Of a DNA stretch of 64,000 bases, positions 1 to 64,000 are shown piece by piece. Below the pieces are notes generated by a model that was not told where the DNA came from, ran no database searches, and worked only from the letters and a program-made list of their open reading frames with translations. Numbering within the stretch: the stretch's first letter is position 1; every line of letters starts with the position of its first letter. The translations under genes were made by a program, and so were the position numbers. The stretch covers positions 1,343,938 through 1,407,937 of the forward strand of contig JBEKFP010000001.1 of the NCBI GenBank assembly GCA_050013255.1. The letters are read 5' to 3'. The DNA comes from Candidatus Bathyarchaeia archaeon. GTDB lineage: Archaea; Thermoproteota; Bathyarchaeia; 40CM-2-53-6.

Positions 1-651
1 ACAGAGATGGTAATGATTCAGCTTATTGTGGCGCCAGGATCCTTGAACTGGAATGCCGATTTTCCACACATCTGTGGGAGCAACTCCTTTTGGTGAATAT
101 CGCTCAGGATACTTCACCCACCAGCTACGAAAGTTGTCCGGGTCGGAGTCCCTAACCGCATCAGTTCGGAGTTCAAGATGGTTTTTTGCAAAAAGAAGAA
201 CATACTCGAATACATTTCTAAGTCCCGCCGTCGACCAAGGCAAATTCTTGTCTTTTTGCCAAATGACAATATCCTTCAGTTTCCACCCTACATCTTTCAT
301 TCTACGAGCCAAGTCGAATGGCAGAGGGACGACTTCGCTATCTACCATGAACGTATTGCAAACTAGCCAAAACGATCCACTCTCAGAAGTGAGGGAATAT
401 ACTAGCTTGAAAATTCCGGTTAAAGTGTCCAGATATTTCTCGTACGTTTTCTCGTGTCCAATTTGGCGGTCGGCTTCATAATCCTTGAGCTTGTAGTATG
501 GTGGAGAGGTTATGGTTGTGGACAGTCCAGGCCATTCAGGATCATTCAAGGCACGTTGAGCGATAGCTTGGAGACCGTGTCTCGCATCCTGATGATGAAA
601 GCCGAAAACTGTCCGGAATTTCGAATGAAGAGCCGATGTCCCGGCTCTCAT
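1..651 (-). CDS. Site-specific DNA methyltransferase (N4-C/N6-A, beta-type order), 3' end outside window
   Basis: Not in ORF track because it runs off the window edge. Manual translation from ATG at 651: MRAGTSALHSKFRTVFGFHHQDARH...TITSPPYYKLKDY...GWKLKDIVIWQKDK...LRNVFEYVLLFAK...PTDVWKI...HYHLC. SPPY motif IV. ATGA overlap with the stop of the upstream DGQHR gene. Confidence 0.85.
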   Translation of the reverse strand, partial: MRAGTSALHSKFRTVFGFHHQDARHGLQAIAQRALNDPEWPGLSTTITSPPYYKLKDYEADRQIGHEKTYEKYLDTLTGIFKLVYSLTSESGSFWLVCNTFMVDSEVVPLPFDLARRMKDVGWKLKDIVIWQKDKNLPWSTAGLRNVFEYVLLFAKNHLELRTDAVRDSDPDNFRSWWVKYPERYSPKGVAPTDVWKIGIPVQGSWRHNKLNHYHLC

Positions 652-2435
652 TTCTTCTTGCCGCCTGATAAGTGTGCGAGTTTGATTTTATTGTGCTGGT
701 TTAGTACATCGATGATCCTGTTAGCCAATCCTCTGAACGCTTGCCATCCGGTGCCGTACTTCGCGATCATGGAACTTGTGAATGACAGTGATGCGACGGG
801 TTTCAAGTATTTCTCTAGGTCACTTAGGATCTTCTCCCTGTCTTCTTTTGATGATCCTAAGATCTGCGTTAAGACCAAGAGCAACGCGTTTACTGCAACA
901 CTTTTCGTCACTCCGTATTTCTTCGAATCATCCCACGCGCCAGGTCTAGCATCTTCCAAGTGTTGTCTTACCAGAGTAAAATAATGCGAAAGCAGATTGA
1001 CTTGCTTTTGTAGGCTCTTCACATTCGATGGATCGTCCACTGACTTGTTTACGTCGAACTTCGCATAGGTATAGAGCGGCCCAACATAGTGTATTTCGCC
1101 CGTCGTTTTGTCAACATGATTTTTCAAGAGTTCAACAGCCAAGGCGAACTTGGCAAATCCCGCCAAGGTAATCGGTCTGTCTTTTTCAATTTCAAGTACT
1201 CTGATCTTATTTTTCCACGGATCGCGAGAACTCAATGACTTAACCACAAGCGAAGGCCAAGTCAGATAGTGTTTGAGATCCTTAGTCAGACTCAGTAGGT
1301 CACAGAGGAGGGTTGGATCTATTCCCACTTGATTGTAGTTAATATCGATGAATGATTTCGCTTGGCTTTCACGACCGATGTTCTTCAATCCCACTACGAT
1401 AAGATCGAATTTCTCTTGGGGCTGCGGCGAGTCAGGTGGTGGTTCCGAGAACTTCGTTCGTGTGAAGCCATATAGTCGATGCTGACCATCTACGATCCAT
1501 GCAGAACAATATTTCTTCGGAATTTGGAGGATGCCTTCGAGTGGATTTGAGGCGCTCTTTGTGAATATGACTTCGCTGGCGATTTCGTCATCAAAAGCGA
1601 TGAGTATTGCATTTGGGATGAGTGCACGACCAGCTAGAAAACGCCCAATCTCTTCTATGCGACGCTCTCGAATCATTCTTTGATATGCAAATTCTGGCTT
1701 GAAACTTCGTCGAAAAACATAGGAAATAGGCAAAAGCTGATGAGGCGCAAGAGTAAATATGTACATTTCTTGGTTGTTACCGATTCCGGGCTGTCTAACC
1801 ATTATCGCCGGCCTGGGAACTGAGCCCCCCTCTTCCTCTCTTTCGATTTCGAAGTCTTTGAAGACGGCATACTTAGTCCACTTACCGAGAGCTTTCACGA
1901 TGTGACCATAGTAATCGAGCGCTGGTCCATTCAGAACTTGTACTTCACGATCCGCGGCATATTTCATCATTTCCTCATTAGGTGCATAGTTGTCTAGTGC
2001 GATAACCATCTTCACCCTCGTTGTCTTATCAAGGACGGTGGCGGTGAACCTCCCGTCTAGACTGGTTTTGATCGTAAGTGTTCCCTTTTCTCTGACGATT
2101 TCATCACGCCAATGACACCATTTGTCCACCAGGTTTTGGAACTTGACGTTGGCCGCTGTTGTGCAGTACGTGATCACAAGAACCTCTTGATGCCAAGCAC
2201 AGACGTCCAGGTCAGTTTCTGAACTGGTCGTTGTCAAAATCTTGACTGCTCTGTCAGTGAGGAAGTCAGATCTCTCAAAAATTGATTTGACTCTATTTAT
2301 GAGGGGAAGATCTTTCTGTCTGTCGCCGTGTGAGTCAGCAGGCATATCTTCCATCCGCCAAGTGCCCTCTATTTGATTCTTATTGTTATGCGACTGTGGC
2401 CTGATTAGGGGTTGCGCAACGCGTATTCTTCGCAT
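648..2435 (-). CDS. DGQHR domain-containing protein (DndB/ParB-like superfamily)
   Basis: AYQRMI...RI..I..FL, IPNAILIAF and AWIVDGQHRLYGF motifs, plus F.DIN..Q. True start may be the ATG at 2354. Confidence 0.9.
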   Translation of the reverse strand: MRRIRVAQPLIRPQSHNNKNQIEGTWRMEDMPADSHGDRQKDLPLINRVKSIFERSDFLTDRAVKILTTTSSETDLDVCAWHQEVLVITYCTTAANVKFQNLVDKWCHWRDEIVREKGTLTIKTSLDGRFTATVLDKTTRVKMVIALDNYAPNEEMMKYAADREVQVLNGPALDYYGHIVKALGKWTKYAVFKDFEIEREEEGGSVPRPAIMVRQPGIGNNQEMYIFTLAPHQLLPISYVFRRSFKPEFAYQRMIRERRIEEIGRFLAGRALIPNAILIAFDDEIASEVIFTKSASNPLEGILQIPKKYCSAWIVDGQHRLYGFTRTKFSEPPPDSPQPQEKFDLIVVGLKNIGRESQAKSFIDINYNQVGIDPTLLCDLLSLTKDLKHYLTWPSLVVKSLSSRDPWKNKIRVLEIEKDRPITLAGFAKFALAVELLKNHVDKTTGEIHYVGPLYTYAKFDVNKSVDDPSNVKSLQKQVNLLSHYFTLVRQHLEDARPGAWDDSKKYGVTKSVAVNALLLVLTQILGSSKEDREKILSDLEKYLKPVASLSFTSSMIAKYGTGWQAFRGLANRIIDVLNQHNKIKLAHLSGGKKK

Positions 2436-2604
2436 CTGTGGAACAAATAAGATTCAGAACTGAAACAGCTTCCTTCCGATCATCCAACACATGCGGCCGG
2501 GTGAGGACAGTGATCCTTGATGGGCCGGATTCCGGGAGTCCGGCTGGATGGATTTGTTAGGGGGCACCTCCCCTAACAGCAAACACCTACACCAACCGTT
2601 TCAA

Positions 2605-2699
2605 AGTGTGTGTGTGTGGGTCTAATGGTGCGAGCGCTCGAATTTGAACCGGTTCATATATACCGGTAAATTGGGGTCAGAATCCCCTGCCCCGCACCA
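2605..2699. repeat. Mosaic intergenic repeat, copy 1 (two back-to-back GCACCA cores)
   Basis: Reverse complement aligns to 8981-9055 (TTCTGACCCCAATTTACCGGTA...GGTTCAAATT...CGCACCA...GACCCACACAC). Confidence 0.9.
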
Positions 2700-2782
2700 C
2701 GTACGAATCCCAGACATTTCAGAAGTTTTGAGTAGTATCAGTCTTGGTCTCTATTCTTTGATCATCCGCTGGGGTCTTGATT

Positions 2783-3520
2783 TTATGGTTCTTGAAGCAT
2801 ATGTTGTTTATTGCCAAACCGGTTATGGTGCATGAAGTCCTTTACGTCGCGGCGCACTCGCAGATAGTCAGCTAGCGCAGAGCGGGGGTAGCCCACTCGG
2901 GCGGCAAAGGCAATCTTCATGTATTCAGGAATATTGAGAATCTTTTTCACCTCTTTCTCGACGGGGATTCCGCTGAAGACGCTCAGTATATGAAAGCCAA
3001 TCCCCAGGGATTGAGCCATGAGCCACATGTTCTCCATAACGCAGCCGAGACTCATAATCCCCAAGACATCTCCCTCCGAAGCAGGCGCCCTTTTCCTGGA
3101 GTCATAGATCACTATCAAAAGCGTTGGGCTGCCCTGAATGCGTTCCTGCAGGGGCCACGGGCCCTCACGAACAGCTTCATCCAACCTAGCAGGATCACTC
3201 CATGACGGGGGGAACATGGCGGCGAGAATTCCAACCTTCTTTTGGAGGAACTCCTTCTTCGAGAACGAGAGTTGTTCATAGTTTTCCCTGATGAACTCCT
3301 CTGATACCTGAGACTTTATGTGCCCTATTTCTTTCAGAATTTCCTCGTCGTCGATGACGAGAACTTCGAAGTTCTGCATGTTGTGGGCCGTGGGCGCCCA
3401 GCGCCCGGCTTCAAGAATTTGCCTCAAATCCTTTTTGGTCACAGAACGCTCCCGATCAAAGAGTCCCCTCGACGAGTGCCTTTCCTCGATGAGCTTCAGG
3501 AGATTAGTCATGATGACCAT
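2783..3520 (-). CDS. Nitroreductase family protein
   Basis: IEERHSSR, ILEAGRWAPTAHNMQ and ENMWLMAQSLGIG motifs. Confidence 0.9.
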   Translation of the reverse strand: MVIMTNLLKLIEERHSSRGLFDRERSVTKKDLRQILEAGRWAPTAHNMQNFEVLVIDDEEILKEIGHIKSQVSEEFIRENYEQLSFSKKEFLQKKVGILAAMFPPSWSDPARLDEAVREGPWPLQERIQGSPTLLIVIYDSRKRAPASEGDVLGIMSLGCVMENMWLMAQSLGIGFHILSVFSGIPVEKEVKKILNIPEYMKIAFAARVGYPRSALADYLRVRRDVKDFMHHNRFGNKQHMLQEP

Positions 3521-3651
3521 CCCACCTTCAGAACCGCCAGAAAATGAACGTTTCCGACAAGTATCACAGGTCCTTCAAGCGCTAGAATCCGGAGAGACTG
3601 TACCTACAATAATACCGTCTACTAGGAATTCTTACACCAACAATGGGAGCC

Positions 3652-3690
3652 TATATGTACCGGTAAATTGGGGTCGGCTGGTGCACACAC
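3652..3690 (-). repeat. Mosaic intergenic repeat, copy 2
   Basis: TATATGTACCGGTAAATTGGGGTCGGCTGGTGCACACAC; shares TACCGGTAAATTGGGGTC with copies 1 and 3. Confidence 0.85.
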
Positions 3691-3723
3691 GAAATGACAT
3701 CCATGTCTTGATTTTGGGTTAAG

Positions 3724-5037
3724 TTACATCGCAACGTAATGGACTCGCCTTAGCTTCTCACCTTCTGGGCGCCACGTAAGCTGCTTGTCTACGCGCAACT
3801 GCATGAAGTTAACGACATTATCAACGACCTTGTTCAGCCTGCTTATGGCTAGGGAGTTGTTCCTAAGCTTCTTCAAATCTTCTTTCGTGTTCTCGCTGAG
3901 GCTTGAGAGGTTGTACCAGATCCCGAAGGGCGGGAGGATGTAACCCAAGTTCTGTAGGACCACGAACACGTCCCAGGCCACTTTGTAAGCGCCGTCCTCG
4001 TGGCCATTCACGAATATGCCGACGGGCCGGCCCGCCCAGTCAACATGTTCAACTTTCAGCCCAATATCCTGCAGGTTCGTCAACCGATCCAAGAATACCT
4101 TAAGCCGGCTGTTCATCCCCTCCCAATTGATCGGCGTAACCACAATCAACGAGCGGGCACGAACGAGTTTCGGGTAGATCTTACGCATGTCATCATGCAT
4201 ATTGTTGCAGGGAAACCTGCAGAAATCATCTTCCAGGGAATAGCAAGCCCAGTTATGCTCAATCTTATGTTTCGCCAAGTCCACCCAATCATACGTCACC
4301 GCCGGGTGCGCCTCTCTAAGCCTCTCGATGATTCTTGGGGCTATGAAGCCGCTGACAATATGTTGCGGGTGGGCGCTGGCGCTTATGATGAGCACGTCGA
4401 TAGGAGGCTGCGCGGCGATGTCACGCCAGAACTCAATTCGCCGATCAAGAAACTCGCTCTTCTGCACGCTTTTCGTTAAGTATTCAGTTACTGCGTCTTC
4501 CTCAATCGGGTACGTCGCCTTATGGGTCAAGAGTTGGGCCGCGAGCTTCTCTTTGGATTTGATTAATTCCCAAGGCGCCTTACACTTTGCACATAACTTG
4601 GGCGGCAACCGGCCGGTGTACTCATCCATGCAGATCAAGCATTTCCAAACAGAATTGTCATTCGCCTGTTCCTCCGGCGGTTCCAGCTTGAACGCAAATT
4701 CGTCCGCTACGGGTTTGCGTGGGGAGGTTGCTTGTCGGGAGATTAGTATTTCGTCGCCTTCCACTTTCACCGCGTAACTTTCCACTTGCTCAGGCGCACC
4801 CTTAGGAGCCTTCCCTGTCTTCGGGTCGTACCTGTACCCATGCCAGGGGCAAACAACGTTTCCATCCTTGTCGAAGGCACCGTCGATTAACGGCCCACCC
4901 ATATGCGCGCAAACGTTCGAAATAGCAAAGTAACCATTATCAATCTGAAAAACCGCAACCGACTTTCCTTCAACCTGGCCTAGGTATCGGTTATTTGAGA
5001 AATCCTTCTTCGAACAAACACGGACAAACGATTCCAT
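3724..5037 (-). CDS. Fusion of Rieske [2Fe-2S] ferredoxin, rubredoxin-like CxxC domain and flavodoxin/NADPH-dependent FMN reductase (iron-sulfur flavoprotein-like)
   Basis: CAH...CPWHG (Rieske), WKCLIC...LCAKC, then C...C..PC...DDM and VTPINW...RLKVFLDRL. Likely start is ATG 5037 (ORF track starts at 5088). Confidence 0.8.
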   Translation of the reverse strand: MESFVRVCSKKDFSNNRYLGQVEGKSVAVFQIDNGYFAISNVCAHMGGPLIDGAFDKDGNVVCPWHGYRYDPKTGKAPKGAPEQVESYAVKVEGDEILISRQATSPRKPVADEFAFKLEPPEEQANDNSVWKCLICMDEYTGRLPPKLCAKCKAPWELIKSKEKLAAQLLTHKATYPIEEDAVTEYLTKSVQKSEFLDRRIEFWRDIAAQPPIDVLIISASAHPQHIVSGFIAPRIIERLREAHPAVTYDWVDLAKHKIEHNWACYSLEDDFCRFPCNNMHDDMRKIYPKLVRARSLIVVTPINWEGMNSRLKVFLDRLTNLQDIGLKVEHVDWAGRPVGIFVNGHEDGAYKVAWDVFVVLQNLGYILPPFGIWYNLSSLSENTKEDLKKLRNNSLAISRLNKVVDNVVNFMQLRVDKQLTWRPEGEKLRRVHYVAM

Positions 5038-5138
5038 AACATTCCATGAGCGTGAGACGTATGAAAACCTAGGCCTACTCAGCCTCAATCAACGGAGAGT
5101 AAATAAGAGAAATTCGCCATCGAGACAAATGAACAAAC

Positions 5139-5534
5139 ATGACAACCGATGAGGAGATCTTAGAAGAATTAAGGAAGATTCGAGAAGCACTTTCACCGAA
5201 ACCTACTCCGCCGCCGCCAAAGCCCAAAGGTATGTGGGCCGAGTTCATAGAATTCATCGGCAAAGCGGGGGTAATCGGGTTGGCTGTAGGCTTCATAATG
5301 GGTACTTACATTGGCAAAGTGGTCTCGGCACTTGTTCAGGACATTATAATGCCCATCCCCGGCGCGCTGTTGCCGGGAGGCGATTGGAGAAAGGCGGTAT
5401 TCACCATCCCAATCGGACAGGGGATGAATTTTGCTGTGGGTGACTTTGTGGGCGTTATGTTTGACTTTCTCATTGTCGCGGTTGTCATCTTCTTCATCGC
5501 CAGATACGCTATGAGAGCTATGGAAAAAAAGTAA
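5139..5534 (+). CDS. mscL: Large-conductance mechanosensitive channel MscL, atypical N-terminal extension
   Basis: EF.EFI...GVIGLAVGFIMG...VVSALVQDIIMP and GDF...FDFLIVAVVIF motifs. Confidence 0.85.
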   Translation: MTTDEEILEELRKIREALSPKPTPPPPKPKGMWAEFIEFIGKAGVIGLAVGFIMGTYIGKVVSALVQDIIMPIPGALLPGGDWRKAVFTIPIGQGMNFAVGDFVGVMFDFLIVAVVIFFIARYAMRAMEKK

Positions 5535-5572
5535 CCCAGGAACAGCCTCGAACCGCCAGCTGCCTGCGAGGT

Positions 5573-6739
5573 TTACTGTATTTCTTCTTCTCCTTCAGTC
5601 ACGGTTATCCCACGTTTTCCAGACGCCAGTTCCTTCAAGAACTCGCTGGGCTCGACGCAAAGCTCAGGGGGCAGGGTGCCTCGTTTAGTTATTCTTCCCG
5701 ATGCAAGCCACTGTGCGATTACGGAAGGGGGTGTTCCTGTGCCGACCGTCCCGCCGCCAATGTTCCACCGTTCGTTTGGAACGCTGACAGCGTCTACCCA
5801 AATCCTGACCCGCTTTCCATCACGCTTACCGAATCCCTCAACCCTTTGGCAGTCAACATCTAATTCTACACTCGTGGGTTTCGGGAGGGAGTCAATGACC
5901 GAAGTTAACACGTCGTAGGGGACGATGTCTTGGCCCCTAACCTTGACGGGCGTCTTCTTAGTCAAACCCAGCTGGGTTAGGAGGACGATTGATTTTGTGA
6001 ATTCGGGTGGGTATGCGACTATGAAATCCATTTCCTTGATCCCTTTTCCTATGTTGAACGGCATCGTGGCTAGCTCAGAATGAATGGTGTAATACCCCTC
6101 CATCCTGCCGATGGGGTCGGGTAGTGTGAAAGATTCCTTTCCAGAAAGCGCCGGAATCTCTTGAATCCTCCCGTCGCGAAGTATGATCGGTGGGATTGTA
6201 AACTCATCCAGGACAGTTCGTATCGCGTAAGGGACCTGGAATCCTCCGCCTCCTTTGACGACCGTGGAGCCGCTGCGCAGTTTCATCACCTCCACCTCAT
6301 CCAACTTTTCAGCGACGTAGGCTCCCATCACATTCATTGTTCCAGGCGTACTGCCCATTCCCAAAACGCAAGTAACATTCGCGTCATTCGCAGCCTTGTC
6401 CAACTCCAGCTGCTTCTTCGTCATGTGGTATAGTCCACCGAGGTCGAGGTAGTGTATGCCCGCTGAGATGGCTGCTTGCATGACCTGCAGGTTCAACTCG
6501 TACCAGGTCGAGTTAACAACCGCATCCCAGTCTCTCATAATCCCGGTTAACTGTGCGTTTTCACGAGCGTCCGCGGACAGTGGGACGGCGCGTTCGTCTC
6601 CTAAACTTCGCGCCGCTGCTTCGGCTCGTTCAAGGCGCAGGTCCGCAACCCCTACTTTCTCTACTTTGCTGTTCCCTAGCATGTTCCTGATTGTGACCTG
6701 AGCCATAGCTCCGGCTCCGCCAAGCACTAAGATTCGCAA
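5573..6739 (-). CDS. Saccharopine dehydrogenase / lysine 6-dehydrogenase-like oxidoreductase
   Basis: RILVLGGAGAMA Rossmann motif, HYLDLGG, GMGSTPG, HSELATMP. Start probably TTG 6739. Confidence 0.85.
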   Translation of the reverse strand: MRILVLGGAGAMAQVTIRNMLGNSKVEKVGVADLRLERAEAAARSLGDERAVPLSADARENAQLTGIMRDWDAVVNSTWYELNLQVMQAAISAGIHYLDLGGLYHMTKKQLELDKAANDANVTCVLGMGSTPGTMNVMGAYVAEKLDEVEVMKLRSGSTVVKGGGGFQVPYAIRTVLDEFTIPPIILRDGRIQEIPALSGKESFTLPDPIGRMEGYYTIHSELATMPFNIGKGIKEMDFIVAYPPEFTKSIVLLTQLGLTKKTPVKVRGQDIVPYDVLTSVIDSLPKPTSVELDVDCQRVEGFGKRDGKRVRIWVDAVSVPNERWNIGGGTVGTGTPPSVIAQWLASGRITKRGTLPPELCVEPSEFLKELASGKRGITVTEGEEEIQ

Positions 6740-6833
6740 ATGAAATCGCCCCTCGTATGTCCTAACGGCATATTCCACCAGGTGGAAATAGCCTTATCAG
6801 ACTTTATCCCGTAGAGCTAAAGGTTGATGAATA

Positions 6834-7433
6834 ATGGGCCTCCTTCGTTCTATCCTTGTCGGCCTGCTCGTTCTTGTCGCCGTTGTTTCAGTTGCTTTCA
6901 TAGGATACAGTGGCCTGAACCCTCACGTAGTAACTGTGACACAACAGCAACTTCTAACAAACACTCAGAGCCTTTTCAGCACACAAACGGTGACCAGCCT
7001 TAGTATGGTAACGAGTTTTCAAACGGTCACAAGCGCAACAACCGCTGGGTTTGGAAATGTTTACACTGGGCCTGGGTACGGGTACAATCCGAATTACCCG
7101 AACTGTTCGTATTATGGATGCTACTACACACCACCCGCCTACGCTTCTATCTCTGATCTCTGCAAGACGACAGGCCAGAATAGTACGGTTCAATGCTCCG
7201 GCTACCTTCACGAAGCCTCGAGCGCGTGCACAGAACTTGCAATTCCCTACTACAACCCGGACATTTTGGAGTCAACGGCCTACCTGTACTTGACGTTGTA
7301 CAATCTGCCGTCAAACCATCCTGCAAGCGGCGCATGGGTGACGGTGACCGGGGAGCTCAACCAAGGCTACTCTCCAGGGTCCTATGGCGTACTTTGCACA
7401 AGTAACTACATCAACGTGGCTTCAATATCATAA
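6834..7433 (+). CDS. Hypothetical membrane-anchored/secreted protein, Thr/Tyr/Cys-rich
   Basis: N-terminal hydrophobic helix, Thr-rich linker, small C-terminal domain. Confidence 0.6.
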   Translation: MGLLRSILVGLLVLVAVVSVAFIGYSGLNPHVVTVTQQQLLTNTQSLFSTQTVTSLSMVTSFQTVTSATTAGFGNVYTGPGYGYNPNYPNCSYYGCYYTPPAYASISDLCKTTGQNSTVQCSGYLHEASSACTELAIPYYNPDILESTAYLYLTLYNLPSNHPASGAWVTVTGELNQGYSPGSYGVLCTSNYINVASIS

Positions 7434-7555
7434 AGAAAAAAGAGTCAGCTGGCCAACTAACAATTATATTCAAGCCATGCTAGGCTGCGCCTACGACTCA
7501 CCTAAAGTGGCTTCATTTTATATTAAACCTCAGCTAATGAAGGGATGATGTCACT

Positions 7556-7933
7556 TTGTTTGAAGGTATCGTCGGCCTAATTATCCAACTAATAATCGCC
7601 GGTATCATCGGCGGCATCTTCGTTTGGTTGGCAGGGAAAGCTCTAGGAGCACCAAGGGCCACCTATTGGCATGGGATTCTAATCGTTGTTTCAGCGATAA
7701 TCCTCAGTGACATCATAGGTTACTTCCTGGGCGGTCTCGGCTGGATTAAGACCATCATAGAAATTATCGTAATCCTTCTGCTGATCAAACACTTCTTCGC
7801 GGTCGGATGGATAAAGGCAATTGTAATTGCAATCTTGGCTGTGATCATAGCGATCATAGTCACCTTTGTCCTTGCCCTGCTCGGGCTTGCCTTCGCCGCC
7901 ACAGCACTGAAGGGCCTAATCCCAGGACTATAA
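7556..7933 (+). CDS. Hypothetical 4-TM membrane protein
   Basis: Highly hydrophobic 125 aa ORF preceded by a TATA-like TTTTATATTAAA. Confidence 0.7.
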   Translation: MFEGIVGLIIQLIIAGIIGGIFVWLAGKALGAPRATYWHGILIVVSAIILSDIIGYFLGGLGWIKTIIEIIVILLLIKHFFAVGWIKAIVIAILAVIIAIIVTFVLALLGLAFAATALKGLIPGL

Positions 7934-8743
7934 TCGTCTCGCCTTACAGGGCGAGACTACGTCCTTATGCTTCGCAGGGGGGACTGATTTGGTAGATTTC
8001 TTATCATTCGGTCTTTTCTTACTCAAGAGCAGTGCGCCGATAAGGCACGTCACCAATGTGACGGGAACAACCTGCGGCAGGATCTCCGGAGTAGGAATGG
8101 CGGGGGCGTAAACTAGGCCCAACACCCCGTTACCCTGCACAGTCACGTCGGTAATGTATGAAGTCTGATTATCCACGGTGATCTGACCTTGAGTGAACCA
8201 TTTTACGAAGGAATCGGACGCGTTACGGGGCGCTGCTTCAGCAACGTAGCTTCCCACTGGCAAAGTGGCATTCTGTCCATCCGTCAAGCAGATGGGGCCG
8301 GAGGCGTTTGCGTAATTTAGGAAGCAAACAAAGCCCCGGGTACCGGTGAAGGTGACGATTCCTTCAGTTTGAGTTGCCGGCAGGAAGACGGCAGCCAGGT
8401 TGCCGTCCCCGTTCACCTCGAGCAGCGTATTATTGCCTTGAATGTCCCTTACTGTGACATTGCCCTGGGTGATCCAGTGGCTGAACGTCGCGGAGCTGGC
8501 ATTGTAAAGGAAGGCTGCGAGCGTATAGTTTCCGAAGTCTAAGGTGAAGTTCTGGCTTTCCGCCAAGCAATAAAGCTTGGTGCTGTTGGAGTCGAATATG
8601 CATGCATACCCTAAGTTGCCGCCTGTGTATCTTATGTTCGCGGCCGTCTGTGAATGCACCGGTGCTACCGATACCATAAAAATCAGAAGCGCTACAATCG
8701 AGAGGGTAAGGAAGAGTTTGTTCAAAGTCTTGAAGCTCCGCAC
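7928..8743 (-). CDS. Secreted surface protein with two tandem beta-rich repeats and PE(F)-CTERM-like sorting tail
   Basis: Signal peptide; repeats F(S/V)(H/K)W.TQG..TV...V.G.G.L; C-terminal PTPEILP + TM helix + KKR. Confidence 0.65.
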   Translation of the reverse strand: MRSFKTLNKLFLTLSIVALLIFMVSVAPVHSQTAANIRYTGGNLGYACIFDSNSTKLYCLAESQNFTLDFGNYTLAAFLYNASSATFSHWITQGNVTVRDIQGNNTLLEVNGDGNLAAVFLPATQTEGIVTFTGTRGFVCFLNYANASGPICLTDGQNATLPVGSYVAEAAPRNASDSFVKWFTQGQITVDNQTSYITDVTVQGNGVLGLVYAPAIPTPEILPQVVPVTLVTCLIGALLLSKKRPNDKKSTKSVPPAKHKDVVSPCKARRL

Positions 8744-8980
8744 AAAGTTGTTTTTCGCAATTTATGGTAACCATGACCATGTGAACTGAACTAAGCGAGT
8801 TAGAGGAAATTGAAAGGAGAGCTCAATTTTAAGGTCGCGATGAATGGATGGCGCAATTAACCATGCCGTCCATACAGAACCATCGGCCCATCAGTTGCCA
8901 GTTCGATCAAATGGCTAACTGCTAACTGGGTGTGGGCTCTTCGAGATTGCCCTCAGGCCTTTTACAAGTTTGAATATGGG

Positions 8981-9106
8981 TTCTGACCCCAATTTACCGG
9001 TACATATAACTCGGTTCAAATTTGCTTGCCCGCACCAGCTGACCCACACACACATCAAACGAACGACGTTCCGATTTTGAACGGCCGCGCCAGTGATATT
9101 ACAGAC
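8981..9106 (+). repeat. Mosaic intergenic repeat, copy 3 (two cores)
   Basis: Cores GCACCA 9032-9037 and GCGCCA 9087-9092; matches copies 1 and 4 in inverted orientation. Confidence 0.9.
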
Positions 9107-9118
9107 TAAGCGAGGCTT

Positions 9119-11212
9119 CTATTTTGTTAGGCCACACTGTTTCCTGAGCTTCTTCACCAGTTCCAGGTATCGGGGGTCGGCCCTTGCCCTGGCGAAGAGG
9201 GGCGAGTACGTCACCGCTGAAACAACTAATGCACGGGCTTCGAGGGCCGTGTTCAAGTACTCGAAGAAGGAGTCGAGGTCTCCGAGAGCATGGTAGACGT
9301 ACGCGATGAAGTTGAAGCCTACTGGACCCGGTTTGGCGTCCTCAATCTTCTTGATCGCGAGGAGCGCCTTCTCGCTGTCGCCCTCCATGGCCGCGATGAA
9401 CCCGCCCATCCAGGTGACCCGAGGATTGGTGGGATCGAGCTTCTCCAATTTCGCAAGGAGCTCCTTAGCCTTCTCTAGGTCCCCTTTGGCTAGGTAGTAC
9501 TCCGTCATACCCCTGTACGCGAACGCCGGCGCCAGCTGCTCACCCTTCTTCCAGAACTCCAACGCCTCCTGCTCCCTCCCAGTCCAGAGATATGCCTCCC
9601 CGACACGGTAGATGAAGTCGGGTCTGATGGGGTCCAGTCGGTAGGCTGTCTCGATCTGTCCAACCATCTCCCCCGGATCTCCTTTGAGTGCCGCCAGCTC
9701 GAACAGGTTCCAGTAGGGGTCTGGAAGGTTAGGGTTGAGTTCCAGCGCCCTTCTGGCCTCCGCCTCTGAACCGACGACGTCGTCCTCGTTGAAGAGCATG
9801 GTCGAGAGCGACGAGTGGGCCTCCGGAAGGTTCGGGTCGAGGTTGAGGGCGCGCTCCAGTAGTCGCCTCACAGTCGCGACGGAGATGTCAACGGGCTCAC
9901 TTCCTTTGTCAGAAAGTAATTGGTGACATTCTGCCTCGCCCACGTACGCTCTCGCGAATCTGGGATCCAGCTCGATGGCCTTCTCGAAGAGAGCTATGGC
10001 CTGCCTAAGTGAAGCCTCGGTCTGCTCCCTCAACAGTTCCCTGCCCCGCAGGAAGCAGGTGTACGCCTCAGTGTTCTCGGTAGGCTTCTTCTCCAGGGTT
10101 CTCTTCTCAGAGTCGAGGAGCTGGGTCTTGAGTTCTCCGGCGACCTTCTCAGCTATCTCGCTTTGGACGGCGAAGATGTCGTCCAGATTCTTGTCGTAGT
10201 GGGAAGACCAGAGGTGTTCTTCTGTTCCGGCGTTGATCAGCTGGACTGTGACCCTGATTCGGTTGCCTGCTTTCCTCACGCTGCCTTCTATCAGAGCCCC
10301 GATATTCAGTTCCTTTCCTACTTCCGAGGCTCCCTTCTGAGAGCCCTTGTACTTCATCACCGACGTTCGAGCTATGACCCTCAGACTCTTCACTTGGGCA
10401 AGCCTGTCAATCAGCTCCTCAGTCATGCCGTCCGCGAAGTACCCATCTTCAGGGTTGGAACTCAGGTTTGCAAAAGGCAGAACTGCAATCCGCCTCTTGT
10501 CCAGGCCCAATCCGGTAGCCTCCTGTCTCTCGGCGGCTAACCCTTCAAGTGGAAACTCTTTCTCCGCGGTTTCGATTCCATGCATCCACTTGATTCGTAG
10601 GTACTTCCGCGTTCCGCCTTCAGATTCCTTCTCGAAGATCTCAACGTTGCCGTCGAAAAGGTCCACGACTGCCTGAACGTCCTCGGCTGAATGCATGTAC
10701 GGGTTGAGGACGGATAGGGTTGTGATACTCTTCGACCGCAGCCGTTCAAGAAGTTCCGTAAGCCATTTCCGTGTCTGCAACGCCTTATGGCGAAGCAGAA
10801 TGTCCGAGAGGATGTTGATAACCAAACGTTTCGGTTGAGTTGAAGCGATAACTTCATTGATTTGTAGGTTTACGTCCGTTAGGTTCTCGATTCCCTTCCC
10901 TGGGATGATGTTTCTTGCTGGTGAGACGGGTTTATCGCTGCAAACCAACGACCTGACATTCTTACCCATATTTTGCGTAATCGTTTCGGCTGAGGAAATC
11001 GTGCGGCATATCAGTAGGGCCTCTTCCTTTGAGGCTCTGAGGAAGTTTGCAACGAGAAGCGGAACCTCATCACTTGCAGCGGCATTCAAAACGATGGAAG
11101 AAGCTGCGAGAAAGCCGCCTTGAAGCGCTTCATCCAGCCTACCGTAACCAGTCGAAACCTTCGTGCTCACAGAACTGGCTGAGACGCCTTCAGAAGTCAT
11201 ATAACTCGCCAT
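9119..11212 (-). CDS. Degenerate KaiC/RAD55-like domain fused to TolB-like N-terminal domain and TPR repeats
   Basis: STGYGRLDEALQGG (RecA-like start, no Walker A); IAVLPFANLS...YFADGMTEELI...VIARTS...EGSVRKAGNRIRVTVQLI; multiple TPRs. Confidence 0.85.
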   Translation of the reverse strand: MASYMTSEGVSASSVSTKVSTGYGRLDEALQGGFLAASSIVLNAAASDEVPLLVANFLRASKEEALLICRTISSAETITQNMGKNVRSLVCSDKPVSPARNIIPGKGIENLTDVNLQINEVIASTQPKRLVINILSDILLRHKALQTRKWLTELLERLRSKSITTLSVLNPYMHSAEDVQAVVDLFDGNVEIFEKESEGGTRKYLRIKWMHGIETAEKEFPLEGLAAERQEATGLGLDKRRIAVLPFANLSSNPEDGYFADGMTEELIDRLAQVKSLRVIARTSVMKYKGSQKGASEVGKELNIGALIEGSVRKAGNRIRVTVQLINAGTEEHLWSSHYDKNLDDIFAVQSEIAEKVAGELKTQLLDSEKRTLEKKPTENTEAYTCFLRGRELLREQTEASLRQAIALFEKAIELDPRFARAYVGEAECHQLLSDKGSEPVDISVATVRRLLERALNLDPNLPEAHSSLSTMLFNEDDVVGSEAEARRALELNPNLPDPYWNLFELAALKGDPGEMVGQIETAYRLDPIRPDFIYRVGEAYLWTGREQEALEFWKKGEQLAPAFAYRGMTEYYLAKGDLEKAKELLAKLEKLDPTNPRVTWMGGFIAAMEGDSEKALLAIKKIEDAKPGPVGFNFIAYVYHALGDLDSFFEYLNTALEARALVVSAVTYSPLFARARADPRYLELVKKLRKQCGLTK

Positions 11213-11390
11213 CAGTCACGACCTGCCAGATATACTAACTCCCGATAAGAGTTCTGCTTCACATCCGCCTCCGCATTCTACACCTTGACGAAGCTTCCCC
11301 AGATAGTTACACAAGGATTGATGTTTGCTGGTGCTTTGGAAACGGCGGTCCTATCACAGACGGACTGTCGATTCTAACCATTGTTCTCTT

Positions 11391-11546
11391 GTGTGTGGTA
11401 TCACTGGTGCGTCCGTTCAAAATCGGAACGTCGTTCGTCTAGTTGTGTGTGTGTGTGCGCGCACCAGCTGACCACACACACACTTTTCCAAACGACGACG
11501 TACGACGGTTCAAATTACGACGCCCGCACCACCAGTACCACACACA
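11391..11546. repeat. Mosaic intergenic repeat, copy 4 (three cores)
   Basis: Cores at 11405-11410 (-), 11461-11466 (+) and 11526-11531 (+). Confidence 0.9.
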
Positions 11547-11549
11547 TTT

Positions 11550-12287
11550 CTACTGAACTATCGTTACTTCGCCGGTCTCTGAAACGTTCAGTCGTTGCCA
11601 TCGTGAGTCGAATTTCTTACCGCGCATTCTTCTGATCCGCACAAGTTGCGTGATCTCTCCCTCTTTATCTTCACATTTGAAGTCGATAATTCCATCGTTA
11701 ATCGTCTCAAACTGAGAGCGAAACGTTTCCGACACTGTTCCCTTCAGGATTGAATAAATGGTTACGTTCTGAAGGGGTCTTGAGAAAGGAATATGTCTCG
11801 TTCGCCAAAAATCCAGCACATTAATCTCGGCATTGTATCTTGTCATAATGGCAGTGTTATCATCGACATGTACCCACCACTTTTCGCCCTCAGGAATTCC
11901 CTTCTCTCTTCCCTTCTTGACGAATTGGGCGTGGTTGATGCTTAGGTCAGGAATCTTCAGTGATTTGGCGACCGGATCCTCCTGCTCAACGGGATTTAGT
12001 CCCCCCATCTGCACAGTAAGACTGTCCACGATCCGGAACAAACCGTCATCTTGAAGCTTGGCAAGGTCTAATCCGAATTTTCTCAGATCGTGTTCTATAT
12101 CGGCCGGAGGGTGCTGGAATGTATGGTACAATGCCTTGTGGTCGTTCCTTAGTGCCTGGGCTGTAATCGTTAGCGAAGCTTCGTACCATGCGGAGTCTGG
12201 CTCGAATTCTACCAGTAAATTGCTGCCAAATTCAACGCCATCTGGAAGAAGTCGTTCAAAGATGGGAATGAACAGATTTGTTAGCAA
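11550..12287 (-). CDS. KaiC/RAD55-like ATPase-domain protein, Walker A degenerate
   Basis: IP....LPDGVEFGSNLLVEFEPDS, DGIIDFK, VRIRRMRG..FDSRW; paralog of the next gene. The ORF-track extension to 12446 runs through a repeat, so TTG 12287 is preferred. Confidence 0.8.
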   Translation of the reverse strand: MLTNLFIPIFERLLPDGVEFGSNLLVEFEPDSAWYEASLTITAQALRNDHKALYHTFQHPPADIEHDLRKFGLDLAKLQDDGLFRIVDSLTVQMGGLNPVEQEDPVAKSLKIPDLSINHAQFVKKGREKGIPEGEKWWVHVDDNTAIMTRYNAEINVLDFWRTRHIPFSRPLQNVTIYSILKGTVSETFRSQFETINDGIIDFKCEDKEGEITQLVRIRRMRGKKFDSRWQRLNVSETGEVTIVQ

Positions 12288-12354
12288 ATCCCTTGTCCAA
12301 TATCTGATAACTCCGAATAGCTTGAATTTCTGTCTTCCGATTACGCGCCCCAGT

Positions 12355-12452
12355 TGTGTGTGCCTACAATGGTGCGAGCATCGAAATTTGAACCGTCGTC
12401 CGTCGTCTTTAGAAAGTGTGTGTGGTATGCTGGTGCGCACACACACAGAAAA
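12355..12452 (-). repeat. Mosaic intergenic repeat, copy 5 (two cores)
   Basis: Reverse complement aligns over ~100 bp with 11444-11546. Confidence 0.9.
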
Positions 12453-12463
12453 TCCTGAGGCCT

Positions 12464-13165
12464 CTACTTGTCGAGGGTGACTTCGAAATTGTCACCGATC
12501 TTGACTTGATGCCAGTGTGAATCGAAGTGCGCGTCCCTCATGCTCCTTATTCGAATCATGGTTCTTGTCTCTTCGGCTACTTCTTCGAGTTTGAAATCTA
12601 TGATCCCGTCAGCAGCTGCTTCCAACTGCTTGTAGACAGAGTCGCTGTGAAAGCCCCTAATCAACCCCGCTAAGTTCGTCGATTTACGCAACTTCTGGGC
12701 TGGAAAGTTTCTTGTGAGCAGATACTCAACCCATGACCGCTCATCGTTGAACCTAGCGAATGTTGAGATGTTGTCGGCGATTCTCAACCAGTTAGGATCA
12801 GGTGGCTCGCGCATGACCTGTCTCGAAAAGACTATGTTTAGATCGGCAGCCTTCAACGATTCCTGCGAATACTTCTCACTTGATTTGAGACCCAGCGTAG
12901 CCGTGTACCAATCCTGAATACGAAGTTTGTCTTCCTTTTCGAGGCTTTCGACACTAACCCCGAGTCTGCTAAGTTTGGAACGAATGTCATCCGGTGTTTG
13001 GGTGAATAAGTTGTAACTGACTTTCCCTCCCTGCTTGAGCCATCCTGCCGCGATCGTCAGAGACGCATTGATCCATTGCGACGCAGGATCAAACTCCACT
13101 AACAGCATGGAACCGCCCGGGACGGGGTCGGTAGTCAAATCCTCTATCATAGGAATCTTGGGCAA
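12464..13165 (-). CDS. KaiC/RAD55-like ATPase-domain protein, Walker A degenerate
   Basis: GSMLLVEFDPASQW, ADGIIDFKLEE and IRIRSMR...FDSHW motifs. Confidence 0.8.
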   Translation of the reverse strand: MPKIPMIEDLTTDPVPGGSMLLVEFDPASQWINASLTIAAGWLKQGGKVSYNLFTQTPDDIRSKLSRLGVSVESLEKEDKLRIQDWYTATLGLKSSEKYSQESLKAADLNIVFSRQVMREPPDPNWLRIADNISTFARFNDERSWVEYLLTRNFPAQKLRKSTNLAGLIRGFHSDSVYKQLEAAADGIIDFKLEEVAEETRTMIRIRSMRDAHFDSHWHQVKIGDNFEVTLDK

Positions 13166-13210
13166 GTTCGGAGCACACAGTGGTCATGTGTCGAGTTTAC
13201 AGATTTGGCG

Positions 13211-13250
13211 TTTTCTGTGTGTGTGCGCACCAGCTGACCCACACACACAG
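13211..13250 (+). repeat. Mosaic intergenic repeat, copy 6 (symmetric form)
   Basis: CTGTGTGTGTG-CGCACCAGCTGACC-CACACACACAG: perfect 11-bp inverted arms around a 14-nt spacer. Confidence 0.9.
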
Positions 13251-13302
13251 ATCCCTCCGTTTGGAGCCAAGAGTTATCATCTAGAGTTAGAGGCTCACAC
13301 GA

Positions 13303-14064
13303 CTAAAGTGCTGAAAAAGTGAGGTAGGCTCCGACTGTAATCAGAACAAGGCCGATAGTTCGCTTCACGTTTGTCTGACTCAGCCTTTGAGACCCAAAAT
13401 AGCTTCCCAGCTGAGCTGACACAAGTAAAACTGGGATAGTCGGAAGGAATACCGGCGACGAGAAGATCAAGCCACCCAGCCGCGGTATTCTAGCCACTAT
13501 GCCTGACACGGAATTGAGAAGAATAAACACTGTCGTAGTTGCCGCCGTCGTCTTAGGCTTAGCCATCCCCGCCAAGATCAGGACAGGGGCCAAATACACA
13601 CCGCCACCAATCCCAGTCAGCCCAGCAACAGCTCCGATGACCATGCCGATCATTATCTTGAACGGCCATTTCAGATCAAAGTGACCTAACGGGAATGTAA
13701 TGAGAATCAAACTAGCTCCACCACAAGTAATCGCCAACCCCATGACGATTTTCAGCAAGACGTCAGGCAGAACAAATAAGCCTGCAAGGAACGCTGCTGG
13801 AACAGAGCCGACAATAAACCACGCGAGGTCGCGTGAGAAATGCACGCGCCATCGAAATATCGAACTGGAGGCAGACACGACATTAAACAACAAACCGCCA
13901 AAAGAGGACTGTGCGGCTGACAATCCGATTAGGAGCAAGATCGCGGTAAACGTCGAGCCACCCGCAAACCCAGCTAACGTGTAGAACAAACTAGCCAACC
14001 CTAACAGAACTACGATAATGACCGCGCCGAAGGCTTCCAATTGAAATCCAGACAGCCAGTTCAC
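13303..14064 (-). CDS. Sulfite exporter TauE/SafE family protein
   Basis: GFAGGS and AGLTGIGGGVYLAP motifs; ~8 TM helices. Confidence 0.85.
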   Translation of the reverse strand: MNWLSGFQLEAFGAVIIVVLLGLASLFYTLAGFAGGSTFTAILLLIGLSAAQSSFGGLLFNVVSASSSIFRWRVHFSRDLAWFIVGSVPAAFLAGLFVLPDVLLKIVMGLAITCGGASLILITFPLGHFDLKWPFKIMIGMVIGAVAGLTGIGGGVYLAPVLILAGMAKPKTTAATTTVFILLNSVSGIVARIPRLGGLIFSSPVFLPTIPVLLVSAQLGSYFGSQRLSQTNVKRTIGLVLITVGAYLTFSAL

Positions 14065-14133
14065 GGCGTCGGCATAAGCCTTGGTAAGCAGAAACGATTA
14101 CATTCGAGCAGAGTTTTGTGCTTATGAAAGTGT

Positions 14134-14553
14134 TTGACTAAGTTCAAGCCGCCAAGCACAATATTGACCCAGAGACAATGGCAAGTCATACGGCTTAGAG
14201 CAACAGGCCTTACGCAAATGCAAGTTGCAAAACGCCTTCACACAAGTCGAGAGAACATCAGCATCATCGAACATCGTGCCTACGAAAACGTGAGGGCGGC
14301 GAAGGCTACCCTTGAGGCACTAGAACAGGTCTCAGACTCCAGAGAATTGATCATACCAAGTGGAACGAGCATCTTCGACGCCACATCCACGGTTCTACGT
14401 AAGGGAGACATGTTGCGAACAAAGCTGAAAATGAACGCTGATTCAATTCTAGCCATGTTACGATCCCGATGTAAACACAAGATACGTGGGCATCATTTGA
14501 CATCAGCAATCCGAATTGAGATCACCGAAGACGGCACTGTCAGAATGAGGTAA
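14134..14553 (+). CDS. Tfx family DNA-binding protein
   Basis: LTQRQWQVIRLR..GLTQ..VA..L.TSRENISIIE.RA.EN...A..TL, then IP.GT. Confidence 0.85.
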   Translation: MTKFKPPSTILTQRQWQVIRLRATGLTQMQVAKRLHTSRENISIIEHRAYENVRAAKATLEALEQVSDSRELIIPSGTSIFDATSTVLRKGDMLRTKLKMNADSILAMLRSRCKHKIRGHHLTSAIRIEITEDGTVRMR

Positions 14554-14590
14554 AATTATTTCGACTCATAACTGGATGTTTCAACGCCGG

Positions 14591-14626
14591 TTTTGTGTGT
14601 GTGCGCACCATTAGACCCACCACCAC
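14591..14626 (+). repeat. Mosaic intergenic repeat, copy 7
   Basis: TTTTGTGTGTGTGCGCACCATTAGACCCAC; CGCACCATTAGACCCAC is identical to the reverse complement of copy 1. Confidence 0.85.
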
Positions 14627-15365
14627 GAAGAACTAGATCTCTAAGTCACGGATGGTGAAGGGGACGGCCGCCGCACCCTCGTCGGCAAAGGCTACCCCAC
14701 ATTTTTCGCACTTGAATGACTGTGGAAGGGGCGCAGGCGGTCCAGACGGTTGGGCGATTTCTGCTGCAGGCTCCAGGCTCGTTTCCGTTGTCGGTTCGGC
14801 GTTGGGGGTACCCGTATTCTCATCTCCACGATCTTTCCATCCAAATCCGTGAAATTCTAGTCATTCGTCATTCGTTCGGCTTGAGGGCTGGTTGTACGGT
14901 CTTTCGGGGTTCGCCATATCGAGAATCACCCTAATTCCTTATATGTTGAAATGTACTACACAACTACAGGTGCCATGAATTGAACTACGACTATGATGGT
15001 TTGAATGAATTGTTCGACAAAGGCGCATATCACAAGGCCGGACCGTTTGGACTGAAGGGCATCATGGCCGCTTTCAGACGACACAATCTCGAGGCGCACA
15101 TACCGCTCATAATCGGATTTCTCTATGCGCTCTCTGGCGATTACATATCCCTACTCCGCCACCTAAGAATGGTCATCTAGACCCTTAGGCCACTAGACTG
15201 GCATCTAGGTTCGTCTAACGGGACACCATTCCAGCCCCGTGGGCTCGTACCCTCGGCTTTCGGTTGCATCAATCACGTGTGGTGACTAGAAGTTTTAGAC
15301 CAACTCTCTGTCTAACCCGGCACGTTTCTTAGTTGTGGTTTTCCCGGCGTCGTAAGAATTACAGT

Positions 15366-16490
15366 TCATCGTTTGTCGATGGGCACGACTTTCCGGTCCC
15401 GCGGCCCAGTGTACTCAGTTTCCGGCCGAATAAGCCGGTTGTTGGCCACTTGTTCGAGGACGTTGGCGGACCATCCGACGCTTCGGCTAGCAGCGAAAGT
15501 TGCCGTGAAAAGGTCCGGTGGTAAGCCAACGGAATCCATCACAACTGCGGAATAGAATTCCACGTTCGTATACAGCTTCTTGCGAGACTTTTCCGTCTGC
15601 AGGATGCGAATGGCTGTTTCCTCAACGCGGCGGGCCAACTCGAAGAATTTCTTGTCCGCTGTTTTGCTTGCTACGTCGCGGAGTATCTCAGCACGTGGAT
15701 CCGTGGTCCTGTATACTCTGTGCCCGAAACCCATCAGCCTTCTCCCGGCCTTCAATTCGTCTCTGATCCAAGGTTCGGCTCGGTCGGGGCTTCCAATGTC
15801 CTTCAGCATTTGCAGAGCCGGTGCTGGAGCGCCACCATGAAGTGGTCCCTTTAGGGCTCCGATGGCGGCCGTTATGGCCGAGTACATATCAGACCATGTG
15901 GACGCCACAATCCTCGCAGTGAAGGTTGAGGAATTCATACCATGGTCCGCGAGAAGAATCAGGTATTTGTTGAGTGCGTCTACCTTGGCCGCTTCAGGTT
16001 CTTTTCCGGTGAGCATGTAAATGTAATTCGCAGCGTGCCCAAGCCCAGGTAGTGGATCCACGGGTTCCTGGCCGCGGCGAAGACGGTCAAACGCAGCGTT
16101 GATAGTCGGCATCTTCGCAGTTATTGCAATTGCGTCCGAGATTTCCGGTTTCTTTAGCGGAATGCCCGTCCCGAGCGTTGAGATGGCGGTTCGAAGCACA
16201 TCCAGGGTGTTCGAGGTGCGGGGTAGGTTACGAATCGTTGCCTTCAGGTCCGCAGGAATCGATCGTTCCATGCTTAGCCGCTTAGTCAGGTCGCCGAGCT
16301 GCGTCCTAGTCGGTAGGTCGTCATTCCAAAGCAGGTAGGCGACTTCTTCGAAGGCGAGGTTCGCGGCTAGGTCGTGAATATCATAACCCCGGTAAATCAG
16401 GCGCCCCGCGTTTCCATCAATCATGCAGATACTGCTATCGTCAATGATTACCCCTTCAAGTCCCTTCGCGATCGCCTTGGCAGCCGTCAA
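15366..16490 (-). CDS. Citrate synthase / 2-methylcitrate synthase
   Basis: KGLEGV, LADHGMNSSTF, LKGPLHGGA, LMGFGHRVY..DPRA and NVEFYS motifs. Confidence 0.95.
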   Translation of the reverse strand: MTAAKAIAKGLEGVIIDDSSICMIDGNAGRLIYRGYDIHDLAANLAFEEVAYLLWNDDLPTRTQLGDLTKRLSMERSIPADLKATIRNLPRTSNTLDVLRTAISTLGTGIPLKKPEISDAIAITAKMPTINAAFDRLRRGQEPVDPLPGLGHAANYIYMLTGKEPEAAKVDALNKYLILLADHGMNSSTFTARIVASTWSDMYSAITAAIGALKGPLHGGAPAPALQMLKDIGSPDRAEPWIRDELKAGRRLMGFGHRVYRTTDPRAEILRDVASKTADKKFFELARRVEETAIRILQTEKSRKKLYTNVEFYSAVVMDSVGLPPDLFTATFAASRSVGWSANVLEQVANNRLIRPETEYTGPRDRKVVPIDKR

Positions 16491-16555
16491 GTGTTAAGTC
16501 TCGCCCACAGCCACGTTCATCTTACTTATTATTCAATCTCGTAACCGTTCGTACC

Positions 16556-17746
16556 CTAGTGGCGTGGGCGTTTCAGCTTGAACAGAACGGCGAGGGCGAC
16601 TGAAATCCCTGCATATACCGGGCTGAGTAGCCAGGGTAGGTATGCGTTCCCGGTAAGCTGCCAGATCGTCCCTCCCAGTAGGGGCGACAGGTTCCCTCCG
16701 ATGTTTAGGAAAAGGTTGAAGGCGCCAACGTACATTCCACGTTCGGCTTCAGGTGCGATTTCGGTTACAAGCGTTTGCGCGATCGGGAAGAACATGTTCT
16801 CCCCCAGCGTCATCACGACCACTGCCAGAAGAAGCCAGTAAAAGGTCGGTGCCAGAGCCAAACCTGTAATACCGGCTGCTAAAATTACCACACCTAGAAT
16901 GTAGCCGGTCTGTTTGGGAATTCTCTCCAGCCAACTCGAAGTGGGAAACTGAAGCGCGACGACTGTCGCCCCCGATATGGAAAATAGTGCTCCAACCTGC
17001 AGAGAGTCCAGGCCCTTCACCTGTGTTGCAAAAATCGGCAGCAGCGAGTAGAACTGTGTGTAGAATAGCATCGTGAACAGCGAGGCAACGCATAGAACCA
17101 GAAGGTCTCGATCACGAAATATCCCGACATTTGGGAGCTTGGGCCTCTCCAAACCTGCTTTGCGTGATTCGGGTACCAGGCCGACGAACGCTAGAAGGCC
17201 AATTAGGCCGATGATAGCAGAGGCTGCGAAGAGCGGCAGAAAGTTTCCCTGCCCCGCCAATATTGCTCCCCCAATGAGGGGGGCAATGATCCATGCGGCA
17301 TTGCCGACTATTCGGCTCACCCCGTATGCCGTATTCCTCTTGCTGTCCTCCACTTGGTCCGCGATGATGGTTGTTTGCGAGGCCCGACTGGCTGAATCCA
17401 TAACGCCTGAGATCGTGAGGATGGGGAAGGCTTGGGTTAGAGTAGTAGTTGTGGCCAACGCAGCGGGAATTAAGACTGCGCTTGAGTTGCCGAAGGCGTA
17501 TATTTTCTTCCGTCCCACCCTGTCGACAAGCCAACCTATCAATAACACTGTCAAGGTTCCTGCTAGGCCGTTTGCGAAGTACAGGAATGAGACGGCTCCC
17601 ACAGAGATGCCGAGCTGCTTGTAAAGGAACACGGGCAGAAACGGGCCGAGCATCGTGGTAGCTACGCCGGTGACGGCGACATTCAGCATGAGGAACCAGA
17701 AATACCTCCCCCTCGGAACGTTGGAAATGTATTTTCTGATACTCAT
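16556..17746 (-). CDS. MFS transporter
   Basis: GWLVDRVGRK motif A; 12 TM helices. Confidence 0.9.
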   Translation of the reverse strand: MSIRKYISNVPRGRYFWFLMLNVAVTGVATTMLGPFLPVFLYKQLGISVGAVSFLYFANGLAGTLTVLLIGWLVDRVGRKKIYAFGNSSAVLIPAALATTTTLTQAFPILTISGVMDSASRASQTTIIADQVEDSKRNTAYGVSRIVGNAAWIIAPLIGGAILAGQGNFLPLFAASAIIGLIGLLAFVGLVPESRKAGLERPKLPNVGIFRDRDLLVLCVASLFTMLFYTQFYSLLPIFATQVKGLDSLQVGALFSISGATVVALQFPTSSWLERIPKQTGYILGVVILAAGITGLALAPTFYWLLLAVVVMTLGENMFFPIAQTLVTEIAPEAERGMYVGAFNLFLNIGGNLSPLLGGTIWQLTGNAYLPWLLSPVYAGISVALAVLFKLKRPRH

Positions 17747-17878
17747 CGTCGAACCCGTTTCGTAGCCTCAGGCCGCGTGATAAATAGCTTGCAGCGTCAA
17801 ACGATAATCGCGGTGCCCTCCAGAACTGTGCAAGATTTCTTAAGGGAATCCGCCTAACGTTATCCTGAGGTTAGGGAC

Positions 17879-18904
17879 TTGACGTATGAGACTGGTGGAC
17901 GTGAGTCGGGGGTTGTTGCGTTTAAGGAAAACGATGAGGTAAGGGTGAACGACGACGCTGTCCTCGCACCGGAAGCTATCCGCGGAGAAGTCGGGACGAT
18001 TGTGACGATCAACCGCTTCTTGAGTGAGCCGACACAACTCTCTGAAAGCATTATAGCAGTCGACCGTTACCAGCAGCTGGTCAAACAGCCACGCGAGACT
18101 GAAATACTCGGCTTCGCCCTACAAGTCTTCTTTCCCAAGATTGGTGACTCGCTCCTCGTAGCTTCAAACGAAGTAACCCTACTTTCGAAATTCAGAGAAA
18201 GGATCGACAAACTCGAAGGCAGGCTCATCGCTCACCTAACCGACCCACAACAATTCACTGTGCTAGGCGACGGCGGGCTGGATGTTCCATTCATCAATCA
18301 GAACTTTGATGCGCAATTCTTCGGCGACTTGGTACGATACGTGCTCAGGCCGAAGCTTGGCAGAAATTCAACCAAGGTCCTATCGCCAGAAGCCTCCGGC
18401 CCACCTTTGGCGGCCGTGTACGCTAGTATGGCCGGCCTCAGCTTTGTGCGCGCGGTGAAAGTGTATGATAAGGCGAGGCCGCAAGTGCCTGGGACTTGGC
18501 GGGGGACTGTGTTGGGGGATGTTAAGGTCCCTTCCGCTACGAAGAAGACCGAGCACTACTTCGCCATACCTGAAGGCTCCATATTCGCCGGGGACCGTGT
18601 GGTCATCTTCGACGACGTCGGTTTCACCGGCCGAACCCGCAACGCCTGCATACAACTAATCGAAAAAGCAGGTGCAAAGGTCTCGGCAATCGTAAATGTC
18701 GTCGAGAAGTTGTACGGTGAGCCTCGAAACCTAACCGTGAACTCAAGAGCTATCCTCGGAATAACCGGCTTCGAACCTGAAACGGATAAGACTTGTAGGC
18801 TGAAGATTAACGAGCTTCTCTTGGAACCTCTGAAAACTCCTCGCATAGTCGGCGGCGTGAATTACGCTCCTAAGAGGTCTCTCTCAACTCTCCGTGAGCA
18901 ATAG
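17879..18904 (+). CDS. Phosphoribosyltransferase (purine PRT/PurR-like) with N-terminal extension
   Basis: PRPP-binding motif RVVIFDDVGFTGRT, plus SPEASG and PFINQ. Confidence 0.75.
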   Translation: MTYETGGRESGVVAFKENDEVRVNDDAVLAPEAIRGEVGTIVTINRFLSEPTQLSESIIAVDRYQQLVKQPRETEILGFALQVFFPKIGDSLLVASNEVTLLSKFRERIDKLEGRLIAHLTDPQQFTVLGDGGLDVPFINQNFDAQFFGDLVRYVLRPKLGRNSTKVLSPEASGPPLAAVYASMAGLSFVRAVKVYDKARPQVPGTWRGTVLGDVKVPSATKKTEHYFAIPEGSIFAGDRVVIFDDVGFTGRTRNACIQLIEKAGAKVSAIVNVVEKLYGEPRNLTVNSRAILGITGFEPETDKTCRLKINELLLEPLKTPRIVGGVNYAPKRSLSTLREQ

Positions 18905-19592
18905 TGCGCCTCAAGGAAGGTGCAAGTTGCAAATAGATCACTGCGATTTTCCGGAAGACGCACTCTACGACATCGACAACAGAGTTTGGGTTAGGCTACA
19001 GAAAGAGAAGATTGCTACAATTGGCATAACTAGCGTTCACTCTGCGCTAGCTGGAAGGCTGAACAAGGTCAACTTCAAGCCCGTCGGCACCTTCTTGCAG
19101 AAAGGGAAGAGCGTCGCAACCATTGAGAGTGTGAAATATTTCGGAGTAGTCCGAACTCCGCTCTCGGGCACACTTATCGAAAGCAACCCTGTTCTAACCA
19201 AACAACCGAAGTTGGCAAATGATTCACCCTATGAATTAGGTTGGTTTGTGAAAGTTGAAGCCGCTTTTCTCTCCGAAGAATTGAAGTCCCTAAGTGATCT
19301 TTCGAGCGCTCGTGAGTCACTGAAATTGCAGATTAGTCAGCTTCGGGTTAGGTGTTTCAAGGCTTATCCGGATTATGAAACGTGGGAGATAGGGGTGGAA
19401 TGCGCCGCCGTTTTGGTTAGATTGAATGAGCTTATCGAGCGGTGCGCCTTGAATGATGTGATTCACGTTGTTTCCGACGATCCAACCGCTGATATCGAAA
19501 TGGAGCGGTGGTCTGATGAAACAGGTCAGTTGGTGCTCGAGTCGAGGAAGGAAGGGAAGCTGATTCACTTTATCGTCAAGAAGGTGAAGTGA
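18894..19592 (+). CDS. Glycine cleavage H-like lipoyl carrier fused to TusA-like sulfur carrier domain
   Basis: ATIGIT...ATIESVK (lipoyl Lys)...PLSG...N.SPY..GW; C-terminal VVSDDPTADIEMERWS..TG...FIVKK (TusA fold). Confidence 0.85.
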   Translation: MSNSAPQGRCKLQIDHCDFPEDALYDIDNRVWVRLQKEKIATIGITSVHSALAGRLNKVNFKPVGTFLQKGKSVATIESVKYFGVVRTPLSGTLIESNPVLTKQPKLANDSPYELGWFVKVEAAFLSEELKSLSDLSSARESLKLQISQLRVRCFKAYPDYETWEIGVECAAVLVRLNELIERCALNDVIHVVSDDPTADIEMERWSDETGQLVLESRKEGKLIHFIVKKVK

Positions 19593-19619
19593 GAAAGTAG
19601 GGGGTTTTTTCCGAAGGTC

Positions 19620-20465
19620 TTACGGTTTCTGGATTGGGTTGCGGACCATGTTTCCCCACTCAGTCCAAGACCCGTCGTAGTTCCTAACCTTCGGGTAGCC
19701 AAGGAGGTATTTCAGAACGAACCATGAAAATGACGACCTCTCTCCGATTCTGCAGTATGTTATGATTTCCTTATCGGGTGTGATGCCTTTGCTTTGGTAT
19801 AGGCTAGCCAGGTCTTCTGCGGTTTTGAAGGTTCCATCCTCCTTCACAGCCTGAGACCAGGGTATGCTTACGGCGCCAGGGATGTGCCCTCCCCGTTGCG
19901 CGTGTTCGTTCGGGTATTCGGGTGGGGCCGTTATTTCTCCAGTAAATTCAGCTGGGCTGCGAACATCGACAAGCGCTTTGTCCTTTTTGCCAAGTGACTT
20001 CTTTACGCCGTCTAGATAGGTCCTGATTTCTTCGTTCGGGCCTGTGGCTTTGTAGACTGCTCGGCTATGTGCTAGTATTTCCTTTGTTACTTCCCCGTCC
20101 TCGGCGAGCCATTTCTTTCGGCCGCCGTTCATCAAAACCACTTTCTCAAAGCCATAGTACTTGAGTATCCAGAAGGCGAAAGCTGCAAACCAGTTGTTGA
20201 AGTCGCCGTAGAGAACAAGGGTCGTGTCTTTGTTTACGCCGGACTTTGAGAGTAAGTCTTCGAGCTGTTTTTGGTTGACTATGTCTCGGGATAGGGGGTC
20301 GTTCATGTCTGCTTTCCAGTCGAAGAGTACTGCGCCGGGTACGTGGCCGAGGTTGTAGTTCGCGATCGGGTCGTAGTCGACTTCGGCTATGCGAACATTG
20401 CTATCTTTGAGGTGTTGGCTTACCCAGTTGCTTTCAACAAGAACTTCAGGATGTTTGTATGACAA
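19620..20465 (-). CDS. Thiosulfate sulfurtransferase (tandem rhodanese)
   Basis: GHVPGA, GHIPGA, active-site YCRIGERS, YDGSWTEW. Confidence 0.95.
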   Translation of the reverse strand: MSYKHPEVLVESNWVSQHLKDSNVRIAEVDYDPIANYNLGHVPGAVLFDWKADMNDPLSRDIVNQKQLEDLLSKSGVNKDTTLVLYGDFNNWFAAFAFWILKYYGFEKVVLMNGGRKKWLAEDGEVTKEILAHSRAVYKATGPNEEIRTYLDGVKKSLGKKDKALVDVRSPAEFTGEITAPPEYPNEHAQRGGHIPGAVSIPWSQAVKEDGTFKTAEDLASLYQSKGITPDKEIITYCRIGERSSFSWFVLKYLLGYPKVRNYDGSWTEWGNMVRNPIQKP

Positions 20466-20692
20466 TTTGTTGCACGGCTGAAAACATGACGTACGGCATA
20501 TTTAACCTCATCCTAACGACACCTAAGCATCCGCGAGAACTTGTGAAGGCCCAGCTAAAGTTTAAATTCGAACGCGAAACTCCGGACCATTAACGGGCAC
20601 ATTATTGACGCCCGGTGAATCAGGGATTTTTCCAAGGGTTACTTGGCGGTTCAAGACGCTGCTCGGTCCCGGTTCGATAAATGGGTGAATGA

Positions 20693-22147
20693 ATGTTGAC
20701 AGAGAAGATTATTGACGGCTTGACCTTCGACGACGTCCTCCTAATCCCGAAGAAGTCCACTGTTCGTTCCCGAAAGGACGTGCACACCAGGACGCGCCTC
20801 TCACGAAATATCGAGTTACGCATCCCGATGGTGAGCGCTCCTATGGACACTGTGACTGAACATTCGATGGCGGCCACAATGGCGCGCGCTGGCGGCATCG
20901 GCATCATACATCGTTTCATGACAATACACCAACAAGTGGATGAAGTTCTGAAAGTGAAGCGCTCCGAGAGCATCGTCATAGAGCAACCCTACAGCCTAAC
21001 GGCTGGTCTGAAGCTCAAGGACGCGAAACGCTTGATGTCCCAGAAAGGAGTATCCGGCCTGCTCGTCCTTGACGAGCGGGGGCACCTGCAGGGGATCCTG
21101 ACGACGCGAGACATTCAATTTGAACGCGACCCGGAGAAAAAAGTCAGTGAAATGATGACTGGAATCAAAGACATGGTCACAGCCTCTGCCGGGATAACAC
21201 TTGAAGAGGCGGAGCGCATTCTGCACAAAAACAAGCTCGAAAAACTTCCATTGACCGACAAGGACGGAAAACTGCGCGGCCTCATAACAAGCCGCGACAT
21301 GCTCAGCCTCGAACAGTATCCCGACGCTTCGAAGGACCAGAAAGGCCGCTTAATGGTCGGCGCAGCCGTTGGTGTGAAGGCAGGTTACCTGGAGAGAGGT
21401 AGGGAGTTGTGTGAAGCTGGTGTTGACGTGCTCGTCCTCGACGTGGCCCACGCCCACTCCGACATCACACTGGAAGCCGTTCGCAACATCAAGAAGTCAC
21501 TGCCAAAAGCTGAGTTGATTGTGGGCAATGTTGCGACCAAGGAGGGAACCGAGGATCTTATCGCGGCTGGAGCGGACGCCGTGAAGGTGGGAATTGGTTC
21601 CGGTTCGATATGTATCACCAGGATCGTGACAGGGGCAGGAGTTCCTCAGCTTACGGCTATCATCGAATGTACCAAGGTGGCCGACGAGAATGGTGTACCA
21701 ATAATTGCTGATGGGGGAATACGCAACTCGGGCGATATTACAAAGGCCATCGCAGCGGGCGCTTCAACCGTGATGGTTGGAAGCCTCCTCGCAGGGGCGG
21801 AGGAGAGCCCGGGGATGACCGTGATGAGGGAGGGCAGGAAATTCAAACTCGTGCGCGGAATGGCTTCAGTAGCTGCCTCCTACGACCGGACAACACGAGA
21901 ATCCGAACAGGCAGAAGAGGACGCGGCAGTCGACCTCTTGGACTACGTACCAGAAGGTGTGGAGGCGTTCGTAGCCTACAAGGGCAACGCCTCAGAGTTA
22001 ATCAGCCAACTGGTCGGGGGACTGCGTTCTGGGATGAGTTACTGCGGAGCAACAGAAATCTCGCAATTCCGCGGTAAAGGTAACTTCGTCAAAATCTCAC
22101 AAGCAGGTTTGAAGGAAAGCTACCCACACGACGTAGAAGTAATGTAA
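20693..22147 (+). CDS. guaB: IMP dehydrogenase
   Basis: [21 protein letters not shown] pair, [13 protein letters not shown]. Confidence 0.97.
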
Positions 22148-22188
22148 ACAGAACAAGCCCTGCTCCTTCAACTAATCGGCGCGGCTCT

Positions 22189-22701
22189 TTGAAAATCTTC
22201 ACAATCGGCCATTCAACCAGAACCTTCCACGAACTCGTACGCTCATTATCGGCTCATGGAGTTAACATCTTAGCTGACGTGCGAGGTTTCCCCCGTTCCT
22301 TCAAAAATCCCCAATTCAACACCGAGGTAATGGAAACCGAACTCCCCGAACACAGCATTCGCTACGTCTGGTTGCAGAAGCTCGGCGGCCGGAGGAAAGG
22401 GTTAGGGCAAGAATCGAAGAACACCTGTTGGAAGAGCAAGTCGTTCAGGAATTATGCGGATTACATGGAGACCTCCGCTTTCACCGATGGCGCCGAGGAA
22501 CTCATCAGGTTGACAGGTGAGGGGATCGTTGCCATAATGTGTGCTGAGGCCGTTTATTGGAGGTGCCACCGGTCAATGATATCCGATTTCCTGAAATCAA
22601 ATGGGCTGCAGGTCACACACATCTCCGATGAGACGCACAGCCGGGAGCATGAATATACTCAATGCGCGAAGGTTGTAGACGGAAAACTAACCTACCATTG
22701 A
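22189..22701 (+). CDS. DUF488 family protein
   Basis: IFTIGHS, DVR.FP.S, LGGRR and MCAEAVYWRCHR motifs. Confidence 0.9.
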   Translation: MKIFTIGHSTRTFHELVRSLSAHGVNILADVRGFPRSFKNPQFNTEVMETELPEHSIRYVWLQKLGGRRKGLGQESKNTCWKSKSFRNYADYMETSAFTDGAEELIRLTGEGIVAIMCAEAVYWRCHRSMISDFLKSNGLQVTHISDETHSREHEYTQCAKVVDGKLTYH

Positions 22702-22747
22702 ATAGAACTAAATCCTGAACCGCAACCTTCCGTCTTTCGCGAGTTTC

Positions 22748-23086
22748 TTACTGTATGTCGACCATTACGTCGTTTCCTTGAATCATGACCTTGTACGATT
22801 TTTCCGGCGGGATGCTATCCGCTGGTTCTTGGTCGGGCCCGATGAGAACTTTACCAGTCGTGATATCGAACTGGGCCCCGTGCTCTGGGCAGGTGACCAC
22901 ATTATTCCTCAGTGCGCCCTCTGAGAGGTTCCCTTGCTCATGCGTACACCAATTATCCATCGCGTAGAAGTTTCCGCTGATATTAGCAAGAACAATGTTC
23001 TTTCCACCAGCGTTGACGAATTTGAGGCGGCCAGGGGGCACGTCGGATTTGCTGCAGGCCTTAACTAGTGGCATTGGCGCATCCAA
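22748..23086 (-). CDS. Rieske-type ferredoxin
   Basis: CTH...CPEHG..FDI.TG motif. Confidence 0.9.
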   Translation of the reverse strand: MDAPMPLVKACSKSDVPPGRLKFVNAGGKNIVLANISGNFYAMDNWCTHEQGNLSEGALRNNVVTCPEHGAQFDITTGKVLIGPDQEPADSIPPEKSYKVMIQGNDVMVDIQ

Positions 23087-23122
23087 ATTTCTGAGGATGT
23101 TCTTCCGGTTTTAAGTCCTTCG

Positions 23123-24970
23123 TCATAGCGGTTTAGGGTTCGCTTTTAATCGGTGCAGCTCCGCGGTCAATAATGGGACGGCAGCAGCGTAGTCGGCTGC
23201 AATGCCATAATCGCAATTGTTGAAGATTAGTGCATTTGGATCTTTGTTGATCGCTACAACTATTCTCGCCCGGCCGATTCCGACCATGTGGTTAAATGCA
23301 CCTCTCACGCCGATCGCTAGATACAGCTTCGGCCCCACGGATCTACCTGTTAGCCCAACCTGAAGCTGCCTGGGCAGCCAGCCCAAGTCCACAACCTTCC
23401 TAGTGGTCGCTATCGGCGCATCCAAGACCTCAGCCAATTCATTGATTACTTTCATATTACTGGGTCCGCCAACGCCAAATCCTACAGATACAACGACGTC
23501 CGCATTGTCTAATCTCAACGCGTCCCGATCTGACTCGAACCTTTCCTCGACCACCCGGCCCATTGCCTTCAGACCCGTTGGGTGTACTTCAACTACACTA
23601 CCCCGTCTGGAAGGGTTTGCTTCGGTTGCGGTCAGCATTCCGGGCCGAACCGTTGCCATCTGTGGAAGCGTACGGCTGATAATGGGTGCTACAATGTTTC
23701 CGCCAAATGCCGGCTTCAATTGAACCAGTTGCCCTTGGTCGTTCACCTCTAGTCCTATGCAGTCGCTTGTCATACCTAGGCCAAGCCGAGCAGCTACCCT
23801 CGGCATGAAATCCCGGCCGAGGGAAGTAGCAGCCGCCACAACGGCGAAGGGCTGGTATCGTAGAATTGTTTCAGCTAGGGCAGCGGCGTAAGCGTCGCTC
23901 GAGTAACCCGACAACTGCTCATGCTTGACCAAGTAGACTCTGTCAGCTCCATGGGCGATGAAATTCTGGACATGCTCCTTGGGGCTATCTCCTAGTACGA
24001 CGACGCACAGTTCGCTCTCCAATTTGGACGCGAGTTCGAGTCCCCGCCCAATTAGTTCGTAGGTTGCGCTCCTCACGCGGCCTTGCACAAGCTCAGCGAA
24101 AACCCAAAAGGGCTTGTTCATTCCTACGGCGCGGGAAACGGGAGGCATAACTTTCTTTTCCTCAACCTCCTTCCATCCCGAGAACAGGCCGCTTGCGGCT
24201 AGGTTCTCTGCAAGTTTCTTCACTTTCTCTTCCAGCGTTGAGCCGTCGACGATTTCGCATTTCCTCTTGGTTTCAATGGAGTAAATCTCGGAAACAGACG
24301 TTGGTGAGCCTTTGGATCCGAACAGTGATGCGTCTTGGCTAAGTTCCGACGCCGTAATGGCCGTGTAGGGTTTTGATTTCGCAGCTTCCCGTTCTTCCTG
24401 GGTTGGGGAGTAGGGTTTGATTAATCGTTCAGCGGACGTTAGGAGGAGTGGTAATGGTGCTTCTATTCGTTGGAACCCGTAGTCCGTTTCGGCTTCGACT
24501 GTAGCTTGATCGTGGCTGGCTGAGAGGTCGACTTTGGTTGCACCGCTCACGTGCGGAATCCCAAGAAGTTCTGCGACCTCAGGGCCGACGTGGCCGGTTT
24601 CCGCGTCCACGCTGTACTTTCCGCAGAGGATGATGTCGAAGGGTTTCTCTCTCTTAATCGCCATTGAGAGGGCACGTGAAGTAGCTAGGGTGTCCGACCC
24701 AGCAAACGCCCTATCTAACAGGTGTAGGGCACGGTCGGCGCCCATCGCCATAGCCTCAGTTAGGGCTTCTTTAGCTTGGGGTGGCCCCATCGTCATAACA
24801 ACCACCTCGCCACCGAACTCTCTCTTAGCGTTGGCAGCGAAGGTTATGGCTCGTCTATCAAACGGGTTAATCTCGTTGTGAACTCCTTCCCGGATAAGCG
24901 TCTTCTTCACGCTGTCAAACTTGAGCTCTGAAACCGCCGGAACTTGCTTGATGCACACAATAAACTTCAT
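23123..24970 (-). CDS. Electron transfer flavoprotein beta-alpha fusion
   Basis: N-terminal VCIKQVP...GSDTLATS (beta); C-terminal RPAFGG-like, QVGLTG..V.PKLY.A.GV.GA..H..G and AINKDP.A.IF (alpha). Confidence 0.92.
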   Translation of the reverse strand: MKFIVCIKQVPAVSELKFDSVKKTLIREGVHNEINPFDRRAITFAANAKREFGGEVVVMTMGPPQAKEALTEAMAMGADRALHLLDRAFAGSDTLATSRALSMAIKREKPFDIILCGKYSVDAETGHVGPEVAELLGIPHVSGATKVDLSASHDQATVEAETDYGFQRIEAPLPLLLTSAERLIKPYSPTQEEREAAKSKPYTAITASELSQDASLFGSKGSPTSVSEIYSIETKRKCEIVDGSTLEEKVKKLAENLAASGLFSGWKEVEEKKVMPPVSRAVGMNKPFWVFAELVQGRVRSATYELIGRGLELASKLESELCVVVLGDSPKEHVQNFIAHGADRVYLVKHEQLSGYSSDAYAAALAETILRYQPFAVVAAATSLGRDFMPRVAARLGLGMTSDCIGLEVNDQGQLVQLKPAFGGNIVAPIISRTLPQMATVRPGMLTATEANPSRRGSVVEVHPTGLKAMGRVVEERFESDRDALRLDNADVVVSVGFGVGGPSNMKVINELAEVLDAPIATTRKVVDLGWLPRQLQVGLTGRSVGPKLYLAIGVRGAFNHMVGIGRARIVVAINKDPNALIFNNCDYGIAADYAAAVPLLTAELHRLKANPKPL

Positions 24971-25061
24971 TGCAGAACCACTCTAACCCAGTCGCTTGGC
25001 GTCACATGGCATTTGGGTGGAAAAGTGGAATCTTCTCCAAATCTAACTATTCTTCCAAACC

Positions 25062-25271
25062 ATGATAAATACCTTGGGTTACCAGAGGCTGCTATCGTTG
25101 GCTTTCGAGATGGGCGTGTACTTCGTTGGCGGTTCACAGGCTGTCCAGCAGCTACCACGTCGTTGCCTATACTGCGAGCAACCATTCAGTGATAGGCGCG
25201 CACTCAACGAACATTACCTATCAGTCCATACGGAAGCATTTTCGGAAGAGGAATTGAACTCGGCCCGCTAA
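25062..25271 (+). CDS. Small C2H2 zinc-finger protein
   Basis: RCLYCEQPF....ALNEHYLSVH; start may be the ATG at 25110. Confidence 0.6.
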   Translation: MINTLGYQRLLSLAFEMGVYFVGGSQAVQQLPRRCLYCEQPFSDRRALNEHYLSVHTEAFSEEELNSAR

Positions 25272-25303
25272 GACGTGCACGCGCAGGGAGATAGCGGGAA
25301 CGG

Positions 25304-25720
25304 TCAGGCTATCTTCTTACCAGTATTAGCACTGAACGCTAAGGATTGTACTTCATCGAGTTTGATGCTTATGATTGCTTTCGGTTTGAAGCCCAGGATC
25401 TCCAAACGGTCAGCGGCTTGTTGAAAGAGTGGGCCGAAGGTTTCCATAATCGCTTTTCCCTTCATCCTGAACCCGATGATGGCTTGGAGGTCGAAGAAAA
25501 CCACCGTAACGTCTGGGGTTTTCTTGATGACATCGCTCAGGGTAGTTGAAAACACGTCCGTGAACTCTAGGTGTTCATCATCCCTTATGCGGAAGTGTTT
25601 TGGTGAGGCGTTTGGCGTCCCATCGCTTCTCAGTGAGGATAGGACTCCGACGCATCCGTTGTATTCTTTATCGAATCGGTCTTCTATGAATTTCTTTACA
25701 GCGTCTGGTAGCATAACCAT
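25304..25720 (-). CDS. Pyridoxamine 5'-phosphate oxidase-like FMN-binding protein
   Basis: LSS...DGTPNASPK and G.RMKG.A motifs. Confidence 0.75.
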   Translation of the reverse strand: MVMLPDAVKKFIEDRFDKEYNGCVGVLSSLRSDGTPNASPKHFRIRDDEHLEFTDVFSTTLSDVIKKTPDVTVVFFDLQAIIGFRMKGKAIMETFGPLFQQAADRLEILGFKPKAIISIKLDEVQSLAFSANTGKKIA

Positions 25721-25956
25721 TAACCTTCAAGCCCTTTCGTGATGGAAGCTGAGAATTGAAGAGCGGTCATGCTATTTCAATATTTAACGTAGCACGAGGC
25801 CCTAGGATTGAACCGAACGACATTGACCTTTTCCGGATGTCCCTATACTTCATGTTCAGTGCCGGTAACTCGCCACCTTCTATAGGAACTACGTGGCGAA
25901 CGGTTAACTCGAATTTCTTCATATCAAGCTCCTACCGGTGAAAGTGAGGTGAAAGA

Positions 25957-26244
25957 ATGAGAAAAGCGAGAATGTTCCCGATGATATTCCTTATCATGGT
26001 TCTAGTCGCAGTGCTCGCATTACCACAAGGATTTGCAGCGACCAAGGCTATCACCAAGAATTTTGGGAATAGGCCGACACCGATCGTCCGTCCCGTCCAT
26101 CAGCAATCACCAACCACACCTCACCAATCAGGCAACGGCTTACTGGTACTAAGTAACAGCCTGCCCAGCAATTACCAAGATGTGCTAGAATTCACGGACG
26201 GCTCTGGCAACGTGGCATTCGCAAGACCACTTCTGAACATGTAG
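25957..26244 (+). CDS. Hypothetical secreted protein
   Basis: Signal peptide; strong SD (GAGGTGA) upstream. Confidence 0.55.
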   Translation: MRKARMFPMIFLIMVLVAVLALPQGFAATKAITKNFGNRPTPIVRPVHQQSPTTPHQSGNGLLVLSNSLPSNYQDVLEFTDGSGNVAFARPLLNM

Positions 26245-26509
26245 GCTCTTCGGCCAACAGCCGCGGAGGTCTCCCTTTATTTTCATCGCTTACGACCGAA
26301 AAAATCCTTGGGTTGATGATCTTCGCACCTTTCCGAGCCCCCAGCGCGTCTTCGGGTTAGCGGTACGCGTCAACGCTGATACCGAACCCGAACTTGAAGG
26401 CCCAGGGTGACGGCTTCGAGAAGCTCGCAAGCGTGCAACTCTGAAAACGATTTCACACACTTCTCCCAGAGTTTAATTACGTCCAGCCGTCAATTCTTCT
26501 TCGAGGCCG

Positions 26510-27064
26510 ATGCAATCGCTCTCTTCCCTTGAATCAAAACTCGGAACCGTAGTGGGTGATTTCCGAAAGAAGTACCCTTCGTTCGATGAGTCTTTCAGCA
26601 CGTACACAGGGCAGTACGGCGAGGGTGCTGTGAAGGTCTATGAGCCCTTCAAGGTCAGCGACACCATCGATCCCGTCGTAATGATTCTCGGTCGAACTAC
26701 GTCCCTTTTCTACAAAGATTCGCGTCGGCTCCTGTCCGGTAGCGTCAACTCGGTCCTTATTGAGAGTGGCAATGTCTATGTGATGGGTAGACGCGAACCT
26801 CCCGATTCGAAACTAATCGTCTGGTCAGCGAAGGAGGAGACCGAGGTTGAACAGTATGACAGTCGCATCCGAATAATTCCTTCGCGAATTCACGCCGCGA
26901 TCTTTGCCTTAGAAGACGGCGCTGTCTTGTTCGCTGATCTGGGCAGCTCCTCGGGGTCGATTTTGGCTGGTGAAACTTCAAAGCCGGAACCATTCATCAC
27001 ACTGTACGCGGCGCCTAGGGTGGACGTTCATAGAGTCCCGATTGAAACAAAGTACGCGCGCTAG
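26510..27064 (+). CDS. FHA domain-containing protein
   Basis: MGRR...PSRIHA.I...FADLGSSSGS pattern. Confidence 0.65.
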   Translation: MQSLSSLESKLGTVVGDFRKKYPSFDESFSTYTGQYGEGAVKVYEPFKVSDTIDPVVMILGRTTSLFYKDSRRLLSGSVNSVLIESGNVYVMGRREPPDSKLIVWSAKEETEVEQYDSRIRIIPSRIHAAIFALEDGAVLFADLGSSSGSILAGETSKPEPFITLYAAPRVDVHRVPIETKYAR

Positions 27065-27283
27065 GGCCCGGGATTAGATCCATGAGGTGACTAACGGGTA
27101 GAACTTTGCTATCATCAATCAACCGCCTCATTCTATATGCTACGGCGCAGACGAAGCTAGTTTGAAAGTCAGCCTCAATCAATTCCGGTAGCCTATCTAG
27201 CTGTAGTTCGCCCCCGAACCTTGGTACGGGATTCGCTAATCGAGAGTTAACCCTAAATTTCCGATTCCTCTGTGCTCGAATGA

Positions 27284-27380
27284 AGGTACCGGGGGAGCTG
27301 GGAAAATCCCGGCTGAGAGGACGGCTCACGTCGCCGTCGACCCCGTGAACCTGATCCGGGTAATGCCGGCGTAGGGAGTG
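27284..27380 (+). ncRNA. TPP riboswitch aptamer
   Basis: GGGGAGC...GGCTGAGAG...GACCCCGTGAACCTGATCCGGGTAATGCCGGCGTAGGGAG matches the TPP consensus; lies upstream of thiT. Confidence 0.95.
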
Positions 27381-27484
27381 TGCTAAGTGAACGCTAGTCG
27401 TGCAACTTTCCGCAATCCATCTAGAGCGTTCCATATCGCTGTCCTCGGTAACCTTCAACCAAAACGTGGAGGTGAAATTGGACA

Positions 27485-28003
27485 GTGAAAATTCAAACAA
27501 AGATACTAACAGAAATCATTGCTATGGTCGCTCTGGCGGGAGTCCTTGAGTACGTTTCCGGATTTCTCCCGTTGCAGATGCCAGAAGGTGGCAGGGTGAC
27601 CCTTGCCGCGATGGTCCCAATCTTCTTCGTTGCCGCACGAAGGGGTCCGCGTATTGGAATCTTGGCGGGGATTGCTTTCGGTTTGGTGGTGCTCGTGGAA
27701 GAACCTTTCATCTACCATCCAGTTCAAGTTCTGCTTGATTATCCACTGGCTTTCGGCGCACTCGGGTTAGCAGGTTTCTTCCGAGACTCACCTTTGCTCG
27801 GCGTCGCGGTCGGCATAGGGGGAAGGTTCCTCTGCCATTTCACTTCAGGGCTCGTTTTCTTCGCAACGTATGCGCCAGCAGGAATGAATCCAGCGCTTTA
27901 TTCCGCAATATACAACGCGTGGTATCTTATTCCAGAACTCATCGTTAGCTCTGTGTTCATGTTCATACTGCAAAAAAGGCATGTACTAGAAATCTACCTC
28001 TGA
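27485..28003 (+). CDS. thiT: ECF thiamine S-component ThiT
   Basis: MPEGG.VTL.AMVPI, HPVQVLLDYPLAF, RFLCHF.SG.VFF..YAP.G, SAIYN; preceded by a TPP riboswitch. Confidence 0.92.
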   Translation: MKIQTKILTEIIAMVALAGVLEYVSGFLPLQMPEGGRVTLAAMVPIFFVAARRGPRIGILAGIAFGLVVLVEEPFIYHPVQVLLDYPLAFGALGLAGFFRDSPLLGVAVGIGGRFLCHFTSGLVFFATYAPAGMNPALYSAIYNAWYLIPELIVSSVFMFILQKRHVLEIYL

Positions 28004-28061
28004 TCCGCCACGTAGAAACGCGAAATAAAGCGATCCTCCCTTTCTTACCGTTGTTCAACCT

Positions 28062-29141
28062 TTGAAGAGAATGGTCAGGCGAAACAGATTGACTGGCTAC
28101 CTTGGAAAAGTCAACCGAAACTACTTGGACAGAGTTATCTATCCTAGGCTCGGTGCCGCACGCCGAGAAATAATCGTTGGCCCAAAATTCGGCGTTGACA
28201 ATGCAGTCGTCAGAGTTGGGGGCGGGAGAGTACTGGTGGCAACAACCGACCCGCTATCCTTCATCCCGAGCCTGCGCCCATCTGAATCGGCATGGCTCTC
28301 AGTCAACCTGCTAGCATCCGATCTGACCACCTGCAGTTGCGCCCCCCAGTACGGAATCTTCGACTTCAATCTGCCACCACAGATGGGTAATCACCAATTT
28401 GCCGAGTACTGGAAAGCTTTCCATGCTGAATGCAAGGAGCTTGGGCTGGCAATCGTGGGGGGCCACACGGGAAAGTACCAAGGTTGCGGCTACTCGATAA
28501 TCGGGGGCGGCGTGATGTATACGGTCTGCCGTGAGGACCGGTACTTGACATCTGAGATGGCCGGCAGTGGAGATGACGTTATTCTCACGAAAGGCGCAGC
28601 TGTCGAAACGACCGCAATTCTTACACGAGCATTCCCACGAAAAATCAAAAGAGTGCTAGGGAGCAGGCTGTTCGAGAAGGCTCGGCGTTACTTGTTCAAA
28701 GTGTCGACTGTAAGAGACGCTCTCACAGCGGCTTCTGTTGGAATTCACCAGAATGGCGTAACAGCCATGCATGACGCAACAGAGGGCGGCGTCATTGCCG
28801 CTGTCTTGGAACTTTCAAACGCATCGGGCCTCGGAGTGGAAATCGACCTCGACATGATTCCGATATCCGAAGAGACCCGGGAGATTTGCAAGTTCTTTCG
28901 AATCAACCCTTTGACATCCCTTAGCGAAGGGACTCTCATAATCGCGTCCCGTCCCAATAAAACTGGAAGAGTCTTGAGGCAACTGAAATCCAAGGGAATC
29001 TCGTCGCACGTGATCGGCCGGTTGACAAAGACCCGATCAGCGCGAGCAACAACACAGGGAGGGCGGGTTCGCCTTACGTATCCTAGTTTTGACCCGTACT
29101 GGAGGGCTTACCGGAAGGGAACAACGAAACGCTGGCAATGA
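28062..29141 (+). CDS. AIR synthase-related (PurM/HypE/ThiL superfamily) protein
   Basis: GVDNAV, TTDPLS, IVGGHTG and AMHDATEGG motifs. Confidence 0.88.
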   Translation: MKRMVRRNRLTGYLGKVNRNYLDRVIYPRLGAARREIIVGPKFGVDNAVVRVGGGRVLVATTDPLSFIPSLRPSESAWLSVNLLASDLTTCSCAPQYGIFDFNLPPQMGNHQFAEYWKAFHAECKELGLAIVGGHTGKYQGCGYSIIGGGVMYTVCREDRYLTSEMAGSGDDVILTKGAAVETTAILTRAFPRKIKRVLGSRLFEKARRYLFKVSTVRDALTAASVGIHQNGVTAMHDATEGGVIAAVLELSNASGLGVEIDLDMIPISEETREICKFFRINPLTSLSEGTLIIASRPNKTGRVLRQLKSKGISSHVIGRLTKTRSARATTQGGRVRLTYPSFDPYWRAYRKGTTKRWQ

Positions 29142-29149
29142 ACTTCGGG

Positions 29150-29443
29150 TCAGGTTGCGGACCTAAACTTGAGGTAGCCGACCTTCTCGATGCAGTTCCT
29201 ACACCAGAACTGGTTACGCTCCAGGGAATACTCAGCGTAAGCGTCCACAACAACCGTTCCGCAGTTCCAGCATCGGAGAAGGAGCATCCGCTTAATCTTA
29301 TGGAACTTCATTTCCATCTGGTGTTCCAGCCAGATAGGGTCGCCATACTCGCAGACGGCGTTGCAAACCTCGCAGAAGAAGAAATTGCCAACCACGGCTA
29401 ACTCCCGTGAATCAAAGCTCGTACGCTCCGTAGTCTGGCTCAT
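29150..29443 (-). CDS. Small Cys-rich zinc-binding hypothetical protein
   Basis: Three CxxC pairs. Confidence 0.55.
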   Translation of the reverse strand: MSQTTERTSFDSRELAVVGNFFFCEVCNAVCEYGDPIWLEHQMEMKFHKIKRMLLLRCWNCGTVVVDAYAEYSLERNQFWCRNCIEKVGYLKFRSAT

Positions 29444-29520
29444 GGCCTTTCAGATCCCGTCAGTTTTCCCACCAGAACCAATTGGACCGTACATATGCCT
29501 TTGGTTTAACCTGCCAAGAA

Positions 29521-30423
29521 TTAGAACGAAGTCGGTTTCCAAAAATCGAGAAGGTATTCGAACGTTGTGCCCATGGTTATGTAGTTGGACGGCCAGCCGA
29601 AGATTCCTACTCTGTTGACTATGTTGGTTCTGTCCCAGATGATTGTGTTCCGAAGCTCGTAACCGGCTTCAACCAGGGCGTGGTACACATGCACATGAAG
29701 CGGGACTCTCATTCCGTGATTATCATTCTTCCACCACATATCTGGCACGTTGATGACCGCATGACCCTTAGGTTTCAGGATTGGAAGAAGGCCTCTGAAA
29801 ATGACTCCCATTTGTTCCGTGTATTTTTCGAAGGCTAGTGTTCCGAGGTCCCTGTCGTCTTGGCTGTATTGTTCTACCTTGAGGTACTGTTTGTTCCGCC
29901 TAAGTTCGCCTCTTCTGCTCTTGTTCGACCTCGGCCTGTTGAGGAGGTTCGCGTAGGGAGGGGAGGTGAAAATCAAACTGACTGTGCCTTCTTCAAGATA
30001 TGCGGGTGTTCTTCGCGCATCGTCGCAGAGTACGATCTGCTGTGTTTCACGTTTCCGACCGGCTATCTCCAGCCTCTGCCTCGCAGCATCGCAATATTGG
30101 GGGTTGATGTCAAAGCCCACCGCATTCCTCTCAATGTCCTGGCAAGCGAGTAGTGTCGTGCCGATTCCATTGAAAGGGTCTAGCACAACCTCGCCCTTGT
30201 GCGTGAATAGCTCCACCACCCTCTTGGCTAGGGCGATGGGCATCACTGCCGGATGTACTTCTTTGTCTCTGATGTCACGTTTCTCATAGAAGCATTTCCA
30301 TACCCCGATCTGTGCTTTGATCCATTCCTTAGCCGACATACAGTTGAGGTGGTTCTCGGGGCAGTTGCATAGTCTAGCTGACGAGATTGAGAGTTTGGCC
30401 GGCGTCTCTAGCATAGTGTTCAA
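29521..30423 (-). CDS. DNA methyltransferase (N4/N6 family), apparently orphan
   Basis: HPAVMP, VLDPFNGIGTT (motif I) and FTSPPY (motif IV). Confidence 0.88.
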   Translation of the reverse strand: MNTMLETPAKLSISSARLCNCPENHLNCMSAKEWIKAQIGVWKCFYEKRDIRDKEVHPAVMPIALAKRVVELFTHKGEVVLDPFNGIGTTLLACQDIERNAVGFDINPQYCDAARQRLEIAGRKRETQQIVLCDDARRTPAYLEEGTVSLIFTSPPYANLLNRPRSNKSRRGELRRNKQYLKVEQYSQDDRDLGTLAFEKYTEQMGVIFRGLLPILKPKGHAVINVPDMWWKNDNHGMRVPLHVHVYHALVEAGYELRNTIIWDRTNIVNRVGIFGWPSNYITMGTTFEYLLDFWKPTSF

Positions 30424-30468
30424 CCTAGGATGGTCGGCTGAAGTAAAAAGCGCTCCTGAAGCTCGCCC

Positions 30469-30897
30469 CTAGATGCCACGCGCACTCCAAGCGACTACGC
30501 TAATCGGTTTGATTTTGATTAACGGCCTGTCTTCAAGTTTCATCTGACGATACTGTTTGTATTTTTCCCGTAGGAGCATAACTGCTCGCTCATGAGCTTC
30601 TCCTTTGTGAACAATTTCTGCGGAGCCACGCACTATTACGTACTTCAGCTCGCTCCAATCTTCTTCGTAATGATCCACGACCAAGCACACGTTGGCGTTC
30701 TCAGCAATATTCAGGACCCGCCGTAACTGAGTTGGCTTTCTTCGCTTGGGCTTCTCGTCGATTGGGGTGTAGAGCGAGGCTCCATCGAGCACGTAACATA
30801 TAGGAACAACGTGTGGTTTACCACGCTTCGTTGAAGTAGCCAAATGTCCTAAGCGGGATTCGATAAGAAGTTCGCGTGCCCAGCCTTCTACTCTCAT
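30469..30897 (-). CDS. PPOX-class probable F420-dependent oxidoreductase
   Basis: LAT....G.PHVVP, IDEKPK, LRRV.NI..N..V.LVVDHY.EDW. Confidence 0.88.
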   Translation of the reverse strand: MRVEGWARELLIESRLGHLATSTKRGKPHVVPICYVLDGASLYTPIDEKPKRRKPTQLRRVLNIAENANVCLVVDHYEEDWSELKYVIVRGSAEIVHKGEAHERAVMLLREKYKQYRQMKLEDRPLIKIKPISVVAWSARGI

Positions 30898-30916
30898 GCC
30901 CGACTCCTTCTCATAG

Positions 30917-31363
30917 ATGGAAAGCTCTTATTCTTCATACGGAGATGTTGGAGGAGAATCAACTTTGCCCATCTTCTTCACTCCTAAGCAGGCTAATGAG
31001 TTCTTACCTCAAGTGAAGGAGACGGTTGAACGATCCATCGCGATCAAGAAGGAAGCTGATGCGTTAAAGGATGAGGCGGAGATGGCGGACGCCATGGAAC
31101 GGCTTGGCGGGGAAATTCAGAAGCTTGAGGAACTCGGCTGCGTCCTAAAGGACCTGAACATCGGGCTACTTGATTTCCCAGCAGTAAGGCTTGGCACACG
31201 CGTTTGGCTCTGCTGGAAATTAGGCGAGGAGAATGTTGCCTTCTGGCATGACCTGCATGAGGGCTACGCCGGAAGGAAAATGGTTAATGAGAAAGAGTTC
31301 TACGAGGACGACCTTGCGATAAAATCGCTAACGGGCGAGGTCATCTCGAAACCGAACACTTAG
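30917..31363 (+). CDS. DUF2203 family protein
   Basis: FT..QAN..LP; LKDL..GLLDFP...WLCWKLGE...WH...GYAGR. Confidence 0.88.
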   Translation: MESSYSSYGDVGGESTLPIFFTPKQANEFLPQVKETVERSIAIKKEADALKDEAEMADAMERLGGEIQKLEELGCVLKDLNIGLLDFPAVRLGTRVWLCWKLGEENVAFWHDLHEGYAGRKMVNEKEFYEDDLAIKSLTGEVISKPNT

Positions 31364-31942
31364 CACCTGGAGTTCCTCAAAGAATAGTGAACGTTTCGCC
31401 GTTACCTCATATTGAAACTCAGGGATTCCCGCAGAGAATAGGGAAGCTGAATCATTCAAACTGCTGACCAATAACAAAGCGGTTCCATCCCTTTCAAGGT
31501 GGCCTGCCAGGCTTCTCAAGAATCGCTTTGACAAGGCCGTGCCATCGGGCCCACCATCAACGGTCCTATCCTCAACTGTTGAACTGGGCAGGTACGGGGG
31601 GTTGAAAATGATTACATTGAACTGCTCTCGAACATTCGAGAACATGTCTGACAATATTGATCGAATGCTCAGCCCCAGCGCTCCAGCAGCCATCTGTGCA
31701 GTTTGTAAGCATAACTCGTTAACATCCGTAGCCGTGACATGTGCTCCACGAGCTGCGCAAAATAGGCTTAGGATACCTGAACCAGTCCCGACATCGAGAA
31801 CTTTCTTTCCTTCGATCGGTATCTTTGCGAGGGCGTCTAGCATTAGGAAAGTGTCGTCGCTCGGGGAATAGACGTTCTTCGGCACATCTCCTATGGCACG
31901 AAGGATTTTTCTGAGAATTTCTTCGTTCTCGGCTTTTTGCAC
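31328..31942 (-). CDS. HemK2/Mtq2-like methyltransferase
   Basis: VYSPSDDTFL, VLDVGTGSG and FNPPYLP motifs. Confidence 0.9.
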   Translation of the reverse strand: MQKAENEEILRKILRAIGDVPKNVYSPSDDTFLMLDALAKIPIEGKKVLDVGTGSGILSLFCAARGAHVTATDVNELCLQTAQMAAGALGLSIRSILSDMFSNVREQFNVIIFNPPYLPSSTVEDRTVDGGPDGTALSKRFLRSLAGHLERDGTALLLVSSLNDSASLFSAGIPEFQYEVTAKRSLFFEELQVLSVRFRDDLAR

Positions 31943-31967
31943 GAGTCTGTTCTCTGCGCCTTTGGGC

Positions 31968-32582
31968 TTATGGTTCAGCCATGAACTTGATGAATTCTTC
32001 CCGTGTGCGTGTTTTCAATGTGTAATTGTTTTTGCGCTCGAACCCAATAGTTGAGGATGTTGTTTTTCCGTAGTCGTGGCCCGGGTAGACCTCTATTGTA
32101 TCCTCCAAGGGTAGGATCTTCTCTACTAGGCTATCGTACAGGTCTCCAGAATTTCCACCAGCCAGGTCTGTTCTGCCGCATTCGCCAACGAACAAAGTGT
32201 CGCCTGTGAGTAGTTTTCCGTCTACGAGTAGGCAGATGTGGTCTGGGCAATGACCAGGTGTGTGGAACACTTTCAGCTTCAACGATCCAATTTCAATGGT
32301 GTCGCCGTCCTTTACCGAAATATCCTTTCGGACGGGGGATTTCTCGTGCATGACGACCTTTGCGCCTGTACGTTTAGCGACCGTTTCGTTCCCTTCGATA
32401 TGGTCATGGTGAGAATGCGTATTGATGACCAAAGTAACCTTCAAACCCAATTCTTCGCATGACGCCAGTAAATTATCAACTTCCCAAGCAGGGTCGACCA
32501 GCGCAGCCGACTTAGTCTTCTCGTCTCCGATAATGTATGAGAAGTTCTGGAAGGTGCCAACGGGTACTTGTTTGAATATCAT
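31968..32582 (-). CDS. MBL-fold metallo-hydrolase (glyoxalase II-like)
   Basis: THSHHDH, HTPGH, TGDTLF and PGHDYG motifs. Confidence 0.92.
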   Translation of the reverse strand: MIFKQVPVGTFQNFSYIIGDEKTKSAALVDPAWEVDNLLASCEELGLKVTLVINTHSHHDHIEGNETVAKRTGAKVVMHEKSPVRKDISVKDGDTIEIGSLKLKVFHTPGHCPDHICLLVDGKLLTGDTLFVGECGRTDLAGGNSGDLYDSLVEKILPLEDTIEVYPGHDYGKTTSSTIGFERKNNYTLKTRTREEFIKFMAEP

Positions 32583-32664
32583 GGCTGCCTCAGGTAGAAA
32601 GCCGGGCGAACTTTAATCAATTTCGTTTTCCTTAGTTGCCGACAGTATAGGCTTCGAGAAGGGC

Positions 32665-33027
32665 TTGATGCAAATGGCTCAACTAATTCTATTCGAGCCC
32701 GACCTTCTCTTCTCATCAAGAATAGAGAGCGCCGCCACGAAGGCTGGCTTCCCCGTAAAGGTTTTCGACAACCTAGATGAATTTCTCAAAGAAGCCAAGC
32801 AATCGACGCCACAAGTCGCCATCGTGAGCCTTGACGCCGCAACGGGAAAATTCGCGGGCCTGGAAGTTCTCGCCCGAAGCCCGTTTTGTAAGGTGGTCGG
32901 GTATTATTCGCATGTGAACAGCAATTTAGCGGAAGAAGCGCAGCGCACTGGAATCAGCGCCGTGTTTCCTCGCGGAGCATTCGCGCACAAACTCGAAGCT
33001 ATGTTGAGACAGTTCTCCTCAGGCTGA
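32665..33027 (+). CDS. Receiver-domain-like hypothetical protein
   Basis: DLLFSSRI...VSLD...VGYYSHV pattern; no clear phosphoacceptor context. Confidence 0.6.
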   Translation: MMQMAQLILFEPDLLFSSRIESAATKAGFPVKVFDNLDEFLKEAKQSTPQVAIVSLDAATGKFAGLEVLARSPFCKVVGYYSHVNSNLAEEAQRTGISAVFPRGAFAHKLEAMLRQFSSG

Positions 33028-33861
33028 CAGTTCCCTTACTTTTCGCATGTTCTCCTTCTCGTCGCCGCGCTCATCGATAGGTGTTTCCATGATGAAGGGG
33101 AGGTTTCGAACCGCCTCATGCTTGAAGAACGCCCTGAAGCCTTGTTCGCCAATGTATCCCAAGCCTATGTGCTCATGCCTGTCCCTGCCCGAACCCAAAC
33201 CGACCTGCGAATCATTCAGATGAACTACCTTCAATATGCTAAAACCCAGAACAGAATTGAATTTCCCGAGAGTGTCGTCGACGCCCCGTGGTGAGTGCAG
33301 GTCGTAGCCGGCTGCGTACGCGTGCGCAGTATCGAAACAGGCCCCCACGCGTTCTCTATCCTCGACTCGATCAAAGATTCTCTTAATGTCTTCGAAAGAA
33401 GAGCCCATACTGTTCTTGGTGCCCGCGGTGTTCTCGAGAAGGAGCATGACATCGTTCGGGTTCTCTGAAAGTGCGCGGTTAATTGCAGCCACGATTTTCT
33501 CCAAGCCAATGTCGGAGCCTTCACCGAGGTGACTACCCAGGTGCGTCACAATGTATGGGATTCCTAGCGTCCCACACCTATCAAGCTCACCACTAAGCGA
33601 TTTTACCGACTTGTTGTAAATCAACTTCTTAGGCGAGGAAAGGTTCGGCAGATACGGCATGTGGGCTACGACGGGAGCTAGGTTGTACGACCCGACCTTC
33701 CGCTTGAATTCTCCAACTTCCCCGCGGTCAAGCTTCTTGTACTTCCACCCCCTGGGATTCCTCGTAAACATTTGAAACGTGTCACAGCCTATTTCGCGGG
33801 CGCGATCGGCCGCTTGATCGATTGTTCCCGAAATTGAAACATGCATCCCAAGCCTGATCAA
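33019..33861 (-). CDS. nfo: Endonuclease IV
   Basis: GMHVSI, HMPYLPNL, LENTAG, CFDTAH, HLNDS...DRHEHIG and METP motifs. Confidence 0.95.
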   Translation of the reverse strand: MIRLGMHVSISGTIDQAADRAREIGCDTFQMFTRNPRGWKYKKLDRGEVGEFKRKVGSYNLAPVVAHMPYLPNLSSPKKLIYNKSVKSLSGELDRCGTLGIPYIVTHLGSHLGEGSDIGLEKIVAAINRALSENPNDVMLLLENTAGTKNSMGSSFEDIKRIFDRVEDRERVGACFDTAHAYAAGYDLHSPRGVDDTLGKFNSVLGFSILKVVHLNDSQVGLGSGRDRHEHIGLGYIGEQGFRAFFKHEAVRNLPFIMETPIDERGDEKENMRKVRELSA

Positions 33862-33996
33862 GAACCATTCTCCACAACGAGCAATGAAATAGGTGTAGAA
33901 AGAAAAGGTGTTCGATGCTCAGCCGGCTCGCATGAACACTCAACTCTGGCAACTTGGAAAAGTTGATATGAGAACAGACCTGGACGGTCTCGCGAT

Positions 33997-34133
33997 GGCC
34001 GCCGTAGCGTAGAGGAGTCCTAAACTCCGCGAAGCTTGGTAGCGTATAGACCCTCCTTGGGGTACAGGGCTGTGGACCCTACGGGGTGGGTTCAAAGCGT
34101 CGCCAAAACGACGTGAAAGTCCCACCGGCGGCC
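33997..34133 (+). tRNA. tRNA-His(GUG) with encoded G-1 and three BHB introns (15/16: 34013-34034; 29/30: 34050-34067; 59/60: 34097-34119)
   Basis: Removing the introns gives G-GCCGCCG TA GCGT AGCTTGGTA GCGT A TAGGG CTGTGGA CCCTA CGGG GTGGG TTCAAAT CCCAC CGGCGGC C; anticodon 34072-34074. Confidence 0.9.
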
Positions 34134-34161
34134 CTCAACAATTCATTTTTGAAGTAGAGGC

Positions 34162-34437
34162 GTGAATTCCTACGATAATCAGGTTGAAGGATGGTGGGTT
34201 AGAATCATCGATCGGATGCTGAGGCGAAGCGGGCCTGGTACGTGTGAAATCTGCGAGAGGAAACCTGCAACAAGGAAGGCGAAGTTTACCGCGCAATCTC
34301 TTCAATCAACCTCTATGCCCTTGTTTGACGAGGAGTCGCTCGTTGCGGGCGAATTTGAGAAGAAGGTATGTGAAGAATGCCTGACCTCCTTGCAGAACGC
34401 AAAGAACGTAACGGAACTCACCTTCGAACGATTGTGA
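34162..34437 (+). CDS. Small zinc-finger hypothetical protein
   Basis: CEIC...VCEEC pairs. Confidence 0.55.
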   Translation: MNSYDNQVEGWWVRIIDRMLRRSGPGTCEICERKPATRKAKFTAQSLQSTSMPLFDEESLVAGEFEKKVCEECLTSLQNAKNVTELTFERL

Positions 34438-34557
34438 GCAAGTTTAACCCAACTTTGAGCATCTTGTTCAGAAATCACTGTGAAAGAATTCTCGCTCATC
34501 TGATCTGCGCGGAGGCGGGAAGGGTTAAAGGTTCGAGTCAGAATCTGTAGAGAAAGT

Positions 34558-34673
34558 GGGCCGGTAGTTCAGCCTGGTATGCCAAGTGTTCGCTGGGCCA
34601 AAGAACGTCCGGTTTGCAAGTTCTTCACCAAGCTTCCGGAAGGTCGCGGGTCCGAATCCCGCCCGGTCCACCA
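34558..34673 (+). tRNA. tRNA-Ala(UGC) with two BHB introns (21/22: 34581-34602; 37/38: 34619-34634), CCA encoded
   Basis: Acceptor GGGCCGG/CCGGTCC with G3:U70; anticodon TGC 34615-34617; cloverleaf restored after intron removal. Confidence 0.92.
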
Positions 34674-35136
34674 AATAAATGTCGATTACCAGAGCCGGCT
34701 AGTGGCGGCCCAGTGAGCGGGAGTGATTCTCTATAGTATCGCTACAGGCGGCGGTGCATACTGCACAGGGATTGGGAACCTGAATCTGACGTTATTTACC
34801 GGATAGAACACTAAAGGCGGTTGAGGCTGGCACTCTATCGGGACCATTATCGGTGCGGCGAAGTAAACGTAATTCATTGTTTCTTACCTTTCGCTTATAA
34901 GCCGCTCAGAGGTCACATAAACGTTTCCGGTCCGCCCTGAATTTGATGAGTGTTCATCTTTACGTTCCCCCTATAAATCAACAGCTTGGTGTCAACGTGT
35001 TTTGACTAACTGGTGCTTGCTTAACCTGCGCCCGGACCGTTACGGCTCCCAATTCAAGCATGTTTTTGCCTACTGAGAATGTGACAATTGTTATGTGATT
35101 CGTTAGCCGAAGTTTAGTGTTTACTGAGGTTTCAAG

Positions 35137-36075
35137 ATGGAACCCGCACCTGTTTTTCTGCCGGCTCCTGCAGTTGTAGAAGACAGATCAAAGCCGGTTG
35201 TTATTCGGCCCCCAGAAGTCAACGGGGCACACGATTACGCTGTGATTGGGTACTTGCTCGTATTTCTCATGACCCTTCCTTGGTTCATAATTGTCCTCAC
35301 GATAGGTGCCTTCGGCTTATTGGCCTCACCCTACCTTCCATTCCCGGTCATACTCCCGCCCGTCTTGCCCGTGTGGTTAGTCAGCATACCGTTGATTGGG
35401 CCGCTTCTGTTAATCCTGACATTCCCTGGCGTAGGGCTTACCCCTAGCTGGTTCGTCTACTTGGGCTTTGGCGCGATAGGCCTTCTAGCCGTCCTGATCT
35501 TCATTGCAATCGTTTACTTCGGAACCGTACGCAACATTAACAAGGGCCGATACGAAAAGGCACGAAGTGCAGCGCTATTTTTTGCGGTTCTCTTCCTAAT
35601 CCCAGTCTTCCTGGTTCTAGTTGCACCGGCGTCCTTCTTCCCCACGGTAGTCTTGCTACTTCCAGCATTCTTCTTCTTCATGACATACGGCCGGCTTGGC
35701 GAAGTTATAGCGAAATATGGCCCCGTCGCAGTTTTGGGTGAAGCAGTCCCGGGTGTAGGTGTAGCCGGTGGTCCTCCAGGGCCTATGTTTGGCGGACCTC
35801 CGCCAATGGGCGGCCCGTTTGCAGGTCCACCAATGGGTGGTCCGTTTGCTGTGGGACCGATGGGTGGCTCAATGCCTGGTGGACCGATGGGTGGCCCAAT
35901 GCCTGGTGGACCGATGGGTCAATTTCCGGGTCAGATGGGCATGCCTGCTCCTTCAGCTCCTGCACCAGCGCCAAAGACACCTTTGTGCCCCACCTGCGGT
36001 AGGGACCTGTACTACTCAGCGAACCACAGGCGATGGTACTGCCAGACGTGCGATGGCTCTTCCACCCACCTCTAA
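35137..36075 (+). CDS. Membrane protein with Gly-Gly-Pro-Met repeat tail and C-terminal zinc ribbon
   Basis: Multiple TM helices; GGPMGG repeats; CPTCG...WYCQTC. Confidence 0.75.
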   Translation: MEPAPVFLPAPAVVEDRSKPVVIRPPEVNGAHDYAVIGYLLVFLMTLPWFIIVLTIGAFGLLASPYLPFPVILPPVLPVWLVSIPLIGPLLLILTFPGVGLTPSWFVYLGFGAIGLLAVLIFIAIVYFGTVRNINKGRYEKARSAALFFAVLFLIPVFLVLVAPASFFPTVVLLLPAFFFFMTYGRLGEVIAKYGPVAVLGEAVPGVGVAGGPPGPMFGGPPPMGGPFAGPPMGGPFAVGPMGGSMPGGPMGGPMPGGPMGQFPGQMGMPAPSAPAPAPKTPLCPTCGRDLYYSANHRRWYCQTCDGSSTHL

Positions 36076-36076
36076 A

Positions 36077-36937
36077 CTACCCGAACTGTCTCAGTTGCTT
36101 AACGTGTCCCAAGTAGGTTCCATCCAGTAGGTGCACCTCTGCATCTTCAACGTCAACTGCACCCGACCTCAGAACGGGCCCAAGGCGTTCGCCCGCATGT
36201 GTTTCTTCAATCCTCCGAGAATTCACTGGACGCCCGCCAAGGAAATCATTGAATGGCGGGACGAAGACGCAACGTGTCGCTGAGAGTCTAACATGAAACC
36301 TTTCTTTGAGAATCTTTTCAAGGTCGCCTTTAGGTTGAATTCCCGCGGCCTTCAAGGTCCCTCGAAGCAGTTTCTTCGGATCGCAAGAAGCCGTAACCCA
36401 TGCTGGTCTGGTCAACCTGTATCCCAAAGCGTCCCGGAGGGTAACCGCTGGATGAAGGTGTCCTAGAATTAGTGTCTCGCATCCCAATATTTCCGGGGAG
36501 GGCCAGGCATGTCCATGCAGCAACCCAAACCGTCCCCAGAGCGCTAGGCCCGTGGGAGAGACAATCTCAAGCTTCGACGGTGTCAGCGGTTCCAAGTTGC
36601 CGTCATGGTTGCCCAAAATAACCGTTACAGAGGGAACTAACTTCAGCAGCGCCTCAAAGAATTCTGGGACATCCCTCCATTCTTCCAACTCCGCGCCGGT
36701 TACGCTATGCTTCACATCGCCTAGCATGATAATGCGTGAGGGGTGTTCCTTCTCAATGATTGCCCTAAGCCTTTGAAGCATTTTGCCGGTTTGCGATGGA
36801 ATGTGGATTCCTTGTTGGGATAGCGTGACCTCCCAGCCAATGTGAAGGTCGCCGACGACGACCACCCTCTCACCGCGTCGCCGCAGCAGCAGGGCGGGTT
36901 CCGATCCGATTGGTTTGAGCGCGTTCAAGGGCGACAC
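36077..36937 (-). CDS. Metallophosphoesterase (calcineurin-like)
   Basis: GDLHIG, LGDVKH, GNHD, HGH and GHLHP motifs. Confidence 0.9.
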   Translation of the reverse strand: MSPLNALKPIGSEPALLLRRRGERVVVVGDLHIGWEVTLSQQGIHIPSQTGKMLQRLRAIIEKEHPSRIIMLGDVKHSVTGAELEEWRDVPEFFEALLKLVPSVTVILGNHDGNLEPLTPSKLEIVSPTGLALWGRFGLLHGHAWPSPEILGCETLILGHLHPAVTLRDALGYRLTRPAWVTASCDPKKLLRGTLKAAGIQPKGDLEKILKERFHVRLSATRCVFVPPFNDFLGGRPVNSRRIEETHAGERLGPVLRSGAVDVEDAEVHLLDGTYLGHVKQLRQFG

Positions 36938-37029
36938 TTCTCGCTAAATTGAGATGTCCACTGGGTTATGTGTTCATCCCCAAGGCGAACAAAAGGTTAG
37001 ATAGTTCGCGTAGATTTTCAGCAGAGCGT

Positions 37030-37144
37030 AGCCCGGTGGTGTAGTGGACAGTTCAAACCCGCAGAAGCATAGAGGGCTTTGGACCCTCCGACGGGAGTTC
37101 GAAAGGCATCAAGAAAATGTCCGAACCTCTCCCCCGGGCTACCA
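37030..37144 (+). tRNA. tRNA-Gln(UUG) with two non-canonical BHB introns (D-loop: 37050-37064; 59/60: 37104-37127), CCA encoded
   Basis: Acceptor AGCCCGG/CCGGGCT; anticodon stem GAGGG/CCCTC; anticodon TTG 37079-37081. Confidence 0.92.
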
Positions 37145-37158
37145 ATTGATTCAGGTCA

Positions 37159-37470
37159 TTACATTTTCAATTCGATTCCGACAGTTCGCTTGATTAATTG
37201 CGCTAGCACATCCGCTTGGGCCTTTGGCCCTCCCTTGGAGGGTATCGTGACGACCAATGGGAATTCCTTCTTGGTTCGTTCGAGAATTGGTTGGATCCAT
37301 TCCATGACGGAGTCCGTGACCATGATAAGTGAGATTGTTTCGTCGGAATGGACTTTTCTGAATACTTTCTCAGCTTCATCCCTATCCTTCACGGCGTAGC
37401 TGTTCTTTATTCCTGTCACTTTGAAGTATGCGGAGGTAGGCTTGTCCGCGAGTAGCGCTATTTTGCCCAA
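37159..37470 (-). CDS. atpF: A/V-type ATP synthase subunit F
   Basis: KIALLAD......FKVTGI, PLVVTIP...G and LIKRTVGIE motifs. Confidence 0.85.
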   Translation of the reverse strand: MGKIALLADKPTSAYFKVTGIKNSYAVKDRDEAEKVFRKVHSDETISLIMVTDSVMEWIQPILERTKKEFPLVVTIPSKGGPKAQADVLAQLIKRTVGIELKM

Positions 37471-37491
37471 TGGTCATGACTCCGTTTTAAC

Positions 37492-37959
37492 TCAGAACTG
37501 TTTGAGGACATCTTCTCGTTCCATAACGTGACCGCAAAATGAGCAGCGCAGGCGGATTGGTTCTCGCCGGTCCACCCCGAACCTTGGTTCCACTGGTTCC
37601 CTAGAATTCGATATACACGAAGGGTTATCGCACTTTATGATTCCTCTAATGCTGGATGGTAATTCAACTACCTTCTTAGAAGATACATCGTAATTCCGAA
37701 CTATGTTAATAGTGGCGTTGGGTGCGATTAATGCGATTTTATCAACCTCGCTGGGTTTCAGTTCCCTATTCTGAATCTTGACAATATCCTTGTGCTGAAG
37801 CTGCTTACTCTCGACGTTCATCGCAACACTTACAACCTCGCCATCCTTCCCATTTATTCCAAGAATTTTCAGAACGTCAAGCGAGTAACCAGGCGTTATA
37901 TGATCGATAACTGTCCCGTTCGTAATCTTCCTAACGTACAGCTCTTGGCGCGTTTGCAA
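37492..37959 (-). CDS. pyrI: Aspartate carbamoyltransferase regulatory subunit
   Basis: KI.NGTVIDHI, KDIVKI, CDNPSCIS...RCSFC. Confidence 0.97.
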   Translation of the reverse strand: MQTRQELYVRKITNGTVIDHITPGYSLDVLKILGINGKDGEVVSVAMNVESKQLQHKDIVKIQNRELKPSEVDKIALIAPNATINIVRNYDVSSKKVVELPSSIRGIIKCDNPSCISNSREPVEPRFGVDRREPIRLRCSFCGHVMEREDVLKQF

Positions 37960-38263
37960 AACCTTTCAACTGCTCCAATGTTTGCCAACCGTTATTTAAC
38001 CCTGAAAAAAGTAGAGTTCAATGCGGGCTTCTAGAAAGAAATGAGAGAACGCTTCTTCAAGGCGTCTCCTCAGCGATCTTCGAACGGCATCCTACAATCC
38101 CGACTTGAAATATAGCTTACGGCCAAATCCTATTCTACAACTATTTCCACATGCCAAGAGGCTAGGCAACGTAACCTACTTCGAACCTGGACGCTGCGTA
38201 TGATAGAACTAGGGAATAGGTGCTTATTAGTCGTGGGAACATTGGGCTTCTGGCGCGTGGCTA

Positions 38264-39184
38264 ATGGAATTTGCGGGAAGAGACATTGTATCAATCAAAG
38301 ACTTCTCTCGTGAAGAGATTGACTACATTCTGAAAACAACTGATTCCTTAGAGCCGATGGCGAGGAAGGGATCCCATGGTCTAGACGGGAGGATCATGGC
38401 CACGTTGTTCTTTGAACCTTCTACTAGGACCAGGCTAAGCTTCGAATCAGCAATGTACCGGCATGGTGGAAATTGCATTGGTTTCGCGGAACCGAAAATT
38501 TCCTCAGTTGAAAAAGGGGAGAACCTAGCAGACACGGTCCGAGTCGTGGAAAGTTACGCTGACATCCTCGTAATACGTCACCCACTGGAAGGGGCTGCTC
38601 GGCTCGCGGCCGATTTCGCATCCGTCCCAGTCATCAACGCCGGTACCGGTGCAGAAGAACACCCCACTCAAGCCATGCTTGACCTGTACACAATTCGCAG
38701 GGAGCTTGGGAAGATTGACGGGCTGAACATCGCTCTCGCGGGCGACTTGAGGTACGGCCGCACCGTTCACTCTCTAGCCTACGCCCTGTCTCTTTACAAT
38801 ATCAACCTCTACCTAGTGTCCCCTCCCTTGTTGAGGCTGCGTAAAGAAGTCCTAGAGGAGGTAAGTGGACGTGTCAAAGTGCAGGAGTTCGAGGAACTCT
38901 CTAAAGTAATGCCCCAAGTTGACGCACTCTACATGACCCGGATCCAGAAGGAGAGGTTCGGCTCCCTGGAAGATTATGAAAAAGTGCGCGGCTCTTACAG
39001 GCTCAGCGCGGCCGACCTGACCCGGGCTAAACCGAAGATGATCATAATGCATCCGCTCCCCAGGGTCGACGAAATCGAGTACAGCGTTGACAATACGCCA
39101 CATGCGAAATACTTCAAACAGGTATGGTACGGATTACTAGTTCGAATGAGCTTAATTGGGCTGGTTCTTGGCGCGCTAAAGTAG
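38264..39184 (+). CDS. pyrB: Aspartate carbamoyltransferase catalytic subunit
   Basis: FFEPSTRTRLSF, HPTQ, GDLRYGRTVHS and MHPLPR motifs. Confidence 0.98.
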   Translation: MEFAGRDIVSIKDFSREEIDYILKTTDSLEPMARKGSHGLDGRIMATLFFEPSTRTRLSFESAMYRHGGNCIGFAEPKISSVEKGENLADTVRVVESYADILVIRHPLEGAARLAADFASVPVINAGTGAEEHPTQAMLDLYTIRRELGKIDGLNIALAGDLRYGRTVHSLAYALSLYNINLYLVSPPLLRLRKEVLEEVSGRVKVQEFEELSKVMPQVDALYMTRIQKERFGSLEDYEKVRGSYRLSAADLTRAKPKMIIMHPLPRVDEIEYSVDNTPHAKYFKQVWYGLLVRMSLIGLVLGALK

Positions 39185-39247
39185 GCATGGTGTTACCTAA
39201 GGTAACGCTTATATGAGGACTTTCCTCAACATATTACCAGACCGGAG

Positions 39248-40000
39248 ATGCGATTAGAAGTACTCCCATCCTCGCGAAAACGCCGAGTTCTGCCCATGCA
39301 CGTAGTGAACTACACGGCGTTTCGAGAAGACTTCCGCACAGATGAGGACGAGAGTGAACTACATCTCTTAGAGGAGTTTCACGCCGCCCGAGTTCTTTCC
39401 CAGAGCGGTGACGTGGATACCTTTGTCGGACCAATTCTTTACGACCCCGAGAAGCATTCGCATCGGTTCACCCCTGACCTGGCCGGAGTCGAAGGGGGCA
39501 CTGTAACTGCAGTTTTCTGTGAAACAAGAGCGCCTGACGAAGCGCTACTGAAAGACTTGGGAGTAATAGACGAGGCCGAGAACTCGAAAGCTGTCGTAGT
39601 CTACCCGTCTAGGGTAAACTCCAACCCTATAGATTCCAGGTTCCCCGACGCGGTTGACTCAGGCAAGTTCGTAATCGAACATCTGAATTGGCGAGACCGA
39701 GGGCTAGAAAGGGCTTTTCGGGAAGCACTAGAACTCATGGACCTGTTATGTAATGAAACACGAGTGAAAATGCTCCTCCCACTGCTTGAGGCCCCTCAGG
39801 GCAAGAAGAATTTCAGGGAAGGAATAAACCCTAAACTCATCTACGAAAACGTCCCCCTTCTGAGAGCACACAAACTAATCGCCGAGCTATCAGACGACCT
39901 GTACGACCTTACTCCAATTGGCAAGACAATCCTCGGCGAATACTTGGCATTCGTTGAGAAAGTTAGGGGTCTGCTCGAAAAAGCAGACAAGGAAGAATAG
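39248..40000 (+). CDS. Hypothetical protein with C-terminal winged-helix domain
   Basis: L.NETRVKML..L...Y.LTPIG pattern. Confidence 0.6.
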   Translation: MRLEVLPSSRKRRVLPMHVVNYTAFREDFRTDEDESELHLLEEFHAARVLSQSGDVDTFVGPILYDPEKHSHRFTPDLAGVEGGTVTAVFCETRAPDEALLKDLGVIDEAENSKAVVVYPSRVNSNPIDSRFPDAVDSGKFVIEHLNWRDRGLERAFREALELMDLLCNETRVKMLLPLLEAPQGKKNFREGINPKLIYENVPLLRAHKLIAELSDDLYDLTPIGKTILGEYLAFVEKVRGLLEKADKEE

Positions 40001-40016
40001 CTCGGGGTTGAACAAG

Positions 40017-40505
40017 ATGAGTACAATGATCGAACGTTTGGACTCTTCTCGTGACTTTAGTGACGTCTTCGAACTCGTCAAGAAATCAGCAGAACGCTCG
40101 CTAGGGCGACGTAGAGCTGGGCTGATGCTCTATCTGGCCAAGCTCCCAAAGCACATCGGCGGATACCACACTATGGGAACGAATGGCATCGTAATGAACA
40201 GGACAATTCTTGAAACGGTGACGCATGGCGCACGCTCTCTCCGTGAAATAAACTCATACGTCTATTCAATTCTGCTCCACGAGTATTTGCATTCACTCGG
40301 ATATGTGGAAGAGGGGGATGTGCGAAGGCTAGTGTACGACGTATCACTGGAAACATTCGGCCCAAACCATCCGGCTACTCAAATAGCTTCGAAGGGTCCG
40401 GGTGTCATGTTCCCCGAAATCTCACTTCACGATGTCCCAACGGAGTCGCCAGATGTTGAAGTGATTCCGGATTTGGAGAGAAGTAGCCAACGTTACATTA
40501 GTTAG
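40017..40505 (+). CDS. Zincin-like metallopeptidase domain protein
   Basis: LLHEYLHSLG motif. Confidence 0.75.
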   Translation: MSTMIERLDSSRDFSDVFELVKKSAERSLGRRRAGLMLYLAKLPKHIGGYHTMGTNGIVMNRTILETVTHGARSLREINSYVYSILLHEYLHSLGYVEEGDVRRLVYDVSLETFGPNHPATQIASKGPGVMFPEISLHDVPTESPDVEVIPDLERSSQRYIS

Positions 40506-42813
40506 ATACCGTGTAGGATACCCGCCTTTCCACACTTCTCTTCTTTGCCTCAGGCCAGAGGCTGAATGGTAGCAGACCGTAAGAAGATCTGCCAAGATGC
40601 GTGATCTTGTCTGACTCGCAGTTGCTGCATTTCGGAGTTATTCCTGGATCAGTGTGGTTGCAGACACTGCACGCTGAATAGTTTGATGTATAAACCAAAA
40701 ACTTGCAACCAGAATCAAATGCCTTCGCTGTAAGTCTCATGAGTGCGGGCGCCGTCGAATCAGGCGAGATGCAGACTAAGCTGAGGTGGCCGCCAGGCGT
40801 CGCGGATTGAAATCTCGACTCCAAATCAAGCCTGCTATCGATAGTCATTTTGGTTGTCAGCGGGATGGTCGGTAAGTCGGTGTAGTAGAATAGCCCTCGA
40901 GACCCGTCCGCTACGATCGCTGCCCTACCATATTGCTCAATGTCCAACTCCGCAAGCCTTCCCGCGGCTTCGTCTCCGGGCCTTTGTGAAGCGGAGATAC
41001 GCATTTCTGATTCCTCCGAAGCAGACTTTAGCAGGCTCGAAACTTCTTGCAATATCTTTAACCCGAAGTCTGCCGCCGCCCCATCTCGTTCCATCTTAAG
41101 TCCCGTGTGGGCTTCAACGGCTTCACTCAGGCCAATGAATGAGAGATTGTAGGACGAATTCTTCTCGTAGAAGTAAGGTGCGGTCCCACTCTCTCCAGCC
41201 AATAGGTGCAGAAGTGGTTGTTTCATGCGTTCGCTGATGAATTTTTTCTTGACTTTGAAACCTTCAACAGTGAGCGAGACCGTCTCCCTGAGTTGTGCTG
41301 AGAATTTTCCATCGTTCTTCTTCGCCTGGTAGGCGATCCTAGGTAGATTCAAGAAAATGGTGTCCATGCTACCTGTTCTGACGCAATCAGCGTCCCAGTG
41401 ATTAGTCCATTCATCGCCCAGCCTGAGCCCCGTGCCGGAGTAACTGCTCTTCTCTCCATCCTCACTAAGCTGAAACACGGGTATGCTTCGTTGGGCCGCT
41501 AGTTCGTGCGCTTTCTCAAGCATGGCTCTAGCCCGCTCATCACTCAACGCCTTACGCCCAACCCTTACTACCAGGTGGGGGAGAATGGGGGGCCTCGATT
41601 GCGACATCTTCTGAAACGCTTCGATTGTCGCACCCGCCAACAGGCGGCTTTCCTCACCATAGTCTGAATACTTGCTTGCCGCTTTACCCCCTGGCCCAAT
41701 CGCATCCTCCTGCGAAATGAATTCGGGGGTGATCAAGTCAATTGAGATTGAAATGCCAGCTTGGGGGCTACTCGAAGGGATATCCCTCCGCATTGAAGTG
41801 AGAAAATAATACAGACCATTTGAAATGTCCCCCGCCGTTCTTCCCCGGACGTATGGAGATAGGAAGGTGTTGAAGAACTCAACTGTCTGCTCCCCCGAAA
41901 CCTCACCCGCTCCAATTTCTAACACTTGACGGACTAGGGCAAGCGCCGCCTCAAATGAATCAGGTGGCAACATTCCGAATAGACTGTTTCTGAGGAAGTA
42001 GCGAATGTCGTGGATTATCTCATTTGGAGTGAGAATCCAATTTTCCAAATTTGCTATGTGAATTTCGCCTGATAGGTGGGCGTCCGCCAGTTTGTGGGGA
42101 AGGCAGTTAAGCAAAACATATTCCGATAGAACTGACCTTGCGGAGGAACGTTGCACATACTCCGCGCTAAGCTGTTTATCGCCCGCAGTTTTGATGAGTT
42201 GGGCAACATCGTAAACTGGCATACCGAGCCTTGTGAGCTTGTGGCGGTACTCTTCCAACTTCTTTTCAATTAAGATCGCATTAACGAACTCACGGATCAG
42301 GGGTGCGGTAAGATACGCCGTCTTCAACCTGATCAGCCTATCCTCAGCCTCAGCAGCTATCTCATCCGCAATCTCTTGTGGGACACCCGCCTCGACAACC
42401 AGTGATTTTGCGATCTTGTTCCTGTGAAATTCCTCTATGGCAAGCCTGGAAGATCTGACGTATAGTTTTCCGCGCTTTACATTCACATATTCATCCAAAT
42501 CTCTGGAGAAGGAAACAATCATTCGACCGAGTTCAGTGACCTCATATCGTTTCGTCTTCTTCTCAAGCGTGACTAGGCCGGTGTCCGTTAGGCTTCGGAG
42601 ATGGTAAACAAACTTCCCAGCGTCGCGCACAGGGTCGAGTTTGAGCTGGAACATTATCTCCGTGTACTGTAGAGAGCCCTTCGTTGAGAGAAGTCGCAAA
42701 ATCTGTAGTCGGACCGGGGCAGACGCGGCATTGAAGATGCCCGCACCAACTCTCTCCGATGAACGAAACAAACAATTACCGCCCAGAAGATGGCTCGCAA
42801 CCACTATAGGCAT
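40498..42813 (-). CDS. ArsR-type HTH + ATP-cone + class III ribonucleotide reductase (NrdD)-like protein, catalytic motifs degenerate
   Basis: R..IL..L...YHL..L...GLV HTH; ATP-cone LTAPLIREFVN..L; ADAHLSGEIHI, NLPRIA, IGLSEAV, GGH, CxxC...CxxC; C-terminal RSSYG in place of RxxGY. Confidence 0.85.
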   Translation of the reverse strand: MPIVVASHLLGGNCLFRSSERVGAGIFNAASAPVRLQILRLLSTKGSLQYTEIMFQLKLDPVRDAGKFVYHLRSLTDTGLVTLEKKTKRYEVTELGRMIVSFSRDLDEYVNVKRGKLYVRSSRLAIEEFHRNKIAKSLVVEAGVPQEIADEIAAEAEDRLIRLKTAYLTAPLIREFVNAILIEKKLEEYRHKLTRLGMPVYDVAQLIKTAGDKQLSAEYVQRSSARSVLSEYVLLNCLPHKLADAHLSGEIHIANLENWILTPNEIIHDIRYFLRNSLFGMLPPDSFEAALALVRQVLEIGAGEVSGEQTVEFFNTFLSPYVRGRTAGDISNGLYYFLTSMRRDIPSSSPQAGISISIDLITPEFISQEDAIGPGGKAASKYSDYGEESRLLAGATIEAFQKMSQSRPPILPHLVVRVGRKALSDERARAMLEKAHELAAQRSIPVFQLSEDGEKSSYSGTGLRLGDEWTNHWDADCVRTGSMDTIFLNLPRIAYQAKKNDGKFSAQLRETVSLTVEGFKVKKKFISERMKQPLLHLLAGESGTAPYFYEKNSSYNLSFIGLSEAVEAHTGLKMERDGAAADFGLKILQEVSSLLKSASEESEMRISASQRPGDEAAGRLAELDIEQYGRAAIVADGSRGLFYYTDLPTIPLTTKMTIDSRLDLESRFQSATPGGHLSLVCISPDSTAPALMRLTAKAFDSGCKFLVYTSNYSACSVCNHTDPGITPKCSNCESDKITHLGRSSYGLLPFSLWPEAKKRSVERRVSYTVSN

Positions 42814-42949
42814 GAATCGATGTTTAAAAAATTGTAGTTGCAGTCATTCCTTCGTCAAGGAACGCGAAATCTCCGCAGTTACCATCATTGAGAATCTTTA
42901 TCTTTACTCAGCATGCGAGGGGCTTCTATCCAGCACAGGTTGGTTGGAA

Positions 42950-43465
42950 ATGGATGAAATGCGAATGCGGGACGACGATTACAAAACGCTAGCGAAATTG
43001 GAAGAAGCGTTCGAAAGAAAGGATCTTTCATACTTCAAATCTTTTCTCCAAAACTCGAAGGGGCTCCCTCTCTTATTGCGTGTTCACTCAGTCTGTATGC
43101 TTGAGCACATTGGAAGCGAGGAAATGGTGGAGTCTTTGTGTGTGGTCCTCGCAGAAGATGCAAGCCCGCTTACAAGGCATGAGGCTGCGTTCACCCTGGG
43201 CCAGTTAGGTTACCGTTCTGCTGTACCCGCGTTGGTTGAGGCAATGCTTCATGACGAGAGCCCAATCGTCCGACACGAATCGGCTGTAGCACTGAGTTCC
43301 ATAGGCGACGATGGAGTGGTTCCAGATCTGAAGAAAGCGATTGAAGATGAAGATGAGGACGTGCGCAATTCGGCGTTAATCGCCTTCGAATACCTGGGTT
43401 ACATCCGCCGGAAAAGGGAAAGCGCTGGCGACAAGTTTGCGGTTAAACCGAAGATCAGGCTGTGA
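42950..43465 (+). CDS. HEAT-repeat (PBS lyase/DOHH-like) protein
   Basis: RHEAAFTLGQ and VRHESAVALSSIG repeats; ATG 42950 preferred over the ORF-track start. Confidence 0.85.
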   Translation: MDEMRMRDDDYKTLAKLEEAFERKDLSYFKSFLQNSKGLPLLLRVHSVCMLEHIGSEEMVESLCVVLAEDASPLTRHEAAFTLGQLGYRSAVPALVEAMLHDESPIVRHESAVALSSIGDDGVVPDLKKAIEDEDEDVRNSALIAFEYLGYIRRKRESAGDKFAVKPKIRL

Positions 43466-43501
43466 AGCATTTAAGCGAGTAGCCTGTCCCTACTTGGCCT
43501 A

Positions 43502-43677
43502 GGGGCGGTGGTCCAGGCCACGAGTCTACCCATCGTGGGGACAACTTGGTCTAAGATAGCGAAAACCAGTTCGCCTTGAAACCGGTCTCGGGACCAAAAA
43601 TACTGAACAGCGAGTACACCGGTGATCGAGGGTTCAAAATGGCCGGGAAGGTCATGATATTCCCTCCCGCCCCACCA
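43502..43677 (+). tRNA. tRNA-Pro(CGG) with four BHB introns (15/16: 43517-43544; 25/26: 43558-43580; 37/38: 43593-43616; 59/60: 43639-43660), CCA encoded
   Basis: Spliced 79-nt product GGGGCGG TG GTCC AGCTTGGTCTA AGAT A CCGGT CTCGGGC ACCGG TGATC GAGGG TTCAAAT CCCTC CCGCCCC ACCA; TATA-like TTTAAG at 43470. Confidence 0.92.
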
Positions 43678-43696
43678 ACGTTTTCACTTGGCGGGG

Positions 43697-44443
43697 TCAC
43701 ATCTCATATCCCGCATGCATGAATGTATGGGGTGCACCAAACGATGGGATGAAGACATCTTCATATTTCACATTCGAGAGGAACTGTCTACTCACCCTAT
43801 CTGCCAAGCTCCTCATTCGCGGGCTGTAAGCTAGCTCCACTGACGATCCGACGTACTGACTGCAACGACCTTTGCATCTCTCTTTGATATCCGCGTACAA
43901 TCGTTTCAGTGTGGCCGAATTGTTCCGGAAACCAAAAGGCCTCTCGGTAAGATCGATGATAGCAGCATCAAATCCATCGTCCGTGGAATGAAGATACTTG
44001 AAAGCATCACTGATCAAGATTCTAACCCTCGGGTCTCTGAACGCCCGATCTGCCCCCTTGATGTACTTCCTGCAAGATTCGACAAGCAATGCGTCAATCT
44101 CAACGACCTGGACACGCTTGATTGAGGGTGATTTAAGCAGTGTCAGTACCGTCTGCCCGCTACCGCCCCCTAGCACAACCACGCGTGCCACTCGATTTCT
44201 TCTAGCAGTACTGCAGAGGGCTTCGTTGAAAGTCCGCGAATCGTACGCCGTATGCTGGAGATTATTGTCGAGAAATAACATTCTACCATAAGCATCGTTA
44301 TCGATTATGTCTATTTTCTGATATCTCGACTGTTCCGAAAAACAGAGCCTCATAGCATGATAGGCCAAATGCAATCCAAGATAAGGTTCGTATACGATGT
44401 ATTCCGCTGCCGGGAAGCATACCTTACGGATACTTCTTGACAT
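43697..44443 (-). CDS. Spermidine synthase-like aminopropyltransferase
   Basis: S.YQKI.I......YGRMLFLD, VLGGGSG, VEID, DA..YL and IIDLTE motifs. Confidence 0.8.
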   Translation of the reverse strand: MSRSIRKVCFPAAEYIVYEPYLGLHLAYHAMRLCFSEQSRYQKIDIIDNDAYGRMLFLDNNLQHTAYDSRTFNEALCSTARRNRVARVVVLGGGSGQTVLTLLKSPSIKRVQVVEIDALLVESCRKYIKGADRAFRDPRVRILISDAFKYLHSTDDGFDAAIIDLTERPFGFRNNSATLKRLYADIKERCKGRCSQYVGSSVELAYSPRMRSLADRVSRQFLSNVKYEDVFIPSFGAPHTFMHAGYEM

Positions 44444-44504
44444 ACACTTCGACGGGCAGCCATAGGAACAATCTATATTAGAACTCCTCCGCGCATCCGA
44501 GCTA

Positions 44505-45287
44505 ATGCATCGTCCCCTTTACAACCAGCTCGTTGCTTACTACGAATCCATAGAAGGCCGGGATTGGCAGGGCGAAATTAAGCTCATCACTTCTTTCTTG
44601 AGGAATCATGGATCAAAATCTGTAGTGGACTTAGGCTGCGGGACTGGGTACCACGTGAGGGCGCTAGCGAAATTAGGGTTTGAGGCTGCTGGAATTGATA
44701 TTTCGAAACAGAATATTCGGTTTGCCAGAAGAAGGGCCAAGCACGAGAAGGTTCACCCGCGCTTTGTTGTGGGTAGCTACTATGAATGTTGTCCCGACGG
44801 AATCTTTGATGCGGCTCTCTGTTTAAACTGGTCTATTCCTGTGAAAGACGACGAGGTGAAACGATTTCTGGATAACACGTACTCCTTACTTCGACCGGAA
44901 GGGTTGCTGATTTTTGATTATGAGCGAGTCTCCCAAATTGTATGGAGCGACCTTGGAAAGGCAATCACAGAATCGTGGGATCTGGGTGGCAAGCTGATCG
45001 TAAGAGTTTCTGTTGGGCAGGTGGTGTCAAACGTGCTATATTCAAAAGACATCTACATTATCTACTCAAAGTCTTCCAAGCTGTCGGCACCGAGTGAACC
45101 GTCAAGGTACCAAGCCCCTAAAGGCACCCACGTTCAAACGTATGTTGATAGTTCCTATGTGCGCTTCTTTTCAGTGTCAGAAATAAGAGACTTCGCACAA
45201 CACTCCGGATTCAAAATGATTGCCACCTTCATGATACCGAGGAAGAAATACAGGCGTCACTATGCTGTCCTTATGAAGACCGCTTGA
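44505..45287 (+). CDS. Class I SAM-dependent methyltransferase
   Basis: VVDLGCGTG, GIDIS and LRPEG motifs. Confidence 0.88.
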   Translation: MHRPLYNQLVAYYESIEGRDWQGEIKLITSFLRNHGSKSVVDLGCGTGYHVRALAKLGFEAAGIDISKQNIRFARRRAKHEKVHPRFVVGSYYECCPDGIFDAALCLNWSIPVKDDEVKRFLDNTYSLLRPEGLLIFDYERVSQIVWSDLGKAITESWDLGGKLIVRVSVGQVVSNVLYSKDIYIIYSKSSKLSAPSEPSRYQAPKGTHVQTYVDSSYVRFFSVSEIRDFAQHSGFKMIATFMIPRKKYRRHYAVLMKTA

Positions 45288-45437
45288 ATGGAACTTTCAG
45301 TTGGATGTCGATCGTTCGCATTATAATTGCGACAAACTCAGCAATTTCCCTGCTAAAGCACAGCTCAATTTTGCAGTCACGGTGAATAACAGTTTTGTCC
45401 TCGGCACATTTGAAACCAAAGAAAGGTATGTGGGTTC

Positions 45438-46208
45438 ATGAAACGACTCATCGCCATCTTGATACTGTTGATGCTCTCGGTTCCGATGGGGGTTAACGCT
45501 CTTCCTCCGCGGTATGCTATTCCCAAAGGCCAAGCCCTGATTTTGTCCTCTCTGAACGAAACAAATCCTATGGGTCAATACGGCAAGAATGCTGTCTGGT
45601 ACTTGACGCATGCAGGATACAACGTAACATACCTAACCGATGGCCAAGTGACCGTCGATTTACTCCTAACCCGGATGAAGAACTACAACGTCGTGATCTG
45701 GCGAACTGACAGCTTCACCTGGAAGCACGTCACCTACTGGTGGGTTGGAGAAAAAGTGAACGATGGAGTACAGGACGAATACCCAGCCGATTTCGCACAA
45801 GGCTGGCTAAATGCCAACACTGGTATTGTTGGAATAAGTTCGGAGTTCTTCACAAATCACCTCGGGCCAAAAACTCTGACCGGTGTCTCGCTACTGATGT
45901 TCCTCTCGAGTGATGGCAATGCGGTTGCACCCATGTTTGTTACAGCGGGAGCTTCGTCAGTAATTTACTGCAACGGGTCGATTTCCCTTGAATTTGGCTT
46001 AATAGATGATCTCTCTATCCAAATGGTTGCATACCTAACCCAAGGAGAGAGCGTCTACTCCGCCGTGTACGCTACAGTGTCTCCATTCAACCAGGGACAG
46101 CAACCGAAAGACCCCCTTGACAATACATATGCCCCACCATTCTGGTACATCGGCGACGGTTCGGTAATAATTGCTTCAAGCATCCGTGCAACTCCTCACA
46201 TATCCTGA
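45438..46208 (+). CDS. Hypothetical secreted protein
   Basis: Signal peptide followed by an alpha/beta domain. Confidence 0.65.
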   Translation: MKRLIAILILLMLSVPMGVNALPPRYAIPKGQALILSSLNETNPMGQYGKNAVWYLTHAGYNVTYLTDGQVTVDLLLTRMKNYNVVIWRTDSFTWKHVTYWWVGEKVNDGVQDEYPADFAQGWLNANTGIVGISSEFFTNHLGPKTLTGVSLLMFLSSDGNAVAPMFVTAGASSVIYCNGSISLEFGLIDDLSIQMVAYLTQGESVYSAVYATVSPFNQGQQPKDPLDNTYAPPFWYIGDGSVIIASSIRATPHIS

Positions 46209-46495
46209 ACAATCCGTCGCTTCACGCAGCCGGTAGGGTATAGCATATCTTTGCGGTGAATTCGAACAACCCTACGAACGGTTAGATTCTGCGCCTAGTA
46301 TGCCACAGAACTTCCGATGTTTCGCAAGTACTGCAATCATGCCATGATTTTGAGATTCGAGAGTTTCGATTTCCACAGGGATGTGCCGGTGGCACCCCCA
46401 ACTGCTCTCAATACACAGGAGCAAACGGTTCGAGGCGATAAGCTGCCGCCCGTTCGAATCAAGGTGTCTAGTGAAATCTGACTAAGTGCAGCTGT

Positions 46496-47158
46496 TTATC
46501 GAAGGCGATTCCCGCAACTGTCACAGAAGTTTGCAGCGGGATGGTTAGGAGCACCGCAGTAAGAACAGGCGATTGTTGCCCAGGGCGTTGACTGGGGATA
46601 TACTTCTTGCTGTCGATAGTACGCTTGCTGAGGAGGAGGTTGGGTGTAGGTTGGCTGAGTTTGCGGCATGTATGGTGGGCCTCCTGGCGCCGGGACCATT
46701 TGCCGGCCGAAGGCGATTCCTCCGGCACGTCCGAAGAAGGCTCGAACATTGCGAGTGCTCAAGTACACAAGTATGAGTAGGTACAGGATGATTGGTACTA
46801 GGTCTGCGATATTCTCCAGCGTCAATCCTCCAGAAACTAAACTTGACACCAGACTTAGCACTCCAAAGATGAGTCCAATGATTGCCCCTACTATGCTAAG
46901 GCCCCACGCCCATCCTTTCCCGGCCCAAAGGCCGTACGCTAGCGCGAACGAAAGAATTCCAAGGCCGAATGCGACAAAACCGAGCAACAGGAGCGCCGTG
47001 GCAAGGAAGCCTCCACCTACGAGGGCCGTAGACACAACATAGGCGAAGATAAGTAGAATTCCGAGCCCTATGTCTCCAATCCCGCTAATGACTTGCAGTA
47101 TTGTGAGGATTGTTACACCAATGGGTCTTCCGGGACGTGGCATGTAAGGTGTGTACAA
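46496..47158 (-). CDS. Membrane protein with C-terminal double zinc ribbon
   Basis: RPIGVTIL; four TM helices; CSYCG....ANFCDSCG. Confidence 0.75.
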   Translation of the reverse strand: MYTPYMPRPGRPIGVTILTILQVISGIGDIGLGILLIFAYVVSTALVGGGFLATALLLLGFVAFGLGILSFALAYGLWAGKGWAWGLSIVGAIIGLIFGVLSLVSSLVSGGLTLENIADLVPIILYLLILVYLSTRNVRAFFGRAGGIAFGRQMVPAPGGPPYMPQTQPTYTQPPPQQAYYRQQEVYPQSTPWATIACSYCGAPNHPAANFCDSCGNRLR

Positions 47159-47272
47159 TTAACTCAGCTAACCTGTTACTCTAGGTTAAGGGGATAATGA
47201 AACCTCCGGAACGGCATATTTCAGTCTTCGCAATGATCTGATTAGTTCGAATTGGTGGAAACGAATTATGGT

Positions 47273-47419
47273 TGGTAGCGGGGGGTGGATGTTCGGGCGC
47301 GTGGCCTTTCGAACCACCGCTTGAGGAGTCTTTCAACTCAATCTCAGGGTTTCTCGCCAGGATATGAGCCCACCGCACGGGAAGGTTCTGCGGGTTAAAC
47401 CTGGCTACCCCACCCCGCT
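47273..47419 (-). tRNA. Initiator tRNA-Met(CAU) with four BHB introns (29/30: 47387-47371; 37/38: 47362-47351; 47/48: 47340-47320; 59/60: 47307-47290), CCA encoded
   Basis: Spliced product AGCGGGG TG GGGT AGCCAGGTTTA ACCC G CAGGG CTCATAA CCCTG AGATC GGTGG TTCGAAT CCACC CCCCGCT ACCA; A1:U72 and three G:C pairs in the anticodon stem mark it as initiator. Confidence 0.92.
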
Positions 47420-47526
47420 AGTGAGAAATCAAAAAGACTTGCGTGCTTTTTGTGGGTTTTGGTTGCCCTGACGAAGGGGTTTTTCCAGATAAGTCCGACC
47501 ACGAAGCCAACAGTTGCAGCCCATAG

Positions 47527-47760
47527 ATGATAGTCTGCGAGCGATACGAAAGGAAAGGTCTTCTGAGAAAGTTGGATCGGGACTCGAAACGAAATCAGCT
47601 TCACCCACACTGCGTCCGGAAATTTCTTCAGCAAACTCATCGACTCAGGCGTCGACCGCGGCGTTGCCTACTTGATGCGCCACAGATTCGGGACAACACA
47701 CACTTACAGTTGGGAGAAGGCAGGATTCACGAGAAATACCTCATGGTTCTAACGGTCCAG
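47527..47760 (+). pseudogene. Tyrosine recombinase/integrase C-terminal fragment, frameshifted
   Basis: LHPHCVRKF (HxxR motif), then in a shifted frame FFSKLIDSGVDRGVAYLMRHRFG (LMGH-like box II). Confidence 0.65.
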
Positions 47761-47941
47761 GGAGAATCCACAGACACGATAAGCCGCCTCGTAAGTTGGG
47801 ACGACGATAAGCAATGACAGGAGAATATACTCCACTGTGCGAGGTAAGACAAGACTAATCCGCTTGAAGGAATATGCCAGCTTGTCCAACAGAGAAAGTC
47901 CTAATTGAAGAGACGTTGACATTCAGGCCGAGGAATCTCAT

Positions 47942-48298
47942 TTGTTAACCCCTGACGAAGTCTTCCGATTGCATCCAAAGATTCGATGGGCGGCACTGTC
48001 TACAGAATCTGAGTCTGTTGTTTTCTCCCAGATGCGGCTGGGCGTGAAGAGTCACACAGCCAACTCTGAGGATCGGGCATTCATGAAGTTAGGCCCACTC
48101 TTCATGACCGGCATGGCAGAACGGTTGACGCCGGAAGGCAAGGCGGGGAAGCTGGAATGCGTTATTGCATGTTTCGAGAAGGATTACGTCCTCGTGGCTA
48201 AAGTGGGGAACGGCCACTTAGCCATCTCAGTTGACAAAAGTGATGCACTGGCCGTATTCCAGGAGATTATTCCCCAGGTAATCAAACTAACTGCTTGA
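47942..48298 (+). CDS. Hypothetical protein, roadblock/profilin-like small domain
   Basis: HPKIRWAAL......V...MR.GV.S pattern typical of small TACK proteins; fold is inferred. Confidence 0.55.
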   Translation: MLTPDEVFRLHPKIRWAALSTESESVVFSQMRLGVKSHTANSEDRAFMKLGPLFMTGMAERLTPEGKAGKLECVIACFEKDYVLVAKVGNGHLAISVDKSDALAVFQEIIPQVIKLTA

Positions 48299-49475
48299 CT
48301 GGTTACCAAGGAAGGGAATCGAAAAGAAAAGGTTGCTTCCTTGCACGTGAGCCTATGGGGCTACATATTCTGGGACCTTGCTGCCTTTCACTGAGGCTTG
48401 AAACAAAGATACGGCGTTTTCCCCGTGAGTGGGAGCATATTGCCGGCATAAGGCTTCATGACAGCTCGACAGCCGGATGCGCTAAGATCGGTTCGCGACG
48501 ATTCATCGTTTATGCAACGAGATTCCAGGAGGCAATGACATGGTTGTAATATTACGGATCAAGAACTATGTTGCAAGCCCAGCGCAATTATTGGTGGCAT
48601 TTCTCCTGTGCAGTCTACTCGAGGCGATCTCCATTTTCTTTCTTCCATCCCGTTTCCGAATGCTGCCACGGAAATGTTCATGGAGATTAGCAGCTCTCGC
48701 AATCGGCTGAGCTTGCCACTGGTTTTGATGGTTAAGATTTTAGGTCTTAATAGGGTGAAACGCCGGTGAATCAACCACTTTACGTCACATATGAACAATA
48801 TTGAGTAGCATCATGCCCAACGCCTGAAAATGTGCTGAACAGGAAGTTTAAGGTAGGAAATTGGTTGCTGTACCATGAATAACTGAAAAAAATGCAGAAA
48901 ATTGGCCTGCAAATTCGCAAATACCCTAGGTTTTGCCGAAGCTAAAGGCTAGGCATCCCATAAGCGGAAGGCAAATATCCTCCTCACAGGCCTGTCTTCG
49001 TGTCCTTTCTGGCAATAGAATCAAGTGAGGTGAACAAAAACGGGAGTTGGCACTGGCGGACACGGCGGCGATTAATAATGATGCTCCAAAGTTCGGGACA
49101 GGTTCCACGTAGAAACTCCTGAGTTTTCGGAGTTTCAGTGGGTTAGGATAGACATGTCTCTGTCTATCTGGTGGTAGTGGTAACTATGTTTTTTACCAAA
49201 TTTCTAGTGGCACTGTGTAGAACCTTTTATCCCGCCCCGACGCGAACGGCTCTTCGGAGAAGAGATCAGTCGTGTGTGAACATTGTTCCGCCATGGAAAA
49301 AGTGCTGACCGATTTAGTCGGAGAGAAAGTCTCACGTGTCATAATGAAGAGAGTTGCAATGGAACTGCACGGGCAAGCAATAACGTCCTTCCTTCAAGTG
49401 CCAGCCCTCCATGTTGGCGTTGAACAAGTACCGGCCTTACGAAGCAGTACGTGCTACGAGTCTAGTTGAACAGAT

Positions 49476-50651
49476 TTGTTGAGAACTGAGTCGGTCAGCC
49501 TTGATAATGAATACGAATACGAATACGCGAAGAAACATTACAGCAGGATTGCCAAGTACTTAGATCCGACAAACATACGAATATTCTCGGCCATGTGGAA
49601 ATATGGACCGAGAAACCTTCTTGAAGTCGCGCGTCGGATAGAGATGCCGTTTACCTCCGTTTACCATCGAATCTCAAAATTGGAATCCAGTTTTCATGAG
49701 GTAGCTTGGCTGATTCCGCAGGTCTCCAAATTAGGACTGGTTAGAGTAGCCGTACTAGTGGCAGCTTCGCCAGGATGTGAAGAGGAGGTAACCCGAGCAT
49801 TGAAAGCCCCCAACCTATGGCGGTCAATAGGCTTCTGCGAAGGAAACTTTACGCATCGCTCAATTCAGCTAGTCCCTGTAAAGCACCTAAGAGATTTCAG
49901 AGCCTATGTCCAACAACTCGTTAACAGAAACCTGGCAACGAATTTCAACATAATTTACACGGGCGAACACATTCCCAACTTCCCTGACTTCGACTACTAC
50001 GATCCGAAGACTAACACATGGAAATTCGATTGGGAAGAATGGTTCGTTTCTCTAGCTGAAGAATCCCAATCCGTCTCCTTTGACGACCCGGAAAGTTACT
50101 CGTCAACCTTCGACAAGAAGGACATGATGATAATAAGAGAATTGGAAACGGATGGGCGCAAGAGCTTCGCCGACATCGCTGGGGCTACAGGAATGACAGC
50201 GCAGTGTGTGAAGTACCATTTCGATCACAAGTTAGTTCCCTCGGGCGTGGCTAACTATTTCCTATTCAAGGTTTACCCGTTTCCCACCGAGGTGTCCGCT
50301 TATCACGAGATCATGCTTGAGTTCAATAACAAGAAGGACCTAGACAAGTTCTTCTCGCTAATCCCTCGATTATTCTTCGTGCTCGGTGCAGCTAAGGTTC
50401 TACGTCAGAACACGCTAATGGTTCAGACGTGGATGTTGACATCGCAGTTACCTAAACTATTTGCCTTCTTCTCTCACATGGCCAAAGACGGCCTCTTGAA
50501 GTCCTATTCTTCGGTCCGAATGGATTGGGCAAGCAGGCAGACTCAGTCAATCTCAGACGAACTCTATGACGACGAGAAGGGTTGGAAAGTAGATTTCGAG
50601 AAATGCTCTGCTGAGCTGTCCATTACAGAAAGGGTCGCATTTAACTCTTAG
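49476..50651 (+). CDS. Lrp/AsnC-like regulator with two winged-helix domains
   Basis: LDPTNIRIF..M...GPRNL.EVARRI and DKKDMMIIRELE.DGRKSFADIA. Confidence 0.8.
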   Translation: MLRTESVSLDNEYEYEYAKKHYSRIAKYLDPTNIRIFSAMWKYGPRNLLEVARRIEMPFTSVYHRISKLESSFHEVAWLIPQVSKLGLVRVAVLVAASPGCEEEVTRALKAPNLWRSIGFCEGNFTHRSIQLVPVKHLRDFRAYVQQLVNRNLATNFNIIYTGEHIPNFPDFDYYDPKTNTWKFDWEEWFVSLAEESQSVSFDDPESYSSTFDKKDMMIIRELETDGRKSFADIAGATGMTAQCVKYHFDHKLVPSGVANYFLFKVYPFPTEVSAYHEIMLEFNNKKDLDKFFSLIPRLFFVLGAAKVLRQNTLMVQTWMLTSQLPKLFAFFSHMAKDGLLKSYSSVRMDWASRQTQSISDELYDDEKGWKVDFEKCSAELSITERVAFNS

Positions 50652-51904
50652 GAAACTATTGGTCCTGCAGGGATATCCCGCAACGACACCACGGGCGGGA
50701 ACGATATCCAGACCATTGCTAGTATCGAGATTAGTGCCCCTATGATCAGGGCCCACACGATTCCGAGATGATCACCGATGATTCCTCCTATAAATGAACC
50801 GGCTGGCAAAGTTCCCCAGACGAACGTGCGCATTGTTGCATTCATTCGTCCTTGAAGGCGGTCTGGGACGATCGCTTGCCTCAGGCTTATTTGATTGATA
50901 TTGTAAACCGGAATTAGCACATTCGAAAAGAACCAGAGCGCGATCAGAATTGGTATGGCCGGCCCATACAACGCAATAGGGACCGCAAGCAATCCAACTC
51001 CGCTAACGAAAATAGAAACGACTAGAGTTCGCCCCAACCCTAATGTCCTAGCGATCCTGGAGGCACTGACAGCCCCCAACACAAATCCGACGCTCCCAAA
51101 GGCCAAAATAAACCCAACAATTTCGGGTGAGAGTCTTAGTTGTTCATACGCGAAAAGAAGAAAAACCGCGAAAAATATGCCGCTGCCGAAATTCAATGTG
51201 GCAGTGCAAGCAGCAATTCTGCTTAGTATGGCGTTTCCGAAGACGGCCCTCGCTCCTTCCTTAATTTCGAGAATGAAATTCCGCTTCAGGTTGGTTTCAG
51301 GAGCCGGCTCGTGTTTCCCTATCGAGAAAATCAGTATGGCCGATGCTAGGTACGCGAGAGCATCTGCAGCTATTGCCGTCGCTGCCCCAGCTAATTGAAT
51401 TAGAAAACCAGCGATAGCTGGTCCGGCAACACGTGCCCCTGATTGACTTGTTTCGAGCTTCGAGTTGCCTTCGACCAGATCCGACCTTTCAATTAGAGTT
51501 GGGAGGTATGACTGATAGGATATGTCGAAGAAAACCGTGAACAGTCCCGCACAAAAGGCGACCAAGTACAACATGTACAAGTGGAGCACCGCAAATAGAA
51601 ATGCCAGCGGAACTGATCCCATTGCTATCATTCGCCCAACATTCGCAGCTATCATAATCGGCCGTCGGCGCTTCCTATCCGCCCAGACCCCTATGAAGAG
51701 GCCAAAAATCGGGAAGGCAAGGTCTTCGAGGGCGTTCAATGATCCCATTTGGAATGGGCCAGCGTTCAGCAGACGTATTGCTACTGTTGGCAAAGCGAGA
51801 GCCGTAACCTGCCGCCCGAAGGCACCGATTGTTTCACTCGTCCAGAGACGCATGAAATCCTTATGACTCCACAACCGGCCCCATGAGAAAAGCCTCCGTA
51901 CCAT
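50648..51904 (-). CDS. MFS transporter (DHA3-like)
   Basis: DFMRLW, GVWADR.RRR and VPDRLQGRMNA motifs. Confidence 0.9.
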   Translation of the reverse strand: MVRRLFSWGRLWSHKDFMRLWTSETIGAFGRQVTALALPTVAIRLLNAGPFQMGSLNALEDLAFPIFGLFIGVWADRKRRRPIMIAANVGRMIAMGSVPLAFLFAVLHLYMLYLVAFCAGLFTVFFDISYQSYLPTLIERSDLVEGNSKLETSQSGARVAGPAIAGFLIQLAGAATAIAADALAYLASAILIFSIGKHEPAPETNLKRNFILEIKEGARAVFGNAILSRIAACTATLNFGSGIFFAVFLLFAYEQLRLSPEIVGFILAFGSVGFVLGAVSASRIARTLGLGRTLVVSIFVSGVGLLAVPIALYGPAIPILIALWFFSNVLIPVYNINQISLRQAIVPDRLQGRMNATMRTFVWGTLPAGSFIGGIIGDHLGIVWALIIGALISILAMVWISFPPVVSLRDIPAGPIVS

Positions 51905-52179
51905 TGCAACGCACGCCAGGGGGAGGGTCAGCTATACCGTCTGTCTGTATATCAAAGTATAATCCGGAAGAGTTGATGTTCGCGCGGACCCTCGTCAAAG
52001 CACCGCATGCAAGTCATCACAACTTGTGACATCCATCGCTGACCGTTCTGCGGAGGTAATGAGCTTAGAGAAGTCATCCTCATGAAAGATCTTGGTTACA
52101 TGTATCTATCTAAAGAAATAAAGAATAAAGAAATTCTTGGCTCTATGACAACTTCTTTTGGCGAGGGGGGGTGGGTGGT

Positions 52180-52382
52180 GTAGTTTTGTGGGGAGAACAT
52201 GTTACTTTGCTTGGGTTTACGGCTCGCCCAGCGCGATTGAAGCAGAAGCTAAAGAACGCATTGAAACAGTCGGTAGGGAGGGGGACCTCGTTATAGCTCC
52301 AGCCTATGATCTGGAACCCAAAGTAAAGTGGGAAAATGTCCTAGAACTCGTGAAAGCCGCGCGCAAAGAGGCCTGGAGATAG
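52180..52382 (+). pseudogene. Uroporphyrinogen decarboxylase-family C-terminal fragment
   Basis: GSP..IEAE.KERIE.VG..G..VIAPAYDL.P.V.WENV matches only the last ~60 aa of the family. Confidence 0.6.
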
Positions 52383-52387
52383 AACGT

Positions 52388-52744
52388 TCACCAGAATCCG
52401 CGATATCCGCCGAATCCGCCATATCGGCCATATCCGCCGTATCCGCCTAATCCGCCATATGCGCCATATCCACCAGATTCACCGACCCTAACGGCCGGAG
52501 GCTGATAGGCGTATGCCTGGGCCGGAGCCTGCTGGAAGTAGTACTCGGGCGGAGGCTGGTAGACCTGGGCCGGGGGTTGATAGGCGTGCATCGTGGCAGG
52601 AGGCTGATAGCAGTAGTACTGAGGCGGGGGTTGATAGAAGACCTCCGGAGGCTGGGGGGCTAAACGTTGCTCAGCCGTGTAGCATTGCTGCGGTACGTAG
52701 ACAGTGTATGGAACCGGCGGTCTCGGAACATAATAGTACGACAT
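52388..52744 (-). CDS. Tyr/Gln/Pro-repeat low-complexity protein with GGYG tail
   Basis: Repeated YQPP units and GGYGGY repeats. Confidence 0.7.
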   Translation of the reverse strand: MSYYYVPRPPVPYTVYVPQQCYTAEQRLAPQPPEVFYQPPPQYYCYQPPATMHAYQPPAQVYQPPPEYYFQQAPAQAYAYQPPAVRVGESGGYGAYGGLGGYGGYGRYGGFGGYRGFW

Positions 52745-53138
52745 TTCTGATTCACTTATGCAACGAGACCTCGCGACATCGCGAATAAACCTTGCGCGTC
52801 ATATACCACTGACTATGACAAACTCGTCCCTAGGGCGGTATGGATTTCGCAGGAGACTGTACATGCCTTTGTACATGCCGGCATGTAGAGTAGTAGCCTC
52901 CAACCGGTGATTATTCTCAGAATGTGAAGCTTGAAGATGACTAAGAGATTATTTCGCAGCCGTTGTATCGAGTATGCTCAAAGTCCTGCAGCTGAATCCT
53001 CCCAGCGTCTATTAGAGCCCTAACTTGGGGGAGCGCCTCATACAGGGCGTCTATCATGTTCCTGACGGTGCCGCAGACCTGGCTGAATCCTTCGTCCCCC
53101 TCAGAGCTTAGTAGCGTTGGCGTAGAGAGAGACCCCCG

Positions 53139-53315
53139 TTGAGTGCCTCTGCCACCTGCTACGTCCCTACTCAATGTATGATTCCGCAACCTCCGAAGGT
53201 CTACTACCAAGCCCCGCCACAAGCCTACGCATATCAACCTCCGCCAGTCATATACTCGTACCTACCCACGCCAAAGCACTATTGTTACCAGCCATCCCCA
53301 GTCAGGGTCCAATAA
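53139..53315 (+). CDS. Short paralog of the YQPP-repeat protein (58 aa, below ORF-track cutoff)
   Basis: TTG start; MSASATCYVPTQCMIPQPPKVYYQAPPQAYAYQPPPVIYSYLPTPKHYCYQPSPVRVQ*; followed by a T-tract. Confidence 0.6.
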   Translation: MSASATCYVPTQCMIPQPPKVYYQAPPQAYAYQPPPVIYSYLPTPKHYCYQPSPVRVQ

Positions 53316-53455
53316 TCCCCCTTTTTTTCATACGGCTGAGTCTTCAACCGATTCTGGACCCAGAGACCTCGGCATTAGTTCACTTACGACCATTTTCCCA
53401 CTTTGCAAATGGAGTCGACACCGGTCGTCGACTTCGGTACAGTGCTTTAGTCGTC

Positions 53456-54781
53456 TTACGGGTCGTGCCATTTGCCAACAGGAGGACCATTGCTCTGCGT
53501 TTTCTTTTCCAATCCATAACGTGACAGCGGTTTGGTCAGATGCCTTTGGGCCTTCCTGTCGGGAACGTAGAGGCCTGCTTCTAAGGACCGATGATTGCGG
53601 GTCGAGGTCTTCTTAGCGTTTGGTGCTTTGAACGAGCACTTGGTACATTCGAAGCCTTGCCCTTTTCCGGATGATTTCAAATGTTTGTTACAGCGTGGGC
53701 AAGTTGGGTTCTCAATTCTGATATCCTCTTGCAAGCGGTGGATCTGAAGTTTTTCCAAGTTCAGTGCGATCGGGAAGCCAGCATGTTTTCTTAAGCCTCC
53801 TAAGACAGTGACTTGATCTCCTGGAATCAGTTTCGCCACGATTTCCCGAAATCTGCCCGTGGGTTCGAAGGCTGCACAGCGAACTCTCAACTCGTCGCAC
53901 TTGAGCGTGAAGAATACGTGGCCTCCCGTGATACGTTCGGGTTTGTCAACGACGGTTCCCTTCAGAACGGCAGTCATAAAGGGTCTAATTTGACCGTTCA
54001 ACCGTGTAGCGTTGAAATGCGCGTCGGTTCCATGGTTTGTTCTAAACACAACCCATCGTTCGACTGGTTCTCGAATTCTCACCATGCGAAGCGCGTTCAC
54101 AACGGCGCGCGGGCTTTCTCCTCGAATACCTAGAAGCACTGGGTCCGGGCCATGTGGCGTAATTAGCGTTCGTTCATTATCAAAATCATAACTATTGAAC
54201 GTTCGAGGTGCGGTAAGCCGATCCATTCTCTTCACCGACATCTGGTCGACGCGCCTTGGCGTCCCCCAGTTCTTTTTCTCCCTGTAGGCAACCAGCTCGA
54301 ACGTATGGTCGCCATCGAGTTCTTGGCCGATCGCGGACAAGGCGCCAACCAAGCCTAGACGAGAACCGTATGTGACCGCCGTCACGTGGTAGCGGGTGAG
54401 CGCTTCCTGCGCCTCCTGCACGCTAACAACATCTATCAGAGCTTTACGGGACAGGTTCCTAATTTTGACGGGTGGTCTGCCTTTAAGGAAGACGATTGCC
54501 GGATCAGTCCCCACTCTCCCTAACCAACTGTTTTCCTCTACCTCTTCGATAGTCTCCTCTTGAACTGAATCGTAGAGTTCGTCTGGAATATTGAGCCGTA
54601 AGGATACTGCTGCGTTCCCACGTGTCTTGTAGGGGATGTTCGGGTTTAGGCGAATGATGTTGGGGTAGTCTGTGAACTTGGCACCGATCTTAGACAGTCT
54701 TTCGACGAGTCGAGCTGCGATATATGTGGTGCAACCGCCTCGCGTAGAATCTGTATCATCAATTCCAATGTGCAGTTTCAC
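53456..54781 (-). CDS. tiaS: tRNA(Ile2) 2-agmatinylcytidine synthetase
   Basis: IGIDDTDS..GGCTTY, RLNPNIPYKTRGN, PHGPDPVL.GIRG, TNHGTD.H; Zn ribbon. Confidence 0.97.
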   Translation of the reverse strand: MKLHIGIDDTDSTRGGCTTYIAARLVERLSKIGAKFTDYPNIIRLNPNIPYKTRGNAAVSLRLNIPDELYDSVQEETIEEVEENSWLGRVGTDPAIVFLKGRPPVKIRNLSRKALIDVVSVQEAQEALTRYHVTAVTYGSRLGLVGALSAIGQELDGDHTFELVAYREKKNWGTPRRVDQMSVKRMDRLTAPRTFNSYDFDNERTLITPHGPDPVLLGIRGESPRAVVNALRMVRIREPVERWVVFRTNHGTDAHFNATRLNGQIRPFMTAVLKGTVVDKPERITGGHVFFTLKCDELRVRCAAFEPTGRFREIVAKLIPGDQVTVLGGLRKHAGFPIALNLEKLQIHRLQEDIRIENPTCPRCNKHLKSSGKGQGFECTKCSFKAPNAKKTSTRNHRSLEAGLYVPDRKAQRHLTKPLSRYGLEKKTQSNGPPVGKWHDP

Positions 54782-54831
54782 AAGTAGAAACCCAGTCGGT
54801 ATTTCGCCGGGACCGACTCTTGTCTAAGAGT

Positions 54832-55068
54832 TTAGGTTCCTTCTACAACAATCATTGTGAGTGTCGAGCGGACCTTTTCGAGCCTGCGTATCTTCCAAGT
54901 AACAATTTCCTTTAGCTTGTCCATGGAGTCAGCTTCGACTTTCGCAACAATATCGTAGACGCCGTAGACGACGTACGATTCCTTCACATTGCTTAGCTTG
55001 CGCATTTCTCCGGCTACTTCGTCTTCCGAGCCTATTTCAGCATTAATCAGGACGAAAGCTAGCGGCAT
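54832..55068 (-). CDS. Lrp/AsnC ligand-binding domain protein
   Basis: AFVLIN...G, VYGVYDIVAKV and V.STLTMI motifs. Confidence 0.9.
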   Translation of the reverse strand: MPLAFVLINAEIGSEDEVAGEMRKLSNVKESYVVYGVYDIVAKVEADSMDKLKEIVTWKIRRLEKVRSTLTMIVVEGT

Positions 55069-55323
55069 AACAGAACCTCGTGAAGGCTTGATGGTAAAGG
55101 TACCGCTAAAAACATTTGCCTAACTCGTTGCCGGCATCAATCAAGAGAACGGCCCTGCTGGTTCAGATTCGCCGTCTGGAGGAAATCAACGAAATCAGCA
55201 ATCACAATCGTTTCAACGTCAAGGCCACGTTGGAAAAACAAGTTGCCGTGTTGGATTCAAGGAGCCAGCTTTCTGTCCCAACACATTTACCAGACCGCTT
55301 GGAGTGACCATCCAGGACAGGTT

Positions 55324-56862
55324 TTGACCACGCCAAACCCCGCGATCACATCCCTCGAAGCAACCATTCTCGACAGGAATTCAGAGTACTTAGGGGTGTC
55401 TACACTACAATTAATGGAGAATGCAGGGCGTTCTGTGGCTGACGAAATCGTCGCCCGGTTTGGGGCTGGTAGCTCCGTTGTAATCTATGGTGGCACCGGT
55501 AGAAATGGGGGCGACGGAATGGTTATCGCGCGGCACCTCGCTGGAAGAGGCCTCCGCATATCATTCAAGCTCGTGGGTAGCGAGGAATCAATCTCAGATC
55601 CCGCAGTCCTTCAGAACTGGCGCGCCCTCAAATCGATGTCCACAACCGTCAAGATAGACCAGTATCGTGACTCCTCATCATTATCCGAATCGGACTCGGA
55701 CGTAGTTGTTGATGCACTTCTCGGGACCGGTGTCAGAGGGAAACTGCGTCAACCCGTTCTCAAAGCTGTTGAGGTAATCAATGAGTCTCGTGGCTACAAA
55801 ATCGCCGTAGATGTCCCAACCGGGATTGAATCTGATACGGGTGAGGTGTTGGGCGATGCTGTGCGTGCCAATCTTACAGTCACTCTTCATGCAATCAAGA
55901 AGGGATTTTCGACGGCAAAAGAGTTCTGTGGCGAAATCAAAGCTGCAGACATAGGAATACCTCCGGAGGCCGCTGTCTTTGCCGGACCAGGAGATGTTGA
56001 TGTCGCAGTAGTTAGAAGGTCTCCTGAAGCGCACAAGGGTCAATTCGGACGTTTATTGGTAATAGGTGGGAGCGAAATATTTACCGGAGCCCCTGCACTC
56101 GTGGGGCTGGCCGCTTATCGAACAGGCACCGATCTAGTATTCGTAGCGGCACCGGAAAGAACAGCCCAAGCAATTTCGTCAATCTCTCCAAATCTGATCA
56201 CAATCAAACTCCCCGGCGCAAATCTCAAGCCCACGCACGTACGCATCCTTCGAGAGCAATTGGAGAAGGCGAATGCAATAGCAATAGGCCCAGGCCTAGG
56301 CTTGGATAAGCAAACGATTTCCGCGGCTCGCAAAATCATCCAACTCGTGCAACAGCTCAAGAAACCGCTCCTGTTGGACGCTGATGGTTTGAAGGCACTC
56401 GGTGTAGTCAAGAAGAAGGTTTTCGATAACTCGACAGTTATGACCCCACACGCAGGTGAATTTCAAGCGGTCTTCGGAAAGCCTCCATCCCGAGATTTGA
56501 AGGTTCGTTCCAGCGAGGTGAGAGCTTTCGCTACGAGAAGTGGTGCCGTTGTACTTCTCAAGGGCCACACTGACGTAATTTCGGATGGAGTCAGTGTGAA
56601 GTTGAATGATACAGGTAACCCTGGCATGACCGTGGGTGGAACAGGGGACGTTCTCTCAGGAATAGTTGCTGGATTAATGGCGCAGGGCGTCGGAGGGTTC
56701 AGAGCGGCAGTCGCGGGAGCCTTCGTAAACGGTGCGGCGGGCGACCTCGCCGAAGAAGAATACGGCTATCATCTTACACCAACCGATCTTCTCGATCACA
56801 TACCAAAGGTTCTAGACGATCCGATGTGCCACAAAGCAATACGCGAAAGGAGATTGCTGTAG
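55324..56862 (+). CDS. nnr: Bifunctional NAD(P)H-hydrate epimerase/dehydratase
   Basis: LMENAG, G.GRNGGDG, DALLGTG, HKG.FG, DADGL, TPHAGEF, GGTGDVLSG; start approximate. Confidence 0.95.
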   Translation: MTTPNPAITSLEATILDRNSEYLGVSTLQLMENAGRSVADEIVARFGAGSSVVIYGGTGRNGGDGMVIARHLAGRGLRISFKLVGSEESISDPAVLQNWRALKSMSTTVKIDQYRDSSSLSESDSDVVVDALLGTGVRGKLRQPVLKAVEVINESRGYKIAVDVPTGIESDTGEVLGDAVRANLTVTLHAIKKGFSTAKEFCGEIKAADIGIPPEAAVFAGPGDVDVAVVRRSPEAHKGQFGRLLVIGGSEIFTGAPALVGLAAYRTGTDLVFVAAPERTAQAISSISPNLITIKLPGANLKPTHVRILREQLEKANAIAIGPGLGLDKQTISAARKIIQLVQQLKKPLLLDADGLKALGVVKKKVFDNSTVMTPHAGEFQAVFGKPPSRDLKVRSSEVRAFATRSGAVVLLKGHTDVISDGVSVKLNDTGNPGMTVGGTGDVLSGIVAGLMAQGVGGFRAAVAGAFVNGAAGDLAEEEYGYHLTPTDLLDHIPKVLDDPMCHKAIRERRLL

Positions 56863-56881
56863 CAGCAAGCCTGCGCGAGAT

Positions 56882-57409
56882 TTGCGCGACCATTCGAGCT
56901 CCTCGGCCCCAAGGACATACGTGCTCCTTTTGAAGCAGGACGACCCAAGGAAATGCACCGCAGCGAAGCTAGCAAGATTCGGCTACTCAACACCCTTGCA
57001 CCGGCTACGGCAAATCCCAAGCAAGTCTCTTGTCCTGAATCCTTTCGCTAGCCAATGCCTGCTTCCGGGAGACCGAGTCGAAGCTGTTCTTTACGGTTTA
57101 GTTGCGGTTGACTGTTCCTGGGAAAAAGTTCGATTTACTTTCTCGGCTCGCTTGCCCGGTTTAAGCAGGCGGCTCCCAACGTTGCTTGCATCGAACCCGG
57201 TCAACTACGCAAAACCACACAAGTTATCCTCAATCGAGGCTCTTGCTGCCGGCCTCTACATAATGGGTTTCAGCGAGAGAGCGAATCAATTGCTCTCGCT
57301 TTTCAAGTGGGGTCAAACTCTTCTAAGTCTCAACGCGGAGCCACTCGAAGCATATTCATTGGCCAGTAGCGACGAGGAGATGAGAAAAGCAGAAGCCGAG
57401 TTCTTCTAA
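56882..57409 (+). CDS. tsr3: 16S rRNA aminocarboxypropyltransferase Tsr3
   Basis: QDDPRKCTA.KL, DCSW, RRLP.L.A.NPVNY, LSS.EA and FKWG..L.LN motifs. Confidence 0.95.
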   Translation: MRDHSSSSAPRTYVLLLKQDDPRKCTAAKLARFGYSTPLHRLRQIPSKSLVLNPFASQCLLPGDRVEAVLYGLVAVDCSWEKVRFTFSARLPGLSRRLPTLLASNPVNYAKPHKLSSIEALAAGLYIMGFSERANQLLSLFKWGQTLLSLNAEPLEAYSLASSDEEMRKAEAEFF

Positions 57410-57434
57410 TCCTCTGAGGGCCTTACTTCTAGGC

Positions 57435-58238
57435 TTAATGAACAACAGAACGCAAAATCGTACCAAATATAGGGTCGCCGAATACTAGAACAATTATCAA
57501 GCCGATCACGATGAAGAGAAGCATTGGCAGTCCAGGTGTCACCCACACCGTTTCATTGACTCCTAGAGTCTTAGCAGCGTCGATGAATTGAGATACAAGT
57601 TGGCCGTGATCGGTTTCAATGTCTGCGAAGAACTTGAAATGTCTCTCACCTGGATGGCTGGCACTTGCCGGGGTCACTTCTTCGAGTGGGTACAAGTAGA
57701 ACGTGGATTGTAGGTTAGCAATTCTGGTCGGGTAACCTGAAGCAAATGCAAGCGCCTTTCTTGACATACTTTCATGCTCGAATCCACTAAACATTCTGCC
57801 TTTCAATCTTGCGTAGGACACTGTGTTCCTCACGCAAAACCATAGAGCCATGGATCCAGAAGATATGAAACTCATGATTACAACGACTAGCGGGAAGAAT
57901 GGGTGGACAAATCCTATCAAAGGATGCCAACTGCTTGGAGGCAGCGGCAACGTTAACCCGAGGCAGATGATTGCCTTGGCGTCCGCTCCGCCGGTTAAGC
58001 CAAAGTAGAACAGGCCCATCGAGATAATGAACGCGATTGCGAATGAAATGCCTACCAACACGAAGAGTGACGGGTCAAGAACGACTCTGACTGCGGTTAA
58101 CACTACCCCCAAGGGACCGTAAAACAGCCAGACCTTGTCGTCAACCTCTCTAGTTTTGAGGTCCGAGATCGACCCCACAACAAGAAAAAACAGGCTTACC
58201 AAGACGGCCGCGGTATCAATTATCGGCATCAGATTCAT
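57435..58238 (-). CDS. Prepilin/preflagellin peptidase (A24)
   Basis: SDLKTREV.D, GGADAKA and WVTPGLP motifs. Confidence 0.92.
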   Translation of the reverse strand: MNLMPIIDTAAVLVSLFFLVVGSISDLKTREVDDKVWLFYGPLGVVLTAVRVVLDPSLFVLVGISFAIAFIISMGLFYFGLTGGADAKAIICLGLTLPLPPSSWHPLIGFVHPFFPLVVVIMSFISSGSMALWFCVRNTVSYARLKGRMFSGFEHESMSRKALAFASGYPTRIANLQSTFYLYPLEEVTPASASHPGERHFKFFADIETDHGQLVSQFIDAAKTLGVNETVWVTPGLPMLLFIVIGLIIVLVFGDPIFGTILRSVVH

Positions 58239-58406
58239 GGGTACGTCAGTAGTCCAGCGCGATGAACCTTGGAGTAATACATTATTGTTTCAAAAGCTTT
58301 CCGCGAAGAGCTCCCGAATGATGTTCGGTATGTAGATGCCACTAGACGCCTTTTTCTTTACGAATACAAGGGTCCACATTATTGGCCATGGTCTGGGAAA
58401 TGCACT

Positions 58407-59234
58407 TTGGCGGAAGAAGCAGAAATAGCGGCGATAAGGCGTCTCGGCCTGACAGAGTACGAGGCACGCATATACCTAAATCTGATCAGGATGGGCCCCA
58501 TCAAGGCAAGCGAACTCAGCTTTTTCGCCCAGGTTCCCAGAACGAAGACGTACGGTGCCGTCAAGCTACTAGTCCAAAAAAACCTCGTACGAATAATACC
58601 TGGCAAGCCTGATCTCTATGCTGCCCAATCTCCGATTGAGGGTCTTGCTCCACTTGTCACGAAGCTCGCGCGCGATGTGACGGACTCTGAGGCGATGGTG
58701 AGAGATCTTTCGATAGCCTACGAGTCGGGCAGATTCGTGAAACGGGACATTCCAAAGACTGCTGACGAGTTTTGGCAAATTGAGGGCAGACAGAATGTCA
58801 TCAACAAACTGAATCAGATGTTCATGGACGCGAGGAAGGTTGGCTACTGTACGTCTGCAGCGGGATTGATCCGAGTCTACAAAACCCACTCAGAAGCTTT
58901 GGAAAAGGCAAGGAAAAGAGGCGCTGTAGTACGGATATTAGCGCCGATTTCTCAAGAGAACGCACGTGTAGCAAGTGAGATTTCAAATGTCATTGAACTA
59001 AGAAACTTGAAGAAGCCGGCAGGAGTTACCGTCGTTACAGTGGACAGTGAGCAACTCGTGGTTATCGATAGCAGGCCTGACGACGCAAGGACTGATCGCG
59101 GCTTTGACTTGGCTATTTGGACCACAAACAGGCTGCTCGTGGGAGTTTACGAAAGGTATTTCGACTGGATGTGGGACGAGTCCCGGATCATAGAAGCGGC
59201 GCGTCACCGCCAAGTCCAGAGAGCAGAAATATAA
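58407..59234 (+). CDS. TrmB family transcriptional regulator
   Basis: LGLTEYEARIY..L...VPRTKTY HTH plus PLD-like C-terminal domain. Confidence 0.9.
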   Translation: MAEEAEIAAIRRLGLTEYEARIYLNLIRMGPIKASELSFFAQVPRTKTYGAVKLLVQKNLVRIIPGKPDLYAAQSPIEGLAPLVTKLARDVTDSEAMVRDLSIAYESGRFVKRDIPKTADEFWQIEGRQNVINKLNQMFMDARKVGYCTSAAGLIRVYKTHSEALEKARKRGAVVRILAPISQENARVASEISNVIELRNLKKPAGVTVVTVDSEQLVVIDSRPDDARTDRGFDLAIWTTNRLLVGVYERYFDWMWDESRIIEAARHRQVQRAEI

Positions 59235-59474
59235 TCATAATACTCCCCTCGTAGCGTACTTTGTCCGCTAATCTCCGGCGCAAGATCGTAGAGCAGGCGT
59301 CTGTACCTCAGGAAACCCTGAGTTAGCCCATTCACGAAAGGAATCCGTTGGAAACAGAATAGGGCACTCGACAATACAAATCGATCCATGGAAGTGCCAA
59401 GAGATTACTTGCGTTTCAGGTGCTACTTCGGCACGACGATATGGAAAAGTACATCACTCCATGAGTTGAATAGG

Positions 59475-59782
59475 GGGTTGTGCGTGTTGGCCGTAACCCA
59501 CCTTCTGTTTTAGGCGACATTCATCTAATCGGGATACCCGCGCCTCAGGCGGCTTTCACGGGCGCCTATTATCCCTTTCACAGCGTGTGTAGGCATTTCA
59601 CCCTTACCGCCAGCCTCCTCAACGCAAGCGCATCATAGTCCACGGCTAGCGGAGGTATTTTTCTGCGCCTTAACCCAACCTCTCGGCTGGCACCTCACAG
59701 TGCCACGCGTCCGCCATGTGGGTGGAGTTTCCTCAGGCCCATTACACACAGGGCCCGGAGTCGCTCACCAACTCGCCAACCC
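59475..59782 (-). ncRNA. rnpB: Archaeal RNase P RNA
   Basis: Minus strand has GAGGAAACTCCACCC and AACAGAAGGTGGGTTA (the two P4 strands); terminal GGGTTG/CAACCC helix. Confidence 0.93.
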
Positions 59783-59880
59783 ACTAATTCTAATTGTCCT
59801 CGCAGTACAGAAGTATTTCGGATTCCCTTGCGAGCGCGAAAACCCACTTAAATAAGATGCCCAGCCAATCGAGTTCAACC

Positions 59881-60507
59881 TTGAACTTCGTTGGTTACGG
59901 TCCCGATTATGGGAGACGAGGAAGTTTCTTCTCGTCCCCGACATTTGTCCTGATAATTCTCAACCTTCTGGTTTTCATCCTGATGCTGATCAGCGGAGAC
60001 GCGGGAGATTGCTCCTCCTCAACTTGTCAGCTGTTGGCGCAGGAGAACGACTTGGTGTTGGGGGGTTTCTATTGGCAGTTGTTTACTTCAATGTTTGTTC
60101 ACTTTGGCTTCACTCATATAATCTTCAACATGTTCGCCCTATACTATTTCGGGCGGCTCAATGAAACCACTTTCACAGCCCCGAAGTTTCTAACAATTTA
60201 CTTTACGTCCGGCCTGCTAGGTAGCGTCATGACATTGGTTTTGTTGCCCGCGGCAACGCTTTCGGGAGGGGCTTCCGGCGCGATCTTCGGCCTCGTAGGC
60301 TCTTATGTGGCCGTGGCAAGGAGAGCACAGCACATGGGATTCGCTTTGGTATACGCCGTGTTACTCTTCGTTCAAAGTAGCCTGCTGCCCGGCGTGAACA
60401 TCTTCGCCCATCTGTTCGGGCTGATAGGCGGCCTCGTACTCGGCTTAGTCCTCTCAGCTGGGGGTGCGTCACACGGCTACACTGTCAACTACACTTATCC
60501 AACTTGA
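59881..60507 (+). CDS. Rhomboid family intramembrane serine protease
   Basis: WQLFTSMFVH...HI.FNM, GASGAIFG and AHLFG motifs; start uncertain (59857 or 59881). Confidence 0.92.
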   Translation: MNFVGYGPDYGRRGSFFSSPTFVLIILNLLVFILMLISGDAGDCSSSTCQLLAQENDLVLGGFYWQLFTSMFVHFGFTHIIFNMFALYYFGRLNETTFTAPKFLTIYFTSGLLGSVMTLVLLPAATLSGGASGAIFGLVGSYVAVARRAQHMGFALVYAVLLFVQSSLLPGVNIFAHLFGLIGGLVLGLVLSAGGASHGYTVNYTYPT

Positions 60508-60518
60508 CAGGCGCGGCT

Positions 60519-62177
60519 TCACTTCAGCATTGGCATCCTAATCCTCTTCTCGCGCGCCACCTTGATAGCGGACTCGTATCCCGCGTCAGCATGCCTCACA
60601 ACGCCCAAACCTGGGTCAGTAGTTAGAACACGTTCAGCGCGCTTCTCAATTTCCTTCGTCCCATCCAAGACCAGGCACATTCCTGCATGGATACTGTACC
60701 CGATGCCGACGCCACCTCCGTGGTGGACGGAAACCCATGTCGCGCCTGCAACGGCATTCAGCAGCGCATTTAGGATTGGCCAGTCAGCCACCGCATCCGA
60801 CCCGTCTTTCATGTTCTCGGTTTCCCTTCGGGGAGACGCTACACTCCCGGTGTCCAAATGGTCCCGGCCAACCCATATTGGGCCAGAAAGTTTTCCGGAA
60901 GCGACCATGTCGTTGACGATCTTGCCAAACCTTGCTCTTTCCCCATAACCCAACCAGCAGACCCTAGCCGGCAACCCTTGGAATTTCACTTGGCTGCGAG
61001 CTTTATCGATCCATCTTACAAGTTCCTTATTGTAACCGAACTCTTTCTTGAGCATATCATCAATTGTGAAAATATCATCCTCTACACCGACTAGCGAAGC
61101 CCACCGAAATGGGCCCCTACCTCCACAGAACATGGGTCGAATGTACTCGGGTACGAATCCGGAGAAAGCAAACGCTTCCTTGAAACCGGCATCGTAGGCT
61201 TGCTGCCTTATGTTGTTGCCGTACTCGAAGGCGATGGCACCTCGCTGCATCATCGCAACCATTGCCTCCACATGCACCTTCATGCTCTGCTTAGCCCTGC
61301 TAAGGTACTCTTCACGGTTAGTTTTCCGAAGTTCATCAGCTTCCTCTTTACTCAAGCCGGCGGGGTAGTATCCGTTCAAAGGGTCATGAGCAGATGTCTG
61401 ATCCGTAACAATGTCTGGAATGGTCCCACGCTTCACCAATTCCGGAAGAACATCAGCTGCGTTACCTAGTAATCCGACGCTCAGGCTCTTCTTAGATTCC
61501 TTCGCAGCCCTAACCATCTGTATGGCTTCGTCGATATCGTCAGTCCATTCCTCTAGGAAGCCAAGCTTGAGCCGCCGATCAATCGCGGCTTTGTTCACCT
61601 CAACCACCAGCGCAATGCCATCATTCATTGTAACAGCTAGGGGCTGTGCTCCCCCCATCTCTCCAAGCCCCGCGGTTAGGACAAAGCGTCCTCTGAGGGA
61701 TCCGTCGAAATGCTTCTTCGCTACAGATGATAATGTCTCGTAGGTACCCTGGAGAATTCCCTGCGTCCCAATGTACGCCCAGGATCCTGCAGTCATCTGT
61801 CCGTACATTATCAGGCCCTTCTGTTCCAACTCGTAGAAGTAGTCCCAAGTGGCCCACTTTGGTACGAGCATAGCATTAGATATGAGAACGCGCGGAGCCC
61901 ACTCGTGTGTTTCAAAAACTGCGACAGGTTTGCCGCTCTGAATCAACAGCGTTTCGTTCGGCTCTAGCCCCAGGAGAGTTTCAGTTATCTTCTCAAAGCA
62001 TTCCCAGGAGCGCGCGGCCTTCCCAGTTCCTCCGTAGACAATGAGCTTGTCGGGGTCCTTCGCAACTTCTGGGTCGAGAACATTGTGAATCATTCTGTAG
62101 GGCCCTTCGATCTGCCAATTCTTGCAGTGTAGGCGCGTCCCCGTAACGTCTGCAACTGAAGGCTTTAGTTTCAACAA
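60519..62177 (-). CDS. hutU: Urocanate hydratase
   Basis: [35 protein letters not shown] and HHGGGVG motifs. Confidence 0.98.
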
Positions 62178-62230
62178 ATTCCGTCACCTAAAGCTCCTTA
62201 GTATGGCGATTTTAAGTTTCATCATCAATT

Positions 62231-63502
62231 TCAAGCGAGGTGGCCGCCACGCACCACGGTTTTTCCATCTATTAGCACTGTATCGACTAGGTTCATGCCG
62301 AGCCGATAGCCGAGAAAACGGAAATCAGGGGCGCTTAGGATTAGCATGTTCGCTCTCTTTCCGGCTTCGATGCTTCCTATTTCGTTAGCTTTCATGATCG
62401 AGTGTGCGGCGTTAATTGTCGCCCCGGTGAGTGCTTCTGCCGGTGTCATCCTTAGTTTGTAGCATGCGAGCTGGATGACTAATTGGAAGTTCTCTAGCCA
62501 ACAGCTCGGGCTGAGGTCGCTGCCCAAGGCTACCGGAATTTCCTGGGAAATTATTCGCCTCGCATCAGCATACTCGTTCACCATAAGCGTCAACGGGGCG
62601 GCCGGCAACAATGTTGCGATGACTCCGCTAGCTCTCATACGCGTCAGTCCTGCCGTCGAAACGTGGAGCAGGTGGTCCGCGGAGACAGCTCCAACTTCGG
62701 CTGCGAGTTCTGCGCCTCCGAGCGGGTAGAATTCGTCCGCGTGAATTCTTGGCACGAGGCCGTGGCGTTTTCCCGCTAAGAGGATTCTCCTCGAATCTTC
62801 TATCTCAAAAACGTCTTTCTCGCAGAAGACGTCGCAGAAGGAGGCGAGCTTGCGTTTCGCGATTTCAGGTATCCAGCTTTCGCAGATGAGGGTGGCGTAT
62901 TCTCCGGTTTTCCCTTGGTACTCTGGTGGAATTGCGTGTGCGCCGAGAAAAGTGGGAACGAGGTTCGTTGGTCCCTCCCGGTCCAATTGCATAATGACTT
63001 CAAGTGATTTGATTTCATCATCTAGGGTCAGGCCGTAGCCGCTTTTTGCTTCGATCGTTGTCGTTCCATGGAGCATCAGGTTGTTGCAGCGTTCCCTGCA
63101 AATTTGAAGTAGGTCTTCTTTGGTTGCTCTGCGTGTGTCGCGAACGGTGCTGAGAATTCCTCCTCCTTCCTGCAGGATTTTCATGTATCCTGCACCCTTA
63201 ATTTTCAACTCGAGCTCACGCTCACGTGATCCCGCGAAAACCAAGTGCGTGTGAGCGTCGACAAACCCTGGCATGACAACTCTGCCGGTTGCGTCGATTC
63301 TTTCAGCGGCGTTGTAATCGCCTAGGACTTCGTTCGATTTCCCAACCGCCATGATTTTACCGTTCGAGACGGCTACGGCGCCGTCTTCAACAATTCCTAG
63401 GTCTTCCATTTCAGTGCCTATGGCAGGGCGGGCTCGGTGCCCCTTGGCTGTGATGAGCTGCTTTGCGTGTTCGATGATGAGGTCGGCTTCTTTCTTCCCC
63501 AA
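62231..63502 (-). CDS. hutI: Imidazolonepropionase
   Basis: PGFVDAHTHLVFAG.R..E, GGGI.STV..TR, E.KSGYGL, HADE and SADHL motifs. Confidence 0.97.
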   Translation of the reverse strand: MGKKEADLIIEHAKQLITAKGHRARPAIGTEMEDLGIVEDGAVAVSNGKIMAVGKSNEVLGDYNAAERIDATGRVVMPGFVDAHTHLVFAGSRERELELKIKGAGYMKILQEGGGILSTVRDTRRATKEDLLQICRERCNNLMLHGTTTIEAKSGYGLTLDDEIKSLEVIMQLDREGPTNLVPTFLGAHAIPPEYQGKTGEYATLICESWIPEIAKRKLASFCDVFCEKDVFEIEDSRRILLAGKRHGLVPRIHADEFYPLGGAELAAEVGAVSADHLLHVSTAGLTRMRASGVIATLLPAAPLTLMVNEYADARRIISQEIPVALGSDLSPSCWLENFQLVIQLACYKLRMTPAEALTGATINAAHSIMKANEIGSIEAGKRANMLILSAPDFRFLGYRLGMNLVDTVLIDGKTVVRGGHLA

Positions 63503-63910
63503 AGAGCCACCACATTTTTCTTAGGAGCTGGAGTGTCGGCCGGTTTGTTCTATGCCTTTCGATTCAATGATTTGGAACGTATTCTCATTTCTTTAACATC
63601 GGCATGCTTATATTAACGCCGAAGGCCTACCTATAATTTGTCAACTCATCCTTTCGATGAGTCGACTTCCCGCGATTAACCCGGCGGCGGCGTCAACTCG
63701 ACTTAGCAGGGCTAGAGCCCTTGGATGAAATGTTGACCTCCAATTGCGGGAACAGAGATGAAGGCCTAAACAAACTTGGGTTCCTCACGGCTCCCATGAA
63801 AGTTTGGGTCCAAGATTGGCTTGCAGTCATTCTGCTAAATTCCAGTCCGTTCAATTTCTTTAAACGGCTGTTATTCCAAAAAATCGTCCTAGCTAATCGG
63901 TCAGCTTGCC

Positions 63911-64000
63911 AACTCCGCTTGATCCTGGCGGACCCAACTGCTATCGGGGTGGGACTAAGCCATGCGAGTTGTGCGTCTCCTAGCCACGGTGGAGGCGCAG
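63911..64000 (+). rRNA. 16S rRNA, 5' end (partial)
   Basis: AACTCCGCTTGATCCTGGCGGACCCAACTGCTATCGGGGTGGGACTAAGCCATGCGAGT matches the archaeal 16S 5' terminus. Confidence 0.95.

Follow-up and report, generated by a model that had tools for sequence, protein, structure and literature searches.

Can a 176-nt interval that standard tRNA finders pass over encode one working tRNA in five pieces, and would four introns in a single archaeal tRNA gene be without precedent? These questions are raised by positions 43502-43677 (+) of the window, the whole 64,000-nt stretch of DNA analyzed here, in which a sequence-only reading had recognized a tRNA-Pro(CGG) gene with four introns. The unspliced gene is missed both by ARAGORN, which calls no tRNA in the whole window, and by the Rfam tRNA model at its gathering score. 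The host is an uncultured member of the Bathyarchaeia, and relatives of a neighboring protein are found in Bathyarchaeia/Bathyarchaeota MAGs from SPRUCE peat and Danish soils. Its genome comprises 2.46 Mb at 50.3% GC and is rated 100% complete. The window is archaeal, containing an archaeal RNase P RNA (175 bits; 59482-59776, minus strand). Other RNA features of the window include a TPP riboswitch (71 bits; 27281-27395, plus strand) and a tRNA-Ala(TGC) gene with two predicted introns (34558-34670, plus strand; 116 nt, 34558-34673, with CCA), the latter being the only tRNA that Rfam detects in the window.

Anatomy of the tRNA-Pro(CGG) Gene

The gene lies within a 231-nt gap between the end of a HEAT-repeat ORF at 43465 and the start of a spermidine-synthase-like ORF, on the minus strand, at 43697. 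It comprises five exons of 15, 13, 12, 22, and 17 nt and four inserts of 28, 23, 24, and 22 nt, all on the plus strand, with the inserts located at tRNA positions 15/16, 25/26, 37/38, and 59/60. Exon 1 (43502..43516; tRNA positions 1-15) supplies the 5' strand of the acceptor stem, U8, G9, the 5' strand of the D-stem (GTCC), A14, and G15. Exon 2 (43545..43557; positions 16-25) contains the D-loop with G18 and G19 and the 3' strand of the D-stem (AGAT), and exon 3 (43581..43592; positions 26-37) the 5' strand of the anticodon stem, C32, U33, the CGG anticodon, and G37. The 3' strand of the anticodon stem, the variable loop, the 5' strand of the T-stem, and the T-loop sequence TTCAAA are found in exon 4 (43617..43638; positions 38-59), and exon 5 (43661..43677; positions 60-76) completes the molecule with U60, the 3' strands of the T-stem and acceptor stem, A73, and an encoded CCA. 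Removal of the inserts results in a 79-nt product, CCA included, that ARAGORN calls as tRNA-Pro(cgg). The acceptor stem of this product is 7 bp long and its T-stem, which closes the loop TTCAAAT, 5 bp; the anticodon loop reads CUCGGGC, and A73 precedes the encoded CCA, a terminus also encoded by 17 of the 19 tRNA genes that Rfam detects in the same genome. The coordinates and arithmetic of the sequence-only reading, with 97 of 176 nt assigned to introns, are exact, and the locus is confirmed as a real tRNA-Pro gene, its five exons separated by four short introns.

BHB Motifs and Folding of the Precursor

Each of the four inserts is bounded by a BHB motif with 3-nt bulges and a predicted cut after the second bulge base, and one pairing rule holds at all junctions: the 4 nt ending two positions before the 5' cut face the 4 nt ending two positions before the 3' cut. 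Intron 1 (28 nt; 43517..43544), at 15/16, has a GTCC/GGAC central helix with four of four Watson-Crick pairs and a 6-bp inner stem (h'), CCACGA/TCGTGG; it is of the HBh' type, without an outer helix. Intron 2 (23 nt; 43558..43580), at 25/26, joins TAAG to CTTG through three Watson-Crick pairs and one U-G pair and has a 5-bp inner stem, GCGAA/TTCGC. Intron 3 (24 nt; 43593..43616) occupies the canonical 37/38 position, with a fully Watson-Crick CTCG/CGAG central helix (four of four pairs) and the anticodon stem as outer helix (h). Intron 4 (22 nt; 43639..43660), at 59/60 in the T-loop, has the T-stem as outer helix, a 5-bp inner stem, TGGCC/GGTCA, and a relaxed central helix, TTCA/TGAT, in which the outer pair is T-T. 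All four central helices are those read from the sequence at the outset, the last with three of its four positions paired. The features by which archaeal BHB introns are recognized are found together here: the central helix and bulge geometry, at least one flanking helix, a cloverleaf restored by intron removal, and host genes for EndA and a ligase.

The sequence-only reading also held that both strands of the D-stem are tied up in intron helices. This is true of positions 10-13, which pair within the motif of intron 1, and of positions 22-23, which pair within that of intron 2; positions 24-25 are bulge nucleotides. The arrangement supports the view that the D-arm could form only after removal of introns 1 and 2. 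An obligatory order of splicing was considered and rejected, as no motif needs the sequence of another intron or a junction created by an earlier splicing event. Because the four motifs have no nucleotides in common and can all fold before any splicing takes place, each intron could be removed before or after any of the others. The fold containing all four BHB motifs is not the MFE fold; nearest-neighbor energies give -55.9 kcal/mol for the former versus -67.2 kcal/mol for the latter, which retains the acceptor, T, and anticodon stems along with the intron hairpins.

Conservation within the Genus and Controls for Chance Motifs

Under permissive rules the tRNA-Pro(CGG) gene yields 124 BHB-like candidates in 173 nt. 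Relaxed BHB-like motifs are very common, and a motif alone is therefore little proof of an intron, a warning likewise given in a 2026 Asgard preprint (bioRxiv 10.64898/2026.10.13.758758). Conservation provides evidence of another kind. The four-insert, five-exon layout is present in all 19 sampled congeneric species carrying the gene. Exons 1, 3, and 5 are without variation in the 19 species, and the exons as a whole differ at two positions only, position 17 (T/A) being the sole variable site in exon 2 and position 47 the sole variable site in exon 4. The loops of the inserts vary in both sequence and length. Across the 19 orthologs 95.3% of the cells in the proposed precursor structure are paired, versus 43-51% when the partners are slid by 1-3 columns. 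Six pairs have changed on both sides, all of them in the inner stems of introns 1, 2, and 4, and the covariation score is matched by none of 500 shuffles.

Individual introns follow the same pattern. The central helix of intron 1 is 100% paired across the 19 species and its inner stem 97%, with one compensatory pair and a loop of varying sequence. Three pairs have changed on both sides in the inner stem of intron 2, the loop of which ranges from 3 to 11 nt. Intron 3 has a central helix that is 100% paired, enclosing an interior of 14 to 26 nt. Pairing reaches 99% in the inner stem of intron 4, where both partners have been replaced at two of the pairs, with UA in place of CG in 8 species. Pairing of the central helices amounts to 80-100% of cells per helix, and the outer pair of the central helix is absent from intron 4 in 13 of the 19 species and from intron 2 in 8.

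The same architecture is obtained with an independent parser, which requires a 7-bp acceptor stem, U8, and N-CCA, reads the cloverleaf in stages while skipping BHB-flanked inserts, and includes an ARAGORN check. This parser recovers exactly the same four introns at quality level 13. For the genome-wide census a rule maximizing the minimum motif quality, coupled with a reversed-genome control, replaced the permissive setting (BHB quality of at least 10), which was slow and ambiguous. The 1,824 acceptor-paired regions of the reversed genome yielded two false tRNAs at level 11 and none from level 12 upward.

Could the gene be real and its introns differently numbered or bounded, for example as five shorter inserts with the first region split, or as three introns and a retained expansion? 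With the relaxed rules (quality of at least 10) the parser did prefer a five-intron solution, at a similar score, and the abundance of candidates noted above illustrates how easily weak motifs arise. In other families, though, exons 1, 2, and 3 are uninterrupted (genomes G031, G039, G099, G100, and G037), with exon 1 joined to exon 2 without a gap, and in the related genus g2 exons 3, 4, and 5 form one uninterrupted string. Wherever an intron is absent from an outgroup the same exon sequences are contiguous; the exon edges are thus fixed independently of the motif search, within a bulge ambiguity of 1-2 nt. The five-intron parse of this gene is spurious, and it is the outgroup sequences alone that rule it out. 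By minimum motif quality the four-intron parse ranks first (level 13), and a different intron count or set of boundaries is accordingly very unlikely.

Gene Status and Expression

A BRE/TATA-like element, GAAGCATTTAAG, is found at 43464..43475 (+), 27-38 nt upstream of the 5' end of the tRNA. Either GAAGCATTTAAG or GGAAGCATTTTAG occurs at the same distance upstream in all 19 congeners, in flanks that otherwise diverge, and its position is that expected of an archaeal BRE/TATA, suggesting that the element is a promoter. A TTTT run at 43681..43684 (+), 4 nt after the CCA, is a weak candidate for an archaeal terminator, and its position varies among relatives. A second CGG gene was not found in the genome by homology search and the partial tRNA census. 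CCG accounts for 24.5% of proline codons in long ORFs. One soil metatranscriptome was matched (word share 0.05); over 42600-44500 it provided a single contig, at 43735-44167, and none over the tRNA. This contig falls on the spermidine synthase gene and is 96% identical, and hence derives from a relative. An exact-pattern scan of metagenome contigs with the fully spliced, genus-specific sequence gave no matches.

A decaying pseudogene, that is, a tRNA-Pro that has acquired insertions and whose CCG codons are now read through wobble by tRNA-Pro(UGG), might account for a D-stem with a C-A mismatch and a G-U pair, and a tRNA-Pro(UGG) gene with a single intron is indeed present in the genome. Decay is difficult to reconcile with exons that are near-invariant in 19 species, set against intron loops and flanks at about 80% identity, or with compensatory changes in the intron stems and a conserved promoter-like element. 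The same D-stem is found in compact orthologs, and no other CGG gene was recovered in the partial census of the genome. The pseudogene explanation therefore has a very small probability, and the tRNA-Pro(CGG) gene is almost certainly functional.

Splicing Enzymes and a Proposed Pathway

Two proteins of the EndA family (PF01974; 81.1 and 58.3 bits) and one match to RtcB (PF01139; 494 bits) are encoded in the genome. The first EndA paralog (190 aa; G000:C2:171513-172085) contains the Y...H...K motifs, its best matches are to alpha chains (3p1z_B, 2cv8_A, and 2zyz_B), and it aligns with the catalytic alpha subunits of A. pernix, S. tokodaii, and P. aerophilum at E = 1.5e-38 to 2.4e-28. A HMMER alignment extends through the Crenarchaea-specific loop (FGKPVGIPKPKPEQEF vs YGQPLDVEKPRG-ADF) and has a lysine at each of the positions equivalent to A. 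pernix K44 and R46. The second paralog (187 aa; G000:C1:301907-302470) gives a weak match only and has no His where the catalytic one would be, in keeping with a structural beta subunit. The two proteins constitute an alpha/beta EndA pair of the crenarchaeal type, predicted to assemble as a heterotetramer. The Crenarchaea-specific loop enables EndA to cut within the D-loop and at relaxed motifs (Hirata et al., 2011; PMC3241643), and an alpha subunit that carries it equips the host with an enzyme of the type that introns 1, 2, and 4 require. The RtcB gene (G000:C1:110968-113778, minus strand) has a 1,039-aa open frame in which the Pfam match is split into two parts (1-60 and 49-426) by about 1.4 kb, an arrangement that suggests an intein.

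Taken together, the locus is very probably a single functional tRNA-Pro(CGG) gene with four BHB introns that are cut by EndA and joined by RtcB. In the proposed pathway, transcription from the gene's own BRE/TATA promoter would produce a precursor of about 180 nt, with two introns in the D-arm (15/16 and 25/26), one in the anticodon loop (37/38), and one in the T-loop (59/60). The acceptor stem would enclose four independent BHB modules, each consisting of an intron and its adjoining exon sequence around a four-position central helix (3-4 positions paired), stabilized by the intron hairpins in the case of introns 1, 2, and 4, by the anticodon stem for intron 3, and by the T-stem for intron 4. 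A heterotetramer-type EndA, composed of the catalytic alpha subunit with its Crenarchaea-specific loop and the non-catalytic beta subunit, would then cleave every motif in its two bulges, at the predicted bonds, after which RtcB would join the exons. Any order of cutting would be possible, with the D-stem, and hence the L-shape, forming only once introns 1 and 2 had been removed. As the all-BHB fold lies above the MFE in energy, protein binding would be expected to pay for the bulges.

That some inserts are removed by self-splicing or tolerated as a retained expansion segment, without EndA or RtcB, might be argued from the imperfect central helices of introns 2 and 4 in many species, and is highly improbable: inserts of 22-28 nt are far too short for group I or group II ribozymes, all four have the geometry of a 3-nt bulge, a 4-position helix, and a 3-nt bulge together with flanking helices, the tertiary core could not survive an insert left in the D-stem or T-loop, and cleavage of relaxed and D-loop motifs has been demonstrated experimentally for the type of enzyme that the genome encodes (PMC3241643).

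Interrupted tRNA Genes across the Genome

Fragmentation of tRNA genes is widespread in this genome. Only 19 tRNA genes, most of them 90-190 nt long, are detected by the Rfam tRNA model in the whole genome. The BHB-aware census, a partial one in which 20 expected anticodons were not recovered, comprises 24 credible tRNA genes with about 2.0 introns per gene. Of these, 23 are interrupted, by a single intron in nine genes, by two in five, by three in six, and by four in three, and the remaining gene is intron-free. The genes for the 20 unrecovered anticodons are probably more fragmented. A tRNA-Pro(GGG) gene of 180 nt (G000:C3:122293-122472, plus strand) has four predicted introns, after mature nucleotides 15, 23, 33, and 48 (level 12). 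It has the 15/16 position in common with tRNA-Pro(CGG), and the similarity between the introns of the two genes is limited to the forced GGAC-AA end. A tRNA-Leu(CAG) gene of 195 nt (G000:C1:524981-525175, minus strand) is likewise predicted to contain four introns, separated in part by micro-exons of 6-8 nt (level 11). For tRNA-Trp(CCA) (G000:C2:632656-632884, plus strand; 229 nt) the parse has five introns with weak BHB motifs (quality 10) and uncertain inner boundaries; should this parse be correct, the genome itself would contain a gene with more than four introns.

No paralog of any tRNA-Pro(CGG) intron was found in the genome by blastn-short, which returned chance matches of at most 17 nt. 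Intron transposition was rejected as a source of the four introns, their matches elsewhere in the genome being those of chance.

History of the Introns among Relatives

The history of the gene was reconstructed by BHB-aware parsing of orthologous loci across genera and families, with the direction of change read by parsimony. In families f2 and f8 the gene has introns at 37/38 and 59/60, with exons 1-3 as one uninterrupted string, and in family f6 the intron at 37/38 only. Three genera of the host's own family (g2, g3, and g14) have the 15/16 intron in nearly all parsed loci, usually accompanied by a second D-arm intron at 21/22, 23/24, or 24/25; their parsed loci have no intron at 59/60 and no confident one at 37/38, the single call at the latter (genome G052) being a weak one at level 11. 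All four introns occur together in the genus of the present genome (g1), where the second D-arm intron is at 25/26. In a further genus of the family, g15, the BLAST matches are to tRNA-Val(CAC) rather than tRNA-Pro, and the exon-1 pattern, with one mismatch allowed, is absent from five genomes.

The distribution suggests a stepwise assembly in which the introns at 37/38 and 59/60 would be old and order-wide, that at 15/16 family-wide, and that at 25/26 genus-specific. By parsimony, the four-intron state would combine an old 3' pair with a younger D-arm pair, and the sister genera would have lost the old pair later. Among orthologs of family f1 (L038-L067) the second D-arm intron is found at 21/22, 23/24, 24/25, or 25/26 depending on genus or species, its sequences are unrelated, and it is absent in three species. 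This shifting site reflects either repeated gain at neighboring sites or intron sliding. At one locus of genus g3 (genome G063, L049:464-1554) a tRNA-Pro-like 5' fragment with contiguous exons 1 and 2 is followed by an intron-2-like piece, then by a 243-aa LAGLIDADG-type ORF (673-1404; PF14528, E = 3.9e-16), and then by an intact two-intron tRNA-Pro(CGG) gene, an arrangement that could represent a mobile element or a partial duplication at the tRNA gene.

The relatives also bear on a mismatch in the D-stem. C13, which pairs with intron 1 in the precursor, does face A22 in the tRNA-Pro(CGG) sequence, and this had been taken as a sign that the exon adapted to splicing. The D-stem is GTCC/AGAT in almost every parsed locus, including all five without a D-arm intron, which come from three other families (G037, G031, G039, G099, and G100). 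The presence of the same mismatch in relatives free of D-arm introns indicates that it is ancestral and older than those introns, contrary to the proposed adaptation. The GGAC of intron 1 would thus fit a pre-existing exon, rather than the exon fitting the intron.

Comparison with Other Intron-Rich Archaeal tRNA Genes

Three introns are the stated maximum for an archaeal tRNA gene in reviews and in the tRNAscan-SE 2.0 paper (PMC4033280; PMC8450103), and the sequence-only reading had taken four introns to exceed this maximum. The figure of three agrees with the reviews, and the literature nevertheless contains earlier four-intron genes, so the claim of novelty falls. Among Asgard archaea these include Arg-TCT, Ile2-CAT, and Leu-GAG of Freyarchaeia and Trp-CCA of Atabeyarchaeia-2 (Valentin-Alvarado et al., 2024, Nat Commun, Suppl. 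Data 4; PMC11291895), and in an October 2026 preprint the reported number of intervening sequences reaches five in a single gene and stands at 2.2 per gene for three Asgard families (bioRxiv 10.64898/2026.10.13.758758). The tRNA-Pro(CGG) gene is thus not a record in intron number. No publication on tRNA introns in Bathyarchaeia was found in the literature, and the preprint makes no mention of Bathyarchaeia or Thermoproteota (10.64898/2026.10.13.758758).

The Asgard four-intron genes resemble the present one in several respects. Both have at least four short introns of about 20-30 nt, spliced by proteins and in many cases located outside the canonical position, the D-arm included, both are missed or under-called by standard tRNA finders, and both occur in soil or wetland lineages. 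Paralogous copies of the introns are lacking here, and the preprint similarly finds almost no intron copying between Asgard tRNA genes. The phylum is a different one (Bathyarchaeia, in Thermoproteota), as are the tRNA and the intron positions, and the Asgard tRNA-Pro(CGG) is listed with one intron (PMC11291895). Compared with the Asgard genes, the architecture described here has the added backing of covariation across 19 species and of an outgroup series that dates each intron.

The multi-intron tRNA data for Thermoproteales reportedly come from Sugahara et al. in 2008 and Fujishima et al. in 2010, as summarized in reviews. In that order (Pyrobaculum, Thermofilum, and Caldivirga) the maximum is three introns per gene, with 1.54 per gene in P. 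calidifontis (PMC4033280; PMC8450103). Thermoproteales belong to the same phylum-level group as the present host and share with it BHB and relaxed-BHB introns at many positions and an (alpha-beta)2 EndA with the Crenarchaea-specific loop. Related introns recur in different tRNAs of Thermoproteales, which has been read as transposition, whereas no paralogous intron is found here, and the present host differs in being of a non-thermophilic peat and soil lineage with 50% GC. The closest experimental parallel for a D-arm intron is pre-tRNA-Thr(UGU) of A. pernix, the D-loop intron of which is cut by the alpha2-beta2 APE-EndA and requires the lysine of the Crenarchaea-specific loop (PMC3241643); the alpha subunit described here has a lysine at the K44 position. 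The A. pernix gene has a single intron, shown experimentally, in contrast to the four introns predicted for tRNA-Pro(CGG).

Implications for tRNA Gene Evolution in Bathyarchaeia

The tRNA-Pro(CGG) gene is a further case of a known type, from a lineage in which such genes seem to be undescribed. Heavy fragmentation of tRNA genes is not confined to the hyperthermophilic Thermoproteales and a few Asgard families, and extends to abundant Bathyarchaeia of peat and soil. Since ARAGORN and Rfam miss the gene, and Rfam recovers so few tRNAs from the entire genome, completeness checks based on tRNA counts and codon/tRNA analyses of such MAGs will be wrong. The ortholog series, with one to four introns between identical exons, constitutes a natural experiment by which gains and losses can be dated and the range of a broad-specificity EndA tested.

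With somewhat better than even confidence, the genus may be regarded as a third hot spot, besides Thermoproteales and the Asgard Freyr-, Jordi-, and Atabeyarchaeaceae, in which extreme fragmentation of tRNA genes has evolved independently, with tRNA-Pro(CGG) recording the process stepwise across one order. On this reading the introns at 37/38 and 59/60 would be old, that at 15/16 would have been gained at the family level, the second D-arm intron would have been gained or have slid repeatedly, and the 3' introns would have been lost together in the sister genera. Were this to be the case, mechanisms of intron gain and loss would become testable in these archaea, such as loss via recombination with cDNA of the spliced RNA.

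Follow-up and report, generated by a model that had tools for sequence, protein, structure and literature searches.

Can a stretch of 147 nucleotides in which standard finders see no tRNA be the initiator tRNA gene of its genome, and, if so, how would an intact tRNA be obtained from it? The question is posed by positions 47419 to 47273, read on the minus strand, of the window, by which the whole 64-kb stretch of DNA analyzed is meant here (contig 1:1343938-1407937 of a metagenome-assembled genome). ARAGORN reported no tRNA anywhere in these 64 kb, the unspliced initiator gene being missed, and Rfam returned nothing at the locus even at E = 10. Read as five exons and four introns, the same stretch encodes an initiator tRNA-Met(CAU), and we consider it highly probable that an uncultured Bathyarchaeia archaeon from soil or peat has here its functional initiator tRNA-Met gene, in a single copy.

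Anatomy of the gene and its predicted spliced product

In the minus-strand reading, the gene starts with AGCGGGGTGGGGTAGCCAGG and ends with CCCCGCTACCA, its CCA being encoded (47275-47273). Exon 1 (47388-47419, on the minus strand, as are all the parts listed here) spans tRNA positions 1-29, i.e., the 5' acceptor strand AGCGGGG, a D arm with an 11-nt D loop, and C27 A28 G29, and is invariant in the alignment of relatives; it is followed by intron 1 (47371-47387; 17 nt at 29/30), exon 2 (47363-47370; positions 30-37, GGCTCATA, with the anticodon CAT), intron 2 (47351-47362; 12 nt at the canonical 37/38), exon 3 (47341-47350; positions 38-47, ACCCTGAGAT), intron 3 (47320-47340; 21 nt at 47/48, in the variable loop), exon 4 (47308-47319; positions 48-59, comprising C48, the T-stem 5' strand GGTGG, and TTCGAA), intron 4 (47290-47307; 18 nt at 59/60, in the T loop), and exon 5 (47273-47289; positions 60-76, comprising T60, CCACC, CCCCGCT, the discriminator A, and CCA).

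The in-silico removal of exactly these four introns leaves 79 nt, which ARAGORN recognizes as a tRNA-Met(cat) with a complete, standard cloverleaf, the CAU anticodon lying in a 7-nt loop, the variable loop reading AGAUC, the T arm reading GGTGG-TTCGAAT-CCACC, and the discriminator being A. Archaeal initiator tRNAs are marked by the pair A1:U72 and by G:C pairs at three positions in a row, 29-31/39-41, and the spliced product carries both marks (A1:U72 in AGCGGGG.../...CCCCGCT; G29-31:C39-41 in CAGGG/CCCTG), which supports its reading as an initiator, whereas the elongator Met gene of the same genome (contig 2:730137-730247) has neither. Downstream of the gene, a membrane protein of 220 aa that contains a zinc ribbon is encoded, the remaining neighboring ORFs had no Pfam match, none of the neighbors could be linked to the initiator gene, and two ORFs overlapping the gene belong to no family and were taken as spurious.

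Splice motifs and their conservation among relatives

Each intron was scored against the standard geometry, a central helix of 4 bp with a 3-nt bulge at either end, the two bulges lying on opposite strands and the cut falling after the second bulge base, and introns 1, 3, and 4 show this strict bulge-helix-bulge motif, with intron 2 showing a relaxed one. For intron 1, C24-C27 (CCGC) pairs with intron GCGG between the bulges AG|A and TG|G, the inner stem being 2 bp long and the outer helix weak (1 bp); for intron 3, U42-G45 (TGAG) pairs with CTCA between AU|U and AG|C, with an inner stem of five pairs (GAGU/ACUC plus a closing U.G) and, again, a weak outer helix (2 bp); for intron 4, U54-G57 (TTCG) pairs with CGAA between AA|A and CA|U, the inner stem being GGC/GCC and the 5-bp T stem itself serving as the outer helix. 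At intron 2, C32-A35 (CTCA) faces CGAG with three pairs and an A35.C mismatch, there is no inner stem, and the 5' cut lies inside a loop, which makes it a bulge-helix-loop motif. The motifs of introns 1, 3, and 4 are recovered both by the unconstrained minimum free energy (MFE) fold of the precursor (-57.4 kcal/mol, z = -2.06) and by the RNAalifold consensus fold, and a fold built by hand accommodates the four central helices together without any base being claimed by two of them (-39.2 kcal/mol); since the four helices are compatible within one fold, the structure demands no fixed order of splicing.

BLAST of the 147-mer against 40 relatives retrieved full-length orthologues from 12 other genomes of the same genus (87-97% identity), as well as orthologues with fewer introns from other genera and families, and an exact match to the 32-mer of exon 1 is found in 41 contigs of species-representative genomes, nearly all of them soil or peat metagenome-assembled genomes assigned to Bathyarchaeota or Bathyarchaeia. 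An alignment of the 14 distinct four-intron copies, from 13 genomes of the genus including that of the window, has 79 of 79 exon positions invariant versus 35 of 68 intron positions (Fisher p = 3.5e-14, the sequences not being independent of one another), a contrast far beyond chance. The invariant intron positions (6/17, 10/12, 11/21, and 8/18 for introns 1 to 4) are mainly those of the central-helix strands. The central helix is retained with four of four pairs in all 15 distinct variants of the 29/30 intron found among the relatives, and likewise in all 32 distinct 47/48 introns across the loci parsed. In these 32, the first four pairs of the inner stem are 98.4% paired while using 2-5 standard pair types per position; shuffling the partners gives a mean of 61.7%, the observed value being reached in 0 of 2000 shuffles, and 0 of 2000 is also the outcome for the 31 distinct 59/60 introns, with the very short inner stem of the 29/30 intron giving no covariation signal in the shuffle test. 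The splice motifs at 47/48 and 59/60 are thus kept by compensatory changes while their sequences drift.

The exact splice positions can be read from natural variants that lack single introns. Intron 3 is absent in two loci of the same genus (L014 and L015), where the junction reads GAGATCGG; intron 2 is absent in L016 and L019, where it reads CTCATAACCC; and intron 1 is absent in L017, L018, and L019. As these intron-less alleles give the predicted junctions at 29/30, 37/38, and 47/48, the positions are fixed, and variant intron ends (...GGAT|GG and ...AATG|TCC) exclude 28/29 and 58/59 as alternative placements. An earlier note, made from the letters of this DNA only, had named an initiator tRNA-Met with introns at precisely 29/30, 37/38, 47/48, and 59/60, and the spliced cloverleaf, the motifs, and the junctions of the relatives all bear this out; the span that it gave is exactly the gene with its encoded CCA, and its remark that the 29/30 intron splits the initiator-defining GGG is correct as well (G29 / G30 G31). 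It had further listed four helix pairs without naming a strand, all of which are present on the minus strand, CCGC/GCGG, TGAG/CTCA, and TTCG/CGAA being perfect, but CTCA/CGAG, with its three pairs and a mismatch, does not hold as a full helix.

The four-intron layout may not be universal in the genus, as BLAST detected no orthologue in 8 of 22 same-genus genomes (G003, G005, G008, G009, G010, G015, G016, and G020), one of which (G016) consists of 3 contigs with 96% completeness. Three sequence patterns run on G003, G005, G010, G015, and G016 found no initiator gene there, and three candidate places in the BLAST-negative genomes of the genus proved to be a coding region, a tRNA-Gln, and an unrelated stretch. 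The initiator gene may be unassembled in these eight genomes, or it may be organized differently.

Single-copy status, the tRNA set of the genome, and rival readings

The genome (2.46 Mb in 3 contigs, thus not closed; scored 100% complete with 8.55% contamination) holds no second initiator gene that could be found: blastn-short with the mature sequence against all 2.46 Mb gave none, and neither did an anchor scan for a T arm combined with a 7-bp acceptor and CCA, in which the sole other tRNA with A1:U72 has a UUG anticodon and is hence a tRNA-Gln. This fits the remark of the earlier note that the initiator tRNA is usually single-copy. Several partial matches were rejected along the way, namely a 16-nt copy of the 3' end of the gene (contig 3:86147-86162), which lies antisense inside a gamma-glutamyltranspeptidase gene and can be dismissed both as an att site and as a fragment of the gene, two 13-nt matches to the anticodon arm (contig 1:232252 and 1168137) lacking any tRNA context, and an ARAGORN "tRNA-Met" with a 955-nt intron (contig 1:544785), which is devoid of initiator features.

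From the anchor scan, about 40 tRNA genes emerged, which range from 78 to 229 nt with a median of 126.5 nt, one gene only being of uninterrupted length (78 nt), and the initiator gene is typical of its genome's tRNA genes in being interrupted; Rfam detected only 19 tRNAs genome-wide, 17 of which encode CCA. By the motif test applied, other class I tRNAs of the genome carry variable-loop introns with good motifs at 45/46, 47/48 being occupied in the initiator only. When each of the four introns was used as a blastn-short query within the genome, only chance-level matches were obtained (the best being 16 nt of intron 3 at contig 2:65848, without tRNA context), so no sign of recent intron copying was seen.

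Further interrupted or otherwise noteworthy RNA elements lie within the window. A tRNA-Gln(UUG) gene at 37030-37144 (plus strand, 115 nt) has the acceptor AGCCCGG/CCGGGCT with A1:U72, the loop CTTTGGA, an encoded CCA, and a 24-nt insert at 59/60; in its orthologue in G015, the 59/60 intron matches the T-arm/intron-4 region of the initiator gene at 80%, a likeness for which either a common constraint or homology of the introns may be responsible. Two other tRNA genes of the window are likewise interrupted, both on the plus strand with CCA encoded, and are found at 43502-43677 (176 nt, GGGGCGG.../...CCGCCCC) and 34558-34673 (116 nt, Rfam tRNA at 46.3 bits), and a match to the TPP riboswitch, above the Rfam threshold at 71 bits in this archaeal genome, is found at 27281-27395 (plus strand).

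That the locus might be a decayed relic, with the working initiator encoded elsewhere, is suggested by the silence of ARAGORN and Rfam and by an assembly left in three pieces, but we regard it as very improbable, as no exon position varies among 14 copies whose introns drift, the splice motifs are kept by compensatory changes, and a genome scored as complete offers no other initiator-like sequence, the only other long match being the 16 nt within the gamma-glutamyltranspeptidase gene. Such strong purifying selection among the relatives also upholds the view of the earlier note that this is no pseudogene. An even more remote prospect is that the likeness to an interrupted tRNA came about through a chimera or a false join: metagenomic assembly and the estimated contamination would allow for such artefacts of assembly or binning, but the five-exon layout, with introns particular to each lineage, is seen again in assemblies made independently by several projects (Danish, SPRUCE peat, Angelo soil, and others).

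A different matter is whether, in a gene that is duly spliced, intron 2 plays an active part. Its CCTGGC is complementary to GCCAGG of the D loop (47400-47405, minus strand), and in unconstrained folds (MFE, centroid, and alignment consensus alike) it pairs with the D loop instead of forming its own motif. This 6-bp pairing might supply the second helix that is missing at the 5' cut, or it might keep the precursor from its native fold for as long as intron 2 is in place, in which case maturation would be ordered or checked. Besides the recurrence of the pairing in all three folds, the idea draws on the lack of an inner stem in intron 2 and on its conservation, 10 of its 12 positions, including all five "loop" bases, being invariant in the 14 genus copies, unlike in introns 1, 3, and 4, the loop bases of which vary freely. 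Against it, a 6-nt complement within 147 nt has, by a rough estimate, about a 1-in-4 chance of occurring, the 37/38 introns of other families are unrelated to it and do have ordinary inner stems, and a minimal intron of 12 nt may be constrained by the enzyme alone; moreover, as CCTGGC and GCCAGG are both invariant, there is no covariation. A role of this kind for intron 2 seems unlikely on balance. Slightly less likely still is the broader proposition that 47/48 is an untabulated, initiator-specific position kept across the order, that the pairing of intron 2 with the D loop orders or checks precursor folding, and that the introns are functional rather than neutral.

Proposed maturation, spread within the order, and known counterparts

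With the locus read as a functional, spliced initiator gene, the enzymes of its proposed maturation are encoded in the genome. Two paralogues of the PF01974 endonuclease family are present, of 190 aa (alpha; contig 2:171513-172085) and 187 aa (contig 1:301907-302470). The former most resembles enzyme chains from A. pernix (3p1z_B), S. tokodaii, and P. aerophilum, and aligns to 3p1z_B through a GPGIDHAPFIV stretch, its catalytic residues having been read by eye, and the latter is divergent and lacks the catalytic His in that stretch. The predicted enzyme is of the two-subunit alpha/beta, broad-specificity crenarchaeal type, and alpha/beta endonucleases accept relaxed motifs and non-canonical sites (PMC4033280, PMC5829648). 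The RtcB ligase is encoded by one 1039-aa frame (contig 1:110968-113778, minus strand), the Pfam match of which is split, after about residue 60 of the profile, around a large insert that is probably an intein, and a full-length archaeal RNase P RNA (175 bits) lies within the window itself (59482-59776, minus strand).

A candidate promoter box, ACTTATCTGG (47485-47494, minus strand), is situated 66-75 nt upstream of the mature 5' end, a distance that would leave a leader of roughly 40 nt if the box is a TATA box. In 9 of the 16 genus copies examined (the loci listed, besides the window, being L006, L008, L010-L012, L014, L015, and L067), a box ACAAAYTTATCTAG precedes the initiator gene at a distance of 34-81 nt, and among the 40 tRNA genes of the genome it precedes that of the initiator alone. 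From these elements, we infer a transcription start, cleavages, ligations, and an order for them as follows: a precursor of about 150-190 nt would be transcribed, probably from the TTATCT-type box about 70 nt upstream; RNase P would cut off the 5' leader; the alpha/beta endonuclease would make eight cuts, each after the second base of a 3-nt bulge beside a 4-bp helix, releasing four introns of 17, 12, 21, and 18 nt from 29/30, 37/38, 47/48, and 59/60; and RtcB would join the five exons in four ligations into the 79-nt tRNA, for which CCA addition would be unneeded, the CCA being already in the gene. A look-up of RNA sequencing runs for positions 45400-49400 of the window returned no run containing this interval.

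Across 301 sampled Bathyarchaeia genomes, the pattern of the 47/48 intron was found in 62, a count that includes the genome of the window and a few probable chance or coding matches outside the order; a control with the reversed pattern gave one match. Of the 10 families in the order to which the window's genome belongs, 8 have the pattern (e.g., f1 with 27/43 genomes, f2 with 12/15, f5 with 4/4, and f9 with 4/7), and the intron is therefore old in the order; outside it, one family has the pattern in 3 of 6 genomes, and the few other matches look like chance or coding ones. Within this one order, the initiator tRNA has eight intron sites (4/5, the D loop, 22/23, 29/30, 37/38, 47/48, 59/60, and 71/72), and at least three different four-intron combinations exist: 29/30+37/38+47/48+59/60 in the window's gene, 4/5+22/23+37/38+59/60 in L020 and L023, and 4/5+22/23+37/38+47/48 in L028 and L030. 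The 4/5 intron of the latter four loci, which belong to sister families, is 16-22 nt long and lies about 20-40 nt upstream of GGGTGGGGTAGCC; as its central helix, GTAG/CTAC, reaches into the leader by two bases, this helix could form only as long as RNase P has not yet cut. The leader of L028 and L030 also contains a full copy of AGCGGGG. The 71/72 intron, of ~30 nt in the 3' acceptor strand with the helix CCCC/GGGG, is present in L040, L047, L050, L054, L056, L058, and L068, all of which have the 37/38 and 59/60 introns too and lack the one at 47/48. The same tRNA with eight intron sites thus offers a compact set of natural cases in which the gain and loss of introns can be studied.

How far is any of this new? 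Four endonuclease-type introns, a colinear gene, and a genome in which most tRNA genes are interrupted fit the known multi-intron type, for which the Thermoproteales, as portrayed in reviews of the work of Sugahara et al. (2007/2008) on Pyrobaculum calidifontis, P. islandicum, and Thermofilum pendens (PMC4033280, PMC4390854, PMC8450103), are among the closest counterparts. Several introns per gene and a heterotetramer-type alpha/beta endonuclease are shared with them; however, in the accounts given there, the Thermoproteales never exceed three introns in one gene, nor about 1.5 per gene over a whole genome, as against four in the present initiator gene and a median tRNA gene of 126 nt, and they are hyperthermophiles, whereas the host here belongs to a mesophilic soil or peat lineage of Bathyarchaeia. 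Three introns per tRNA gene is the maximum stated both in older reviews and in the tRNAscan-SE 2.0 paper (PMC4033280, PMC4390854, PMC8450103), and the four introns exceed it, yet they are no record: tRNAs with up to four introns were described in 2024 for the Asgard Atabeyarchaeia and Freyarchaeia (PMC11291895, Supp. Data 4, in which the initiator of Atabeyarchaeia-2 has three), and up to five are given for Asgard tRNAs in a 2026 preprint (10.64898/2026.10.13.758758), with 92-97% of the tRNA genes interrupted and many missed by standard finders (PMC11291895; preprint 10.64898/2026.10.13.758758). The Asgard archaea are, however, a different phylum, and 47/48 is among the four intron sites of the present Bathyarchaeia initiator.

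As for the position itself, a list of archaeal intron sites in PMC4090602 includes 29/30, 37/38, 45/46, and 59/60 and does not include 47/48, and a variable-loop tRNA intron of Thermofilum pendens goes back to Kjems et al. (1989), as cited in PMC3978253. Like that intron and those at 45/46, the present one is a bulge-helix-bulge intron inside a 5-nt variable loop, but its cut (U47|C48) falls two nucleotides further 3' than 45/46. Initiator genes dependent on processing at the other sites are on record as well, i.e., the permuted one of T. pendens, with its junction at 59/60 and a 37/38 intron, and the one of Nanoarchaeum equitans, split at 37/38 (PMC3218864). The present gene shares with these two its single-copy, essential nature, its dependence on endonuclease and ligase, and the sites 59/60 and 37/38, but it is colinear, being neither permuted nor split, and has two further introns. 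As multi-intron tRNA genes with these motifs are already known, the exact 47/48 position is possibly the sole point of novelty; our literature search found no report of tRNA introns in Bathyarchaeia.

Soil and peat Bathyarchaeia join the short list of archaea, comprising the Thermoproteales and some Asgard classes, with heavily interrupted tRNA genes. As standard finders miss the gene completely, annotations of these genomes will seem to lack an initiator tRNA. For the organism itself, the supply of a single essential initiator tRNA would depend on eight precise endonuclease cuts and four ligations.
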